Positions 1-64,000 of a DNA stretch of 64,000 nt are shown here, in pieces. The translations under genes and the position numbers were made by a program. The notes under the pieces are model-generated. The model was not told where the DNA came from and searched no databases. It worked only from the letters and a program-made list of their open reading frames with translations. The stretch's first letter is position 1; every line of letters begins with the position of its first letter. Source of the DNA: Octopus vulgaris (lineage: Eukaryota); contig OX597828.1 in assembly GCA_951406725.2 (NCBI GenBank), forward strand, positions 59,458,001-59,522,000. Reading direction: 5' to 3'.

Positions 1-317
1 CCTGGGAATGATAGCGAAAGGGGCTGATTGCTACCTAACTCAGATACCAGGAAACCCCAAAATGGCAGAAATTCAAAAGATAGTGCTCATGGGAACTGCT
101 CATATCCTACGCAAAATACTCTCTATGTAATCCCAAGGTTTAAAACAATTTTTTTTAAATTTATGTATTAGACATTCACTAGTACAACACAAAAAAAACC
201 CAAATATATGGCACACTAGGCATAACAGCAACGTGAACTTCCAACCTGTTGTCTCTTGAGGTCTCTGTGTGAGACTTGGAGCCAACTTGTACAGACATAA
301 AGCAAAAGTCAAACATA

Positions 318-318
<1 letters not shown>
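1..318 (+). mobile_element. 3' end of an R4/Dong-like (RLE-type) non-LTR retrotransposon, running into a (TAA)n array
   Basis: Frame from nt 2 reads LGMIAKGADCYLTQIPGNPKMAEIQKIVLMGTAHILRKILSM* (stop at 128-130), matching the (GA)LG...QK..LLGTAHILRK C-terminus of R4/Dong ORFs. A 3' UTR follows, then (TAA)n, the known Dong target. Confidence 0.8.

Positions 319-388
<70 letters not shown>
319..388. repeat. (TAA)n microsatellite
   Basis: Perfect trinucleotide array. Confidence 0.98.
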
Positions 389-574
389 TTAGTAGTAGTT
401 GTAATGACTTCTAGGGTCTCATCTTCATTTCGAAGTGTTGCAAACAATATTGATGTGCGTATTTGTTAAGATATTCTGGCTAATGATTTGGTTGATATTG
501 AGCGCAGACAGAGAAAAAGTCAATACGTATGGAGACCTGAGAATTTAGATCGTAAAGATGTGGTTGTTACGAGA

Positions 575-730
575 GTCGAACATAAAGCTTATCCTTATTG
601 TCATCGGAGCATTGGACCCAATGCCACCCAATCTGAAGAAAAAAAAAATTTGAAAACCTTAGAAATAACCTACAATCTAGATGTATTGCAGAAGTCGGCA
701 TTATTTGGAACTGCACGAATGAGGAGAAAT
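575..730 (+). mobile_element. Degenerate R4/Dong-like RLE C-terminal fragment
   Basis: Frameshifted translation IKLILIVIGALDP... LKTLEITYNLDVLQKSALFGTARMRR carries the same motif set as nt 1-130. Confidence 0.6.
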
Positions 731-2967
731 GGCGAACAACTATTGAAGTTCAACATTTTATTCTTTTGCAACCTCTATTGTTGCTTTGTTTGGATTCATT
801 TCAATATTGGTCCTTACATTTACGTTGTCAATTGTCAAAATGTGCCAACAACCTTACTCCACTTCTAGGTTCTCATCTCCATTTCGAAGTGTTGCAACCA
901 ATATTGACGTACGACGTATTAGTTAAGATGTTCTGGTTAACGACTTGGTTGATATTGAGCGCAGATACTGCTGTTTTGCGTTCTGTTTTGAACTTATGTA
1001 ATAAAATCACTCAAATTTGCTTTTTCCTCGTCTTTAATTCGATAGCTTAAAATAAGCAAGAACAAATAGTAAAATCATTAGCATAAATCAATATACTATA
1101 TCAAAATTTGCGCTTCAAAACGGCATGAACGTTGTATTTAAAAGATAAGCAACAACGCCAAAAACAAACGCAAACAATTATCTTTGTATTAGCCCCATAG
1201 TAATAATAATTACATTAGAACCAGTAGGAATGCTTGGAGTTGAAAATTATTAATTTAGAAAAGAAAGAATGCTGTAAGGCATTAAGAAATTGATTCTCTA
1301 GATGTAATTTTGAAAAAATGCCAAAGGAACAGTCATTGAGAGGAAATTGAGAAATAATTCCTAATCAATATTAGGATATAAAAATTATTCTAAAATGACG
1401 TCAGAGAAGTTGGAGAATAAATGTATTTATGATTATCAGCAAAGCTAGGTTCCTAATGCGTAGAACAGGGGACATGAAGTTGTGACTTTTATACCTTTTC
1501 CAGAAAATATTCTTCAATAATATAAACCAAGATGAATGCAATGGCGAGTAAAGACACTGCAACGTCAAGTAGAAATCTTGCATAAAAGGTTTACTTAAAA
1601 AGTGATTAGATTTCAGTGATAAGTGACTTAATAGCTAATCCTTGTGGTTTATGTTACTGAGCGTCTAGGAAGTAAACATGAAGCCAAAATGCTTTAATCG
1701 TTGTGGAAGGGTAAAATGGAGTTTAATACAAAGAGTAAGAAACAAAATAAATAAAGTGAGAATTGTCTAATAGACGTGCAATTGTATATCAACACACAAG
1801 AGACTCTACCCAGAATTTCTCATCAACTCTGATAATGGATGAGCACTACGTAATTGCAAAGATGGATATGAAAATATTAAGATAAATATTCTAAAAACAA
1901 AATGAAAATAAATTTCAATGCCAAACTATAAGTTCTTTATAGTAAGGCAAACAAATAGAAGCGATATATTTGCGAAAAAAATCTGGAAACGTGTAACCGG
2001 ACATCAGAGATTAAAGAAATAACGACAAACAAAACGAAAACATAAGTTCTTAATTAAGGGCTAATAAGTTATATGCATTGACGGAGAAACAAATTCAAGC
2101 ACATAATATCTATATGTATATCAACATAAAGACTAAATTGTTATCGTAGCGGACAGTATTTTGCCGAATCAACTGCTTATAGATTAATGCCATAACATTA
2201 CACACGTTTTATACTATCATTCCAACAATTTGAGTTGACTACATAAAACCTTGAAAATAAAATTGCATGATAAACATGTCCTTTAAGATAATAGGCTTAA
2301 GACGTATGATAATAGTAAAAAAATGTAAGTTGCAACAGATCAAATAAATATTGATTATAACGTGTTCTTTGTACTTTCATGTGAAGCACAACTTGCAAAT
2401 ATATTTATTATTTACTGTTTCATATTTATGTATCATCTAAAGATATTTCTGAAAACAATTTAGTAAAAAAGAGTAGTTTAAAGAAGAGCTTATATTCAAA
2501 TGTTCAAAGAAAAAGGAGGAAAATAAATAAGCAGATCAAATGTGCTAACGGACATAAAAAAAGGGTGAGATGAGAGTTTTTGAAGTAAAACTGGATAAAA
2601 CCGTTTACTTTCGGACCATCATGTGGTAGAAATTACCGTTACGATAATTATGAGGGGTTCTTCAAAACAAACCAACATTGATTCTAATGTCATATATTCC
2701 AAACATTGCATCTGAGTGTCTAGATATAAAGAAGAAGTGTATAAATTTATAAGGCAGAAGAATATATTTAGCGTTGTCAGGGGTCAAGTGGAAAGATTAT
2801 GCGTAATATAAGTTATTGAAAATAATATGATACACCGCAGTCAGTTTCAAATCTGATAAAACCAATCCCGGGGGTTTGCATCTCAAACTTAGAACACTAT
2901 CATGGGCAGTGTTTCTTCTTAATTTAGATCTTGCAATACTATTATTGATATTCATCAGATGCAGCAT

Positions 2968-2975
2968 TATCTATC

Positions 2976-3070
<95 letters not shown>
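2968..3070. repeat. (TATC)n array, 5' flank of Tx1 copy A
   Basis: Tetranucleotide array directly abutting the element 5' end. Confidence 0.98.
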
Positions 3071-3071
<1 letters not shown>

Positions 3072-3396
3072 GACAGACGTATTGTCACATCGGCTCCGAA
3101 GGTAATCGTTTATTTTGATATTTATAGCCCATATTGTGTGTACATTTTTGTAAATAAGGTGTGTAAGGCACCCAACTTTCGTTTGAGTGCTTTTCCAAGG
3201 GAGGAATTCGCCCCTAGGGGCAGTTTCAAACCTATTTAATTTGCGTATTTTTCTTCTCGACATTAAAAAATGTCGAGAAATGTTATTGTAGAACGCTGGT
3301 CCTGTTCCTTTATGGACCAGCATTTTCCTAGACTTGAAACGCTAGGAGAAAAAAAGAACTTATGCACGCACACACATTCGACAAAGACAAACCTGA

Positions 3397-5202
3397 GTGA
3401 ACGCTGCAACCACTTGCGGTAACAGCCCTGTCACCACCACCACCACCACTAACAACAACAACAACGAGACTACTACTGCTACCACCACCACCTCCACCAC
3501 CACCACCACCACCACCACCACCACCACCACCACCACCACCAACATAAATGATAAAAATGAAACTCACGCGAATACTATTAACAAAAACAACAGCAAAAAG
3601 CAGAACAACAACAAAAATGAAATAAATATTTTACCATCTAATAGTGAAGATATTAATATAAAAGAATCAACAGCACCAGTAAATTTCGCTGACACTCTGC
3701 GTCAGAAAAAAGAAATAATAAAATTTACGAATGAAGAGTTGATAGAAACGAGAGCACTCTCTACAACCCAAGGACAGGATTTAGTGCTGCATACACCTGA
3801 ACACATAAAGGAACAAATAGAAAATAAGACAATTATATATAAAATTATAAGAAAAAACAAAACACAAAATGAATTGATTACAAAAACGGACATAGAAAAG
3901 TATTTAAAAAACATAATGAAAAAAAAGAATATATAAACTGGGGTCCCCAGTTTAATACAGTGGTGGTCCGCTTCCCTAACCAGGAAGTGGCAAAAGCTCA
4001 CTCTACTGAGTCTTTGCAAAATGATGAAATCATCATGGTCCCATATTACAAAGGCCAGATAGTGAGTACAATTAGCATTAAAAATGTACCCCCCGAGATA
4101 CCTAACAAATGGATAACAGGAGCGATCTGTTACCATTTGAAAACGATAAACATATTAGAAATTGGGGTGGTAAAACAATAGTAGTGACCATCCAGATTGA
4201 TGGGTCCTCTATCGAGAACCTACCTGATAGGATCCATTTAGAAAATGGGCAAAGTCTATATGTTGTAGCAGAAGGCAAAAAGCCAAGATGCTACAACTGT
4301 GGCAGCCCAGAACATTTAATTGCAAAGTGCGCACTGACACAGAAAAAACAAGAAAGAACAAATCAGAAAACAAATAAAAAACCTTTTTTGCCAACACCAA
4401 CACACTCAATTATGGAACAATGCCAAGAAAAACAACAAACCAGCAAACAAACTCCAACAACATCACCAAGATAAGAAACAGCACCAACACAATCACCGTT
4501 GACGTCGCAACCAATTCAACATACTGAACCAACAAAAGATAGACCAACACCAACACCGAGGACGACAACTAAAAAGACAGAAAACAGTGATTTGAAGACA
4601 AATTCTACCCCTAACACCACAACAATACAAACACCGCACAAAAGATCAACAATTTCTACAAGCATACATATTAACGCAAATGCTTTGCCTTTACCCCCTT
4701 ATGATTCGTCGGACTCATCGTCTAACGACGAAAGTTCAACGGAATGGCAAATAGCCACAGGGGGTAAAAGGAAAATATAAAAACGCCCACCAAACAAGTA
4801 AGTAAAGAAGGGAGATATTTAACTCCAGACAGCTTCCCCCTAGACAATCAAAAAATCAATGAACCTGCAAAACCACACACACAACTAACTGCAATAGACA
4901 CAGACAATAAAAAACTAATGGATTACATTACATCCAACACGAACATCTGTGAAGATGACTTTAAGACAAATAATCATCCGCGCAATACACCACCGAAACA
5001 CATAAGAATTGTACACATAACACAAACACAACACCATACACTGAAAACCATATTTCCAAATGCGGTAGGGGGGTTTCAACGATACGTCTCAAAAAAACTA
5101 TACAAACACCTCCACAAAGACACTACAAAAGAAGAAGAAAAAACTGAAACTTCGAAATGGGTAAGTGACCTTCCCTCTTGCCTCTTGTCTCTTCCAATGT
5201 AG
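3397..5202 (+). pseudogene. Tx1 ORF1 (gag-like nucleic-acid-binding protein), frameshifted
   Basis: Pieces in several frames: poly-Thr/Asn N-terminus, VVRFPNQEVAK segment, zinc knuckle CYNCGSPEHLIAKC (C-X2-C-X4-H-X4-C) and a Thr/Pro-rich region. Confidence 0.85.
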
Positions 5203-5234
5203 TGTGTGAAACACAAATTTCTTAAACGTCAATT

Positions 5235-7112
5235 ATGCTTAAATTAGGTTGTGTGAATGCGCGTGGCATGGCGTCGGCTTGGAAACAAGGTTACCTTCTA
5301 AACGACATCAAGTCACTGAACGTGGATATAGTAGCTACCAGTGAAACCAGACTCAGCAAGCCGCGGGCCCTCGCGTCCATGTTTGGCGATCAATTCGACA
5401 TTTATTTTTCTCCCTGTCTGCCGAACATGGGTGGTGGTGGTACCGCGGTGCTTTTTCGAAGGAGTCTAAATGTAAAAGTAAGAACAATATTCCTAGACTC
5501 GGCGGGTAGGCTGGTTGTCTTGGACGTGGATGGCAGAAATGGGTGTGCATTCCGTCTGATGGCAGTTTATGCACCGTCCTTAACGGGTCGGGCGGATTTC
5601 TTCAGACGTCTAGTGGTTTTCCTGGCGCTTCTGTATATATTGACTCTCGAACCGCTACTGCGGAAGCTGGCGACACTGAGGGGCATCCCACGGGAACTGG
5701 GTTGCGGGACGAGCGTGTCGGCATATGCGGACGATGTCACCGTCATAGTGTCGAGTGAAAAACACATCCAGATGATAGGCGAGACACTAAGAAAATACGA
5801 AACGGTGACGGGAGCGAAGATTAACCCAGAAAAGTCAGTGGGTTTGCTACTCGGCACCTGGAGAAGCAAGCCCATGCCGTCCGACTGCGGCTCAGTAGTG
5901 GGACGCTGGACGGACGGACCGGTTAAATTGCTCGGGGTGTGGTTCAGTCCGGACCTCCAAATGGATAAGAACTGGGACGAGATCACGAGTAGAGTGGTCG
6001 CTCTCAGCCAAACATGGGCCGAGAGAAAGCTGTCTCTAAAAGGTCGGGCGGAGGTGGCGAACGCGTACATCTCATCCGTCATCGATTACCGCCTGACCGT
6101 CGTGCCTTGTCCCGACGCCACCATCACCAAACTGGAGCGCATACTCTTCCGCTTCCTGTGGAAGGGTGGCGTTCCGATGGTGAGGAAGTCCATTTGCTGT
6201 CATCATCCGTTGAAAGGAGGACTGGGCATGCCGTGGTTGATGATGCGCAGGCATTCGCTGAGACTGCGACATCTCTGGAACTTCATCGATGACGGTGAAC
6301 AGGTGTGGGCGCCGTTTGTGAGGCGCGCCTTCCCGCAGCTCGTCTCACTGACCGAACTGCAAACGTGGATCAAGAAGAGACCGAAACTGGGTGATTGGCA
6401 CCGAGAGTGTCACCAAGCTCTACAGCAGCTCTGCCGACCGGGGTCAAACTTGTGCAACTTACAAACGACTAAAGCGTTCTATAGGGGACTAGTGGAGGGG
6501 AGGTCCGACGACACACTCGGGGCAAACCTGGGCGTCGACGAGAAATTCCTAACCCGCCTGTTCAGGACGACGTTCGGGCCGGGGCCTATGGATTACTTCC
6601 AGAAATCCCTGGCTTGGCAATGCTATCGAGACGCACTACCTGTTCGAGAGAAGAGCTACAGGCACGGACCGAAAACCATCACCGGACCGACCTACCCGAT
6701 ATGCGGTCAGAGCGACGAAACCGTTCTGCACGCACTCGTGCAGTGTCCAGATATTTCAGAGCTATGGACCTTCGTCGAACAGCTGTTGTCGCGTGTAGGA
6801 CGGGCCGGCTTATCGGCCGAGTCTATCGTGAATATTGTTCCACCACCTTCCTTTAAACGGAAAGGAAAAACGGTTTTCGTTACGCTGATGGGTATGGCGA
6901 AAGAATGTGTGTGGTGGACGCGTTTGAAATGACTGCAAACAAACACCTTCCTCTCTGGTCAGTCTCTCGTCAACTTTTTCAAGTACCACTTGAAAAGGAG
7001 GATGAGAATAGAGAGGAAGGCTTTGTCGAACGAATGTTTTAATAAAAAGTGGGTAAAAGTGGCATAAATGGTCAGTTTGAAACACGGCACTATTTTAAGC
7101 ATAAATCTGTAA
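5235..7112 (+). pseudogene. Tx1 ORF2 (partial APE endonuclease fused to partial RT), premature stop at 6930-6932
   Basis: APE motifs (VNARG, SET, GGGTAVL, GRLVVLD, VYAP) jump directly to RT LLYILTLEPLL, YADDV, GAKINPEKS, LLGV, LSLKGR, GGLG and ET..H...C. The stop TGA is GGA in copy B, and the frame continues through one more stop to TAA at 7110-7112. Confidence 0.9.
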
Positions 7113-7396
7113 CCAAAAGAGACAACAAGAAGTAAGTCACCTTACTCATGTGTTCATTTTCGAACTGTCTGAGGTGACCTTGGTCTTTTTTATAGGTTTT
7201 TCTTTCCAAGGCTACACCTAAACTGGGAACTTTATATGTATATATTGCTTTTTATACACCACACAACCCACAGATCCCTATTGATCGAACGTTTTTTCTT
7301 TGTGTGTCCCACCCATCCCACCTCGAAAAGAAAAAACTCTACATTGTATTTCGTCCATTTTTCTTCTGTGTTTAGCCCTGTGGCCACAATAAAAAG

Positions 7397-7397
<1 letters not shown>

Positions 7398-7474
<77 letters not shown>

Positions 7475-7539
7475 CTCTATCTCTCTCTCTATCTCTATAT
7501 CTATATCTATATCTATATCTATCTATCTATCTATCTATC

Positions 7540-7610
<71 letters not shown>

Positions 7611-7612
7611 AT
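7398..7612. repeat. (TATC)n then (TA)n/(TG)n compound microsatellite, 3' flank of copy A
   Basis: Direct reading. Confidence 0.97.
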
Positions 7613-8319
7613 AAGTAAAGCAAAGTAATGCAAAAATGCAATCGATGTTGTACGAACGATCGGCTTTGAATTTATAGCGTTTCCCAAAATGGAAACAAAT
7701 TTCGCTCTTCTATTTCAGTTGTGTGATTTTTAATACTTTAATACAATTATTTTGTTTGCAGTTATATGTCTATTTTAATGTCTATAATTCATTTCTCAAT
7801 TTGAAAAGAAAGTTGTGTAGAAATTATAAAAAATACTATCTAGAATGTTCTTCGTTTATGTAATTTAAAGTTTAAGATAAATTGCAAATTTATGGCACAT
7901 ATTTATGAAACACCATCCCTTATCTAATATTTCTTTGTGAATTGATTGGTTTGTAATTCCTTCCGATATAATATTTATATTAATAAAACCAAAGAGGAAA
8001 AAATCGGAGCCTTCTCATGTTTACAGTATAGCAATTTGCAAGCAATGATTTTCCCCCGTTTCTCAATACCTAAACACTTCTCCTTTAAAAGTGAAAAACA
8101 GCTTAATATCATGTTCGATCTTCTTTATCGTAATTGTTCAACTGCAAACCTCTAATCTGGAAACAAATTTAGAATGCGTGAACAAGTATGCAATAAATAT
8201 ATTAGGAATTCCATTTGCAGAGAATGTATTGTCGGAATGTTTATCTAACATATACTCAGGCAATTGTTATAGAGTTACGGTATATAACTCGTAAAGTTAT
8301 TATTAAAATCTATCCATAA

Positions 8320-8522
8320 CTCGACTCTTTTATTCTTTTGATGGCTTCAACTATGCTGGGACACAGATGCAGCGCTTTTAAGGGCTTAGTCGACAATTCC
8401 AACACAGAAACATATTTTACTTAGGTACTTAATTTTATCAGTTTGTATCACTATGTTAAGGTAAGGAACATGAAGTGACACTAAATCGACGTAGCATAAT
8501 TCAGTGTGAACGTACACACACA

Positions 8523-8564
<42 letters not shown>

Positions 8565-8780
8565 ATGAATATTCTTTGGTTTTAAAGATGCTTCACGTGC
8601 TGTTCAATCGTCTGAATTTGATGGTCATAGAATCAGAGTGTAAGTGGCTGAGTATTCCACTGACACATATGATTTTAATGCAGTGCAAAAGCGAAACCAG
8701 CGGGACACATTATGCGAGAAATTTGAATCTTTGAATTAAGGAAACAAGCCACGTGTAGAGTTTCTGTGACTTATTCGAAA
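8320..8780 (-). mobile_element. Degenerate SINE fragments separated by (CA)n
   Basis: 8320-8500 resembles the SINE at 11190-11375. 8580-8780 resembles the reverse complement of the 57190-57450 SINE tail. Confidence 0.45.
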
Positions 8781-9839
8781 ATATCAACAGGATCATAGAA
8801 ATCATTTTTGAAATATTTTTGTTTCTACTCCCTTTATAATACTTCTGTAATAATTTTGCAATTACTTGCTTTCTATAATTCCTTTAGACTCATATCTTGG
8901 CAATAAAAACATCTATCATAGCTATAGTAAGAATTATTAAACTTCCTCTTATTTGTCAAAACTATTGCAGATTTAATTTTGCGCCAAAAGATAAACCGAT
9001 CTAACAAAGACTTCTTCAGGATTTCCTTGTCTCTAACTAACCAATTTCAGTTCCGCAAATTCTTGGCTAATAATTCCCATTGGAGCTAAAAGGAAGCTTA
9101 TCGGCAGAATTTAATCAAGGAAAAACTAGATGCCTTAACTACTGATGTCACAGCCACTACACATTTCACTCCCAGAAAACTTGTCGGTTGGAGACCTGTA
9201 CAAAGTGTCACAGAAAATGCATGTTTTCCTGTATGTAAGAAGAGAAACATAGAAAGCAGAAATAACTAACAGATGTCGTACATGTTTAAAGGTAAGAAGA
9301 ACGATGGCTGAAGAATGTAGGAAAAAGAAAGAAAGGAAGAAAGGTACATACCAGAACGTGAATGCAATGGATTTTGTGAGTTTAACTCTCGCTGTGTACA
9401 TATATACATATATCTACGAGTCGATAATGACAAACGTCGAAGATTGAACGAAGGCTTAAATGCACATGGTTGAACCGATTCAACTTTTAATGAGCTTTCA
9501 TGTGAGAGAAGCTACAGATATAAAAAGAAAGTTGTACGCACGTTGAAAATATTACTGCATTCTTTTCTTTGCGGTTGTTTTCATTTAAGTGCGTGAATGC
9601 AAGTACAGCATAGAAGTTAAGCACTTCGCGAAAGTGTAAAGGAAATAGAAAATAGTGTATAAAAGTAAATTAAATGTCCAAAAACTGTAATTGCATGTTA
9701 AATGAAATGACAACCTTAGAAAAGAGGAAGAAAAATGAATTCAGAAATTTTTGTTGTAAGTTTTATGCAGAAGATGTATTTTGGCGCACAAGAAATACGC
9801 TACGTAATTTGTACACATACATACATACATACATACATA

Positions 9840-10862
9840 CTGCGTTTCAAATTATTCAAATTATTAAAGACGTGACATCGTTTAGTTTTATTTCAAAACT
9901 ACTCATTGGAATTCAACAAAATTTTCACAGAATGATAGCATCTGTAATATCCGCTCGATGTATAAAAACACGAGGTTCTGTAAAATAACACAGAATTTAC
10001 AGCCATTTACCAAATTTACGTAAACTTTCTGTGCTTCAAATTATTAGCGAGGTACAATTAAATCTCATGTAAACAAGAAAATAGCAATTTAATTGTTTGA
10101 TGAACATACTGAAAGGAACATATACAGCCATAAACATGGAAGAAATAGAAATAAACAACATTAAAAAAGGATTTGTGAGCTGGTTAGTAAGGGCTATATG
10201 AGCCTTCATTTCAAATAGGTTTGAAAAGTCACTGTTATATGGGACATGCTAACTCCTGGAATTCCTCTGTTATACCACGAAATACATCCACTATTGCTTG
10301 TCAAAGTTCATCCTTGCTCCTAAATTGGCGTCCCTTCTCGTAAACCCGTCGCTTTAGAATACTCCACAGGTTTTCTATTGAGATTAAGTCGGAGGAACGA
10401 GCAGACCACTTCATCGTCAGTGGTCCACAGAAGCCTAATTGTTGGAGATATTCTGTAGCTTTCTTCGCTGGATGTGGGGGCGCATTATCTTGCATGAATA
10501 TTATAGTTGTCTTGATAGTGATCCTTTGCTTTTTTAAGCAAGGTTCAAGGTGCTCCCTCAGAAACGCTATGTGAGCGTCCGGAATCATTTTAACACCGTC
10601 CGGAACTTTTCAAGGACCAATCATAATATATGCAATGATACTTGCCCAAATCACGCTGCCTTATCACCCTTGTTGGCATCTCAAGCGTCCATGACTATCT
10701 CATCCATTTACAATCCATTATTTGCTCTAACCATCAGGTCCATCAAACGTAGCACGAGTTTCATCTATAAACAAAACTTTTGAATAGTCGACCTTCATGT
10801 AAACTTCTGCCTTCTTCAGACGAATTTGTATTGAAATTTCCTTGACTTACAAAGAGTAGTTT
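9840..10862 (-). mobile_element. Tc1-like DNA transposon relic (3' half)
   Basis: Transposase motifs IFMQDNAPPH and WSARSSDLISIENLWSILKRRVY. TA-CTGCGTTTCAAATTATT at 9838 is a candidate terminus. Confidence 0.85.
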
Positions 10863-10879
10863 CTAATTTGATGCGTGGG

Positions 10880-12215
<1,336 letters not shown>

Positions 12216-13375
12216 AAATGGCGAGGTTAGAAGACTGTGGGGTTTTGACTCACGAGATATTTCATGTACAACATACTGAAAACCAGTGCTGAAACAAAAC
12301 AATCCTATCCATTTGAGTAAAGCATAGACGAAAGTTGTCTAGGACATGAAAATACTCTTTAAATGACTTTTCCCATATTCGTTTCTCTTTACTTCACTAA
12401 TCATATTGTTAAAGCAAAACTCAAACACGTGTGCGTAGACGTGAACTAAATTAGTAATTATTTTCCGTAAGACGATCTTTAAATAATTTTTGTCGTTGCT
12501 CTGACAAGAATATAATGTAAGACGAATGTATTATATCTTTCACACATTCAAAATATCTAAAATTTTCTAAAGTTAAATATTTAAAATCTTTTTTTCTTTT
12601 TAAATCCCCAATCACTTTTCTGTCTACAGATTTTCTTGCTTATATTTGCTACCCGATCGAATGTCCTTAACGCTTATTATTTCGATTCCTTTTTGCATAT
12701 ATCATATAGCCATTCCCTTTCTTCTTTCTTTATTCCACTATTTTCTTAAATTTTTCTTGTGTTAAATAAATATTTTTCACTTCTTAACGTTCTCATCTTT
12801 AACGTTTATTACTTCGAGTCCTCTTTGCACTTAGCGACGCCATTCTGTATCTTCTTTCTTTCTTTCACTCTCTTCTTAAACTCTCCTAGTGTTACATAAA
12901 TATTTTTCGATTCGTTAAACATTGTCTCTTTCTCTTTTCGAACTTCCAAGTTATATATTTAGATTCCTGAACCTAATGAAAGTGCACTATTTAGAGTCGT
13001 TAAGTTGCACACTATTTAGAATCTCTTACACTCTCTCCCGTTCTCTCTGGACGTACCGAAAGTTATATATTTCGAGTTTTTACACCTACGTAAAGTACAC
13101 TATTTTAGAATCATCTACGATACCGTTCCCTCTCTCTTTCTCCCACCCCATTATAGACCACCTCTTTCTCCCACCTCATTATAGACCACCTATTTCTCTC
13201 CTACATATAACGACTCCACTTGTTTCAGACTCCTTATTCCATATTCCATCGCTCATTGAACTTTCCTTTTCTCTATCTCTTCGAAACAAATCCTTATATC
13301 GCTCTCGCAAACTCCCTACTACTCTCTTTCTCTCTGAACACTTCCTCTCTTTCTTTTTCTATTCTTTATTCAGAT

Positions 13376-13845
13376 AAAGACCAGATGTAACACCAGCCAT
13401 AGATGAAATGAGATCATGCTGCGCCACTGGTCTTGATGGCTTTCCAGCTATTCTCCTGAAGTCATGTAAGCAGGCTTTAGCGAAACCACTTCATATACTC
13501 TTCCAAAGTTTCCTTGCAAGTGGTATACTTTCTAAAAAATTGAAAGAAGGTATTATATGCCCTATCCACGAAGGTTGAAGCAAAGCAGAGGCCAAAAGCG
13601 ACAGGCCAATATCTCCGACTTCGCATATCAGTAGAGTCATGGAGCGAATAATCAGACATGAGTTACAGACGAGGTTTGCAGAATCAAACACAATTATACA
13701 TCAAATGCACCAACATCTGGAAAAAAGGCACATACAGGAGTGGCGATGTGAAACAGCCAAACTGGGGAAGTCTGAAAGACCATGCTGGTGCTCCAGCATG
13801 ACCGCAGCCGCATGACGGAAACGAGTAAAAGAGTAAAAAAGAGTA
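13376..13845 (+). mobile_element. CR1-group LINE fragment (RT N-terminal region joined to the element 3' end)
   Basis: Translation ATGLDGFPAILLKSCKQALAKPLHILFQSFLASG...IICPIHEG*...RPISPTSHISRVMERII, ending with GGTGCTCCAGCATGACCGCAG...GAGTAAAAGAGTAAAA. Confidence 0.8.
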
Positions 13846-13939
13846 TATGTAATATATATATATATTATATATATAATATGTATATTATATTTATATATAT
13901 ATATATAATATATATATTATATATATAAATAAATAGATA

Positions 13940-14600
13940 GAGTTAAACGCGTGTTATTCACATTCTTTTACTTCCGACACATGTTTCGAAGATATCACTG
14001 GTATTTTTCCAAAGGAATAAAATGGTGTAAAACAATGTAATTTTCTCTTCAGGGAAATGAAGAAATGAAACTCGTCAATAAGACATTTTGACAGAAAGAA
14101 AAACTAACTAAATGAGAGGTATATAACTATATGTATATTAAATAAAGCCATATAGACTTGGAAAAAGTCAATATGAATGTGAAATGTAAGAAGAAAATTA
14201 ATATTTAAATTATATAGAATGATAGATATCACTTATATGAACTAAAGGTGTGTTTCTGCCAATGTTTACATCGGTATGCACGCTCTATAACTGTGTTTAC
14301 AAGGGGATTTGTAGAAAAAAGAATAAAAAATAGTTCACTATCACAGAAAAGACAGACAGAATTCCTTGCCTTTATCATAAGGTATCGAGATTGAGAGAAT
14401 TAACCAATCTAAATTAAAATATTTATTGTGGTCTTTTAGATCCCAAATTATGGGGTCAGGCGATGCTCTAGACCCATTGACCAATTCAGTTTCTATTTTT
14501 TCCATATGCGTGTCCATGGTGTGGAACGTATTCATGATTTCTTTGATTTTCTTCCCAATTCGGTTATCTGTCCTGTAAAAAGATTGTGAAGCTAATTTTT
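13940..14600 (-). mobile_element. Penelope-like element remnant (GIY-YIG C-terminal region plus pLTR)
   Basis: Minus-strand IIWDLKDHNKYFNLDWLIL...PYDKGKEFC...RCKH resembles Penelope endonuclease C-termini. A hammerhead core lies downstream. Confidence 0.7.
13970..14058 (-). ncRNA. Type I hammerhead ribozyme (Penelope pLTR)
   Basis: Minus strand reads ATTTCC-CTGAAGA-G...C-GAAA-C-ATGT-GTC^GGAAGT: full catalytic core, 6-bp stem I (one G-U pair), minimal stem III and a GUC cleavage triplet. Confidence 0.75.
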
Positions 14601-16173
14601 CAGCGATTTTACTGCAAATACTGGCTGTTTCACCATTGTTATGATAAGGGTATCAAACGGTTATTAGAGCACTGATTTCATTTTTTATTCAGTGGCGTTT
14701 CAAAATTTATAAAGTGTAGTCTTTAAATTATTCGATTCGTGCTCTAATTACTAACGGGAGTCGCTCTCTTTAATTTGTGTATTCGAAAGTCCTTATCTTT
14801 TTTGTTTCATAAGGTTCAACCAATGTTTTATGTTCATAAATTTTGATGATCAAATTAATTTTCCCCATTTCCTCGTTGATTATTCTACTTCATATATTCC
14901 ACTGTACTCCATTATTACCGTTTATATTCAACTTTCTCTAAGGAATAGTTGTCATTTTCTTTGATATATTGATAGAAGCAAATAGGATTTACACAAAATA
15001 ATTTTGTTCCACAGTGTAATAAATATATCAAATAAACCAAGATTATTGTCTAACAAATTGGTAAATTGCAAGAATTAGATTAATCGAGATTGCAAGTTGA
15101 ATACATTTCTATCTTTCAATTAAGATTCAAGTGTTCCTTTGGTATTGATAAAGGTCCAAACTGACTATTGGATCTTTCAGAAGAATTCTTAGCCTTATGC
15201 TCAAATTAAAAATCAGGCAGCATCAGTTCGCATTTTGAAAACCATATTTGAAAACGTAATCTTGAGCCTTAGCATTTTTCTCCTACATTAAAATTCGATT
15301 TTCAGCTTCTTTTTGAAATTATAAAAGCCTACTTTTATCCATTCCCAATGTTAGAAAAATAATTTTTTTGTTTACATAAACGACAACTTGAATAAGATTA
15401 GGATCGTACTAAGCTCCCTATTTTCTTGTCAAAGTGTCGGCTAAGATTAATTCACAATTCTTTTGATTTTAGCATTTTCTTTCTTTCTTTATATCTGTCT
15501 AAATACATAAATCTATATTGAGTCATATTGCATATTATGATAATTCAAAATATAGTTTTTACATTCTAAGAAGTTAACTCAACTCTGTATCTGTCATCTT
15601 GAAGTAACTTTTTTAAAAATGTATATATTAAGCGTCATGATTATGTTGTCATGATAAAAGCACATACTGTTTTTCAGAAAAACACGAACCACGAATCGAA
15701 GTGTACAATTCTACGTAATATAAAACGTAGCAATGGTTTAAAGTGACAAGTATTTCTAGAACGGTAGATAAATATAAACATAAATACTTGTTCGATAAAC
15801 TAATATATGCTACCACTTCCCTCTGTGCTCTCTCCAACCTCCCATAAAGATACACAGGGTCATCCCACTAGAGTTGTACTTTGGATTGCAAGCTTACACA
15901 AATCGAGGTGGTTTTTAACTAAAGTCATTATCTCATAGATATTCTCAGTTAATTAATTTTTTTCAGCATATAACATATGTTTATATCTCGTGAGTAGAAC
16001 ACACGTTTGAAAAATTAGTCATATTGTTGTTCTTCACGATCAGCATCACTGCATTCTCTCCCTCAAACCCTCTTCTTCCGATTATCTCCCCTTTTCTGTC
16101 TCTCTGCCTGGCCTCTATCTCTCTCTCTCTCTATCACTTCTTCTCTCTTTCTTTTTCTCTATCTTTATATATA

Positions 16174-17419
16174 CAAGGTGGGAAAGAGAGGACTTTTTTT
16201 TTTAAATTTCACAAAATCATTAATTTTAGCTGCAATGTGTTCATATTGAATTGGAATTTGCCAGATTCATTTCTGAAGGTGTGCTTAAAAGTGGACATCC
16301 ACTTATTCCAGTATTGCTCTGTCGATTTGGGCGACTTCCACGCAACTAGCGTCCTTCAAATTGTACAATGGACGGGTTTTATGCACATACACCCATGCCT
16401 TCAGGTTTCCTCACAAGAAATAATCACACACGGACAAATCAGGTGACTGGGGGAGCCAAGGAATGTCAGCAAACCTGAAAATGAGACGGTTACCGAAGAG
16501 AGGGCGAAGAGCGTTCACTGATGCTCTGGGTGTGTGGACCGTCACCTCATCCTGCTGAAGCCACATACGTCGAATAGGCATACATTTTCGTCGTAATTCA
16601 AGCACAAAGAAATTGTCTATCATCTCGATATAACGCTCAGAGTTCAAAGTAACAGCATTTCCATTATTGTCTTCAAAAAAGTAAGTACCAATGACGGCAG
16701 CTTTTCCAGCAGCACACCAGACCGTCACTTTTAGGCTGTGCAGTGGTCTTTCGTGCAGTTCTCTCGGAGTTTAAAGAGACCAATAACGACAGTTCTGTTC
16801 ATTCACCATGACACTGAGATGAAAATGAGCTTTTTCACTCACTAACAAAATGAGGTTATTTGCCTCAAAAATTCCTTCCATTTAACGCATTGTGCATAAT
16901 CCCATGGTTTCAAATGTTGCCAATGACCCATTTGTACGGGTGGAAATGCAGATCTTCATGAAAAATATGCCTTACCGATCGATTACCAATGCCAAGTTCA
17001 GTGAAATGCCTCCGAGCAATTCGGACTCTGTATCAAAGATTGTCTGACGAGTTCCACATTTCCCGGGGTTCGCACCGTTCGTGCGGCCCCCATCGGTCTC
17101 TTATTCATTAGTGTACCTCGTGTACGAAGTGCATTCACCCAACATGAGATTGTGTTACGGGTAGGAACAGCCTGATTTCGGTGTATGTTGAAGTAGCGCC
17201 GAAACTCACGCTGAATTGCTGAGACAGACTTCTTAATCCTCACGTAACTGTTGTAGGCAAACACGTGATGCTCCATCGTTCACAGCGCTATGACGTTATC
17301 TGAAAAGAAAAAAATGCTATGATAGCACGGACCGAATGGTACCTGTCGGACTTATATCACTCCTCCTGGGGCTGAGTAATAGCCATTTCAAAAACGTTCG
17401 TCCTCTCTGGTCCACTCTG
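16174..17419 (-). mobile_element. Full-length decayed Tc1/mariner-superfamily transposon (maT/DD37D-like)
   Basis: Imperfect TIRs CAAGGTGGGAAAGAGAGGAC / CAGAGTGGACCAGAGAGGAC with TA on both sides. Transposase motifs HFHL..VN.QNCRYW, KVTVWCA, WLQQD and WLPQSPDLSVCDYF. Confidence 0.88.
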
Positions 17420-18566
17420 TATATGTACTGATCCCTATAAGTCTTGCCAACCGAATGGCTGAGGAATTCTAATAGGGGCAAAACAGGAACAATTATTTCA
17501 GCAGTTGGCCTAAAGACAATATATCCTGCATTGTCAATATTTTCCAAATATTTCAGTTCAGAAGTTTTTTTAAATCAGAAATTTCTCAGCTCCAGGAGGA
17601 GGGATATAAGTCCGACAGGTACCATTCGGTCCGTGCTATCATAGCATTTGTTTTTCAGATAAATATTTTTTTACACTTGATCATAGAATTAAAACTCACT
17701 ACCTATAAATTGCATGGATAGACTCGATTAACCTAAGTTTTTCAACTCACTATATTACGTGTGAAAGAGACCCTACAATATCCTAATTTATTATGTAGAT
17801 TGCTCCACTGTGGTATTTCCTTTGAGCTATATTATTCATATTTTCGCTACGGGTATCGATGATATATCGGTATATGATGAATAAATTGCAGTAGGTTCTC
17901 TCACTGCATCTTCTGTACGTAAGCCATAATAAAGAAACTGATATTGCTTGTACATTTGATTAATGATGCGATCAATGATATTAGAACGTACAGAAGATAT
18001 TTAATGTAATGGGTCAAGCATGTTATACAATTGAACCATACTTATCTTACTGACTGCCGACTTATTAACGGTGTCATTGTAAGTTAGGGAAAAGCATTAC
18101 AACCACAATAAGATGTTCATTAAAATGAAAAGGTCGTCAAATTTAGTAACCAGTATCCCGAATTACTGAAGAAAATTATATCAAACCTGGTAGGAAATAA
18201 TGAACACAAGAAGAGAACATTTTGTAACATGGTTTCTTGCACGTCTAAAGTATACACACCTTAGACACATCACCATACTTTAACGTTTGTGGCGAATTCA
18301 AAGTTGTAGAGATGCATATACACAAACCACGCTCGTATATATATCCTTTCGATTTTGCTTTTAGGAGGAGCGTTTTGACAACTATTTTTATTATTATTAT
18401 TTGTCAAAATGTTAACTAACTAACCAATTAAATAATCGAATGTTTGTCTGAGGCTTCCATGAATTAATCTATTGGCTGATCTATCGTCAACATTCGTAAC
18501 GTCGTTTACATATAACGCACTGTCATTACTGCAGGCCAGTCACGCTGTTTGCAATTGATCGATTAT

Positions 18567-18588
18567 GTAACTACTACTACTACTACTT

Positions 18589-18681
<93 letters not shown>

Positions 18682-18728
18682 ATAATAATAATAATAGTAA
18701 CAATAATAACAACGATGACAATAATAAT
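18567..18728. repeat. (ACT)n/(AAT)n microsatellite
   Basis: Direct reading. Confidence 0.97.
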
Positions 18729-19304
18729 GGTGATAGAGCCATTGTATGTGATGTCATTTGCATCATAACCTCAACAAACAACACCCACACATATTTACGA
18801 AGTTTTGTGTATGCATGCGTACGTATTTGTGTTCGTATATGTATACATGTGTGTGTATGCATGTATGTTTGCATATATGTGTGTAATTCCGTGTGTGTGT
18901 GTGTGCGTGTGATCATATGACTTTTATCTCACAGACAGATTTTTATTTCAGTTACATTTTAGTAAATTTTAGTACATTTCACTAAATTCCAGTAACGATT
19001 TTGACATTTCCGATTGAGAAACTGACAGCAGATGTCTAACGATTTATCGTTCAAATCGAAATACAGCATATAATATTGTTTTAAATGCATTGAAATATTT
19101 CTAACTATTTAAAATACATTTTATTTCTATAGCTTTGATAATTCATGTTCAGAAAGTCTTTTTGTTTCTGACAATTACAATTCTATGCCAAAAGTGCTTT
19201 TTTTTCATCCTTTGTTACGTTCAGCTTCTGTTTTGAATTTGCCTCTCGATTTAATATAATATTTCTAACTGTCTCTCTAACTTATTACTTCCATAACAGT
19301 GATG

Positions 19305-19599
19305 TGGAGGCACATGGCCTAGTGGTTAGAGCAGCGGACTCGCGGTCGAGGGATCGCAGGTTCGAATCTCACACCGGGCGATGTGTGTGTTTATGAGCGA
19401 ACACCTAAGCTATATGTGGCTCCGGCAGAAGGTAATGGCGAACTTCTGCTGACTCTTTCACCACAACTTTCTCTCACTCTTTCCTCCTGCATCTTGCAGC
19501 TCACCTGCGACGGACCGGCGTCCCATCCAGGTGGGGAACCTATACGCCAAGGAAACCCGGAAACCGGCCCTTATAAGCCAGGCATGGCTCGAGATGGAA
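19305..19599 (+). mobile_element. tRNA-derived SINE, full length with 13-bp TSD
   Basis: A box TGGCCTAGTGG, B box GGTTCGAATC, and TSD CATAACAGTGATG at 19292-19304 and 19600-19612. Confidence 0.9.
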
Positions 19600-19894
19600 C
19601 ATAACAGTGATGACAACAAAAATACAGTAATTAATATAGATTATAACAATATCGGTGTTATTTGGGGCGGAACAACTGTGCGTAGCTACACGTGCTTTGT
19701 CTGTTCTATGGCATTTAATCTTATTTGCTTCCGCGAGATTTTCATTTATATGTTTGGTAAACAAGATAATTCTCAATGATATATCAAATAAAAGACAGTG
19801 TGTTTCCTAAATTGTGAAAAATTAACATATTAAAGATTCAGAATTCGAATGTTTGTGGGGCTTGTTCTTCGGTTTTAAATTTGCCTATAGCTAA

Positions 19895-20335
19895 AGCGGA
19901 TTGCGTGGCTTCGAAATATAAGAAAAGTCGTATGGATATGAACGAGAGGTTGTGACAGAGAAAACAATTACAAATTATGTGACTTTACCTTAAAAACTGA
20001 CCATACTACTGAAGCAGAATACCCAGGTATGATTATAGTCGACCAAAGAAACAAACAATGTAAGATCATAGACTTTGTAATACCACACAATAGGAGAGTG
20101 TATGCCAATAAAAAGAGAAAAAAAAAAGAGAAGAGGAACACATTGAAAATTAGTCCGAGAGATGACGAAATTGGGGAGACCTAAAATATTCTAGTGGTAA
20201 TTGGTGCACTTGGCACAACATCCAAGCTGCTACCTAAACAACCGTAAGATACTGGAATTAAGTTTCAAGTTGCCAAATCTACAGAAAAGAAAATTTGTAT
20301 TAGTGCAAGAATCCTGAGAAAGATCTTTGTGATTT
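19895..20335 (+). mobile_element. Degenerate R4/Dong-like RLE endonuclease fragment
   Basis: Pieces PGMIIVDQRNKQCKIIDFVIP, ILVVIGALGTTSK and SARILRKIF. Confidence 0.7.
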
Positions 20336-20349
20336 GGAGAAACATGTTA

Positions 20350-20519
20350 AAGCTCGAACCCAGTACGGGACTGGTACTTATTTGTATCGATCGCGAAAGG
20401 AAGAAAGGCAAAGCCGACTTCGGCGGATTTTGAACTCGGAACACGTAAAATTCAGACGAAATGCATTCAGACACTAAGCATTTCGTCCAGCACCGTAACA
20501 GTTCAGCCAGCTCACCTTC

Positions 20520-20520
<1 letters not shown>
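20350..20520 (-). mobile_element. SINE of the GGCGAGCTGGCAGAA family (partial)
   Basis: Reverse complement matches the copies at 23043, 34569 and 56.7-57.2 kb. Confidence 0.75.
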
Positions 20521-20583
<63 letters not shown>

Positions 20584-20586
20584 TGT

Positions 20587-20958
20587 TGAGCGAAGCGGTC
20601 TTCGTCCCAGAGCTCGCAAGATGGGAGAAGTCCGAAACGTGGTCCTTTGCTGTTCGTAAGACCCGCAGAAGAGAAAGCAGGTCAACCCCTGACACAGATG
20701 GCATCGACGGATGGATGAATGCGCATCCAGGCTCAGCGGTTGCGTAGGAAGTCTGGGACAAGAAACAGGAAGAAAGAGTGAGAGAAAGTTGGGGCGAAAG
20801 AGTACAACAGGGGTCGCCACCACCCGCTGCCGGAGCCTCGTGGAGCTTTAGGTGTCTTTCGCTCAGTAAACACACACAACGCCCGGTCTGGGAATCGAGA
20901 CCGCGATCTTCCGACCGCGAGTTCGCTGCCCTAACCATTGGGCCATTGCGCCTCCACT
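20587..20958 (-). mobile_element. tRNA-derived SINE with the same head as 19305-19599 but a different tail, inside a (CTG/CTA)n array
   Basis: Minus strand begins GTGGAGGCGCAATGGCCCAATGGTTAGGGCAGCG...CTCGATTCCC and aligns with the 19305 copy for about 170-180 bp. Confidence 0.85.
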
Positions 20959-21359
20959 GCTGCTACTGCTTCTGCTGCTACTGCTGCTGCTGCTGCCACT
21001 ACTACTACTACTACTACTACTACTAATAATAATAATAATAATAATAACAATAACAATGATTCTTTCTACTAAAGGCACAAGGATGAAAGACAAAGTACTT
21101 TAAAAGATATATACCGACAGAATTAATAAGTATAAAGTAAATAGGCTAATATATATTATAAGATGATTAGAACAGAATTTTACTGAGTTCATATGCTTCT
21201 TAACATTCAGATACGTCTTAGTTATCTAAAACAAAAGAAAGTTTAATTGTTGTTACATATATTCTTCTTGTTCTGAGTTTGAAAGACAAGTTGACGACAA
21301 ACAAACAAAGGATGTGCTTGAAATGAAAAGTGCTTGTAAGACAAAAATGACTCGTGGTG

Positions 21360-21390
<31 letters not shown>

Positions 21391-21668
21391 ATCTTAAAAA
21401 TAAAAACAACACAAATCTTGCAATTACAGCTACCCAGTGTTTCATGGACGAATTAATTATTTATTCTGTCATTTATCAGGCTGAAAACAAGACAGATTAT
21501 CAAACCGTCTTGTTTTTTAGCTCGATAAATGGCGGAATAAATTATTATTTCGGCCAGAAAACTCCGAGTAGCTGTAGTTACAACATTTATGGAGTTCATT
21601 TTAAGATTATCTTTATTCGCTTAGCTGATTGAGTGATTTTCTGCTTGTCACAGCATTACCACATAATA

Positions 21669-21681
21669 TCTATATGTATGC

Positions 21682-21750
<69 letters not shown>

Positions 21751-22600
21751 TCAAGATGTGTGTGTGTATGTGCCTGCTTTATATGAGTTTCCACATTTTT
21801 CATCCGATTTTGGCCAATAATTTTTTTAATGCCAAATTTACCCAGCCAGGTCACTGCCGCATTACCGATGCCTAGAGAAACCCCCTTCAAGGAGAAAAAT
21901 CGATAAAACTGAAGGGATTCCCACATTTTGCAAACAAACGCGAAAGTTGCACGCGAGAAAAGCTTTTACAGGGACTTCCGATTTTTATAATGTTGGTGTC
22001 AAAAGGACCGTTATTTTGCGACATTTCATACAAATATTTTGGCACTACCTTGGAGCCTTTGATTCTCAAGACAATTGCGAAAAACTTTGAAAAAATCGAT
22101 TTTCCACATTTTTGCAAAGTTACACGGTAGAAAACTATTTACTGGAAATTCTAATTCCTTTGGTTTTTACGGCTAAAAAAACACCATGCAACAGCGGTTC
22201 TATCAAGTATCTGTTCTATGTCCAAAGGCAATCCCAGCGCAACAAAAAACAGTGAAAAACTGAAAAAGTCGATTTTTTTCAAGGTTTGCATCTTGAGAAC
22301 GGCTAGGTTCCATCATATTATATTTGGAAAAAAATCACGCATTTGGGAATCAAGGAAACAAGAACAACCTGTCGAAGGACAGTCAAACATAAATCTTCCT
22401 CGAACCCTTGGATGAGTTTACGCAGTTCGCCCTAACCAACAGAAATGTTTTTCCCTTCGCCAATTGCTGCATGAGGACACGGGATTGACATCTTTCGACG
22501 ACCTGAAAAGCTTCAACGGTGAAGATTTTGATACATACAACAATTTCAACAACGGACAGTCTCGGAGAGAAAGCCTTCAACTTGAAACAAAAATCCAAAA
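21669..22600 (+). mobile_element. Helitron fragment with RepHel remnant
   Basis: A|TCTATAT start with a (TA)n/(TG)n subterminal region. About 22400-22525 translates (one frameshift) TLG*VYAVRPNQQKCF/LRQLLHEDTGLTSFDDLKSFNG, matching the Helitron GR.Y.V.P...E.F.LR.LL....GPTSF.DL.T.NG motif. Confidence 0.75.
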
Positions 22601-22789
22601 CCGTGGTCAAAAATGACTAAACTCAGAACTCAAACAAACGATTTGTTAGTCTGCAACACCAACGTCCTCTCAACGATTAGACAGCGATGGTTTTTAAAAT
22701 GAGAATATCCGAAATAAACTCGACCTACTCTCACAAACGAGAATACTAAAAATGAACGTGATCGCTCTCAAAAATTAAGTAAAAGAGTA

Positions 22790-22976
22790 GGAAAAAATAA
22801 TCCATAATCCAATCCTTATCCAGTACCGTATCGATCACAAAATCTAATCAGTTCGTTCCAGTGACGAGGTCAAACAGCCCTGAAGGTTTCATCTGAATTC
22901 ATCCAGCGGACAAACAACCACTCAAACAAACTCGACTGAAAAAAATACCTGCGCGTTCGCTAAGGCGAAGGTAATA
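22790..22976 (+). mobile_element. Helentron-associated non-autonomous element (HINE/DINE-like) 3' part
   Basis: CAAAATCTAATCAGTTC...ACAAAC repeats and a terminal ATACCT...GGCGAAGGTAAT hairpin-like end typical of these elements. Confidence 0.55.
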
Positions 22977-23042
22977 AGTGACATAAGCTTATGCAGTATC
23001 TCAACTATACTTAAGTGAAAGCGATATGTAAGATAGTTTGTA

Positions 23043-23277
23043 AGGTGGCGAGCTGGCAGAATTGTTTGCATGCCGGGCAAAAGGCATAGCAGCATTTCGT
23101 CCGTCTTTACGTTATGGGTTCAAATTCCGTCGAGGTCGTTACATTTCATCCCTTTCGTGGTCGAGGAAATAAGTTCTAACTGATCGCTGGTGTTGATGCA
23201 ATCGTCTTATCTCCCCCTCACCGTAATTTTGGGCTTTGTGCCAAAATTTGAAACCATGTTAGAGAGTTATACAGAGG
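23043..23277 (+). mobile_element. SINE of the GGCGAGCTGGCAGAA family, TGTGCCAAAATTTGAAACC tail
   Basis: Head GGTGGCGAGCTGGCAGAA and B-box-like GGTTCAAATTCC; similar to other copies in the window. Confidence 0.8.
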
Positions 23278-23438
23278 AGTTCATCTTTCTCCATTTAGAT
23301 TTAAGGCAAATTCGAAAGATCTTAAAGATTTTATGAAGATAGTAATGTGAATGCTTCGTGGTGTTAATAATAGTGTTGGGATAAGTGATAGTATTTGTAT
23401 ACATGTTTTGAAACATAACTAACAAAGAGCACTTTGGC

Positions 23439-23439
<1 letters not shown>

Positions 23440-23510
<71 letters not shown>
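23440..23510. repeat. (TATC)n array, 5' flank of Tx1 copy B
   Basis: Perfect array abutting the element start. Confidence 0.98.
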
Positions 23511-23511
<1 letters not shown>

Positions 23512-24062
23512 GACTGACGTGTTGTCACATCGGCTCCGAAGGTAATCGTTTATTTTCACTATTTATAGCCCACATTTTGTGTACATTTTTGTAAATAAGG
23601 TGTATAAAGCACCCAACTTTCGTTTGAGTGCTTTTCCAAGGGAGGAATTCGCCCCTAGGGGCAGTTTCAACCCTAATTAAATTGTATATTTTTCTTCTCG
23701 ACATTAAAAAATGTTGAGAAATTTTATTGTCGAACGCTGGTCAAATTCCTTCATGGACCAGCATTTCGCTAGCCTTGAAACGCTAGGAGAAAAAAAGAAC
23801 ACCTGCACGCACACACATTCGAATAGAAAAGACATGACCAGCAAGACATCAAAGACAAACCTGAGTGACGTGGAAGTGAACGCTGCAACCATTTTCGTTA
23901 ACAGCCCTGTCACCACCACCACCACCAACGACAACAACAACGAGACTACCACTGCTACCACCACCACCAACATAAATGATAAAAATGGAACTGACGCAAA
24001 CACCATTAACAACAACAACAAGAATAACAACAACAAAAATGAAATAAATATTTTATCATCCA

Positions 24063-24591
24063 CTAGCAGTATCGCCCGGCGTTGCTCGGGTTTGTAAGGG
24101 AAATAACTATATAAGCATTTTTAGAGAGTTATAGCAAAAAAATGCATTAAAAATGGAATAAAAAATGATGATAATTTTTTTTTAAATCGTTGACTCAGTG
24201 TCTTCAAGCCATGAAGTCGTTTTTCTAAAAGAACGCTGGTCTCCTTGACAACGCTTTACGACGTTGATTTCCTTACACTCCCTTCCCCACAGCTTCACGA
24301 GGGAGGGAAGAGGGGGGAGAAGCAAACAGGTGCAGGCGTGAGCGTGGACGCCAACTCCGCCGCCATCGACACGAAAAAATGTGCATTAAAATGGAATAAA
24401 AAATGATGTTAAATTATTTTTAAAATCGTAGACTCATCGTAGACGCGCGCTAATACTCAGACGGGCTCGATATGAATCACGACTATAAGATACCCGAATT
24501 TGGTTAAACTGCACCGCAAAATGTGGGAGTAGTTAGGAATCTAAATCGAAGGGGACAGACACTCACACAACTACAGTTTTATATATATAGA
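24063..24591 (-). mobile_element. Non-autonomous Helitron inserted in ORF1 of Tx1 copy B
   Basis: Minus strand starts A|TCTATATATATAAAA and ends with a GC hairpin (CCCGAGCAACGCCGGG) then CTAG|T. It is inserted between A and T without a TSD and is absent from copy A at about 3640. Confidence 0.88.
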
Positions 24592-25956
24592 TTAGCGAAA
24601 ATAATTTTAACATAACAGAAACAGCAGTACCTGAAAAGCCACGTCCAAGAATATTTCGGATACAACAACAACAAAAACACACAACGACAACAACTGCCAG
24701 AATAGAACAGTGAATTTCGCTGACACCCTGCGTCAGAAAAAAGAAATAATAAAATTTACAAATAAAGAGTTGATAGAAACGAGAGCACTCTTTTCAACAT
24801 CAGGGCAGGATTTAGTATTGCATACACCTCAACACATAAAGGAACAAGTAGAAAAGAAAACGATTATTTATAAAATTATTAAAAAAAACCAAAAAACAAA
24901 ATGAACAGAAAACAAAAACGGACATAGAAAAGTGCGCAAAAAACATCATGAAAAAAAAGAATATATAAACTGGGGTCCCCAGATTAATACAATGGTGGTC
25001 TGCTTCCCTAACCAGGAAGTGGCAAAAGCTCACTCTACGGAGACTTTACAAAATGATGAAATCATCATGATTCCGTATTACAAAGGACAAAAAGTGAGCA
25101 AAATTAGAATTAAAAATGTCCAAACAGATATACTACCCAAATGGATAACATCGGCGATATGTTACCATTTAAAAACGATAAATATATTAGAAATCGCCGT
25201 GTACAAAAATGACAATTGGGGTGGTAAATCGATAGATGTTACCTTCGAGATTGATGGGTCCTCTATCGAGAACCTACCTGATTGGATTCATTTAGAAAAT
25301 GGGCAAAGCCTATATGTTGTAGCAGAAGGCAAAAAACCAAAATGCTACAACTGTGGCAGCCCAGAACACTTAATTGCAAAGTGCGTTCTAGGAGAGAAAA
25401 AACAACAAGAAAGAACAAATCAGAAAACAAATAAAAACCCTTGTTACCAACACTAACACCAACACCACACTCAATTATGGAACAATGCCAAGAAAAACAA
25501 CAAACCAGCAAACAAACCCCAACAACATCACCAAGATAAGAAACAGCACCAACATCCCCTTAGACAATCAAAAAATCAATGACCCCGTATAACCACACAC
25601 ACAACTAACAGCAATAGACACAGAGAATAAAAAACTAATGGATTACATTACATCCAACACGAACATCTGTGAAGATGACTTTAAGACAAATAATCATCCG
25701 CGCAATACACCACCGAAACACATAAGAATTGTACACATAACATAAACACAACACCATACACTGAAAACCATATTTCCAAATGCGGTAGGTGGGGTTTCAA
25801 AGATGCCTATCAAAAAAACTATTTAAACACCTCCACAAAGACACTACAAAAGAAGAAGAAAAAACTGAAACTTTCGAAATGAGTAAGTAACCTTCCCTCT
25901 TGCCTCTTGTCTCTTCCAATGTAGTGTGTGAAACACAAATTTCTTAAACGTCAATT

Positions 25957-27732
25957 ATGCTTAAATTAGGTTGTGTGAATGCGCGTGGCTTGGCGTCGGC
26001 TTGGAAACAAGGTTACCTTCTAAACGACATCAAGTCACTGAACGTGGATATAGTAGCTATCAGTGAAACCAGACTCAGCAAGCCGCGGGCCCTCGCGTCC
26101 ATGTTTGGCGATCAATTCGACATTTATTTTTCTCCCTGTCTGCCGAACATGGGTGGTGGTGGTACCGCGGTGCTTTTTCGAAGGAGTCTAAATGTAAAAG
26201 TAAGAACAATATTCCTAGACCCGGCGGGTAGGCTGGTTGTCTTGGACGTGGATGGCAGAAATGGGTGTGCATTCCGTCTGATGGCAGTTTATGCACCGTC
26301 CTTAACGGGTCAGGCGGATTTCTTCAGACGTCTAGTGGTTTTCCTGGCGCTTCTGTATATATTGACTCTCGAGCCGCTACTGCGGAAGCTGGCGACACTG
26401 AGGGGCATCCCACGGGAACTGGGTTGCGGGACGAGCGTGTCGGCATATGCGGACGATGTCACCGTCATAGTGTCGAGCGAAAAACACATCCAGATGATAG
26501 GCGAGACACTAAGAAAATACGAAACGGTGACGGGAGCGAAGATTAACCCGGAAAAGTCAGTGGGTTTGCTACGCGGCACCTGGAGAAGCAAGCCCATGCC
26601 GTCCGACTGCGGCTCAGTAGTGGGACGCTGGACGGACGGACCGGTTAAATTGCTCGGGGTGTGGTTCAGTCCGGACCTCCAAATGGATAAGAACTGGGAC
26701 GAGATCACGAGTAGAGTGGTCGCTCTCAGCCAAATATGGGCCGAGAGAAAGCTGTCTCTAAAAGGTCGGGCGGAGGTGGCGAACGCGTACATCTCATCCG
26801 TCATCGATTACCGCCTGACCGTCGTGCCTTGTCCCGACGCCACCATCACCAAACTGGAACACATAATCTTCCGCTTCCTGTGGAAGGGTGACGTTCCGAT
26901 GGTGAGGAAGTCCATTTGCTGTCAACATCCGTTGAATGGAGGACTGGGCATGCCGTGGTTGATGATGCACAGGCATTCGCTGAGACTGCGACATCTCTGG
27001 AACTTCATCGATGACGGTGAACAGGTGTGGGCGCCGTTTGTGAGGTGCACCTTCCCGCAGCTCGTCTCACTGACCGAACTGCAAACGTGGATCAAGAAGA
27101 GACCGAAACTGGGCGATTGGCACCGAGAGTGTCGCCAAGCTCTACAGCAACTCTGCCGACCGGGGTCAAACTTGTGCAACTTACACACGACTAAAGCGTT
27201 CTATAGAGGACTAGTGGAGGGGAGGTCCGACGACACACTCGGGGCAAACCTGGGTGTCGACGAGAAATTCCTAACTCGCCTGCTCAGGACGACGTTCGGG
27301 CCGGGGCCTATGGATTACTTCCAGAAATCCCTGGCTTGGCAATGCTATCGAGACGCACTACTTGTTCGAGAGAAGAGCTACAGGCATGGTTCGAAAACCA
27401 TCACCGGACCGACCTACTCGAGATGCGGTCAGAGCGACGAAACCGTTCTGCACGCGCTCGTGCAGTGTCCAGATATTTCAGAGCTATGGACCTTCGTCGA
27501 ACAGCTGTTGTCGCGTGTAGGACGGGCCGGCTTATCGGCCGAGTCTATCGTGAATATTGTTCCACCACCTTCCTTTAAACGGGAAGGGAAAACGATTTTC
27601 GTTACGCTGATGGCTATGGCGAAAGAATGTGTGTGGTGGACGCGTTTGAAAGGACTGCAAACAAACACCTTCCTCTCTGGTCAGTCTCAGGATGAGAATA
27701 GAGAGGAAGGCTTTGTCGAACGAATGTTTTAA
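25957..27732 (+). CDS. Tx1 ORF2 derivative, 591 aa (truncated APE fused in frame to C-terminal RT)
   Basis: Same motifs as copy A. Open until a ~32-bp deletion near 27688 shifts the last codons; the ancestral stop is at 27800-27802. Confidence 0.85.
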   Translation: MLKLGCVNARGLASAWKQGYLLNDIKSLNVDIVAISETRLSKPRALASMFGDQFDIYFSPCLPNMGGGGTAVLFRRSLNVKVRTIFLDPAGRLVVLDVDGRNGCAFRLMAVYAPSLTGQADFFRRLVVFLALLYILTLEPLLRKLATLRGIPRELGCGTSVSAYADDVTVIVSSEKHIQMIGETLRKYETVTGAKINPEKSVGLLRGTWRSKPMPSDCGSVVGRWTDGPVKLLGVWFSPDLQMDKNWDEITSRVVALSQIWAERKLSLKGRAEVANAYISSVIDYRLTVVPCPDATITKLEHIIFRFLWKGDVPMVRKSICCQHPLNGGLGMPWLMMHRHSLRLRHLWNFIDDGEQVWAPFVRCTFPQLVSLTELQTWIKKRPKLGDWHRECRQALQQLCRPGSNLCNLHTTKAFYRGLVEGRSDDTLGANLGVDEKFLTRLLRTTFGPGPMDYFQKSLAWQCYRDALLVREKSYRHGSKTITGPTYSRCGQSDETVLHALVQCPDISELWTFVEQLLSRVGRAGLSAESIVNIVPPPSFKREGKTIFVTLMAMAKECVWWTRLKGLQTNTFLSGQSQDENREEGFVERMF

Positions 27733-28089
27733 TAAAAAGTGGGTAAAAGTGGCAAAACTGGTTAGTATGAAAGACGACACTATTTCAAGCGTAAATCTGT
27801 AACCAAAAGAGACAATGAGAGGTAAGGTGACTTACTCATGTGTTCATTTTCGAACTGTCTGGGGTGACCTTGGTCTTTTTTGTAGGTTTTTCTTTCCAAG
27901 GCTACACCTAAACTGTGAACTTTATATATATATATTGCTTTTTTATACACCACACAACCCACAGATCCCTATTGATCGAACGTTTTTTCTTTCTGTGTCC
28001 CACCCATCCCACCTCGAAAAGAAAAAAACTCTACATTGTATTTCGTCCATTTTTCTTCTGTGTTTAGCCCTGTGGCCACAATAAAAAGT

Positions 28090-28143
28090 TATCTATCTAT
28101 GTATCTATGTATCTATGTATCTATGTATCTATCTATCTATCTT

Positions 28144-28189
<46 letters not shown>

Positions 28190-28190
28190 A

Positions 28191-28239
<49 letters not shown>

Positions 28240-28308
28240 CCTATCTATCTACCTATCTATCAATCTATCTATCTATCTGTATGTCTGTCTGTCTGTCTAT
28301 CTGTCTGG

Positions 28309-28378
<70 letters not shown>

Positions 28379-28431
28379 GTCTGTCTGTCTGTGTGTATGT
28401 CTGTCTGTCTATCTGTCTGTCTGTCTTTCTG

Positions 28432-28462
<31 letters not shown>

Positions 28463-28739
28463 GTCTGTCTGTCTGTCTGTCTATCTGTCTGTATGTCTGT
28501 CTGTCTATCTGTCTGTCTATCTATCTGTCTATCTATCTATCTATCTATCTTTTTTTTTTTTAACACCCCCTCTTTTTTTTGTCCTCTTTCTCTTCTTTTA
28601 CGATCCCTTTTGATCGACCCCCCCCCCTTTTTTTACCTTCAAAAGAAAAGCTCTACCTTGTAATTTGTTCTATCTGTGTGCAGCCCTGTGTGGCTAATAA
28701 AGAAACATATCTATCTATCTAGCTATCTATCTATCTGTA

Positions 28740-28785
<46 letters not shown>

Positions 28786-28818
28786 TCTGTCTGTCTGTAT
28801 GTCTGTCTGTCTGTCTGT
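28090..28818. repeat. Compound (TATC)n/(TGTC)n array
   Basis: Direct reading; contains a truncated Tx1 3' end. Confidence 0.97.
28550..28707 (+). mobile_element. 5'-truncated 3' UTR of a sibling Tx1 family within the TATC array
   Basis: GATCCCTTTTGATCGA...AAAAGCTCTACCTTGTAATTTG...GCAGCCCTGTGTGGCTAATAAAGAAAC parallels the copy A/B 3' UTR GATCCCTATTGATCGA...AAAACTCTACATTGTATTTCG...TTAGCCCTGTGGCCACAATAAAAAG. Confidence 0.75.
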
Positions 28819-29443
28819 GATAAATTCTGTGTGTGTGTGTGGGGGGGGGGGTGATGAAGATAGAGGAAGAGATGATAGCTTGAGAGAAACACAGAAGAAG
28901 AGTGAATGGAAGAACAGAATCCACACAGTATACTATTGGTAATATATTTATCGATATGTTGTCGACGGCGCGAATTCAACTTTGAGTGCAAAGAGTGAAG
29001 TTGATACCGCAAAGCATTTTATCAGACGCTCTTAAAACTGGCAATTCACTTCCTCTATATATATGCATTCATACATACAAATATAAATGCATTTATACAA
29101 AAATGTATACATACATACACATATACACTCACATATATTTGAAAAATGTTCTTCCAAAATGATAAAAAAAATTATCTAAAAGAATTATATCATTAAAAAG
29201 AGATAACAAATACAAATCTAATGGAAGATATGAAGGAGATTTTCGTTAAAGGAAGATTTCAACTTACGCGTTTCCAGACATAGCCAACCGAAATCATTAA
29301 CATGAAATCACGTTCTAGTCTTCCGAGGCTTTGGGCTAATCTATTTTGTATTTTCAAGAAATTTTTCATCAGTTAATTACTAACTTTAAAGAATCACTTT
29401 CTTCAAATATTGTGCCTGTATTAAAAAAAATTGCACACACACA

Positions 29444-29508
<65 letters not shown>

Positions 29509-29809
29509 AGATGCACTTAAAGGTAGTTACATACATACCTGTATAGACTTATCGAATGTTTTAACGTACAGAGAACTTCAGTCAAGTATGCGTTCTAATA
29601 CAGTGTTGTGAATACGGGCTGAGTTGAACTACATTATACATTGTTTTAAAAATACGAACGAACGTTACTAAGCGTGTTAAGATTTTTCTTAATTCTAGTC
29701 TGTTACACCGTGATTACGTATACATTTATATGAATCTCTCCCTTGCCGTCTCTCTGAGTCTTTCTCTCTTTATCTGTCTGACGCTCTCTCTTCATATGAT
29801 ACACATGCA

Positions 29810-29881
<72 letters not shown>

Positions 29882-29996
29882 CATCTATCCATCTATCTAT
29901 CTATCTATCCATCCATCCATCATCTATCTATCTATCTATCTATCTATCCATCTATCCATCTATCTATCTATCTATCTATCTATCCATCCATCCATC

Positions 29997-30062
<66 letters not shown>

Positions 30063-30081
30063 TTATCTATCTATCTATCTA
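29810..30081. repeat. (TATC/CATC)n array (no insertion)
   Basis: Direct reading. Confidence 0.97.
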
Positions 30082-30124
30082 ACTATGCACACACAAATAC
30101 ATATATATAACAATCTATTGACCA

Positions 30125-30740
30125 GACTATCAGATGTTGTTATAGTCAGTTCCATCTCGTATCCGAGCATTGGGTTCGTCAGTTTCCATCCAGTCTCCTC
30201 GAAAGTGTCCAAGTGGGTGGTGAAAGAGTCATGGGCAGAACTCACACGTGATAGTCGGTGCGGGTCGAGGATGCTGAAGGCGCCACTTTCTTCTGCGTTT
30301 TGCCTCCTCATTCTGTTTTATTTTTCTGCTCGAAGGAGCTGGCTCCATTGCGGATAACAGCCCTCCAGACTGTCCTATCCATGGCAATCTGTTCCCATGA
30401 GGATGGCTGGATGTTAACTTGAGCCAAAATCCGTTTGAGCTGGCCTTTAAAACGGAATTTCGGACCTCCTCTGGGTCTTGCAAGTTCTCCGTAGAGCATG
30501 ATCCTTGGGAGACGAGAGGGCTCCATTCGCTGGACGTGACGTGCCTAACGGAGACGATGGCGAAGAATGATGGCTTCGACACTTAGTTGTTGAGCGCGGC
30601 GAAGAACCTTGTTGTTGGTAGCGTGATCTTCCCATTGTATGTAGAGGATCGGTCATAGCTTCGATTGCTGGAAGCATTCAAGGCGCTTGAAGTCAAGGCG
30701 GTTCAACACCCAAGTCTCACAAGCGTAGAGTAGAGTCGAC
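30125..30740 (-). mobile_element. RTE-clade LINE, 5'-truncated 3' fragment
   Basis: STLLYACETWVL, IQWEDHATNNKVL, RMEPSRLPRIMLYGEL..RPRGGPKFRFK..LK and WEQIAMDRTVWR. Confidence 0.9.
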
Positions 30741-30865
30741 ATATATATAAATGTATGTTTGTATGCATACACTCACACACATATGCATACATACATAGGA
30801 AGAGGGATGGTGTTATAAACTACCAGTGACAATGTGCTATTCCTGTCAATGTAGCTTTTGAATAA

Positions 30866-30903
<38 letters not shown>

Positions 30904-30908
30904 CTTAC

Positions 30909-30939
<31 letters not shown>

Positions 30940-30941
30940 CA

Positions 30942-30975
<34 letters not shown>

Positions 30976-33900
30976 CATACATACATACATAAAAACACAC
31001 ATACACACACACTCACACACACACACACACACACATACACACAGATATATATATATATATATACACATAATTATATGTGTGTGTGTGTGTGTTATTCTTA
31101 CACAAGAATATTTTTGATAGTGATTTCGAAGTTTCGGCCTGCGATGCATTAGTTAGTCTGTATATCTAAGGTCAATATTGTGTGCGTTTGTTTGAGTGGA
31201 CTGGTAATTAAGTAGTCGCTTCTTTTATAACAATCTCCAATCAATAAAAGGCGTAACCCATTGTTACACACCTACATGGGATACCTCGTACTAAAATGAA
31301 AACTGTATGCATTAGAAACAGTATTTTGTTTTATCCGTTCGTATTCCAGGGAAGTGTTAGCAAGTACGTTCCGTGCCAAGAAAGTATTCTCAACCATGAG
31401 CTGAGAGTACGTTCCAAACACCTAGTGATAAGTAGGTTGAATTAATTCCATTCGTTGTTTTGGAAGTGCAAGTTGAACCTGTTTCAAATGCGTACTCTAT
31501 AATTTGAGAATTAGTTCTTAGAATACTATCGCTTCATTTAATTCTGACTCTCTCTACATATAACTATCTTAAGGATATATGAAGCATTTAGTGAGCAGTT
31601 ATACGTGGTTTTGAAATTACAATCTCGCTGTTGAAGTGGAATGTTGATTGCTTATGTGCTGATTACTTATGCGTTGACTTGTTATGTATTGATTGCTTAT
31701 GTGCTTTATGTTGTGTTGAACTATATTTGAAGAAGTGTACAACATTAGTTATTTTATTTTAGTTTATTTTATCTCAGCTGAAATATGTGAAATTTTGTGT
31801 AACAGAAAAAATAAACGTTAAAGACTCTAACTAGATTTGTTTTTACATCCAATTTACATAGTGATCGGATATTACATTTTCCAGAGCTGGCATTTTATGG
31901 TAGCATTCTAATGTGGACTGCACCAATGAAAGTTTTTTTTTTTGGTGGGGTGATGAATAAGATTATATATTCTTTTACTCTTTCACTCTACTAACTGTGA
32001 TGGTGTAAGAGAATGGGTGGAGTAATTATATATGAAGTGTCATCATTTGGTTTTTGGTCAGAGTATTGCTTGTCTGTGATCGTTTTCAGGGATGTGTCTA
32101 GAATTTAAGGCTTCATGGTTTACGTCTAGTAATGGAATAAACATGTCTTTGATTCCTCTATAAATTTATCCATACTCTGGTAATTATTTTATTGAAAACG
32201 GATAGACCATCTTCTCTGTGTAATTCACATATACATATTAATAATAACCAAAACTAAAAGACTATCTAGAAGGCGTCCGCTGTTTCGTGTGGAAGCGGAA
32301 TTATATACAAACACCCAAAACAAGAATTCATAAAGTACCATTAACCTACGAGAACATGAATCATTATCCTCTTCTAAGATTACTCACTGTAAACCTTTTC
32401 CTTTGACCTGCTTGTGCTACTGACTTGGACATTATCTTGGGATTTATGCGACTTTAATTCCTTTATTTTATGCCTACTAGTTGGTATGTCAACATAATTG
32501 TTGTGTGGCTATGACATTTTAAACCCTCCAACCACTTGTATTTATAACCATATCTAATTATTTACAACTGTATTATTTTTTTAAACATTCATGATGGTAT
32601 GACTTTCTGAGTGTTTCAATATTGCAGAGAATGACATAAACTTTGAGTATATATTGATGCAGCAAATTGAACGATATAACAATCCAACCAGATAAGGTAT
32701 TTGGCTAGTAAATGTGATGGCGAACTTTACTCCTTTGTTTATCCTGCGAAGGATAAATATTTCCTAGATTTTTTGTCTGTGTAAAATGCTTTAGATTTGT
32801 TGTATGCATTTATTCCTTTATACATATCCTGTTGCCCGGATTTTGCATGACTTGCGGACTGTGGTTCTCGCCTAGATTTCCTGAATCCCCGCCTTTTCAA
32901 ACATATTGCTTCTCTGTTTTTATTCAACTGCAGACGGCATAATACCTCAGATATGATAAAACAACACAAACGTTTCATTTATGGATACCTCACTATCGTA
33001 GAGGATCGAATACAAGGAATTATTCATGCACATGAGAAACTGTTTGAGAGGACCGTAATTAAACAATATCTATTGCTTTGATTTTAAATACGAGATCGTA
33101 GATATGACAAAACTTCTATCCACACTGAGAAATCGAACGATTATTAAAATTACACAAAGCCCAAACTCACATCTGTTATCATAGTTTCTTCATCACAGTG
33201 AAGTAGCGTACAAAATATAAATTAAATTACTGCCGATATCTTCCGACATTTTATGAGTAGCCATGCAAAGCTTTCATATTAATACTTTTACAGATTGTTT
33301 GTTCTGGGTTCCTTTATTCAATAATTGCTTGAGACTGAACAATATGAAAGATTCTCAATAAGAATAATAATAAACATCAATAACGATAATAAAAATAGAA
33401 TTATACAACTAAATATATATGTATCGATTTGATATGACAACTATTATTACATTAATACATTTGAAAAGTTAGCACTAAATGACATTTCGATTTTATTCAT
33501 AAATATAGCAAATTTTAGGTATCAATGCTTCAATGCCTGAAACTTCATCAACAGAAGGAAAAAAATATCAAACAATAAAAAAAGAATAGCAGCAAATGAG
33601 ATCGAAAAAAAACAACAACAAATACTAAAAAGCAATAACAATTTAGAAAAATAAGAAATAGAAAATGTTTGTTTAACTGAATATCCGAAATCAATATATA
33701 AATTTTAATTCCTTTATATTAATTGAAAACCTTTCATGGATTTCTGTGTTACATGTTTATTTGGTTATTTTGAATGTTTATTTGTTTCCAAGTTGACAAC
33801 ATGAAATTAATATAGAATGTTCTTAATATTGCAAGCATCACATTCTTCAGTTTCGCTTATGCACAGTGTGTATGCTGTATCTTTTAACATTTTATGACGT

Positions 33901-34096
33901 CTTCGTGAGAAAAATCCTCTAAAATTAGTTGCCTGTACATGATTGGTTACTGCGGTTTGGTCGATTTGATCAATTCTGATGATATTCACGCTTACGGCAT
34001 CGATGCCTAAAAAATAATGCTTCTTATTGAATCTAAATGGGATTAGAATATTCTGATTTAACAGAAAAAGTCATGTCATACAAAATGCTCTACAGT

Positions 34097-34143
<47 letters not shown>

Positions 34144-34301
34144 TTTATGGTAACGTTGAGGGCATGCAAATAAAACTCCTATTTCATTATGACGGCTGCC
34201 GTCTAATTATACTGACTAGTGAGTCAGTTTTTGGGGGTTGCATCATGGTTATACCGATATAATGTAGGATAAATATAATAATAAACAATAATTCTAGGAT
34301 G

Positions 34302-34348
<47 letters not shown>

Positions 34349-34568
34349 GGCATCTTTGCTTCCAGATTTTAGTAAACTTGCCTCAAAATTTCCTTTCACT
34401 CCTCTACCCATTATAAAATGAGTACTAGTAACACACGAATAATATATATTTTCCTTCATACTAAATTGACTTTTACATCGAAGCTTTATGGCTGTGCCAT
34501 CATATATCCCATAGATGAAATTAATCATAAAAAATATCCATTGTGGGGCTAATATTTGTACATCTGCT

Positions 34569-34755
34569 AAGGCGGCGAGCTGGCAGGATCATTAGCACGC
34601 CGGACAAAATGCTTCACGTTCTGAGTTCAAATTCCGCCGAGATTGGCTTTGCCTTTCATTTTTTCAAGTTCGGTAAAATATGTACCAGTTGAACAATGAG
34701 GTCGACTTACCACTGCCCCCGATTTTGCATGCTATGTGCCAAAATTCAAAATCAA
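34569..34755 (+). mobile_element. SINE of the GGCGAGCTGGCAGAA family
   Basis: AAGGCGGCGAGCTGGCAGG...GTTCAAATTCCGCCGAG...GTGCCAAAATTCAAAATC. Confidence 0.8.
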
Positions 34756-35037
34756 TATTTTATATTTTCTAAGCTCGCCCGCTCGCTCAGAACCTGCCTG
34801 TTAGAACCATTAAAAAACGAGTAACAGTTAAAATTCCGCAAAACCTATAATGTTATAAATCACATTACTGGGGAGATATTTTAATGGTCATAATGGGAAT
34901 TAGTTAAATTATAATAACCAATCGGTTCATCCTTCAGTCTACAAGTATAAGTTCTTGTTTGCTATTTCTCTGTTTCTCATTTAGTTCTTTGTCCGTCAGT
35001 CTTGCCTTCGCTCCCTCTCTATCTGTATCTATTTACT

Positions 35038-35100
<63 letters not shown>

Positions 35101-35647
35101 CTGTGTGTGTGTGTGTCAACACATCCTTGCATTTTCTATTATATATATATATATATATATATATAATTTACAAAATAAGGGCAAAAGAAAAATTCTAATG
35201 CCAAATATGCCGAAAAACAGACAAAAATTGTCAATAACCATTATAATTCGGCATATTTGGCATTAGAATTTTTCTTTTGCCCTTATTTTGTAAATTATTT
35301 ATGAATTTAACCTTTAAAGGTATTTTTTGATATGCTGGCCATTGATAAAAATTTTTTCTCGAAAACAATTTTATCCTACATTAGTTATAAATTGAATAGT
35401 ATTCACTTCCGGATTCACTCACTCTGTGAAAGCGTCCTCGAAGCGTGGTGTTATTTTGAGTGCGAATCACATCTGTAAGTAACTGTTTAGCTTTGAATTG
35501 TTGAAAATTGTTGTTTTGTATTGATTGAACTTCAAACGTCTGTTTCATAACAGAAAAAATATTGTTATTCCCCTCCGTTAGGAGGGGAAAAGTGCTACAC
35601 TTTGTCACATACACAAGAAATATTATAAATTCGTGAAAAAAAAAAGG

Positions 35648-37218
35648 ATGAACAAAGAAGACATGTTGTCGTCTTCAAAAATGTTTGAAGTGGAAACTCT
35701 GTCAGCTTCATCAGATAAAGGTTCGCCTTCATTTGAAGGTGTTGAAGGTTCGACTTCATTTGAAGTTATTGAAGGTTCGCCTTCTAAAGGAAAAAATGTT
35801 AAAAATTTGACAAAAAAAGAAAATGAACAAGCTAAACAAGAAGATTCGTTGAAAACCAAAGCATACAACTTCGCAGCTGCGGCTGGGCCGAAGACTGAAG
35901 AAATAAAAATAGACGATACAGAGTATATGAAATATAAAGATATGTTTACAAGGGAGGGAAATGATGTAAAAGCCACCCTCCCAGAAGAAATCAATCAGAA
36001 AGAAAACCCAAAAGAGGATAATAGTATATAAGTCCTTTTTAATAAAAGAAAAGAAAATTGAGAAGGTGACTAAAGAGCAGGCAGAGAAGTGCCTACAGCT
36101 CATATGGGATGATATCGATTATGTGACAAGAGGAAAAAAATACGCCACGATAGTGGTATACTTCAAGAATGAACACATGGCGAAGACCCACTCGTTAAGC
36201 CCTATTAAAACGAACGAAATAATTCTGTTACCTTCCTATTTGGGGCGGAGGACCGCCAAATTAAGAATAGAAGAATTACCTGCGGAAATCGAGGTAAAAT
36301 GGTTGCTTCCAGCCTTACTGATGGGGCTGGAAGAAAAAATAAGTATTATTGACGTAACAAAAATTCGGAAGGAAAACTGGCGAGGACAGAGTCTGCAAGT
36401 AACCATACAGGCGGCCCCAGAAACACTGGAGGAGGTCGCCGGGAACATAAACTTTAGCGAAGAGATAAAATTGCGGGTGGTGGTGGAGGGACGAAAGCCC
36501 CGATGCTATGGATGCGGAGAGAAGGGACACATCCGTGTAGACTGCCCCACCCGCAAGAAAGAAGAGGATAAAAGGAAGACGGAAGCGGAGGAGAAAAGGC
36601 GAAAGGAGACGGAGGAGGAAAAAAGCAGCAAAAGAACACAGAAGAAGAAAATGCCTTTACTCTGGTTAGACAGAGGAAGACCCCAAAAAGGAAGAACGAA
36701 GACTCGAACCAACCCACCCCAAGCACAAACCAAAAAAAGTAATAATGACAATACAGCAAACACACAGGGGGGAAAATCTACCCCACCCAACCACGGTTCG
36801 CCACAAAAAGGAAAAAAAAGTGAAGACCCCCCCAGCCCATCCCGAACAACCACCCCACCCCCACCCCTCAGTGCCGAACAATTCCCTCCCCTCCCAGACT
36901 CCACCCCACCGTCCACCCCATCACCCCTACAAAGCCCAGGAAAGGAAATTAAGGAATTGGAGATGGTGTACGTCGCTATTAACAAGGAAAACGATAGGTT
37001 GGTAAAATTCATAAATGACACACCAACAGCAACAAAAACACAGACACAGGGTATTACCCAAAAATGTAGACGTGTATAAAATCGATATGATGAATATGAA
37101 TATTATTCGTGATGAATACCCAAGGGACTATTTTGGTCCTCGTCTCGACCTTCATGAGTCGTTATTCAAGGCGGACTTTGCCCCACGACCAACGGGAAAA
37201 ATCAAGAAAACCGATTAA
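35648..37218 (+). pseudogene. Tx1 copy C ORF1, frameshifted
   Basis: Consecutive ORFs 35633-36031, 36066-37079 and 37015-37218, with VVVEGRKPRCYGCGEKGHIRVDC and a Pro-rich region. Confidence 0.85.
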
Positions 37219-37227
37219 AGATAGGTG

Positions 37228-38856
37228 ATGTCTCATATTCATGTAGGGTGCATAAATGTGCGTGGCCTGATGTCGAACTGGAAGCAAGGGCGCTTCCTAA
37301 ATGACATCAGGTCACGGGATTTAGATGTTGTTGTTGCCACAGAAACCTGGTTAAAGGGGCCAAGAGATCCTCTCCCGCTGTTCGGCGGTTACGAGAGAAT
37401 TATCTCTCCGAGCCGTCCGTCCGGCGGAAGTGGGGTGTTGGTCCTATGCAAAAAGAACCGGGTTTCTGAGAAAAAGTTGATTTTTTCAGATCCAGAAGGT
37501 AGACTGGTCGTCGTTGATTTGACGTTCAGTAGTTGTAAGGCAATCAGACTGGTTGCGGTTTACGCACCCCACAATTCAGGGGAACAAAGAGACGGTGACA
37601 GGAGCAAAAGTTAATCGCGAAAAGTCAGTCGGCTTGCAACTCGGCACCTGGAGAGGCAAGTCGATGCCTCCAGACAGCGTCGTGGGACGTTGGACGGAGG
37701 GTCCGATTAAGTTGCTCGGGGTTTGGTTCGGACCAGACCTCCAAATAGAGAAGAACTGGAGCGAGGTATCGAGCAGGGTAATCCAAATAGCCAAGACCTG
37801 GTCTTGGCGGTGGTTATCCCTGAAAGGTAGGGCGGAGGTAGCCAATGTGTTTATTGCATCGGTGATCACCTACCGCCTTGCCGTCGTGCCTTGCCCGGAC
37901 TCGTGGTTGACCAAGTTGGAAAGATTTTTGTGGAAGAGCTCAAAACCACTTGTGAGACGCTCTGTTTGTTGTCAACAACCGTTAAAGGGTGGACTAGGGA
38001 TGCCGTGGCTAATGATGCGTAGAAATGCGCTGAGGTTAAGGCATCAGTGGCTCCACCTGGATGGTGAACGGGTGTGGTCTCCGTTGGCGATACAGATGTT
38101 TCCCAAGTTCACCAGTTTTGGTGGTCGGGAAGACTGGTATAATCGTTGATCGAAGGTGGGTACATGGTACACGGAGTGTCGCAAGGCACTTGACTATTTC
38201 GTCGCTCGGTCAATGCCTGCAGCAGTGGTTCTACCGCTGTTTTCTATAGAGGGTTTCTATAGAGGGCGGTTGCGATGATACGTTAGGGGAGACCCCTAGG
38301 TTTCGACGATAATCAGCTGGCCAGACTGTTCCAACGTACATTTGGGCCGAGGACCCTGGATAATTTTCAGAAGTCCTTGGCATGGCAGTGTTACCGAGGA
38401 ACCTTACCTGTTCGGAATAAACTCTCAAGGCACGGAGGCCAAGACAGCCCGACCTGTCCGAGGTGTGAGCGAGACAGGGAAACCGTCTCGCACGCGATCG
38501 TGCAGTGTTCGGAGGTGTCGGACATGTGGGTTTTTGCCGAACGACTGTTGTCAAGTGGAGGAGGAGTACAGCTATCGACAGAATCCATTGTAAAAATCGA
38601 CCCGCCGGATTTCTTAACGAAAGAAGGTAAGAATTGTTTTCTCTCAGTGGTTGCAACTGCGAAACAGGTAGTATGCAAGACAAGGATGAAAAGGGGTGAC
38701 AACAGGCAACTTCATCTCTGGTCCTAGTCTGGTGGTATATTTTAGATTCCACCTAAAAAGACAAATAGAGCTAGAGAGGAGGTGCCTGAGTAAGAAAGAG
38801 TTTGATGAAAGAAAGAATGTCGTGAATAAAAGGACCCTCATGAATGCAAGATAAGC
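37228..38856 (+). pseudogene. Tx1 copy C ORF2, deleted and frameshifted
   Basis: INVRG, TET, GRLVVVD and VYAP followed directly by ETVTGAKVNREKS (no YADD), then LSLKGR, GGLG and CPRC..ET..H....C. Confidence 0.88.
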
Positions 38857-39500
38857 CAAAAAAGAAAAAAAGGAAAAAACCCAAGGTCAGTGTCGTGGCG
38901 GGGCTCGTGGGGTCCGTAATCCCGCCCCACTCCATCTGTGAAATTGTCCTATGCAGTGTCTTATCATCCGTAATCTATAACCATGTATAAATTTTAACAG
39001 ACCCCATACGCATGTTTAATGTCAAATCATAGGTGATTGTTCCGTTTTCTTTCTTTATGGTGAATAAAGAAAAATCTCTCACTCTGTGAAAGTTTCTAGT
39101 TCGAATCACACGTGTCTCGAGATGTGCCGAAGTTTTTCTATTTTGGATATATTTGGGGTACTTAGGTTTTCTCAGGACTTAGTGCTTGCTTTTTCCATGG
39201 GTATGAGTAAGTATTTCACTTATATCCCATGTATTTATCACTGAAGAGGAGAAAATTATTATGAAATTGGGACCAATACGGTAATAACGGAGTTTTTAGA
39301 AATTTCTATCGGTTTGTTTCGAGACGCATAAATTATAATGGTTATTGACAATTTTTGTCTTTTTTTCGGCATATTTGGCATTAGAATTTTTCTTTTGCCC
39401 TTATTTTGTAAATTATTTATGAATTTAACCTTTAAAGGTATTTTTTGATATGCTGGCCACTGATAAAATTTTTTTCCCGAAAAAAATTTTATCCTACATT

Positions 39501-39576
<76 letters not shown>

Positions 39577-39899
39577 ATATACCCACACATATATTATCTG
39601 TAATTGTGTATGCGAATGAAAGCAAAGCACGATCTGGACCTGATGCATAGCATATATTTATAGATTAGGAATAGGCGATCCGTTTTATTTCTTTTCGGAG
39701 ATCTACATGTTTATATTATACGCATCACTGATCGACCAGTAAATGTTTCCTGAATGAGAAAGTTTGATAGATCCACTGTGAACATGTAGTAGTCAAGACC
39801 CGTTATGTGGTCGAAAATGTTCCACTTTTAAAAAATAGGTAAACTACTGTTATGTAGGCAATGCTACGTGGGCTATTCCCCGTAGTTCATCGAATAGGA

Positions 39900-40500
39900 T
39901 GCTTATTAATTTGAGTTTCTTGTCCGAGGACAATGAGACATCTGGATGTCGTCCAGGAGAAAGTTGAATAATATTTCCAAATCCCAGCTGAAAAAAATTC
40001 GTTTCATCTTTTTGAAAGTTACACATCTTTGCAAACCTTTTGTAGAAAACTTCCTCAACAGGAGTTCTTTGAAACGAAGTTTTCTACAAAATTCCTCACT
40101 ATCTTTTTTATAAGACCTGCTGCGAGTAGTTTTGAAGTAGATGCGAATTTAAGACCATATTCCAAAAATATTACTTCAAATTTCATGGTCTTGTATTTCC
40201 TTGGATTTTTGTATTGCTTTCTTTCGTTTTAGTTCGGAACTATTGCTCCCAAAAAGGATTTTGTTTTGTGAGTCATTTATACTCTACCTTTCTATACTAT
40301 GTTTTCCGAAGGGATGTTTCCATTTCATTTCATGTCCAATATTAATTCCTATAACATCTTCCTTGGTATTTTGGCTTGTTTTGAGCAGATTCATACTATT
40401 TTCTCTGGTTTATTTATATTTTTGCGCCTGTTCTTCCATTGCTATTGTTTGGAAACGTTTTATGGTGGTCGAGTTTCTTTTAGTATGAACTGATGAATTT
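39900..40500 (-). mobile_element. Decayed Penelope-like ORF fragment (N-terminal to RT)
   Basis: Minus-strand YGLKFASTSK...DSEEFCRKLRFKE resembles the Penelope GLKF.PTP...D...F.RKLRLKE motif. Confidence 0.55.
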
Positions 40501-41049
40501 CTCTCCATTTTGTTTTATTAATTCTGCATACGAGCGGTTCGGGGTTGTGACTCTGTCATTATGTCTTCTTCTAACTTGTAAACTATTACGGGAGGGTTAC
40601 GGTTATTTATGTTCTTGTTAAGTTTTCTTATAAAAATAAAAATGTATGTGTCTATTTACTTTTCTCTATTTCTATTCTGAATTAGTCTTATATTTTTGTG
40701 ACCACAGGTATTATGATATTAGTAGTTGATTTTGTTCCTTGCCTTTATATGGCATTTCTCTAGAGATCTAATATTTTTTCACTTGTCTTTTTGAGTGTCT
40801 TTCAGTGAATTCCTTCGCCACAACAGCGTCACATTTTTCGAATTTGAATTTGAATTTAGGTACTCTTTGTAGGACTAATTCGAACGTTTAAAAGTACGAG
40901 GTGTATTCAGATTTTCGTTTGCTGATTTCATTCTGATCTTATCTCCTTGACCCCAAATTTACGTGGAAAACCGACATGTGCTCAGTTCTTTAAATCACTT
41001 AAGTGTCTTCCAGATTTTCGATTCTAAGTGCTTTTCAGTACGCTTTTTT

Positions 41050-42060
41050 CCTGGAAAGAAATCAACGCCAGTTCTGGGATAACTTTTCATCAATATTTCT
41101 AATTCTGTTTAAATGATACCTGGAGAAAATTTCTGGATGACTCCATCATATTTTGGGATAGAAGTAAGGAAGACCTTATAAGATTCCTTCAGTTAAAAAA
41201 CAGAACTCAAGAATCGACTTGAGTAACTATGGAAATGAATAGAAGAGAGCTTCTTCATTTAGACATACTGGTAATTTAAGAAAATAACACTGTTATATAC
41301 GACAGAGATACACATTTATAGATAAGTGTTAGGTCATGCTACGCATCCATATTAAACGGAACATTTTATTCAATATGACAAGATGTGTATTTTCAATAGT
41401 TTTGGATACAAATAAACGAGAGACACAATTGGTAGAACAAACGATAATCCTTCAGAAACAAAAATATGCGAAATAGTTTGTAAAACGTCATAACCACAGC
41501 AAATGAGATTTCTCTGAATCAATGAACACGAAAAAAAAAAGAACAGTAAAAACAAATATTCTGTTTGTAGCTACTTGTAATTACAGAAACCATGACATCT
41601 TACATTTGGCCATCTTAGTCTAATCATCAAGTATCAGAAAAATAATGAAAGAATCAGAAATCATCACCATTCTACCCTCCTTCATCATCCACGCATTCAT
41701 AAATGACTCTCAACAAACTCGAAATTCACGTCATCAGAAGAAACAATGCAAGAAACAATGAGGGTACCTTTGTTGTGATATGTGTGAATTAATTGAATGA
41801 AGCAAAACTAAACAATTCGAGGATGGGAAGGAATTGAAGAATAATGTAAACATGAACTGTGAGATAAACGAACTGTTATTTACTGCATCATGGGCCCACA
41901 ATTCAATGAGAATTATATTGGCTAACGGTACTAAAATTTGTACATAAGCAAAAAAATCGAAGATTCATCTCATAGAAAGATTCCATTTAGTGAGACATTT
42001 GCATGAAAGAAAAGTTCAAAACTTGTCCATCTTTTTTTTTTCAAAATAAGCATTTACACA
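41050..42060 (+). mobile_element. Highly decayed Penelope-like RT/GIY-YIG fragment
   Basis: Scattered pieces LDILV, HIKRNI and MNCE...ENYIG. Confidence 0.5.
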
Positions 42061-42156
42061 ATACGGAAAATTCTCTCCAAAAGGTTTGTCATTCTGTTTC
42101 TTTTAGGTTTATTTAAATATTCATATGCGGATATATACATATACATATATACATAC

Positions 42157-42204
<48 letters not shown>

Positions 42205-42222
42205 ACACACACACAGGCACAT

Positions 42223-42276
<54 letters not shown>

Positions 42277-42357
42277 TTGTTTATCCGCATTTATGTGTCT
42301 ATCTATCTGTGTATGTATTCATGATTACATATATATATATATATACTTATATATATA

Positions 42358-43070
42358 CAGGGGTTGCAGAAAATAATGGAAACACCTAGCAACATAGTAT
42401 CAGAATTTTGAAATATCTATAAAACCGTCAAAAGCTTGTTTATTTTTTTGTTTTGGGGGGAGATTTATTACTAGCGTTTCTTAATACTTTTTGCTAAAAT
42501 GCGGTTTCTTTTCAGATACCATCAGAAAACGGTAATTAAAATTCATTAAAATGACAGTTCTATCGGACTTTCAAAGAGGTCAAATTGTTGGTGCTCGTAT
42601 GGCAGGAGCTAGCGTAACGAAAACAGCCGAAATGTTTGGTGTATCAAGAAGTACTGTCTCGAAAGTAATGACAGGATTTGAGATAGAGGGGAAAAACCTC
42701 CTTGTCGAAACAAAACTCCGGAAGAAAGCCAAAACTTTCAGATGAAGACCGTCGGAATCTTATGCGAATTGTCAGAAAGGATCACAAAAGTACAGCTCCC
42801 AAAATTACTGCACAACTTAATGACCACCTCGAGAACACATTTGCACACAACATGTTTGCCGGGTGCTGCACAAAGTCAGATTTCTCAGAGAGCTGTAATC
42901 AGAAAACCACTACATTCAAAATCAAAAATGCAAAGCGTTTAGAGTGGTGGATGAATGTTATTTTTTCTGACAAGTCATCATTTACCTTGTTTCCGACTAC
43001 CAGCTGAGTACACATGTGGAGACAGCCAAAAGAAGAATTTGACACAGACTGCCTTCTGAATCTGTTTGTG
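42358..43070 (+). mobile_element. Tc1 transposon, 5' half
   Basis: TA-CAGGGGTTGCAGAAAATAATGGAAACACC terminus; transposase MTVLSDFQRGQIVGARMAGASVTKTAEMFGVSRSTVSKV...SGRKPKLS...VIFSDKSSF. Confidence 0.9.
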
Positions 43071-43320
43071 GGCGGACAGTACGGTGTTTGAAACTTTTCA
43101 GCATTGAACTGCATGTTATTTTCATCAGCCCACTTGTATAAAGTATTCAGGTTTTTCTGCTGTTTTAGGATGTCACCAGGGTCCTTGAACGGCTGTGATA
43201 CTTTTGTATCATCAGCATGGCTGGTGATTGTATGGCTGAAAGCATATCTGAGAGTTATCACAAATACTGGTGGTCCCACTACAGTTCTCTAAAGGACTCC
43301 GCTGAGAATTGATGCCAACC
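43071..43320 (-). mobile_element. CR1-like RT fragment
   Basis: SGV.*.TVVGP..FVI...SHADDTKV...YKWADENNMQFNAEK. Confidence 0.8.
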
Positions 43321-46240
43321 CAGAGAGCAAGCGAGCGAGCGAGCGAGAGAGAAAGAGAGAGAGAAAAAGAGAGAGAGAGAAAGAGAGAGAGAGAATGAAA
43401 GAGGGGGTGAGACTGTTGTCTCTTTACCGTCTGAAATCCAGTCCCGCCGACTTCAATTAAAGTACCAGTTAGATACTGGGGTCAATGTAATCCGCTGACT
43501 CCCACCTCCTAAAAATCACCTGATTTGTGTCAAAAATCAGAAAGAACTATTACGATTCTTGTTTTTGCTGCAAAACTTCTAAATTTACATGTTACTGTCT
43601 TGTATCATAATCATAAGTGTATTCCATAATTTCTTTATTAATCTTATTCTATAAAAATGAATAATTTTTTTTTATGTTACTTTAATGTTCCTCATATATT
43701 TTATGTTACTTTTAAATATATATCTTTTTCCTCATATATTATCCATTTATAGACTTCATTTTGGTTTTGGTCATACAGTTGTTATTTTTTCCATTTCACT
43801 TTCATGGTGAATCCACGATAATTTTAGTCTTCTTTTAATATTATGTATTTTGTTTATTACCGTTTTAAAATTATCTTTTTTGTTTAATTAATCTCCATAT
43901 TTAATTATACTCTATTTTAACTCTGTATAATCCATTAATTCTCTTTTATTGTCATTTTAGTTTTAGTTTTATATCTTCTTGTTATTTTCTACTCTTGATT
44001 CTTGTATTAAATAGGACATAGTTTCCAATATGGAAATAAACCAAACATACAATGTTTTGTTTTTTCTTTTTACATTTGAACAGATCTAATGGGCGAATTT
44101 ATTATAGCTCCATATTTTCTTTATTTATAGTTTGTTCTTTTCATAAATTTTTACAATTTTTCTGTTATTCATTTTCCATTGGTATTCATATTTCTGTAAG
44201 AAACCATGTTCTTCCTGACATAATGATAATCATTAATATTTTCATTGAGTCTTTACGGTTGTTTGCATATATTATTTACTTTTTGAAATTGGGTGTTTGC
44301 TTTTTGATTATGTTCTCTTCTTCAAACATAGAATTATACTTTGACTAACAATATTCCCATCATTTTCATCCCCACCCAAGATTCTTCTGTCATTTCAATA
44401 AATATAACTGACAATAACAAAAATGACGATAGCTATAATAGTAAAAGCAAGACAAGACTGAATTAAGAATTTCCATTTTCTATTTCTAAATCTAAAATTT
44501 AACCCATTCATCTCAGAAGCACAGTGCAGGAAGTAATATGAACTGTCAAGAAAAAAACCTGTATAAACACTAAGCATTACTTTCAATTAAAGTTCTTGTA
44601 TACTGGCACACACAGACGCACATATGCACACACACACTGCATGTGTGTGTAAGCATATAAATCTTCAGTTATTATAGATAGATAAACATTTATTTATCAC
44701 TTAGCTGTTCTTTTATTCAAGTGCAGTCATGCTGGGACATTGTCTTCCAAGGTCGATTATTTTACTGACTTCGGGAAATGAAAGGTTAAGTGGACTAATG
44801 CACAATTTGAACTAAATGTTACAGCAATAACAGAAGTTATTGCAAGAAAATCAAGCTAAGACTGAATCATACTTTTCTATTTCTATTTTATTTTAAAATC
44901 ATCCTTTCCTATTCTATTTTAAAATGTAAAATGGGAGTATTTTCATGTATAAAGGAACGTACCTATATACCACACGGTCTTTAGGCGCGTAACTTTTTCA
45001 TCTTGCATAGGGGACGTTGCAAGAATTATCTTCGCACACATTCGTACAGTGTTTGGTTGCTATTAAAAATATTTCTTCTAGTGATTTTTACGTACTCATT
45101 TTCGTTGTGTCTGTGGGTACTTGTTTCGTTATCGCTCCTCAGCTCTGAAACCAAATGTTTTAATAAAATATCTCGTCTGTGGTGTGAATTCAGTGCTCAT
45201 GCATACATCTCCCAAAGCTATTTTTTAATTTCTTTTGTAATAAATATTATATAGAGGTTTATATATTGCCTCGTTCTTCATGAACCCATTTGCTTGGAGT
45301 TAAACTGTTAAGTATTTTTTGTTCAAAGAAACTATGTGGTCTTTTGTATATCAGCTTTCCTTGCAATTTAGCAAATTTTTCTATCCGCATGACTTTTGAT
45401 TTCGAATAGCACTTCTTGTACTTATCTAATTTTGTTTTTATTTATTTATTTAAGGATTAGTAAATGAGGTATTACACTCGTGAGACATGTGCTTCTATTA
45501 CTACCCCATAGGTTCTCCATGAGGTAGTAATAGAAGAAAAAGGGCAATGGGTCAGGAGCTTGTCTTATTCTTTCGATGAAGTTTTTGTCCAGAGCCTATA
45601 ATTTTTTTTATATATTTGCCCTCCAATTTAGTGCCGATACATTTTTACTTTCCGCCTTCAGTTAGTGATAGCTATTCAACCAAAAGTTCACCAATCAACT
45701 ATTACACCTGCCTCACAAGACGTTGTAGGCGTTAGCATAATTTTCTGACTACCGTTTAGTGCTGACTGCGCAGTAAAAAATTTAAAAAATTCTAGCCTTA
45801 ACTTACCCATCTTGTATTTCCAAGATTACATTCTGCAACAAATATATATTTTTAAGACTGTAGGATGTGTTTTAAGCAGAATTTGGCTGCTATTTCCAGC
45901 AGTTGGGACGACCACATAGAGATAAATTCTTTAGCTCATTTCGGAGGGGACTTATGTATTAGAAAGCTCGTAAATTATATACAATGAATGAAGGAGAACC
46001 AAATGTAAAAGTATGTGTCATTCTATAGATATAGAGAACAACAACCATATTGGAGATATCACTTTTATTGCAAGTACATAGCCTACAACTTCAGTAAAAC
46101 GATATATCATTCTAGCAATCAGAAGCAGAGTGGAGTTCCGGACCAAAATGTATCTTTCTAGCTAACCTGAAGTGTGAGAGTATGTTGATGGGTTGCGTTA
46201 ACTGTTGACAACATGCAGATTGATGCAGCGGAACAGGATA

Positions 46241-46241
<1 letters not shown>

Positions 46242-46313
<72 letters not shown>
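46242..46313. repeat. (AAT)n microsatellite
   Basis: Direct reading. Confidence 0.97.
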
Positions 46314-46314
<1 letters not shown>

Positions 46315-47547
46315 GAAATAATCTGATGGGACTCGAGTGGTGTCTAACAAAACCTTCCCGTACATTTTCTAATTTCTTTTCAAATTATTCATAAAGCAGA
46401 TTATTTAAAGATTTCTTACGCTTCAAAACATGCTGTTATTACAGATACAATGATTTCAATAACGTTTTGTGAAATATTTTCATGCATTTGTTTTATTATA
46501 GAGATCGTCGGATTATACAGCTAATTACTATATTTACGGATTACTTTCTATTGTTTTATGCCTCACTACTTATTGAGGCTATGTTATGAAGATATTAAAT
46601 CTTAATTGAGGTAATGAGTTATTTATTAACTTATTATGTTCCTAGCAGCCTGAAATATTTATTGAATACTTCTTTGCTTTTTGGTAATTACCGAAGCTTA
46701 TGAAGATGCACAAACGAGTAATTTCCTCTGTTAAAGTAATAATAGGAAACTCATTCATAATTTCGTTAAAGACATCTGATCATAGAAATTTGATAACAAA
46801 AACTCATGTACGTAATAATAAATTTTATTATCATCATACATCATCATGTTTGCGGCGATTCATATAAATTTGCATTTCTTGGGTATCACTTCTTACAGAG
46901 ATATTAATTTAATCATTTACAATTCTCTGATTTCTGAAGCATTCATACATTACACTCGCCTATCAAATGATGTTGAGCGAATAATATCTCACTATTAAAT
47001 CATTATTATTTACATCATGGAACACTAATGAATTTAAGCATAACTTGGCTCTGTTGGAAGCCTAAGCGATTTTAACTGAAATATGTTTGATCCATAAGTA
47101 AGGCGTCAACAGAATTGTGTTTGGAACACTGATAAATAGAAAGAGAAACGGAGAAGTGATGAAGGGAGAATTAATAGAGAAAAATTGAAATAAAAACTTA
47201 AACAGAGAAATAATATTAATAAGGCAAGGTTTCAGAAACAGTGAAAATAAGGAATAAAAAGAATGTAAAGAAAATGGATGAGAGAAAATAATAAGGAAAA
47301 AAGTGTAGAAGATGAAGTAAAATGGAAGCCAAAGGTTTGTAGATGTAAGCGAAACAAGAAGCTAAGCCATATAGAGAAAAAAAGCCCAGAGGGGATTCAT
47401 TATTTATCACAACGGTGATAGACTAAATAGGATTATTTAATAAACAATTAGTTACAAGCTCAATAGAAAGCTATCCACACACGCTCGCACACGAGTGTGT
47501 GTATATGTATGCGTGTGTGTGTGTGTGTGTTTGTGTGTGTGTTTGTG

Positions 47548-47604
<57 letters not shown>

Positions 47605-48099
47605 TGTGTGTGTACGTATATACATTATGCGCATGATAGATCAGGAAATTTAATATTTCGTGACTGGTGAAGAGTGGTGATATTTCGGCGCCGTAGCAAG
47701 TCAGAAAGCGTCGGCACTGGTGTGATATCAAGGGTTTCATTCCTTTAAAATCTAATGTCCCTAAGGTGAGAGATTACTCTGTGTATCAGATCCAACGTTT
47801 TGAATTTGTGTCGCTTGAACCAGGATATTTAGACACTAAGAAATTAAATAAATTGTCCTCTAATGCTGACAGATCTCTCATTGAGAGAAATTGCTGGCTG
47901 TTTCAGTATGTAGCACTCTTCACTGAGACAAAGCCTGTAATTTCATGATCTGATGAAATATGGAGTAACTTTATTGATAATGCTCTAATTTACAGAGGGG
48001 TGTTTAGATCCCTGGCCTCTCGGTCGCCAGATAAATTGATATAGGTAAATGGAATTTCGCCGTTCCTTGATTTAAAGGAGTGAACATGCTGATGAATAG

Positions 48100-48320
48100 C
48101 ACGCAACAGACATTTGGTGGAAGAACGGCCTTATGGATCCTAACTTGGCTTGGATGCTGATATTCTTCTCGCCCAGACAACCTGGAGATGTCTTCTACGC
48201 AATGTTAGGAGAGTACAGGAGGCGGTAGAAAAAGCCAGTTTCTATATATGGGTGAAGCAGGAAAACCAAAAATGGCTTGAAAGTCATAACATGCCTGCGG
48301 GAAATAACATCATTAGGTGA
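48100..48320 (+). mobile_element. Possible Hero-like (RLE-type) non-LTR C-terminal fragment
   Basis: AQTTWRCLL...RRVQEAVEKASFYIWVKQENQKW resembles the Hero EAAEKAS.WLW.KR...W C-terminal motif; short and degenerate. Confidence 0.45.
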
Positions 48321-49344
48321 GACAAGCTGACACTGAATCAGCTTCGCTGACTGACAGGTGATGGTCGTTTAGAGAATGCGCGGGCTAAGACTACGCGCCT
48401 TCACTAGTCAGTTAAGGTGAGACAGTGTCACGTGACAACTTGCTGGGGCTGCCAGCTGGAGCCTAGGGGCAGGTATTTAAAGGGAAAAATTTGACAAGTC
48501 AGTCAGTCACCGGCTGACACTCGCTTTCGATACACCGAAGAGGCTAGGGAACAGAAGAAGACATGCACCCAACACCAGAGCTGAAGACACCTCTGAAAGA
48601 GGGTGGGGGCGCCACGTCAAAACGGTAGAGGAGTAGGGGCCGAAACCGGACGTAGTTCCTCCTGATGATGTCTTGAGCTAACTGGATCCTATAAAGGAGC
48701 TGTTGTGGTAGCAGACCACGAAACACGGTTGTAATTCCTCCCGTGACAATTCTGCTTTTCACTTCACTGACAGTGAAGACGATTCTGGGAGAGTGGTACT
48801 GAGATGTATGAACCAGCAAAAAGGGCTCTACCGTCTCATCATTGATCGTCAATGCAGGTGACATCTACTATTGTGTGTGATTGCTATATATGATTTCAAT
48901 TTACTTTGATCGAACAGACTTATGACCAAAGAGGAACTAGTAATAACCATCTTGCTTATATCTCAGATATAGTTAATTTTTATCACATTAGGGAAGGCCT
49001 CCTTACTTTTTAAAATAACTGTGTATTTAAGTAAGATTTGTATGCTATTCCTGTTGGTCTGAGTGAGCATAGAAAAGTAATCACTTGACCAAAAGTGTGA
49101 GTCTTTATTAGAGACGAAATACGGTGATGCGTTAACTCGTAGCGTAGTAAGTTTTTATGTAGACGTTATACAAATGTATCACACAGAGCTCACAGTCAGC
49201 ACCACTCTGTTATCATATTAAAGTTTATTAACTGAAGGATAGTAGAAGTGAAAATATCTCTAGTTATTCGAGCATAATATATATTGCATTGACATATACC
49301 AATAGTTACAACGTGACTCTTATTGAAAAGAAAAAGCTTTACAA

Positions 49345-49678
49345 TGTGGTTCTCAACCGGAGTCCATATGGCTTCCGGGAGTCCATGTAATATTTTGGGG
49401 ATCCTTACAAGCCAAATACCAAATTGGGAATCCTCAGAAGTATTTTAGGGGTCCATGAAAAAAATTGCTTTAGATGCATTTATTACAAGAAATAGCTAGA
49501 ATTCTTTCTCTAACACCATGCATAGTTCAAACTATGTGAATGCGTGAGAAAATAGAATAGGAATTTTGAAAGAGGTATCTATAAAAGTAGTTTTTTAACA
49601 TCGAATGATTATGGGGGCCCACCAGAATAGAATAATAATCAAAGAGTTCTATAGGTAAAAAATGGTTGAGAACCACTG
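49345..49678. mobile_element. hAT (Charlie-like) MITE
   Basis: TIRs TGTGGTTCTCAACC / GGTTGAGAACCACTG and 8-bp TSD CTTTACAA at 49337-49344 and 49679-49686. Confidence 0.85.
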
Positions 49679-50370
49679 CTTTACAACTTGATACATAACC
49701 ATGGTCAATGAACATAAAAGGCAATTGTAAGTCATTCTGTATCCAGGTCAACATTTCTGTTAAAGAAATTCAAATAAACTAGAAAATTTCGGATTACGGT
49801 GGGCATGTTCATCATTGATATTTGACAATTTTTGCACTGTACATTGAACACTTATTATTCCAATCACCTGATAACCACCCTCGCCAACAAATGGAATAAA
49901 AGCTCATTACAAATTCTCTAGTAAATAATGAGAGGCAGAGGTCAGAATCAACTCAGTTCTTCATTCTTCTTCCCTCATACGAATGATCGCAGCATCATCA
50001 TCGGTACCACAGAATAAGCCATTAATTTTTAATGTTTGCATAAATTATACTACATGTTTTAATGGCTTTTTTGTCATCGCCTTTGAAGATACTCGCAGAC
50101 ACAAAAATGTATAATGTATAGTTAAATGTATCTCTCATATTCCCTGTACAACCCCTTGCAAAGGCAAGAATATTAGAGGCAGCAATGATATCATCTTTGA
50201 ACGAATATACACATTCTATTTGCGTTGAAGAAAAAAACATGTCATCAGCAATATATAGGAAACATTCGCTGTTGCAGAAAGCTTCCGGAGTGAATATAAG
50301 CTCGGCGTACTTAATTGGAATAGCATTAAAATGAAATGGCAATCTATGATATGCTGAGAATATATGGGAG

Positions 50371-50658
50371 CGAGACAAACATCGTCCCATCTGTAACCAC
50401 GAAGAACACTAGGTGCATTTCGGTTTCTTTCGTTGAGTCTTATAAATGAAGTGTGGCCCCTAATTACAGCTCCGATGTTTTGTTCAACCTAACGGTTTTC
50501 CGCAATGGCAGGGAATGCATTGTTAACTCCTATACATCGGAGGATGGAGAGATTTCGTTTCGACATGTAACTCACAAGTACACCTCTTTGACAAGCGCAA
50601 GGAAACCGAAATATGTCTAGAGTTCTTGTGGGTCATGGCTGGGACGATGTTTGTCTCG
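50371..50658. mobile_element. MITE-like element with ~65-bp imperfect TIRs
   Basis: CGAGACAAACATCGTCCCA...TTTCGGTTTC is mirrored by GAAACCGAAA...TGGGACGATGTTTGTCTCG. Confidence 0.7.
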
Positions 50659-50752
50659 TTCAGATATACATTATTTTCGACACACGTCTATGAAGAGATT
50701 TTCTCCGAGATGAAAACATGCTTGTTAACACTGTATATACGTTTGGTATGAT

Positions 50753-50784
<32 letters not shown>

Positions 50785-51991
50785 TGTATGCATGCATGTA
50801 TGTATGTATGTATGTATGTATGTATGTATGTATGTATGTATGTATGTATGTATGTATGTATGTATGTATGTACGTATGCATGTACCTATGTATCGACTTA
50901 ATATCAGTACCTAAAATTATCGATATAGATCATTGGTGATCGATGACTGTATGTATATCAATTTAAACGTATATCAATGTATATGTTTATATGCATTGAA
51001 ATGTATTTGGTTTTGAATAACATTATGTTAAACTGTATTGAAAAAGCTATAAGCATTCATTAGCCGAATGTAAATGAGAACCTGAATTTCCACTGGGAGA
51101 GCAGTCGTCCTTAAGAACTACTGATGGATTAATGGCACGTGAATATGCCTTAAAGATAATTAGATAAGCTCGGCATATTTCCCTTTACAATTCGTCTATC
51201 TTGCTAATTATCTATGTATTCAGCTACATCGACCATAATTTATCTGATTAAATAAATAGCCGCCTAGTTGCTTTCTGTGAAATGCTACCTATAGATGTTT
51301 AAGTATTGATACCGAAATCGGAAGGAGAGATAGTATCTTACACAAGTATGCATGCAGTGATTGAAATTCAATGGTGTCTTTTACATTTATTCTTATCTAT
51401 TCTTTGAGTAGGTGGCTTTGTAAGATCTACGCATTAATTCTTTGTTTTTGTTTTCATGATATCATTAATAAAATGTGGCATTTGTTACCTCTGATTGAAT
51501 AGCAACGATCTTGAGGGAGTATTTTCGGAACGACAATACGAGTTTGGTAAATTGCTTTTAATTGTTGCAACCCCCCTCCAAAGAAAAAAGACAAACATAA
51601 GCATTGTTTTAAATAAACTTTTAAACTGAAAGCTGATATGTTGCTGACATTATGGAAAAATAACTGCTACATTGCTCTGGGAAGGTGCCAAGGGCAGCGT
51701 ATCAAAATTATTATTCTTAAAATTTAAGTAGGTGATATATAACGTTCAGCAGAACAATTTACAGAGTAGCTTGCGCTTAGCGTATAAGGAGTAGCAGGAC
51801 AGCTGCCATTATTATGGATTAGTAGATATAAAACAGAGGTGCGATCGTGTAAGCTTTCTCTATTATATCTCATAGCATGCAATTAAAGACTTCATTATAA
51901 AGATACATGCATAATTATTATCACATATAAATCGAAGTTTACAGTCGAAATTATATTGCTATTTCAGGTCGTGCATATAATCCTGTAGGTG

Positions 51992-52040
<49 letters not shown>

Positions 52041-52044
<4 letters not shown>

Positions 52045-52433
52045 CATAATTATTTATGTTATATAATATTATGTTATGTTGTATAAATAAATTATTGGAT
52101 TGTCAATAGTATATCTCTATATTTAATATATATATATATATATAGATATATATATATACAAAATTTAAAGGACTGAACACGAAAAGTGGACAGTCAACAT
52201 GCTAGATATAGACGTCAAATCGCTATTTTCCACAAAGAGTATGTTCTCTCTTTATTTGAGAACATACTCTTTGTGGAAAATAGTGATTTGACGTCTATAT
52301 CTAGCATGTTGACTGTCCACTTTTCGTGTTCAGTCCTTTAAATTTTGTATGTAAAAATATTTTAATCTTTGGATTCTTTTTAATATGTTGGGCCACTGGT
52401 TTTAATTGACTAATATCAATTTCTACCCTTATT

Positions 52434-52466
<33 letters not shown>

Positions 52467-52551
52467 AAATTAAATATAGAGATATACTATTGACAATCCA
52501 ATAATTTATTTATATAACATAAAATAATATTATATAACATAAATAATTATG
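52041..52551. repeat. Nested inverted repeats (near-perfect ~92-bp-arm hairpin inside an ~85-bp-arm inverted pair)
   Basis: 52156-52248 pairs with 52258-52350 (about 9-nt loop), and 52041-52128 pairs with about 52468-52551. Confidence 0.9.
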
Positions 52552-53201
52552 AAAACCATAAAGGGCCAACAAATTGTTTCGACTTATATATATATATATA
52601 TATATATATATTCTGATATACATAATCACAGTTCCTTTATATATAAAGACACTTCAGGGTCATGCTTTAGAAAAAGACAAAATTCAGTGTGAAAGGACTG
52701 CTGGATTGTAAAAATTAATTCAAATGTCTGTGTTATGAACGTGAGCATTAACTATTCAATCATACATCAATTGCAATTAAAAAAAACAACAACAAAAACA
52801 CTATAACGCAACCCACAAACATCGAAATTCACTTCATTACATCTCAAACACATACCAGTTGAAACCATTTCATGTCCAAGATAGTCGCTTGTCACCACAG
52901 CATACAACAATCAGATATGTGCGTATGTAAATGAATATAATTATCTAAGTCCTCTTCAACGTGTAACTGCAACAACAAATATAAACAATCACATCTTCAA
53001 TTGATCAACTCTTTTATATATTTAAATTAGTTGGTATATAAAACTTATCGTTTAAATTAACTAATATTGATCTATATCTATGATTTTCTATTGGTGGATG
53101 ATTCCGTAGTAGACATGAATAGTAACCTAGTGAAAATTTCTCTCTTTGTTTACTTAATCTATCGCAGGGAGAATTCCGTAACCAAAATACCCCACCCCAT
53201 A

Positions 53202-53235
<34 letters not shown>

Positions 53236-53261
53236 CATGCATGCATACATACGTACATACA

Positions 53262-53640
<379 letters not shown>

Positions 53641-54015
53641 TACATACATACATACATAGATATATACACATACATATGCACATACATATATATATATACA
53701 CACACAGAAAATACAGTTACTCTTAAAGATGCACTGCAAGAATCGACAAGATGCCAAATATTGTGGGCGCAGTAGCAATTTCAGCTCCATTCCGTGCAGT
53801 GGTGTTTCATCTATTATTCTCAACAGTGTGACTATTCCGGATGCTATATATTTTCACAGAGTGGATTTCACTGGTGTTTTCTTGCGAGTGTTGACGGTTT
53901 CAGAGCCGCCACTGGGTTCACTTGCATCCATCCAACAGAAGACCTCGACATTTTATTTCACAAGATTGCCCCTAGAATAAGACGGTATAATAATGACCAC
54001 TTTGTATGTGATGGA

Positions 54016-54879
54016 GTATATTAGATATTCTTGTAAGTGTGGTGGTACCCTTGCACCCTGAATGTATATCAGATATTCTTGTAAGTGTGGTGGTACCCTT
54101 GCACCCTGAATGTATATTAGATATTCTTGTAAGTGTGGTGGTACCCTTGCATCCTGAATGTATATTAGATATTCTTGTAAGTGTGGTGGTACCCTTGCAC
54201 CCTGAATGTATATTAGATATTCTTGTAAGTGTGGTGGTACCCTTGCACCCTGAATGTCTATTAGATATTGTTGTAAGTGTGGTGGTACCCTTGCACCCTG
54301 AATGTATATTAGATATTGTTGTAAGTGTGGTGGTACCCTTGCACCCTGAATGTATATTAGATATTCTTGTAAGTGTGGTGGTACACTTGCACCCTGAATG
54401 TATATTAGATATTCTTGTAAGTGTGGTGGTACCCTTGCACCCTGAATGTATATTAGATATTTTTGTAAGTGTGGTGGTACCCTTGCACCCTGAATGTATA
54501 TTAGATATTGTTGTAAGTGTGGTGGTACCCTTGCACCCTGAATGTATATTAGATATTGTTGTAAGTGTGGTGGTACCCTTGCACCCTGAATGTATATTAG
54601 ATATTCTTGTATGTGTGGTGGTACCCTTGCACCCTGAATGTATATTAGATATTGTTGTAAGTGTGGTGGTACCCTTGCACCCTGAATGTATATTAGATAT
54701 TGTTGTAAGTGTGGTGGTACCCTCGCACCCTGAATGTATATTAGATATTGTTGTAAGTGTGGTGGTACCCTTGCACCCTGAATGTATATTAGATATTCTT
54801 GTAAGTGTGGTGGTACCCTTGCACCCTGAATGTATATTAGATATTGTTGTAAGTGTGGTGGTACCCTTGCACCCTGAAT
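54016..54879. repeat. 48-bp minisatellite, ~18 copies
   Basis: Unit GTATATTAGATATT(C/G)TTGTAAGTGTGGTGGTACCCTTGCACCCTGAAT, head-to-tail with no spacers. Confidence 0.98.
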
Positions 54880-56290
54880 CTGCAAACTGATTTGTCATGC
54901 ATCCCACTGCCGCAGAAGGATTCAGTTGGTATCTCTTTTCATAGAATCTGTTTATGTCAGTTATGAAGTATCCATAATTTCTGACGATAAGTCTTATGTA
55001 GGGGATACGTCTTATGTAGGACAGAGGAAGGGTAATTTATCCTGCAAACGATAAGTGCAGTCACATGTAACAACTACCAGACGACTAATTTAAGAAATGA
55101 AATATCTAAAATCATGAATAACTGAGGCGCATCATAATGAACGATTACGATATGCCCATCAGCTCCGATGGAAGGCCTGAGAGATAACGCCAGACCCAAG
55201 AGATGAAACCTTACAGGGCCGTATCAGCAGGAAACGTAATAAAAAACGTTAGAAGGTCTGAGTTATCTTGAAATAACAATATTTTAACAAATTTCTCTAA
55301 GGTGAGGGGTGTATTTAGTGTGACATAAACAATAGAAATCCCTGATAAAACTATCTTTAGGAAACTGAATGTTCGAGAAACTCGGTGAGGTTGGTGTTTA
55401 TTACTTTTCATCTGAAGAAACATTAGTAGTAATTAGTATTCGATGCGATATACAAAAGCATAGTAAACAAAAACGTTCTAGATGACGATCGATGTAGGTC
55501 TGACTTCAATCAAGAATTCTCCACAAGCTCAGTGATATGATTGTTCATGGGATATGATTGTTCCACATCGTATGGATGTATAATTTGGAACAATGTTGAC
55601 TTTGACCCGCACCCGTTTTTCTCAGTTTGTGGATCAGGAGTGAATGGAATTGGCAGAGCTCCAGTCTGTTAGCTATTTTCAAGGAAAGGTTCAGGCTGTA
55701 CTTATTTCTCTGTTATAAAACATAAGCAGGTTGCGTTGCCTTGAGTAGACTGATAAAATATGGGAGCCGAGATGGTCATGTAATAATGAAATCTGGATAT
55801 GAAACTGCCCCAAGTTAAAGAAATGTGAGAAAAGTAACCAAAATGTTAGATTTTCGATTAATTTTCTTATTAAATCATAATAACTGCGTGAGACAAGAAT
55901 GTATCTCATGTTCACATGAGTCAAACACATACAACAGAGATTAAAGAGTGAAGAAACAGTGTTTCTATTTGATGTAATATATTTTCCTGTCTTCTTTGAA
56001 ACATGAATATTTAAAATATATCTCAACCAGACTAATTGCTTTCCATTCTAATATTGTATAATTTAATATCATCTTTTTTATTATTTGAACTGGTGGACAA
56101 TATTTCTTATAGACAGTCAGAAAAATTAACAATAAATTTACAGAAGAAATTTTATAAAGGCAAACACAAAGACATTTGCAAATATACACATACACACAAA
56201 TACAAAAATGCAAAGAAGTTTGAAGATTACGCATACATTGAAATCTAGTGTGTCAGTAATGTATAAAAAATTTATGATTATATACTATTC

Positions 56291-56322
<32 letters not shown>

Positions 56323-56687
56323 AGTGGAGAATATTGTTTAGTATTTAATATAATCATTATAATAGGAAATATTTTTTCAGTGAAGAAAAACATGTTAGTA
56401 CTTGTATTTGAGATTAATGACATATAATAAGATGTTTATTGATTTTTTAGAAGTCTATATATTTGAAAAGAAAAGTTAATCTGCCATGAACCTCTATTAT
56501 TCCTTATTTCTAATTATAGAATATGCAAACGTCATTCGTGGAAATCTCATCAAATAACAAAATTAATGCATTGATGCGAAAAAAAACAAATGCTTTATCA
56601 AAACAACAAATATTTCATCTTTAAGGCCCAGGGTTTCAGGTAGTTATAAAGTTTATTTCATTTAATGTTTCTTTATATCACATTTGT

Positions 56688-57173
56688 TATTTCTTTATTG
56701 CCCGCAAGGGGCTAAACATAGAGAGGACAAACAAGGACAGACAAACGGATTAAGTCGATTATATCGACTGAAGTGCGCAACTGGTACTTATTTAATCGAC
56801 ACCGAAAGGATGAAGGACAAAGTTGACCTCGGCGGAATCTGAATATAGAACGTAACGGCAGACGAAATACCGCTCAGCATTTCGCCAGGCGTGCTAACAA
56901 TTCCTCTAGCTCGCTGCCTTTAAAAATAGACAGGCGAAATACCTATTTTTTTACTACCCACAAGGGACCAAACACAGATAGGACAAACAAGGACAGACAA
57001 ACGGATTAAGTCGATTGTATCGACCTCAGTGCGTAACTGGTAGTTATTTAATCGACCCCGAAAGGGTGAAAGGCAAAATTGACCTCGGTGGAATTTGAAC
57101 TCAGAACGTAACGGTAGACGAAATTCCGCTAAGCATTTCACCCGGCGTGCTAATGTTTCTGCCAGCTCGCCGC
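56688..57173 (-). mobile_element. Head-to-tail SINE dimer (GGCGAGCTGGCAGAA family) with Tx1-like tails and one 17-bp TSD
   Basis: Two monomers at about 56688-56919 and 56944-57173. CTTTATATCACATTTGT is repeated at 56671-56687 and 57174-57190. Confidence 0.88.
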
Positions 57174-57188
57174 CTTTATATCACATTT

Positions 57189-57450
57189 GTGAAGACACTT
57201 GGCTTACTGATAAGAGCATTCGGCTCACGGCCGTAAGGTTGCGAGTATGATTCCCGGGTTCACGTTGTATCCTCTGCAAGACACTTTATTTCACGTTGCT
57301 CCAGTTCACCCAGCTGACCAAAATTATTATTGCCTGTATTATACGTGTCTGTGGCGTGCTCAACCACTTGTACGTTAATTTCACGATCAGGCTGTTTCAT
57401 TGATCGGATCGATTGGAACACACGATGTCGTAATCGACGGAATGCCAGTC
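57189..57450 (+). mobile_element. Old tRNA-derived SINE
   Basis: Degenerate A box (TGGCTTACTGAT) and B box (AGTATGATTCCC), followed by a GCAAGACACTTTATTTCAC core-like segment. Confidence 0.6.
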
Positions 57451-59637
57451 ATACCCCATATGTACAAGTACATGCATCCACTCGCGCTGACGAACACATG
57501 CGCATACACACACATACATATGCACACACATAATATATTACGTATTAAGACGCGTGTATGTGCATAATATAATGTTCTTTACATTAAATCTAAATTTTTA
57601 GTCGCCATATTCGCATATAAATACAACTACAAGGCACTTGTAAACACTGGTCCCCTTTGAGACAATCTCCTCGTGGCGATAAAAAAAGGGAGATTGGTGT
57701 AATCAGTTTTAATCCCATTTGGATTACATTTGAGACTTGAAAACCCATTTGTAACTGTCCATAATGATATTGCATGTATAGCCTCCGGAATTCAGATTGT
57801 CATGAAATCGGAGATTCGTATTTGCATTATTTATGTGCTGCTGAAAGCTAGTTCAAATCCTAAATTATTGACTCATTAATCAGTGTGTGTTTTGATGCTA
57901 TAATATACTTTAGAGTAAATATTATCTTGTAAGCGACACTATGTGCATATATTATTTAGTGTAAATACGTCAGACAATTCACAACCATTACTATTCTTAT
58001 ACATTTCCGTTGTGAATAGAAAAAATATAAATCTATATCAGACTGAGTAATGAATCTTTATATTACGAATGTCCCGATTGTGTTCATTAGAATACTTTCA
58101 ATAAAATACACTTCGTTACGTTAAAACCCAACCACAAAGGCAAGAAGTATTTATTTAATATCGAACTGACTTGCTGTGTTTAATTCTATTCGTCTAGCGC
58201 GAAAAAGTTTCTCCTTGACAGACTACAGGGAATGGCTTTCTTCAATGTTTAATCCTTTCTTAACTTAACGAAAATTTAGCCATTTATACTATGCAAAACT
58301 TTTAGTCTTCAGTCTATTATTTTAAGAGAGACCTCTCTGCTCAACACTAGAATTATTCTCACACTTACCAATGGATATATAAACAAGCATTCACAAACCT
58401 CACCTAATTTCTAGCCGTATTGATATTAAATTATCAAAGACCATTCTTCTTTCTCAATAGAGAATTGTCTTAGAAATAGAGAGGGTAATGTCTTGCAGTC
58501 ATTTTGATACTAGTTCCATTGCCTTCGATTTTGGTAAAATCAAATACATTGAAGACTGCGGATAAAACTTCACGGAAAATGCAAGCACAGTAAAAAAATT
58601 ATAACGAAAGCCGAACTACGCATAAAATACATTACTGGGAACGAATTTCCTCTATCTATACAAACTGCTATTAAAAGCCTTTTTCAAACATAAGGTATTA
58701 TATTACAATTAATCATAAAATAGTATTAACGATATATTACAAAAAAAAAAACAGAAGCTAAAACTCACCTTATCAGCAATAAACCACAAAATTGCATACT
58801 TAAATTTAATTAATAAGTTTGATAATTAATAAATTTCATTAGTAAACTTTAGTTGAATAACCTTGGGTTAATTTAATTTTGCACATTCATTTGAGTTTAC
58901 GAAAATTGCATAACACTGTCAATTACTAAACAACCACACTGGATGATAATGCCTACCGTAGCTGCTCATACGACAGAAAACATCCAGGGAATAATAAATC
59001 AAGCATCAGTTAACATTTTCAATAGATTACCTTCAATACTGAAAAATTAGTCAACGCAAACGTTCCAGGTAAACAAACCGGATAACTCAGCTGTATAATG
59101 CTTGGCTGCTTGACAGAGTACTATGGCCAAGCTCCTAAAATATTTTGTCCAATAATATCTAATACGAAATGACAAAACAACAGCATTCTGGTGATTTTTC
59201 CGCCTAAAATAAGGAAAATGGCAACTAATTCTTTCCATGTGGAAGATGAAAACGGCAGTTTTGATATACAGTCAGATTTGTGAATTGTATTATTTTCAAA
59301 TATGATATGCACTTCTAGTAAGGAAATACTATCTTTCATAAAATTATTAAAATGAATTTATTTTCATCGTTTCGTAACCGAGCAGTCTCAGCTTCGATTC
59401 CATTGCGTCGCAAGTGAGCAACGTCTTTTGAGCAAAATTGGATAGACGGATGTTATATAGAAGACCATCAAGGGAAACGTGCCTATAACTCACATGATAC
59501 GGTGTTGCCTCACGCTATTTCATACTGATTTAATACAAAGATCTCCGTTAAGGGTAGACATATATATATATATATATATATAAGTATGTGTATGTATGTG
59601 TGAGTGTTTATATATGTATGTATTCATATATATATAT

Positions 59638-59960
59638 ACAAGTTGCGTAAGGTATTTGAGAATATAACTGTTTGGCGTCATTGCCTTCATTTTTTGCTAA
59701 CTCTGTATAATGTTTGTTTCAGAAGATAGTAATGGCTGACCCTCAGCTTACTCAAGAAATGAAAAGGTTTGGTGTTATTGTGGTTTTAAAGGTTGAGCAT
59801 AGCGATTTAGGAATATCTAAATTTTTAAAAGTTACCTGATCTTTCGTTTAAAATGTTTGTAAGGAGCTAGACACTGAAGATAGAAACGTATCACCAGTAT
59901 CAAAGCATAAAAGCACTCTAAAAGCTCTGAATTCATCAGAACACCTGAATTCATCCAAGT
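59638..59960 (+). mobile_element. Tc1/mariner-type transposase 5' relic
   Basis: MADPQLTQEMKRFGVIVVLKVEHSDLGISKFLKVT*SFV HTH-like N-terminus, then IRTPEFI. Confidence 0.5.
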
Positions 59961-59974
59961 TCAATATGTATGTA

Positions 59975-60497
59975 CTGGGATGTTCGCAAAGTTCGTGCCG
60001 ATTTATAGTAGCTCACCTTTCGACTTATTTTAGAACATGGTTGAGTTCATGAAATAGGATTTGACGTTATCCCCATTTAGAACACAGTTTAAGCTATCTT
60101 TTCGTGGGAGAAGATTTATGTTCCTATAACATGTGTTAATTCTGTAACCCCTTAAAATGGAAGATAAGAAAGTTCATTTTCGGCACTTGATGTTTAGGAA
60201 CCATCAGCTCGGCTGGGATGTGCTACCCCACCCTCCATATTCACCAGATATTCCTCTTTTCGATTTCCACTTATTCAGGTTTCTGCAGAATAGTCTTAAT
60301 GGTAAAAATTTCAATTCCTTGGATGACGTAAAAAGATACCTTGATGAATTCTTTGCCATGAAACCACCTCAATTCTGGGAAGAAGGTATTTTCAAGTTAA
60401 AGGAAAGATGGAGACGCATTGTGCAACAAAATGGTTCATATTTGAATGATTAAAAATGTAATGGCAAATATTTATTGGCCTTTTTATTTCCTTTTTA
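59975..60497 (+). mobile_element. Internally deleted mariner element
   Basis: TA-CTGGGATGTTCGCAAAGTTCGTGCCGATTT terminus. ORF 60157-60453 joins MEDKKVHFRHLM to LGWDVLPHPPYSPDI...DFHLFR.LQN.L.G...W.....NG.Y. Confidence 0.88.
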
Positions 60498-61559
60498 CAT
60501 AAGTTTAGATGATATGGGATTATTTAACTTATCGTTTAGACTCTAACTTCTGCTCGTGGCTCAATATAAGCTACGTACTCCTTCTCAGCTGACATAATAT
60601 TTCATTATGATTTTATGATTGAATGGTTTCAACATGACCAGCTCAGTATTATACTTAGGAGAAACCTTATGAACTTTCTGTTATTTATTATAGGGCCCAT
60701 TTTTAAGGTTTAACTTTATTTATTTATCGTTTTTCCTCTTTATGGCTCTAAAGTCCCTTTCTAAATTTTAAACTTTATTTTGATTTTCATTGTTGTGATA
60801 CACTTTGTTACCCTCAGTTTTAACTACTCCTCTTAAGGGTTTTGGCCTCTTTTTGTTTTCAACCTTATGCTCCTTTTATATGATAATCTAAATATATTTG
60901 ACTGCCCCTTCTTTTCTCACTTTAGTTATCACTTCCTCCTCCGGGGAGAATATACATTTATTTAATTTATCACCACTAGCAGGAACTTAACTATCAACTC
61001 CCATATGGCTTAATTCATAAGAATTCGAGACAGTATGCCGTGAATAATCGTGGAATTGTAATAATGAAGAATATAAATTTAACTATCTCTCTATTCCTCA
61101 TTCCTGACTCCCATTATTCCATAATGCTAATCTAAATCATAATAGGCTGTAGTATTTACTGAATGCATTCTGCCACAGAAATAGCAGGGAAAAACAATGT
61201 AATTATTTTGGTTGCTAGTACCGATGTAAATTGCTTTAAAAATAGTTTATTCTTTATGTTGGAAATTCATATGGTTGGATGCTTTCAAATTACTGTAATG
61301 GTTCCATTGCTCGATAAAATGGAGCCCCTTGAAACGGCCGTAACGCACTGATACATGGACATCCTTCTTACTTATTTGATATATATGTATACATATATAT
61401 ATGCATACATACATACATTTATACATACATACATACATACATACATACATACATACATACATACATACATACATACATACATGCATACATACACATGCAT
61501 ATGGTATATTTCTTCGGAGGGAAAATTTATAGTATAACATTTATAGTTATAAACTCATG

Positions 61560-61960
61560 AATTTAAATAATGAAATAGAATATGTACAAAGTTGGTTAAG
61601 CGTTCAGGAATTAACATATTTACAAAAACCCCGAAAGTGGTTATGAGTTCATATTCAGGCGCTGTTTGTATTTTCTATAAATATATACTCTTTAATTGTT
61701 ATGGTATAGAGAGTGTTTCCTTGAATTGGCAGATGGTGAAAACTGTGAAGTTTGGTTGGAGGTTCATTGTTTGCTCAATGGTATATGTCTGTACTTTGGG
61801 AAAAATTCTGTCCCTTATGCAGTGTAGTTCTCCGTCTAAATGACACTGTTGTTTGGCCTATATAATTGTGTCGACATCCTGAAGAAGTTATCACATAAAA
61901 TAAATTTTCGGGTGCACAAGTGAAATTAGTCTTAATTGTGAATCTCAGTTCTTGTTTGAA
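61560..61960 (-). mobile_element. Penelope GIY-YIG endonuclease fragment
   Basis: FTIKTNFTCAPENLFYVITSSGCRHNYIGQTTVSFRRRTTLHK. Confidence 0.82.
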
Positions 61961-62629
61961 GAACCGCACGTACACACACATATACACACGCACACATACG
62001 CACACATACATACGCACGCATACACAAAAACCTACGTACATATGCACACATATACACACGGACATATATCTCACACACGCACATACAGACGGATTACACG
62101 CACACACACAACCTCACACACAACCCCACGCACACACACGCACATACACACACGCGCATGCACAGACACATACACACTCACACAACATATACATACACGC
62201 ATACACATACAAACGCGCCCACACACTTCAAACTGATAATCAAGCACATCTCTACTGATCATTCCTCTATGCACATGTGAAGAGAGCCACAACTGCATAA
62301 AAGACCACCAATCCTGTTACCATGCTGCTGAATTCTTTCTACAACATTAAGAGACACATAGTTCACCAACACATACACATATAAACAGCTAACACAATAA
62401 AAACACCATACACACAAAACATGCTATTACATACACATACACACACACTTGTGCGCAGGCACAACTCACGCATACACATAGATACGTCCTCCTCTTACAC
62501 TCTCCTCTCTTAGAAAGAAGTTTTTCTCTATCCATTTCCTTCCAGTCATTTGAAAATGTAACCACATGTGGTTCGTTGGCGAATTTTTTTCTTCCGTCTT
62601 CCTTTTCTCTTGGACTTTCCACCGGCTCC

Positions 62630-62666
62630 TGTTTCTGATGAAGAGCTTTGCTCGAAACGTAAACAA
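62630..62666 (+). ncRNA. Minimal hammerhead ribozyme motif in a Penelope-like pLTR fragment (about 62480-62770)
   Basis: GTTT-CTGATGA-A-GAGC-TTT-GCTC-GAAAC-GTA-AAC: core plus 4-bp stem II and palindromic ACGT stem III. Confidence 0.65.
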
Positions 62667-62978
62667 CATTTCTTTCCTTCCCTGAGCGTTTGCTAATACT
62701 TTCCATATACCACATGCTCGCGTTGTTGTTCTTTTCCTTTTTTGTTTGTTCTTCGTTTTTTGGTGGGGATTTACTATGTATATATATATATATACACATA
62801 TACATATATATATACATACACATATACATATATATGTATATGGATGTATATACACGCATAAATTTAAATAATAACGGTAAAATATGAATATTAATTTGAT
62901 TAATATCAATTTAAACCCGTGGCCTAGCATATTGAAAAATCTGAAGATTCATCAAAATTATATTACATACATATAAGA

Positions 62979-63324
62979 GGGATGACCACTAAGTGGACAT
63001 CCAATATGCTAGATGTAGACTCCATATGGTGTGAACACTAAGAAAAAATTATTCTCAAGAAAATTCAGCAAACGCCAGAACATAAGCGAGCAAGACGAAT
63101 GAAAAGATACAAAATATAATGATTAATGACATATCAGATTTCATTGTTACCACGTACATATTTACATACGTAAATGTCCGCAAGTCATCAGTCTTTTCAT
63201 TCGTCTTGAATGATTACATTCTGGCGTGCGTTTGCTGAATTTTCTTGAAAACAATCTCTTCTTAGTAGTCAGACCATATGGGGTCTACATCTAGCATATT
63301 GGATGTCTACTTGGTGCTCATCCC
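62979..63324. repeat. ~52-bp inverted repeat pair
   Basis: GGGATGACCACTAAGTGGACATCCAATATGCTAGATGTAGACTCCATATGGT pairs with ACCATATGGGGTCTACATCTAGCATATTGGATGTCTACTTGGTGCTCATCCC. Confidence 0.85.
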
Positions 63325-64000
63325 GTAGTTGATGGAGTCCACTCAAGCCCAGCAAAAGTCACCAGCGGTGTCCCCCAGGGGACTGTCTTGGGTCCGCTAC
63401 TCTTCATAATATACATAAACGACCTTTCCAGTGTCGTACATTACTGCAAAGTGAAAATGTTTGCTGATGACACCAAGCTCCAGCAAATCGTCAATGAAGA
63501 AGCAGACCGAACTCAACTCCAGTCTGATCTATATGCTGTGAGTCAATGGGCAGACAGAAACAAAATGCAACTGAACGAGGGAAAATTTGAGCTGATGCAT
63601 TTTGGAAGAAACTCCTCACTAAAACAGCCATAATCTCTTCCTTCAGGGGAACCGCTCACAGCCTCTAACAATATCAGAGACCTGGGTGTAGTTGTTGATG
63701 ACGATCTCAGTTGGAGTGCACACATCAACAAGAAGGTCGATATAGCTCGTAGGATGAGTTCCTGGATCTTAAGAACTTTCCGGTCCAGAGAACAAGGTGT
63801 CATCATACCACTTTTTTCCTCCTTTGTACGGCCACACCTTGAATACTGCTGCCCACTGTGGTCTCCTCACACAAGACAAAACATCTCCAGAATTGAGTCA
63901 CCCCTGAGGGCACTCACTAAACGCATTGAAGGCATGGCTGCTCTCGATTATTGGGATCGCCTTAAAGCCTTGAAACTTTACTCTCTCCAGCGTCGCCGTG
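63325..64000 (+). mobile_element. CR1-clade LINE RT region (5'-truncated, continues past the window)
   Basis: VTSGVPQGTVLGPLLFIIYINDL, MFADDTKL, IRDLGVVVD, FVRPHLEYCCPLWSP and LYSLQRR; one in-frame stop at 63631-63633. Confidence 0.93.

Follow-up and report, generated by a model that had tools for sequence, protein, structure and literature searches.

Two copies of a Tx1-like LINE, A and B, lie about 20.7 kb apart on the + strand of the window, by which we mean the whole 64,000-nt stretch of Octopus vulgaris DNA that was analysed (contig OX597828.1, positions 59,458,001 to 59,522,000), and both carry the same in-frame deletion in ORF2. The preferred reading, at a probability of about 0.5, is that gene conversion or gap repair let a deleted copy overwrite the 3' half of a neighbour belonging to another subfamily. 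This weight and those given in words for the other readings are judgements and were not computed. Conversion accounts by one event for the mosaic structure of the pair, the 20.7-kb distance and the decay that preceded the split of the two copies.

Copy A (3072..7397, +) and copy B (23512..28089, +) are elements of 4.0-4.3 kb that belong to the same family, B having another type of ORF1. Both ends are kept in both copies, as the preliminary description had supposed, and at the borders of (TATC)n arrays every terminal base of A is the same as in B. The array 5' of A (2968..3071, +; 26 units by TRF) is its likely target site, and a corresponding array lies 5' of B (23439..23511, +), while tail or target arrays follow A at 7398..7598 (+) and B at 28090..28550 (+). 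In the small sample of this one window, (TATC)n adjoins both of the 2 5' ends and all 3 of the related 3' ends, in one orientation. A short, 5'-truncated 3' end of a related family (28551..28707, +) is stacked behind the tail of B and is followed by its own TATC array, which shows stacking inside the target repeat. Its local alignment with the 3' UTR of A scored 72, against a mean of 27 and a maximum of 46 in 500 shuffles. The sequences around A and B are unrelated, and the two copies occupy separate sites. Simple segmental duplication or unequal crossover is excluded by these unrelated flanks, and unequal crossover with duplication of the spacer was rejected because the flanks have a single 20-nt match in common. 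Only 0.45 of the 31-mers of A are shared with B, so lineage cannot be read from the word share.

The ORF2 remnant of A (5235..7112, +) joins 130 N-terminal endonuclease codons to the tail of the RT, in which YADD is kept, followed by the thumb/wrist and the zinc finger. The remnant of B occupies 25957..27732 (+). Pfam Exo_endo_phos, RVT_1 and zf-RVT were detected on the ORF2 remnant with scores near or below their cut-offs. Tx1 ORF1 carries a CCHC knuckle, and such a motif lies near 4290-4335 in the ORF1 of A; Pfam zf-CCHC was assigned to the matching stretch of B with an E-value of 4e-4 (20.7 bits, where the cut-off is 20.8), and in copy C, a further element of the window, with an E-value of 2e-4. 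The homologue search with ORF1 gave no matches. Judged from these sequences, the parent of A and B has the marks of an L1/Tx1-type LINE, with APE endonuclease, RT, zinc finger and an upstream CCHC ORF1. The narrower Tx1-like label is a putative one drawn from target preference and layout, and the Tx1 name is borne by none of the ORF2 relatives looked up.

The deletion junction, TTCCTGG joined to CGCTT, is identical in the two copies and follows position 5625 in A and position 26347 in B. A 20-mer across it occurs at exactly two sites when both strands of the window are searched. Codon 131 begins at 5625, the frame is kept through the junction, and the ORF2 of A is colinear with that of B and free of gaps for 1695 nt. 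Compared with the closest full-length relatives, 522 residues (P0043, with 69% identity over the RT part) and 521 residues (P0254 of Argonauta hians, 59%) are missing, corresponding to about 1.57 kb. The identical in-frame junction first noted from the letters alone is thereby borne out, at a loss of about 521 ORF2 codons. Among 254 proteins compared, all 44 that matched both junction sides hold 454-546 residues between them, and a fused short ORF2 was found in 0 of these 44. Two database proteins that are 62% like the ORF2 of A and B (P0021 and P0040) are filed as Herbaspirillum sp. on a 1.8-kb contig, and they are probably animal DNA in a bacterial bin.

The best match of P0043 among solved structures was human L1 ORF2p (E 1e-50). 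On this alignment, with L1 residue positions counted by hand, the deleted span includes the positions aligned to L1 D145, N147, D205, H230 and D600, which we take to be catalytic residues. With their counterparts lost, the ORF2 product would be unable to nick DNA or to reverse-transcribe, and the earlier idea of a catalytically dead ORF2, with endonuclease and RT catalytic residues inside the deletion, appears sound. The reading frame is uninterrupted over 565 codons of A and 591 of B; stops follow at codons 566 and 611 of A (6930 and 7065), and a 32-nt frameshifting deletion lies near 27688 in B, close to the end of ORF2. The fused frame of about 626 codons that had been described is present as a fusion, but its length was a composite, given the stops in A and the 32-nt deletion in B.

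Divergence between A and B was 12.0% (87/724) for the ORF1 core, against 7.2% for the 5' UTR region, 4.3% for the 3' UTR and 2.2% for ORF2 to codon 565. A single-breakpoint likelihood fit placed the change within 4398..4913 (+), the copies being 10.2% apart upstream and 2.9% downstream. This interval forms the 5' boundary of a high-identity tract, whose 3' side merges into the shared TATC tail. ORF1 had a dS of 0.32 and a dN/dS of 0.29 over 234 codons, indicating purifying selection, whereas the dS of ORF2 was 0.03 (synonymous contrast between the two, P 2e-13). On this evidence the ORF1s parted in working lineages about 10 times longer ago than the ORF2 remnants. At a rate of 0.0036 substitutions per site per My, borrowed from O. 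bimaculoides (PMC13282606), the rough ages are about 44 My for the ORF1 split and 3-4.5 My for the ORF2 split. A single master had been proposed for A and B; since only the 3' halves have a recent common ancestor, one master, which would give equal ages along the element, is unable to explain both copies. The proposed deleted common source survives for the 3' halves, which go back to a single deleted template. Whatever model of common descent is chosen, recombination must have joined one deleted 3' half to two different 5' halves. A divergent patch at 7065..7141 (+), spanning the end of ORF2 and the start of the 3' UTR, holds 15 A/B differences in 77 nt (P 1e-10 at 2.2%), with surroundings 2-3% divergent. 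Related runs agree with B at 4 of the 4 sites listed. The patch is a clustered change or a further sequence exchange, perhaps a short stretch of A that underwent conversion a second time.

Neither ORF1 is intact, contrary to what had been described. In A (3361..5234, +, approximate limits), damage consists of a frame break at 3919-3927, a 22-nt deletion after 4159 and later stops. In B, it consists of an insertion of about 530 nt, a 1-nt insertion, a frame break at the A run and a 345-nt deletion in the tail that is private to this copy. The larger insertion is foreign sequence (24062..24592, +, right end approximate); it is single copy within the window, and its ends presumably resemble those of non-autonomous Helitron-type elements. 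Both copies read ATG, eight A and G at the same place (3916-3927 in A and 24948-24959 in B), which gives a -1 break of ORF1, although the ORF1s are dS 0.32 apart and purifying selection is seen on both sides of the break. A small GC-rich inverted repeat lies about 10 nt after the A run. Candidate explanations for this run are a programmed -1 frameshift, a homopolymer assembly error and repeated slippage.

Decay common to both copies was found in the ORF2 remnant. Tyr487 replaces the first Cys of the C-terminal zinc finger (6693..6695, +, in A; 27415-27417, +, in B), and a Cys codon at this site accounts for 98.8, 99.6 and 99.3% of depth in three related-genome DNA runs, which agrees with the earlier remark that A and B depart here from a Cys found elsewhere. 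At the 90 columns that do not vary among 11 relatives, 4 departures are common to A and B, with 1 more in A alone and 3 in B alone. The shared ones are Gly238Ser, Asn454Tyr and Cys487Tyr, plus a doubtful one at 480 beside an insertion. Leave-one-out controls with six close relatives gave 0, 1, 0, 0, 0 and 5 departures. Shared departures at invariant residues suggest that the deleted template was probably decaying before A and B split. The 40 letters listed from a table of 125 are divided evenly, 20 being private to A and 20 common to A and B. Of the 20 listed common letters, 12 hardly occur in the three DNA runs; 5 of these are synonymous and 7 are not, a split that neutral decay would allow (P 0.29), and some of the letters may be subfamily differences.

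Under gene conversion, two subfamilies of a (TATC)n-targeting family would have inserted 20.7 kb apart in the same orientation, and one copy would have taken a one-off 1.57-kb deletion at a 2-nt microhomology, in frame by chance. This copy would then have acquired Cys487Tyr, Gly238Ser and Asn454Tyr. A break in the 3' half or the TATC tail of the other copy may have been repaired off the deleted neighbour, with 2.5-3 kb copied from the ORF1 tail through the 3' end, and both copies would have decayed neutrally since, for roughly 3-4.5 My at the borrowed Octopus rate. Conversion between TE copies increases with proximity (PMC8230782, PMC6598467), and for a dispersed family to yield between one and eight pairs this close in 2.8 Gb, the genome size of O. 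vulgaris, it would have to number about 300-1000 copies. One-off deletions are common in the family, with 145 joints in related genomes and a separate deletion in copy C. Local gene conversion was the contrary case that the preliminary description had itself named, and it suits the mosaic at least equally well.

Several points weigh against conversion. The tract is long (at least 2.1 kb and up to 3 kb) and probably crosses a length difference of 1.57 kb, which is a weak point. By analogy with Alu, for which elevated conversion is reported within about 10 kb (PMC8230782, PMC6598467), the 20.7 kb between the copies would be another. All three copies in the window that have 5' ends bear endonuclease-to-RT deletions, from two independent events, whereas joints that start in the endonuclease are rare among those listed from related runs; this contrast hints at propagating deleted forms. 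It is also mildly unlikely that an in-frame junction with 565 open codons arose by chance. Template switching during reverse transcription yields the same one-sided mosaic.

Copy C (35433..39077, +) belongs to another L1/Tx1-type family, has a 15-bp target duplication (35418, 39078) and is about 70% identical to A and B. It has its own out-of-frame endonuclease-to-RT deletion near 37590, with YADD also lost; the deleted part extends from just after the endonuclease YAP motif to beyond YADD and, judged from the reading frames, possibly lies at a 5-nt microhomology. Copy C was considered as a full-length reference and rejected, being deleted too. The preliminary description had set the Tyr of A and B against the Cys of copy C: the Tyr is confirmed, but C is a weak comparator because it is of another family and has a different deletion of its own. 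The element in which copy C is nested (35152-35392 and 39331-39510) resembles a DNA transposon or MITE, having inverted arms of 97 nt (95%) and a direct repeat of 146 nt (96%). DNA transposons are targets of some Tx1 families (PMC4494074).

Four of 24 related sequencing runs were compared, the best match reaching 0.51 of words, with no RNA run among those listed. The 145 joints were found on the 1.9-kb ORF2 stretch in these four runs. Each of the 15 joints listed is carried by one contig per run; its depth is 15-156, where the summed depths are 10^4-10^6. All three DNA runs contain 14 of these joints, and the listed joints are probably single-locus deletions. Among the 15, a single joint starts in the endonuclease part, as does 1 of the 12 listed with inserted letters. 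Pieces spanning the A/B junction numbered 0 among the 32 listed, with 23,593 further pieces. Two letters common to A and B had depths of 0, 0 and 0 (site 6764) and 0, 0 and 33 (site 5461) in the three DNA runs. Letters private to A at 5338 and 6668 also had zero depth in related runs, so these runs lack locus A and are of little use for judging the source genome. Scans of collections of genome, metagenome and viral contigs gave no confirmed locus, and an exact 25-mer across the junction had 0 matches among the genome and viral contigs; as the collections are prokaryotic or viral, these negatives carry no information on the host genome. In O. vulgaris itself, 80 families of L1-Tx1 elements together cover 56 Mb, and 421 recent insertions are assigned to 13 families (PMC13282606).

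The strongest alternative, held tentatively and below conversion, keeps the mobilisation in trans that the preliminary description had proposed. A HAL1-like non-autonomous lineage, founded by a deleted master and moved by full-length Tx1-like helpers, would have acquired its 5' half (5' UTR and ORF1) at least once from another subfamily, through template switching or recombination; as in HAL1, ORF1 would be retained and ORF2 would be a passenger. The exact 5' and 3' ends within TATC arrays and the unrelated flanks of both copies speak for such a lineage, as do ORF1 lines under purifying selection, full-length helpers in related genomes (two contigs and P0254), copy C as a second deleted element with both ends, and the ORF1-keeping non-autonomous LINEs already described (PMC5786205). 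It would need a high copy number for a pair 20.7 kb apart, plus extra recombination, and ORF1 is broken in A and B. Deletion derivatives of non-LTR elements are called rare (PMC3414825), and the junction is absent from the 32 listed pieces, with the letters common to A and B near zero depth, but in runs that lack locus A. The fuller version, in which a (TATC)n-targeting Tx1-derived octopod lineage with a dead ORF2 of half length spreads in trans and renews its 5' UTR and ORF1 from autonomous subfamilies, we regard as rather unlikely, and copy C is a possible second lineage of this kind.

It is improbable that the same deletion arose twice from autonomous RNAs, through splicing or a hot breakpoint. 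The junction itself (5624..5626, +) contains GG at 5624-5625, which fits either side. One contig of run X10 follows 5414-5625 and then departs, and two related-genome contigs arrive from the RT motif QGCPLS and join at 5624; in these contigs, the compatibility of GG with both sides amounts to a 2-nt microhomology. The RT side is pyrimidine-rich just before the junction, which would suit splicing, and spliced L1 insertions are known (PMC5860796). However, the acceptor position reads GG and not AG in the two RT-side contigs, which are only about 88% like A, so that the true source may differ. A reused breakpoint is favoured by another single-copy joint with the same left base, although this joint also lacks AG. 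Moreover, Gly238Ser, Asn454Tyr and Cys487Tyr, common to A and B, could hardly have come from two autonomous sources. The second joint, a 279-nt in-frame connection of 5625 to 5905 at single-contig depth in three related DNA runs, is the sole one beginning in the endonuclease part among the 15 listed, and it reflects either a reused left breakpoint or a side effect of a window that lacks the middle part.

Selection on the fused frame, for a regulatory or dominant-negative protein or for protection of the RNA from decay, is very improbable. In its favour are the in-frame junction, the 565 codons open in both copies and an uncorrected dN/dS (NG86) of 0.58 for the whole ORF2 and 0.48 for the RT/C part (Fisher P 0.04). 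The 37 A/B differences in the 1695 nt comprise 28 transitions and 9 transversions, and 13 are synonymous, against 11.3 expected in a neutral simulation with the 28:9 transition bias (P 0.32). In the RT/C part, 13 of 33 are synonymous against 10.0 simulated (P 0.17), and NG86 dN/dS was accordingly rejected as a signal of selection after this transition-aware simulation. None of the 4 differences in the endonuclease part is synonymous, invariant residues are altered jointly and singly in A and B, and the C-terminus is broken separately in each copy. The chance of 565 codons staying open is P 0.14-0.26 for 37-55 substitutions, and an in-frame junction is a 1 in 3 event; the junction had been singled out for being in frame, and the deletion of copy C is out of frame. 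The function proposed earlier for the retained frame thus finds no footing: the dN/dS check suggested with it, carried out between the deleted copies A and B, shows neutral divergence, and the separate C-terminal breaks and the altered invariant residues point the same way. No protein function is implied for the fused frame under either main reading. Least probable of all is a collapsed or chimeric assembly that placed one deleted sequence at two loci: the A run in both ORF1s is one base short, a typical long-read error, but the 37 scattered ORF2 differences (28 of them transitions) and private indels argue against collapse, which would leave the copies identical.

Three further repeats were noted in the window. 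A 48-nt unit is repeated 18 times at 54016-54879 with 97% matches and several open frames, and is probably a young minisatellite. A MITE-like 114-nt inverted repeat (52045-52158 and 52438-52551), 95.6% identical, encloses a 280-nt core. A unit of about 256 nt occurs in two tandem copies, 85% identical, at 56688-57178.

If conversion applies, the pair is a clean case of a kilobase-scale tract moving a large deletion from one LINE to its neighbour, and it cautions against taking one junction with different flanks in two copies as proof of propagation. If instead the deleted form was dispersed, the Tx1 group joins the few LINE clades with ORF1-keeping non-autonomous derivatives, cis preference in the A/B family would be weak, and ORF1 modules would be exchanged between parasite and helper. 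A functional fusion protein is supported by neither main reading.

In the literature searched, neither this octopod element nor a Tx1-derived derivative that keeps ORF1 was found in titles and the starts of abstracts; Repbase and the Zenodo library of PMC13282606, outside that search, may contain the family. The part of PMC5786205 consulted on ORF1-present non-autonomous LINEs gave no Tx1-derived example. Among Tx1 LINEs that target microsatellites, Kibi inserts in (TC)n, Koshi in (TTC)n and crocodilian Tx1 in (TTCC)n or (TTTC)n (PMC4494074). A and B resemble them in having two ORFs, APE, RT and zf-RVT domains and ends in a simple repeat, and differ in the (TATC)n target and the internally deleted ORF2. 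HAL1, HeT-A and Ag-Sponge are non-autonomous LINEs with ORF1 present (PMC5786205), and like A and B they have both ends, an ORF1 and an ORF2 dead by internal deletion. Unlike that group, A and B keep about half of ORF2 in frame and have a broken ORF1, and they are two nearby copies in a 64-kb window with 5' and 3' halves of different age. Of the features that define HAL1, A and B thus show kept termini and a dead ORF2, but neither an intact ORF1 nor descent as a whole unit. R2 SIDEs and the Bov-A, Vingi and RIME derivatives are likewise internal deletions of non-LTR elements with the ends kept (PMC3414825, PMC4494074, PMC5786205), although these derivatives, of demonstrated multi-copy status, are short and for the most part lack coding sequence, and A and B measure 4.0-4.3 kb. 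SpIREs (PMC5860796) also have an identical internal deletion in separate copies; for A and B, the related contigs examined, about 88% like A, have no AG at the acceptor position, and the deletion lies in ORF2 and not in the 5' UTR/ORF1. Non-allelic gene conversion between TEs offers hybrids of two subfamilies with a nearby homologous donor (PMC8230782, PMC6598467), and A and B show its hallmark, a high-identity tract bounded by older divergence within unrelated flanks. The scale differs, with a tract of 2-3 kb, a 1.57-kb deletion and 20.7 kb between the copies, against cases in those sources that are Alu-sized and mostly less than 10 kb apart. Under either main reading, the feature shared by A and B is a known kind of event.
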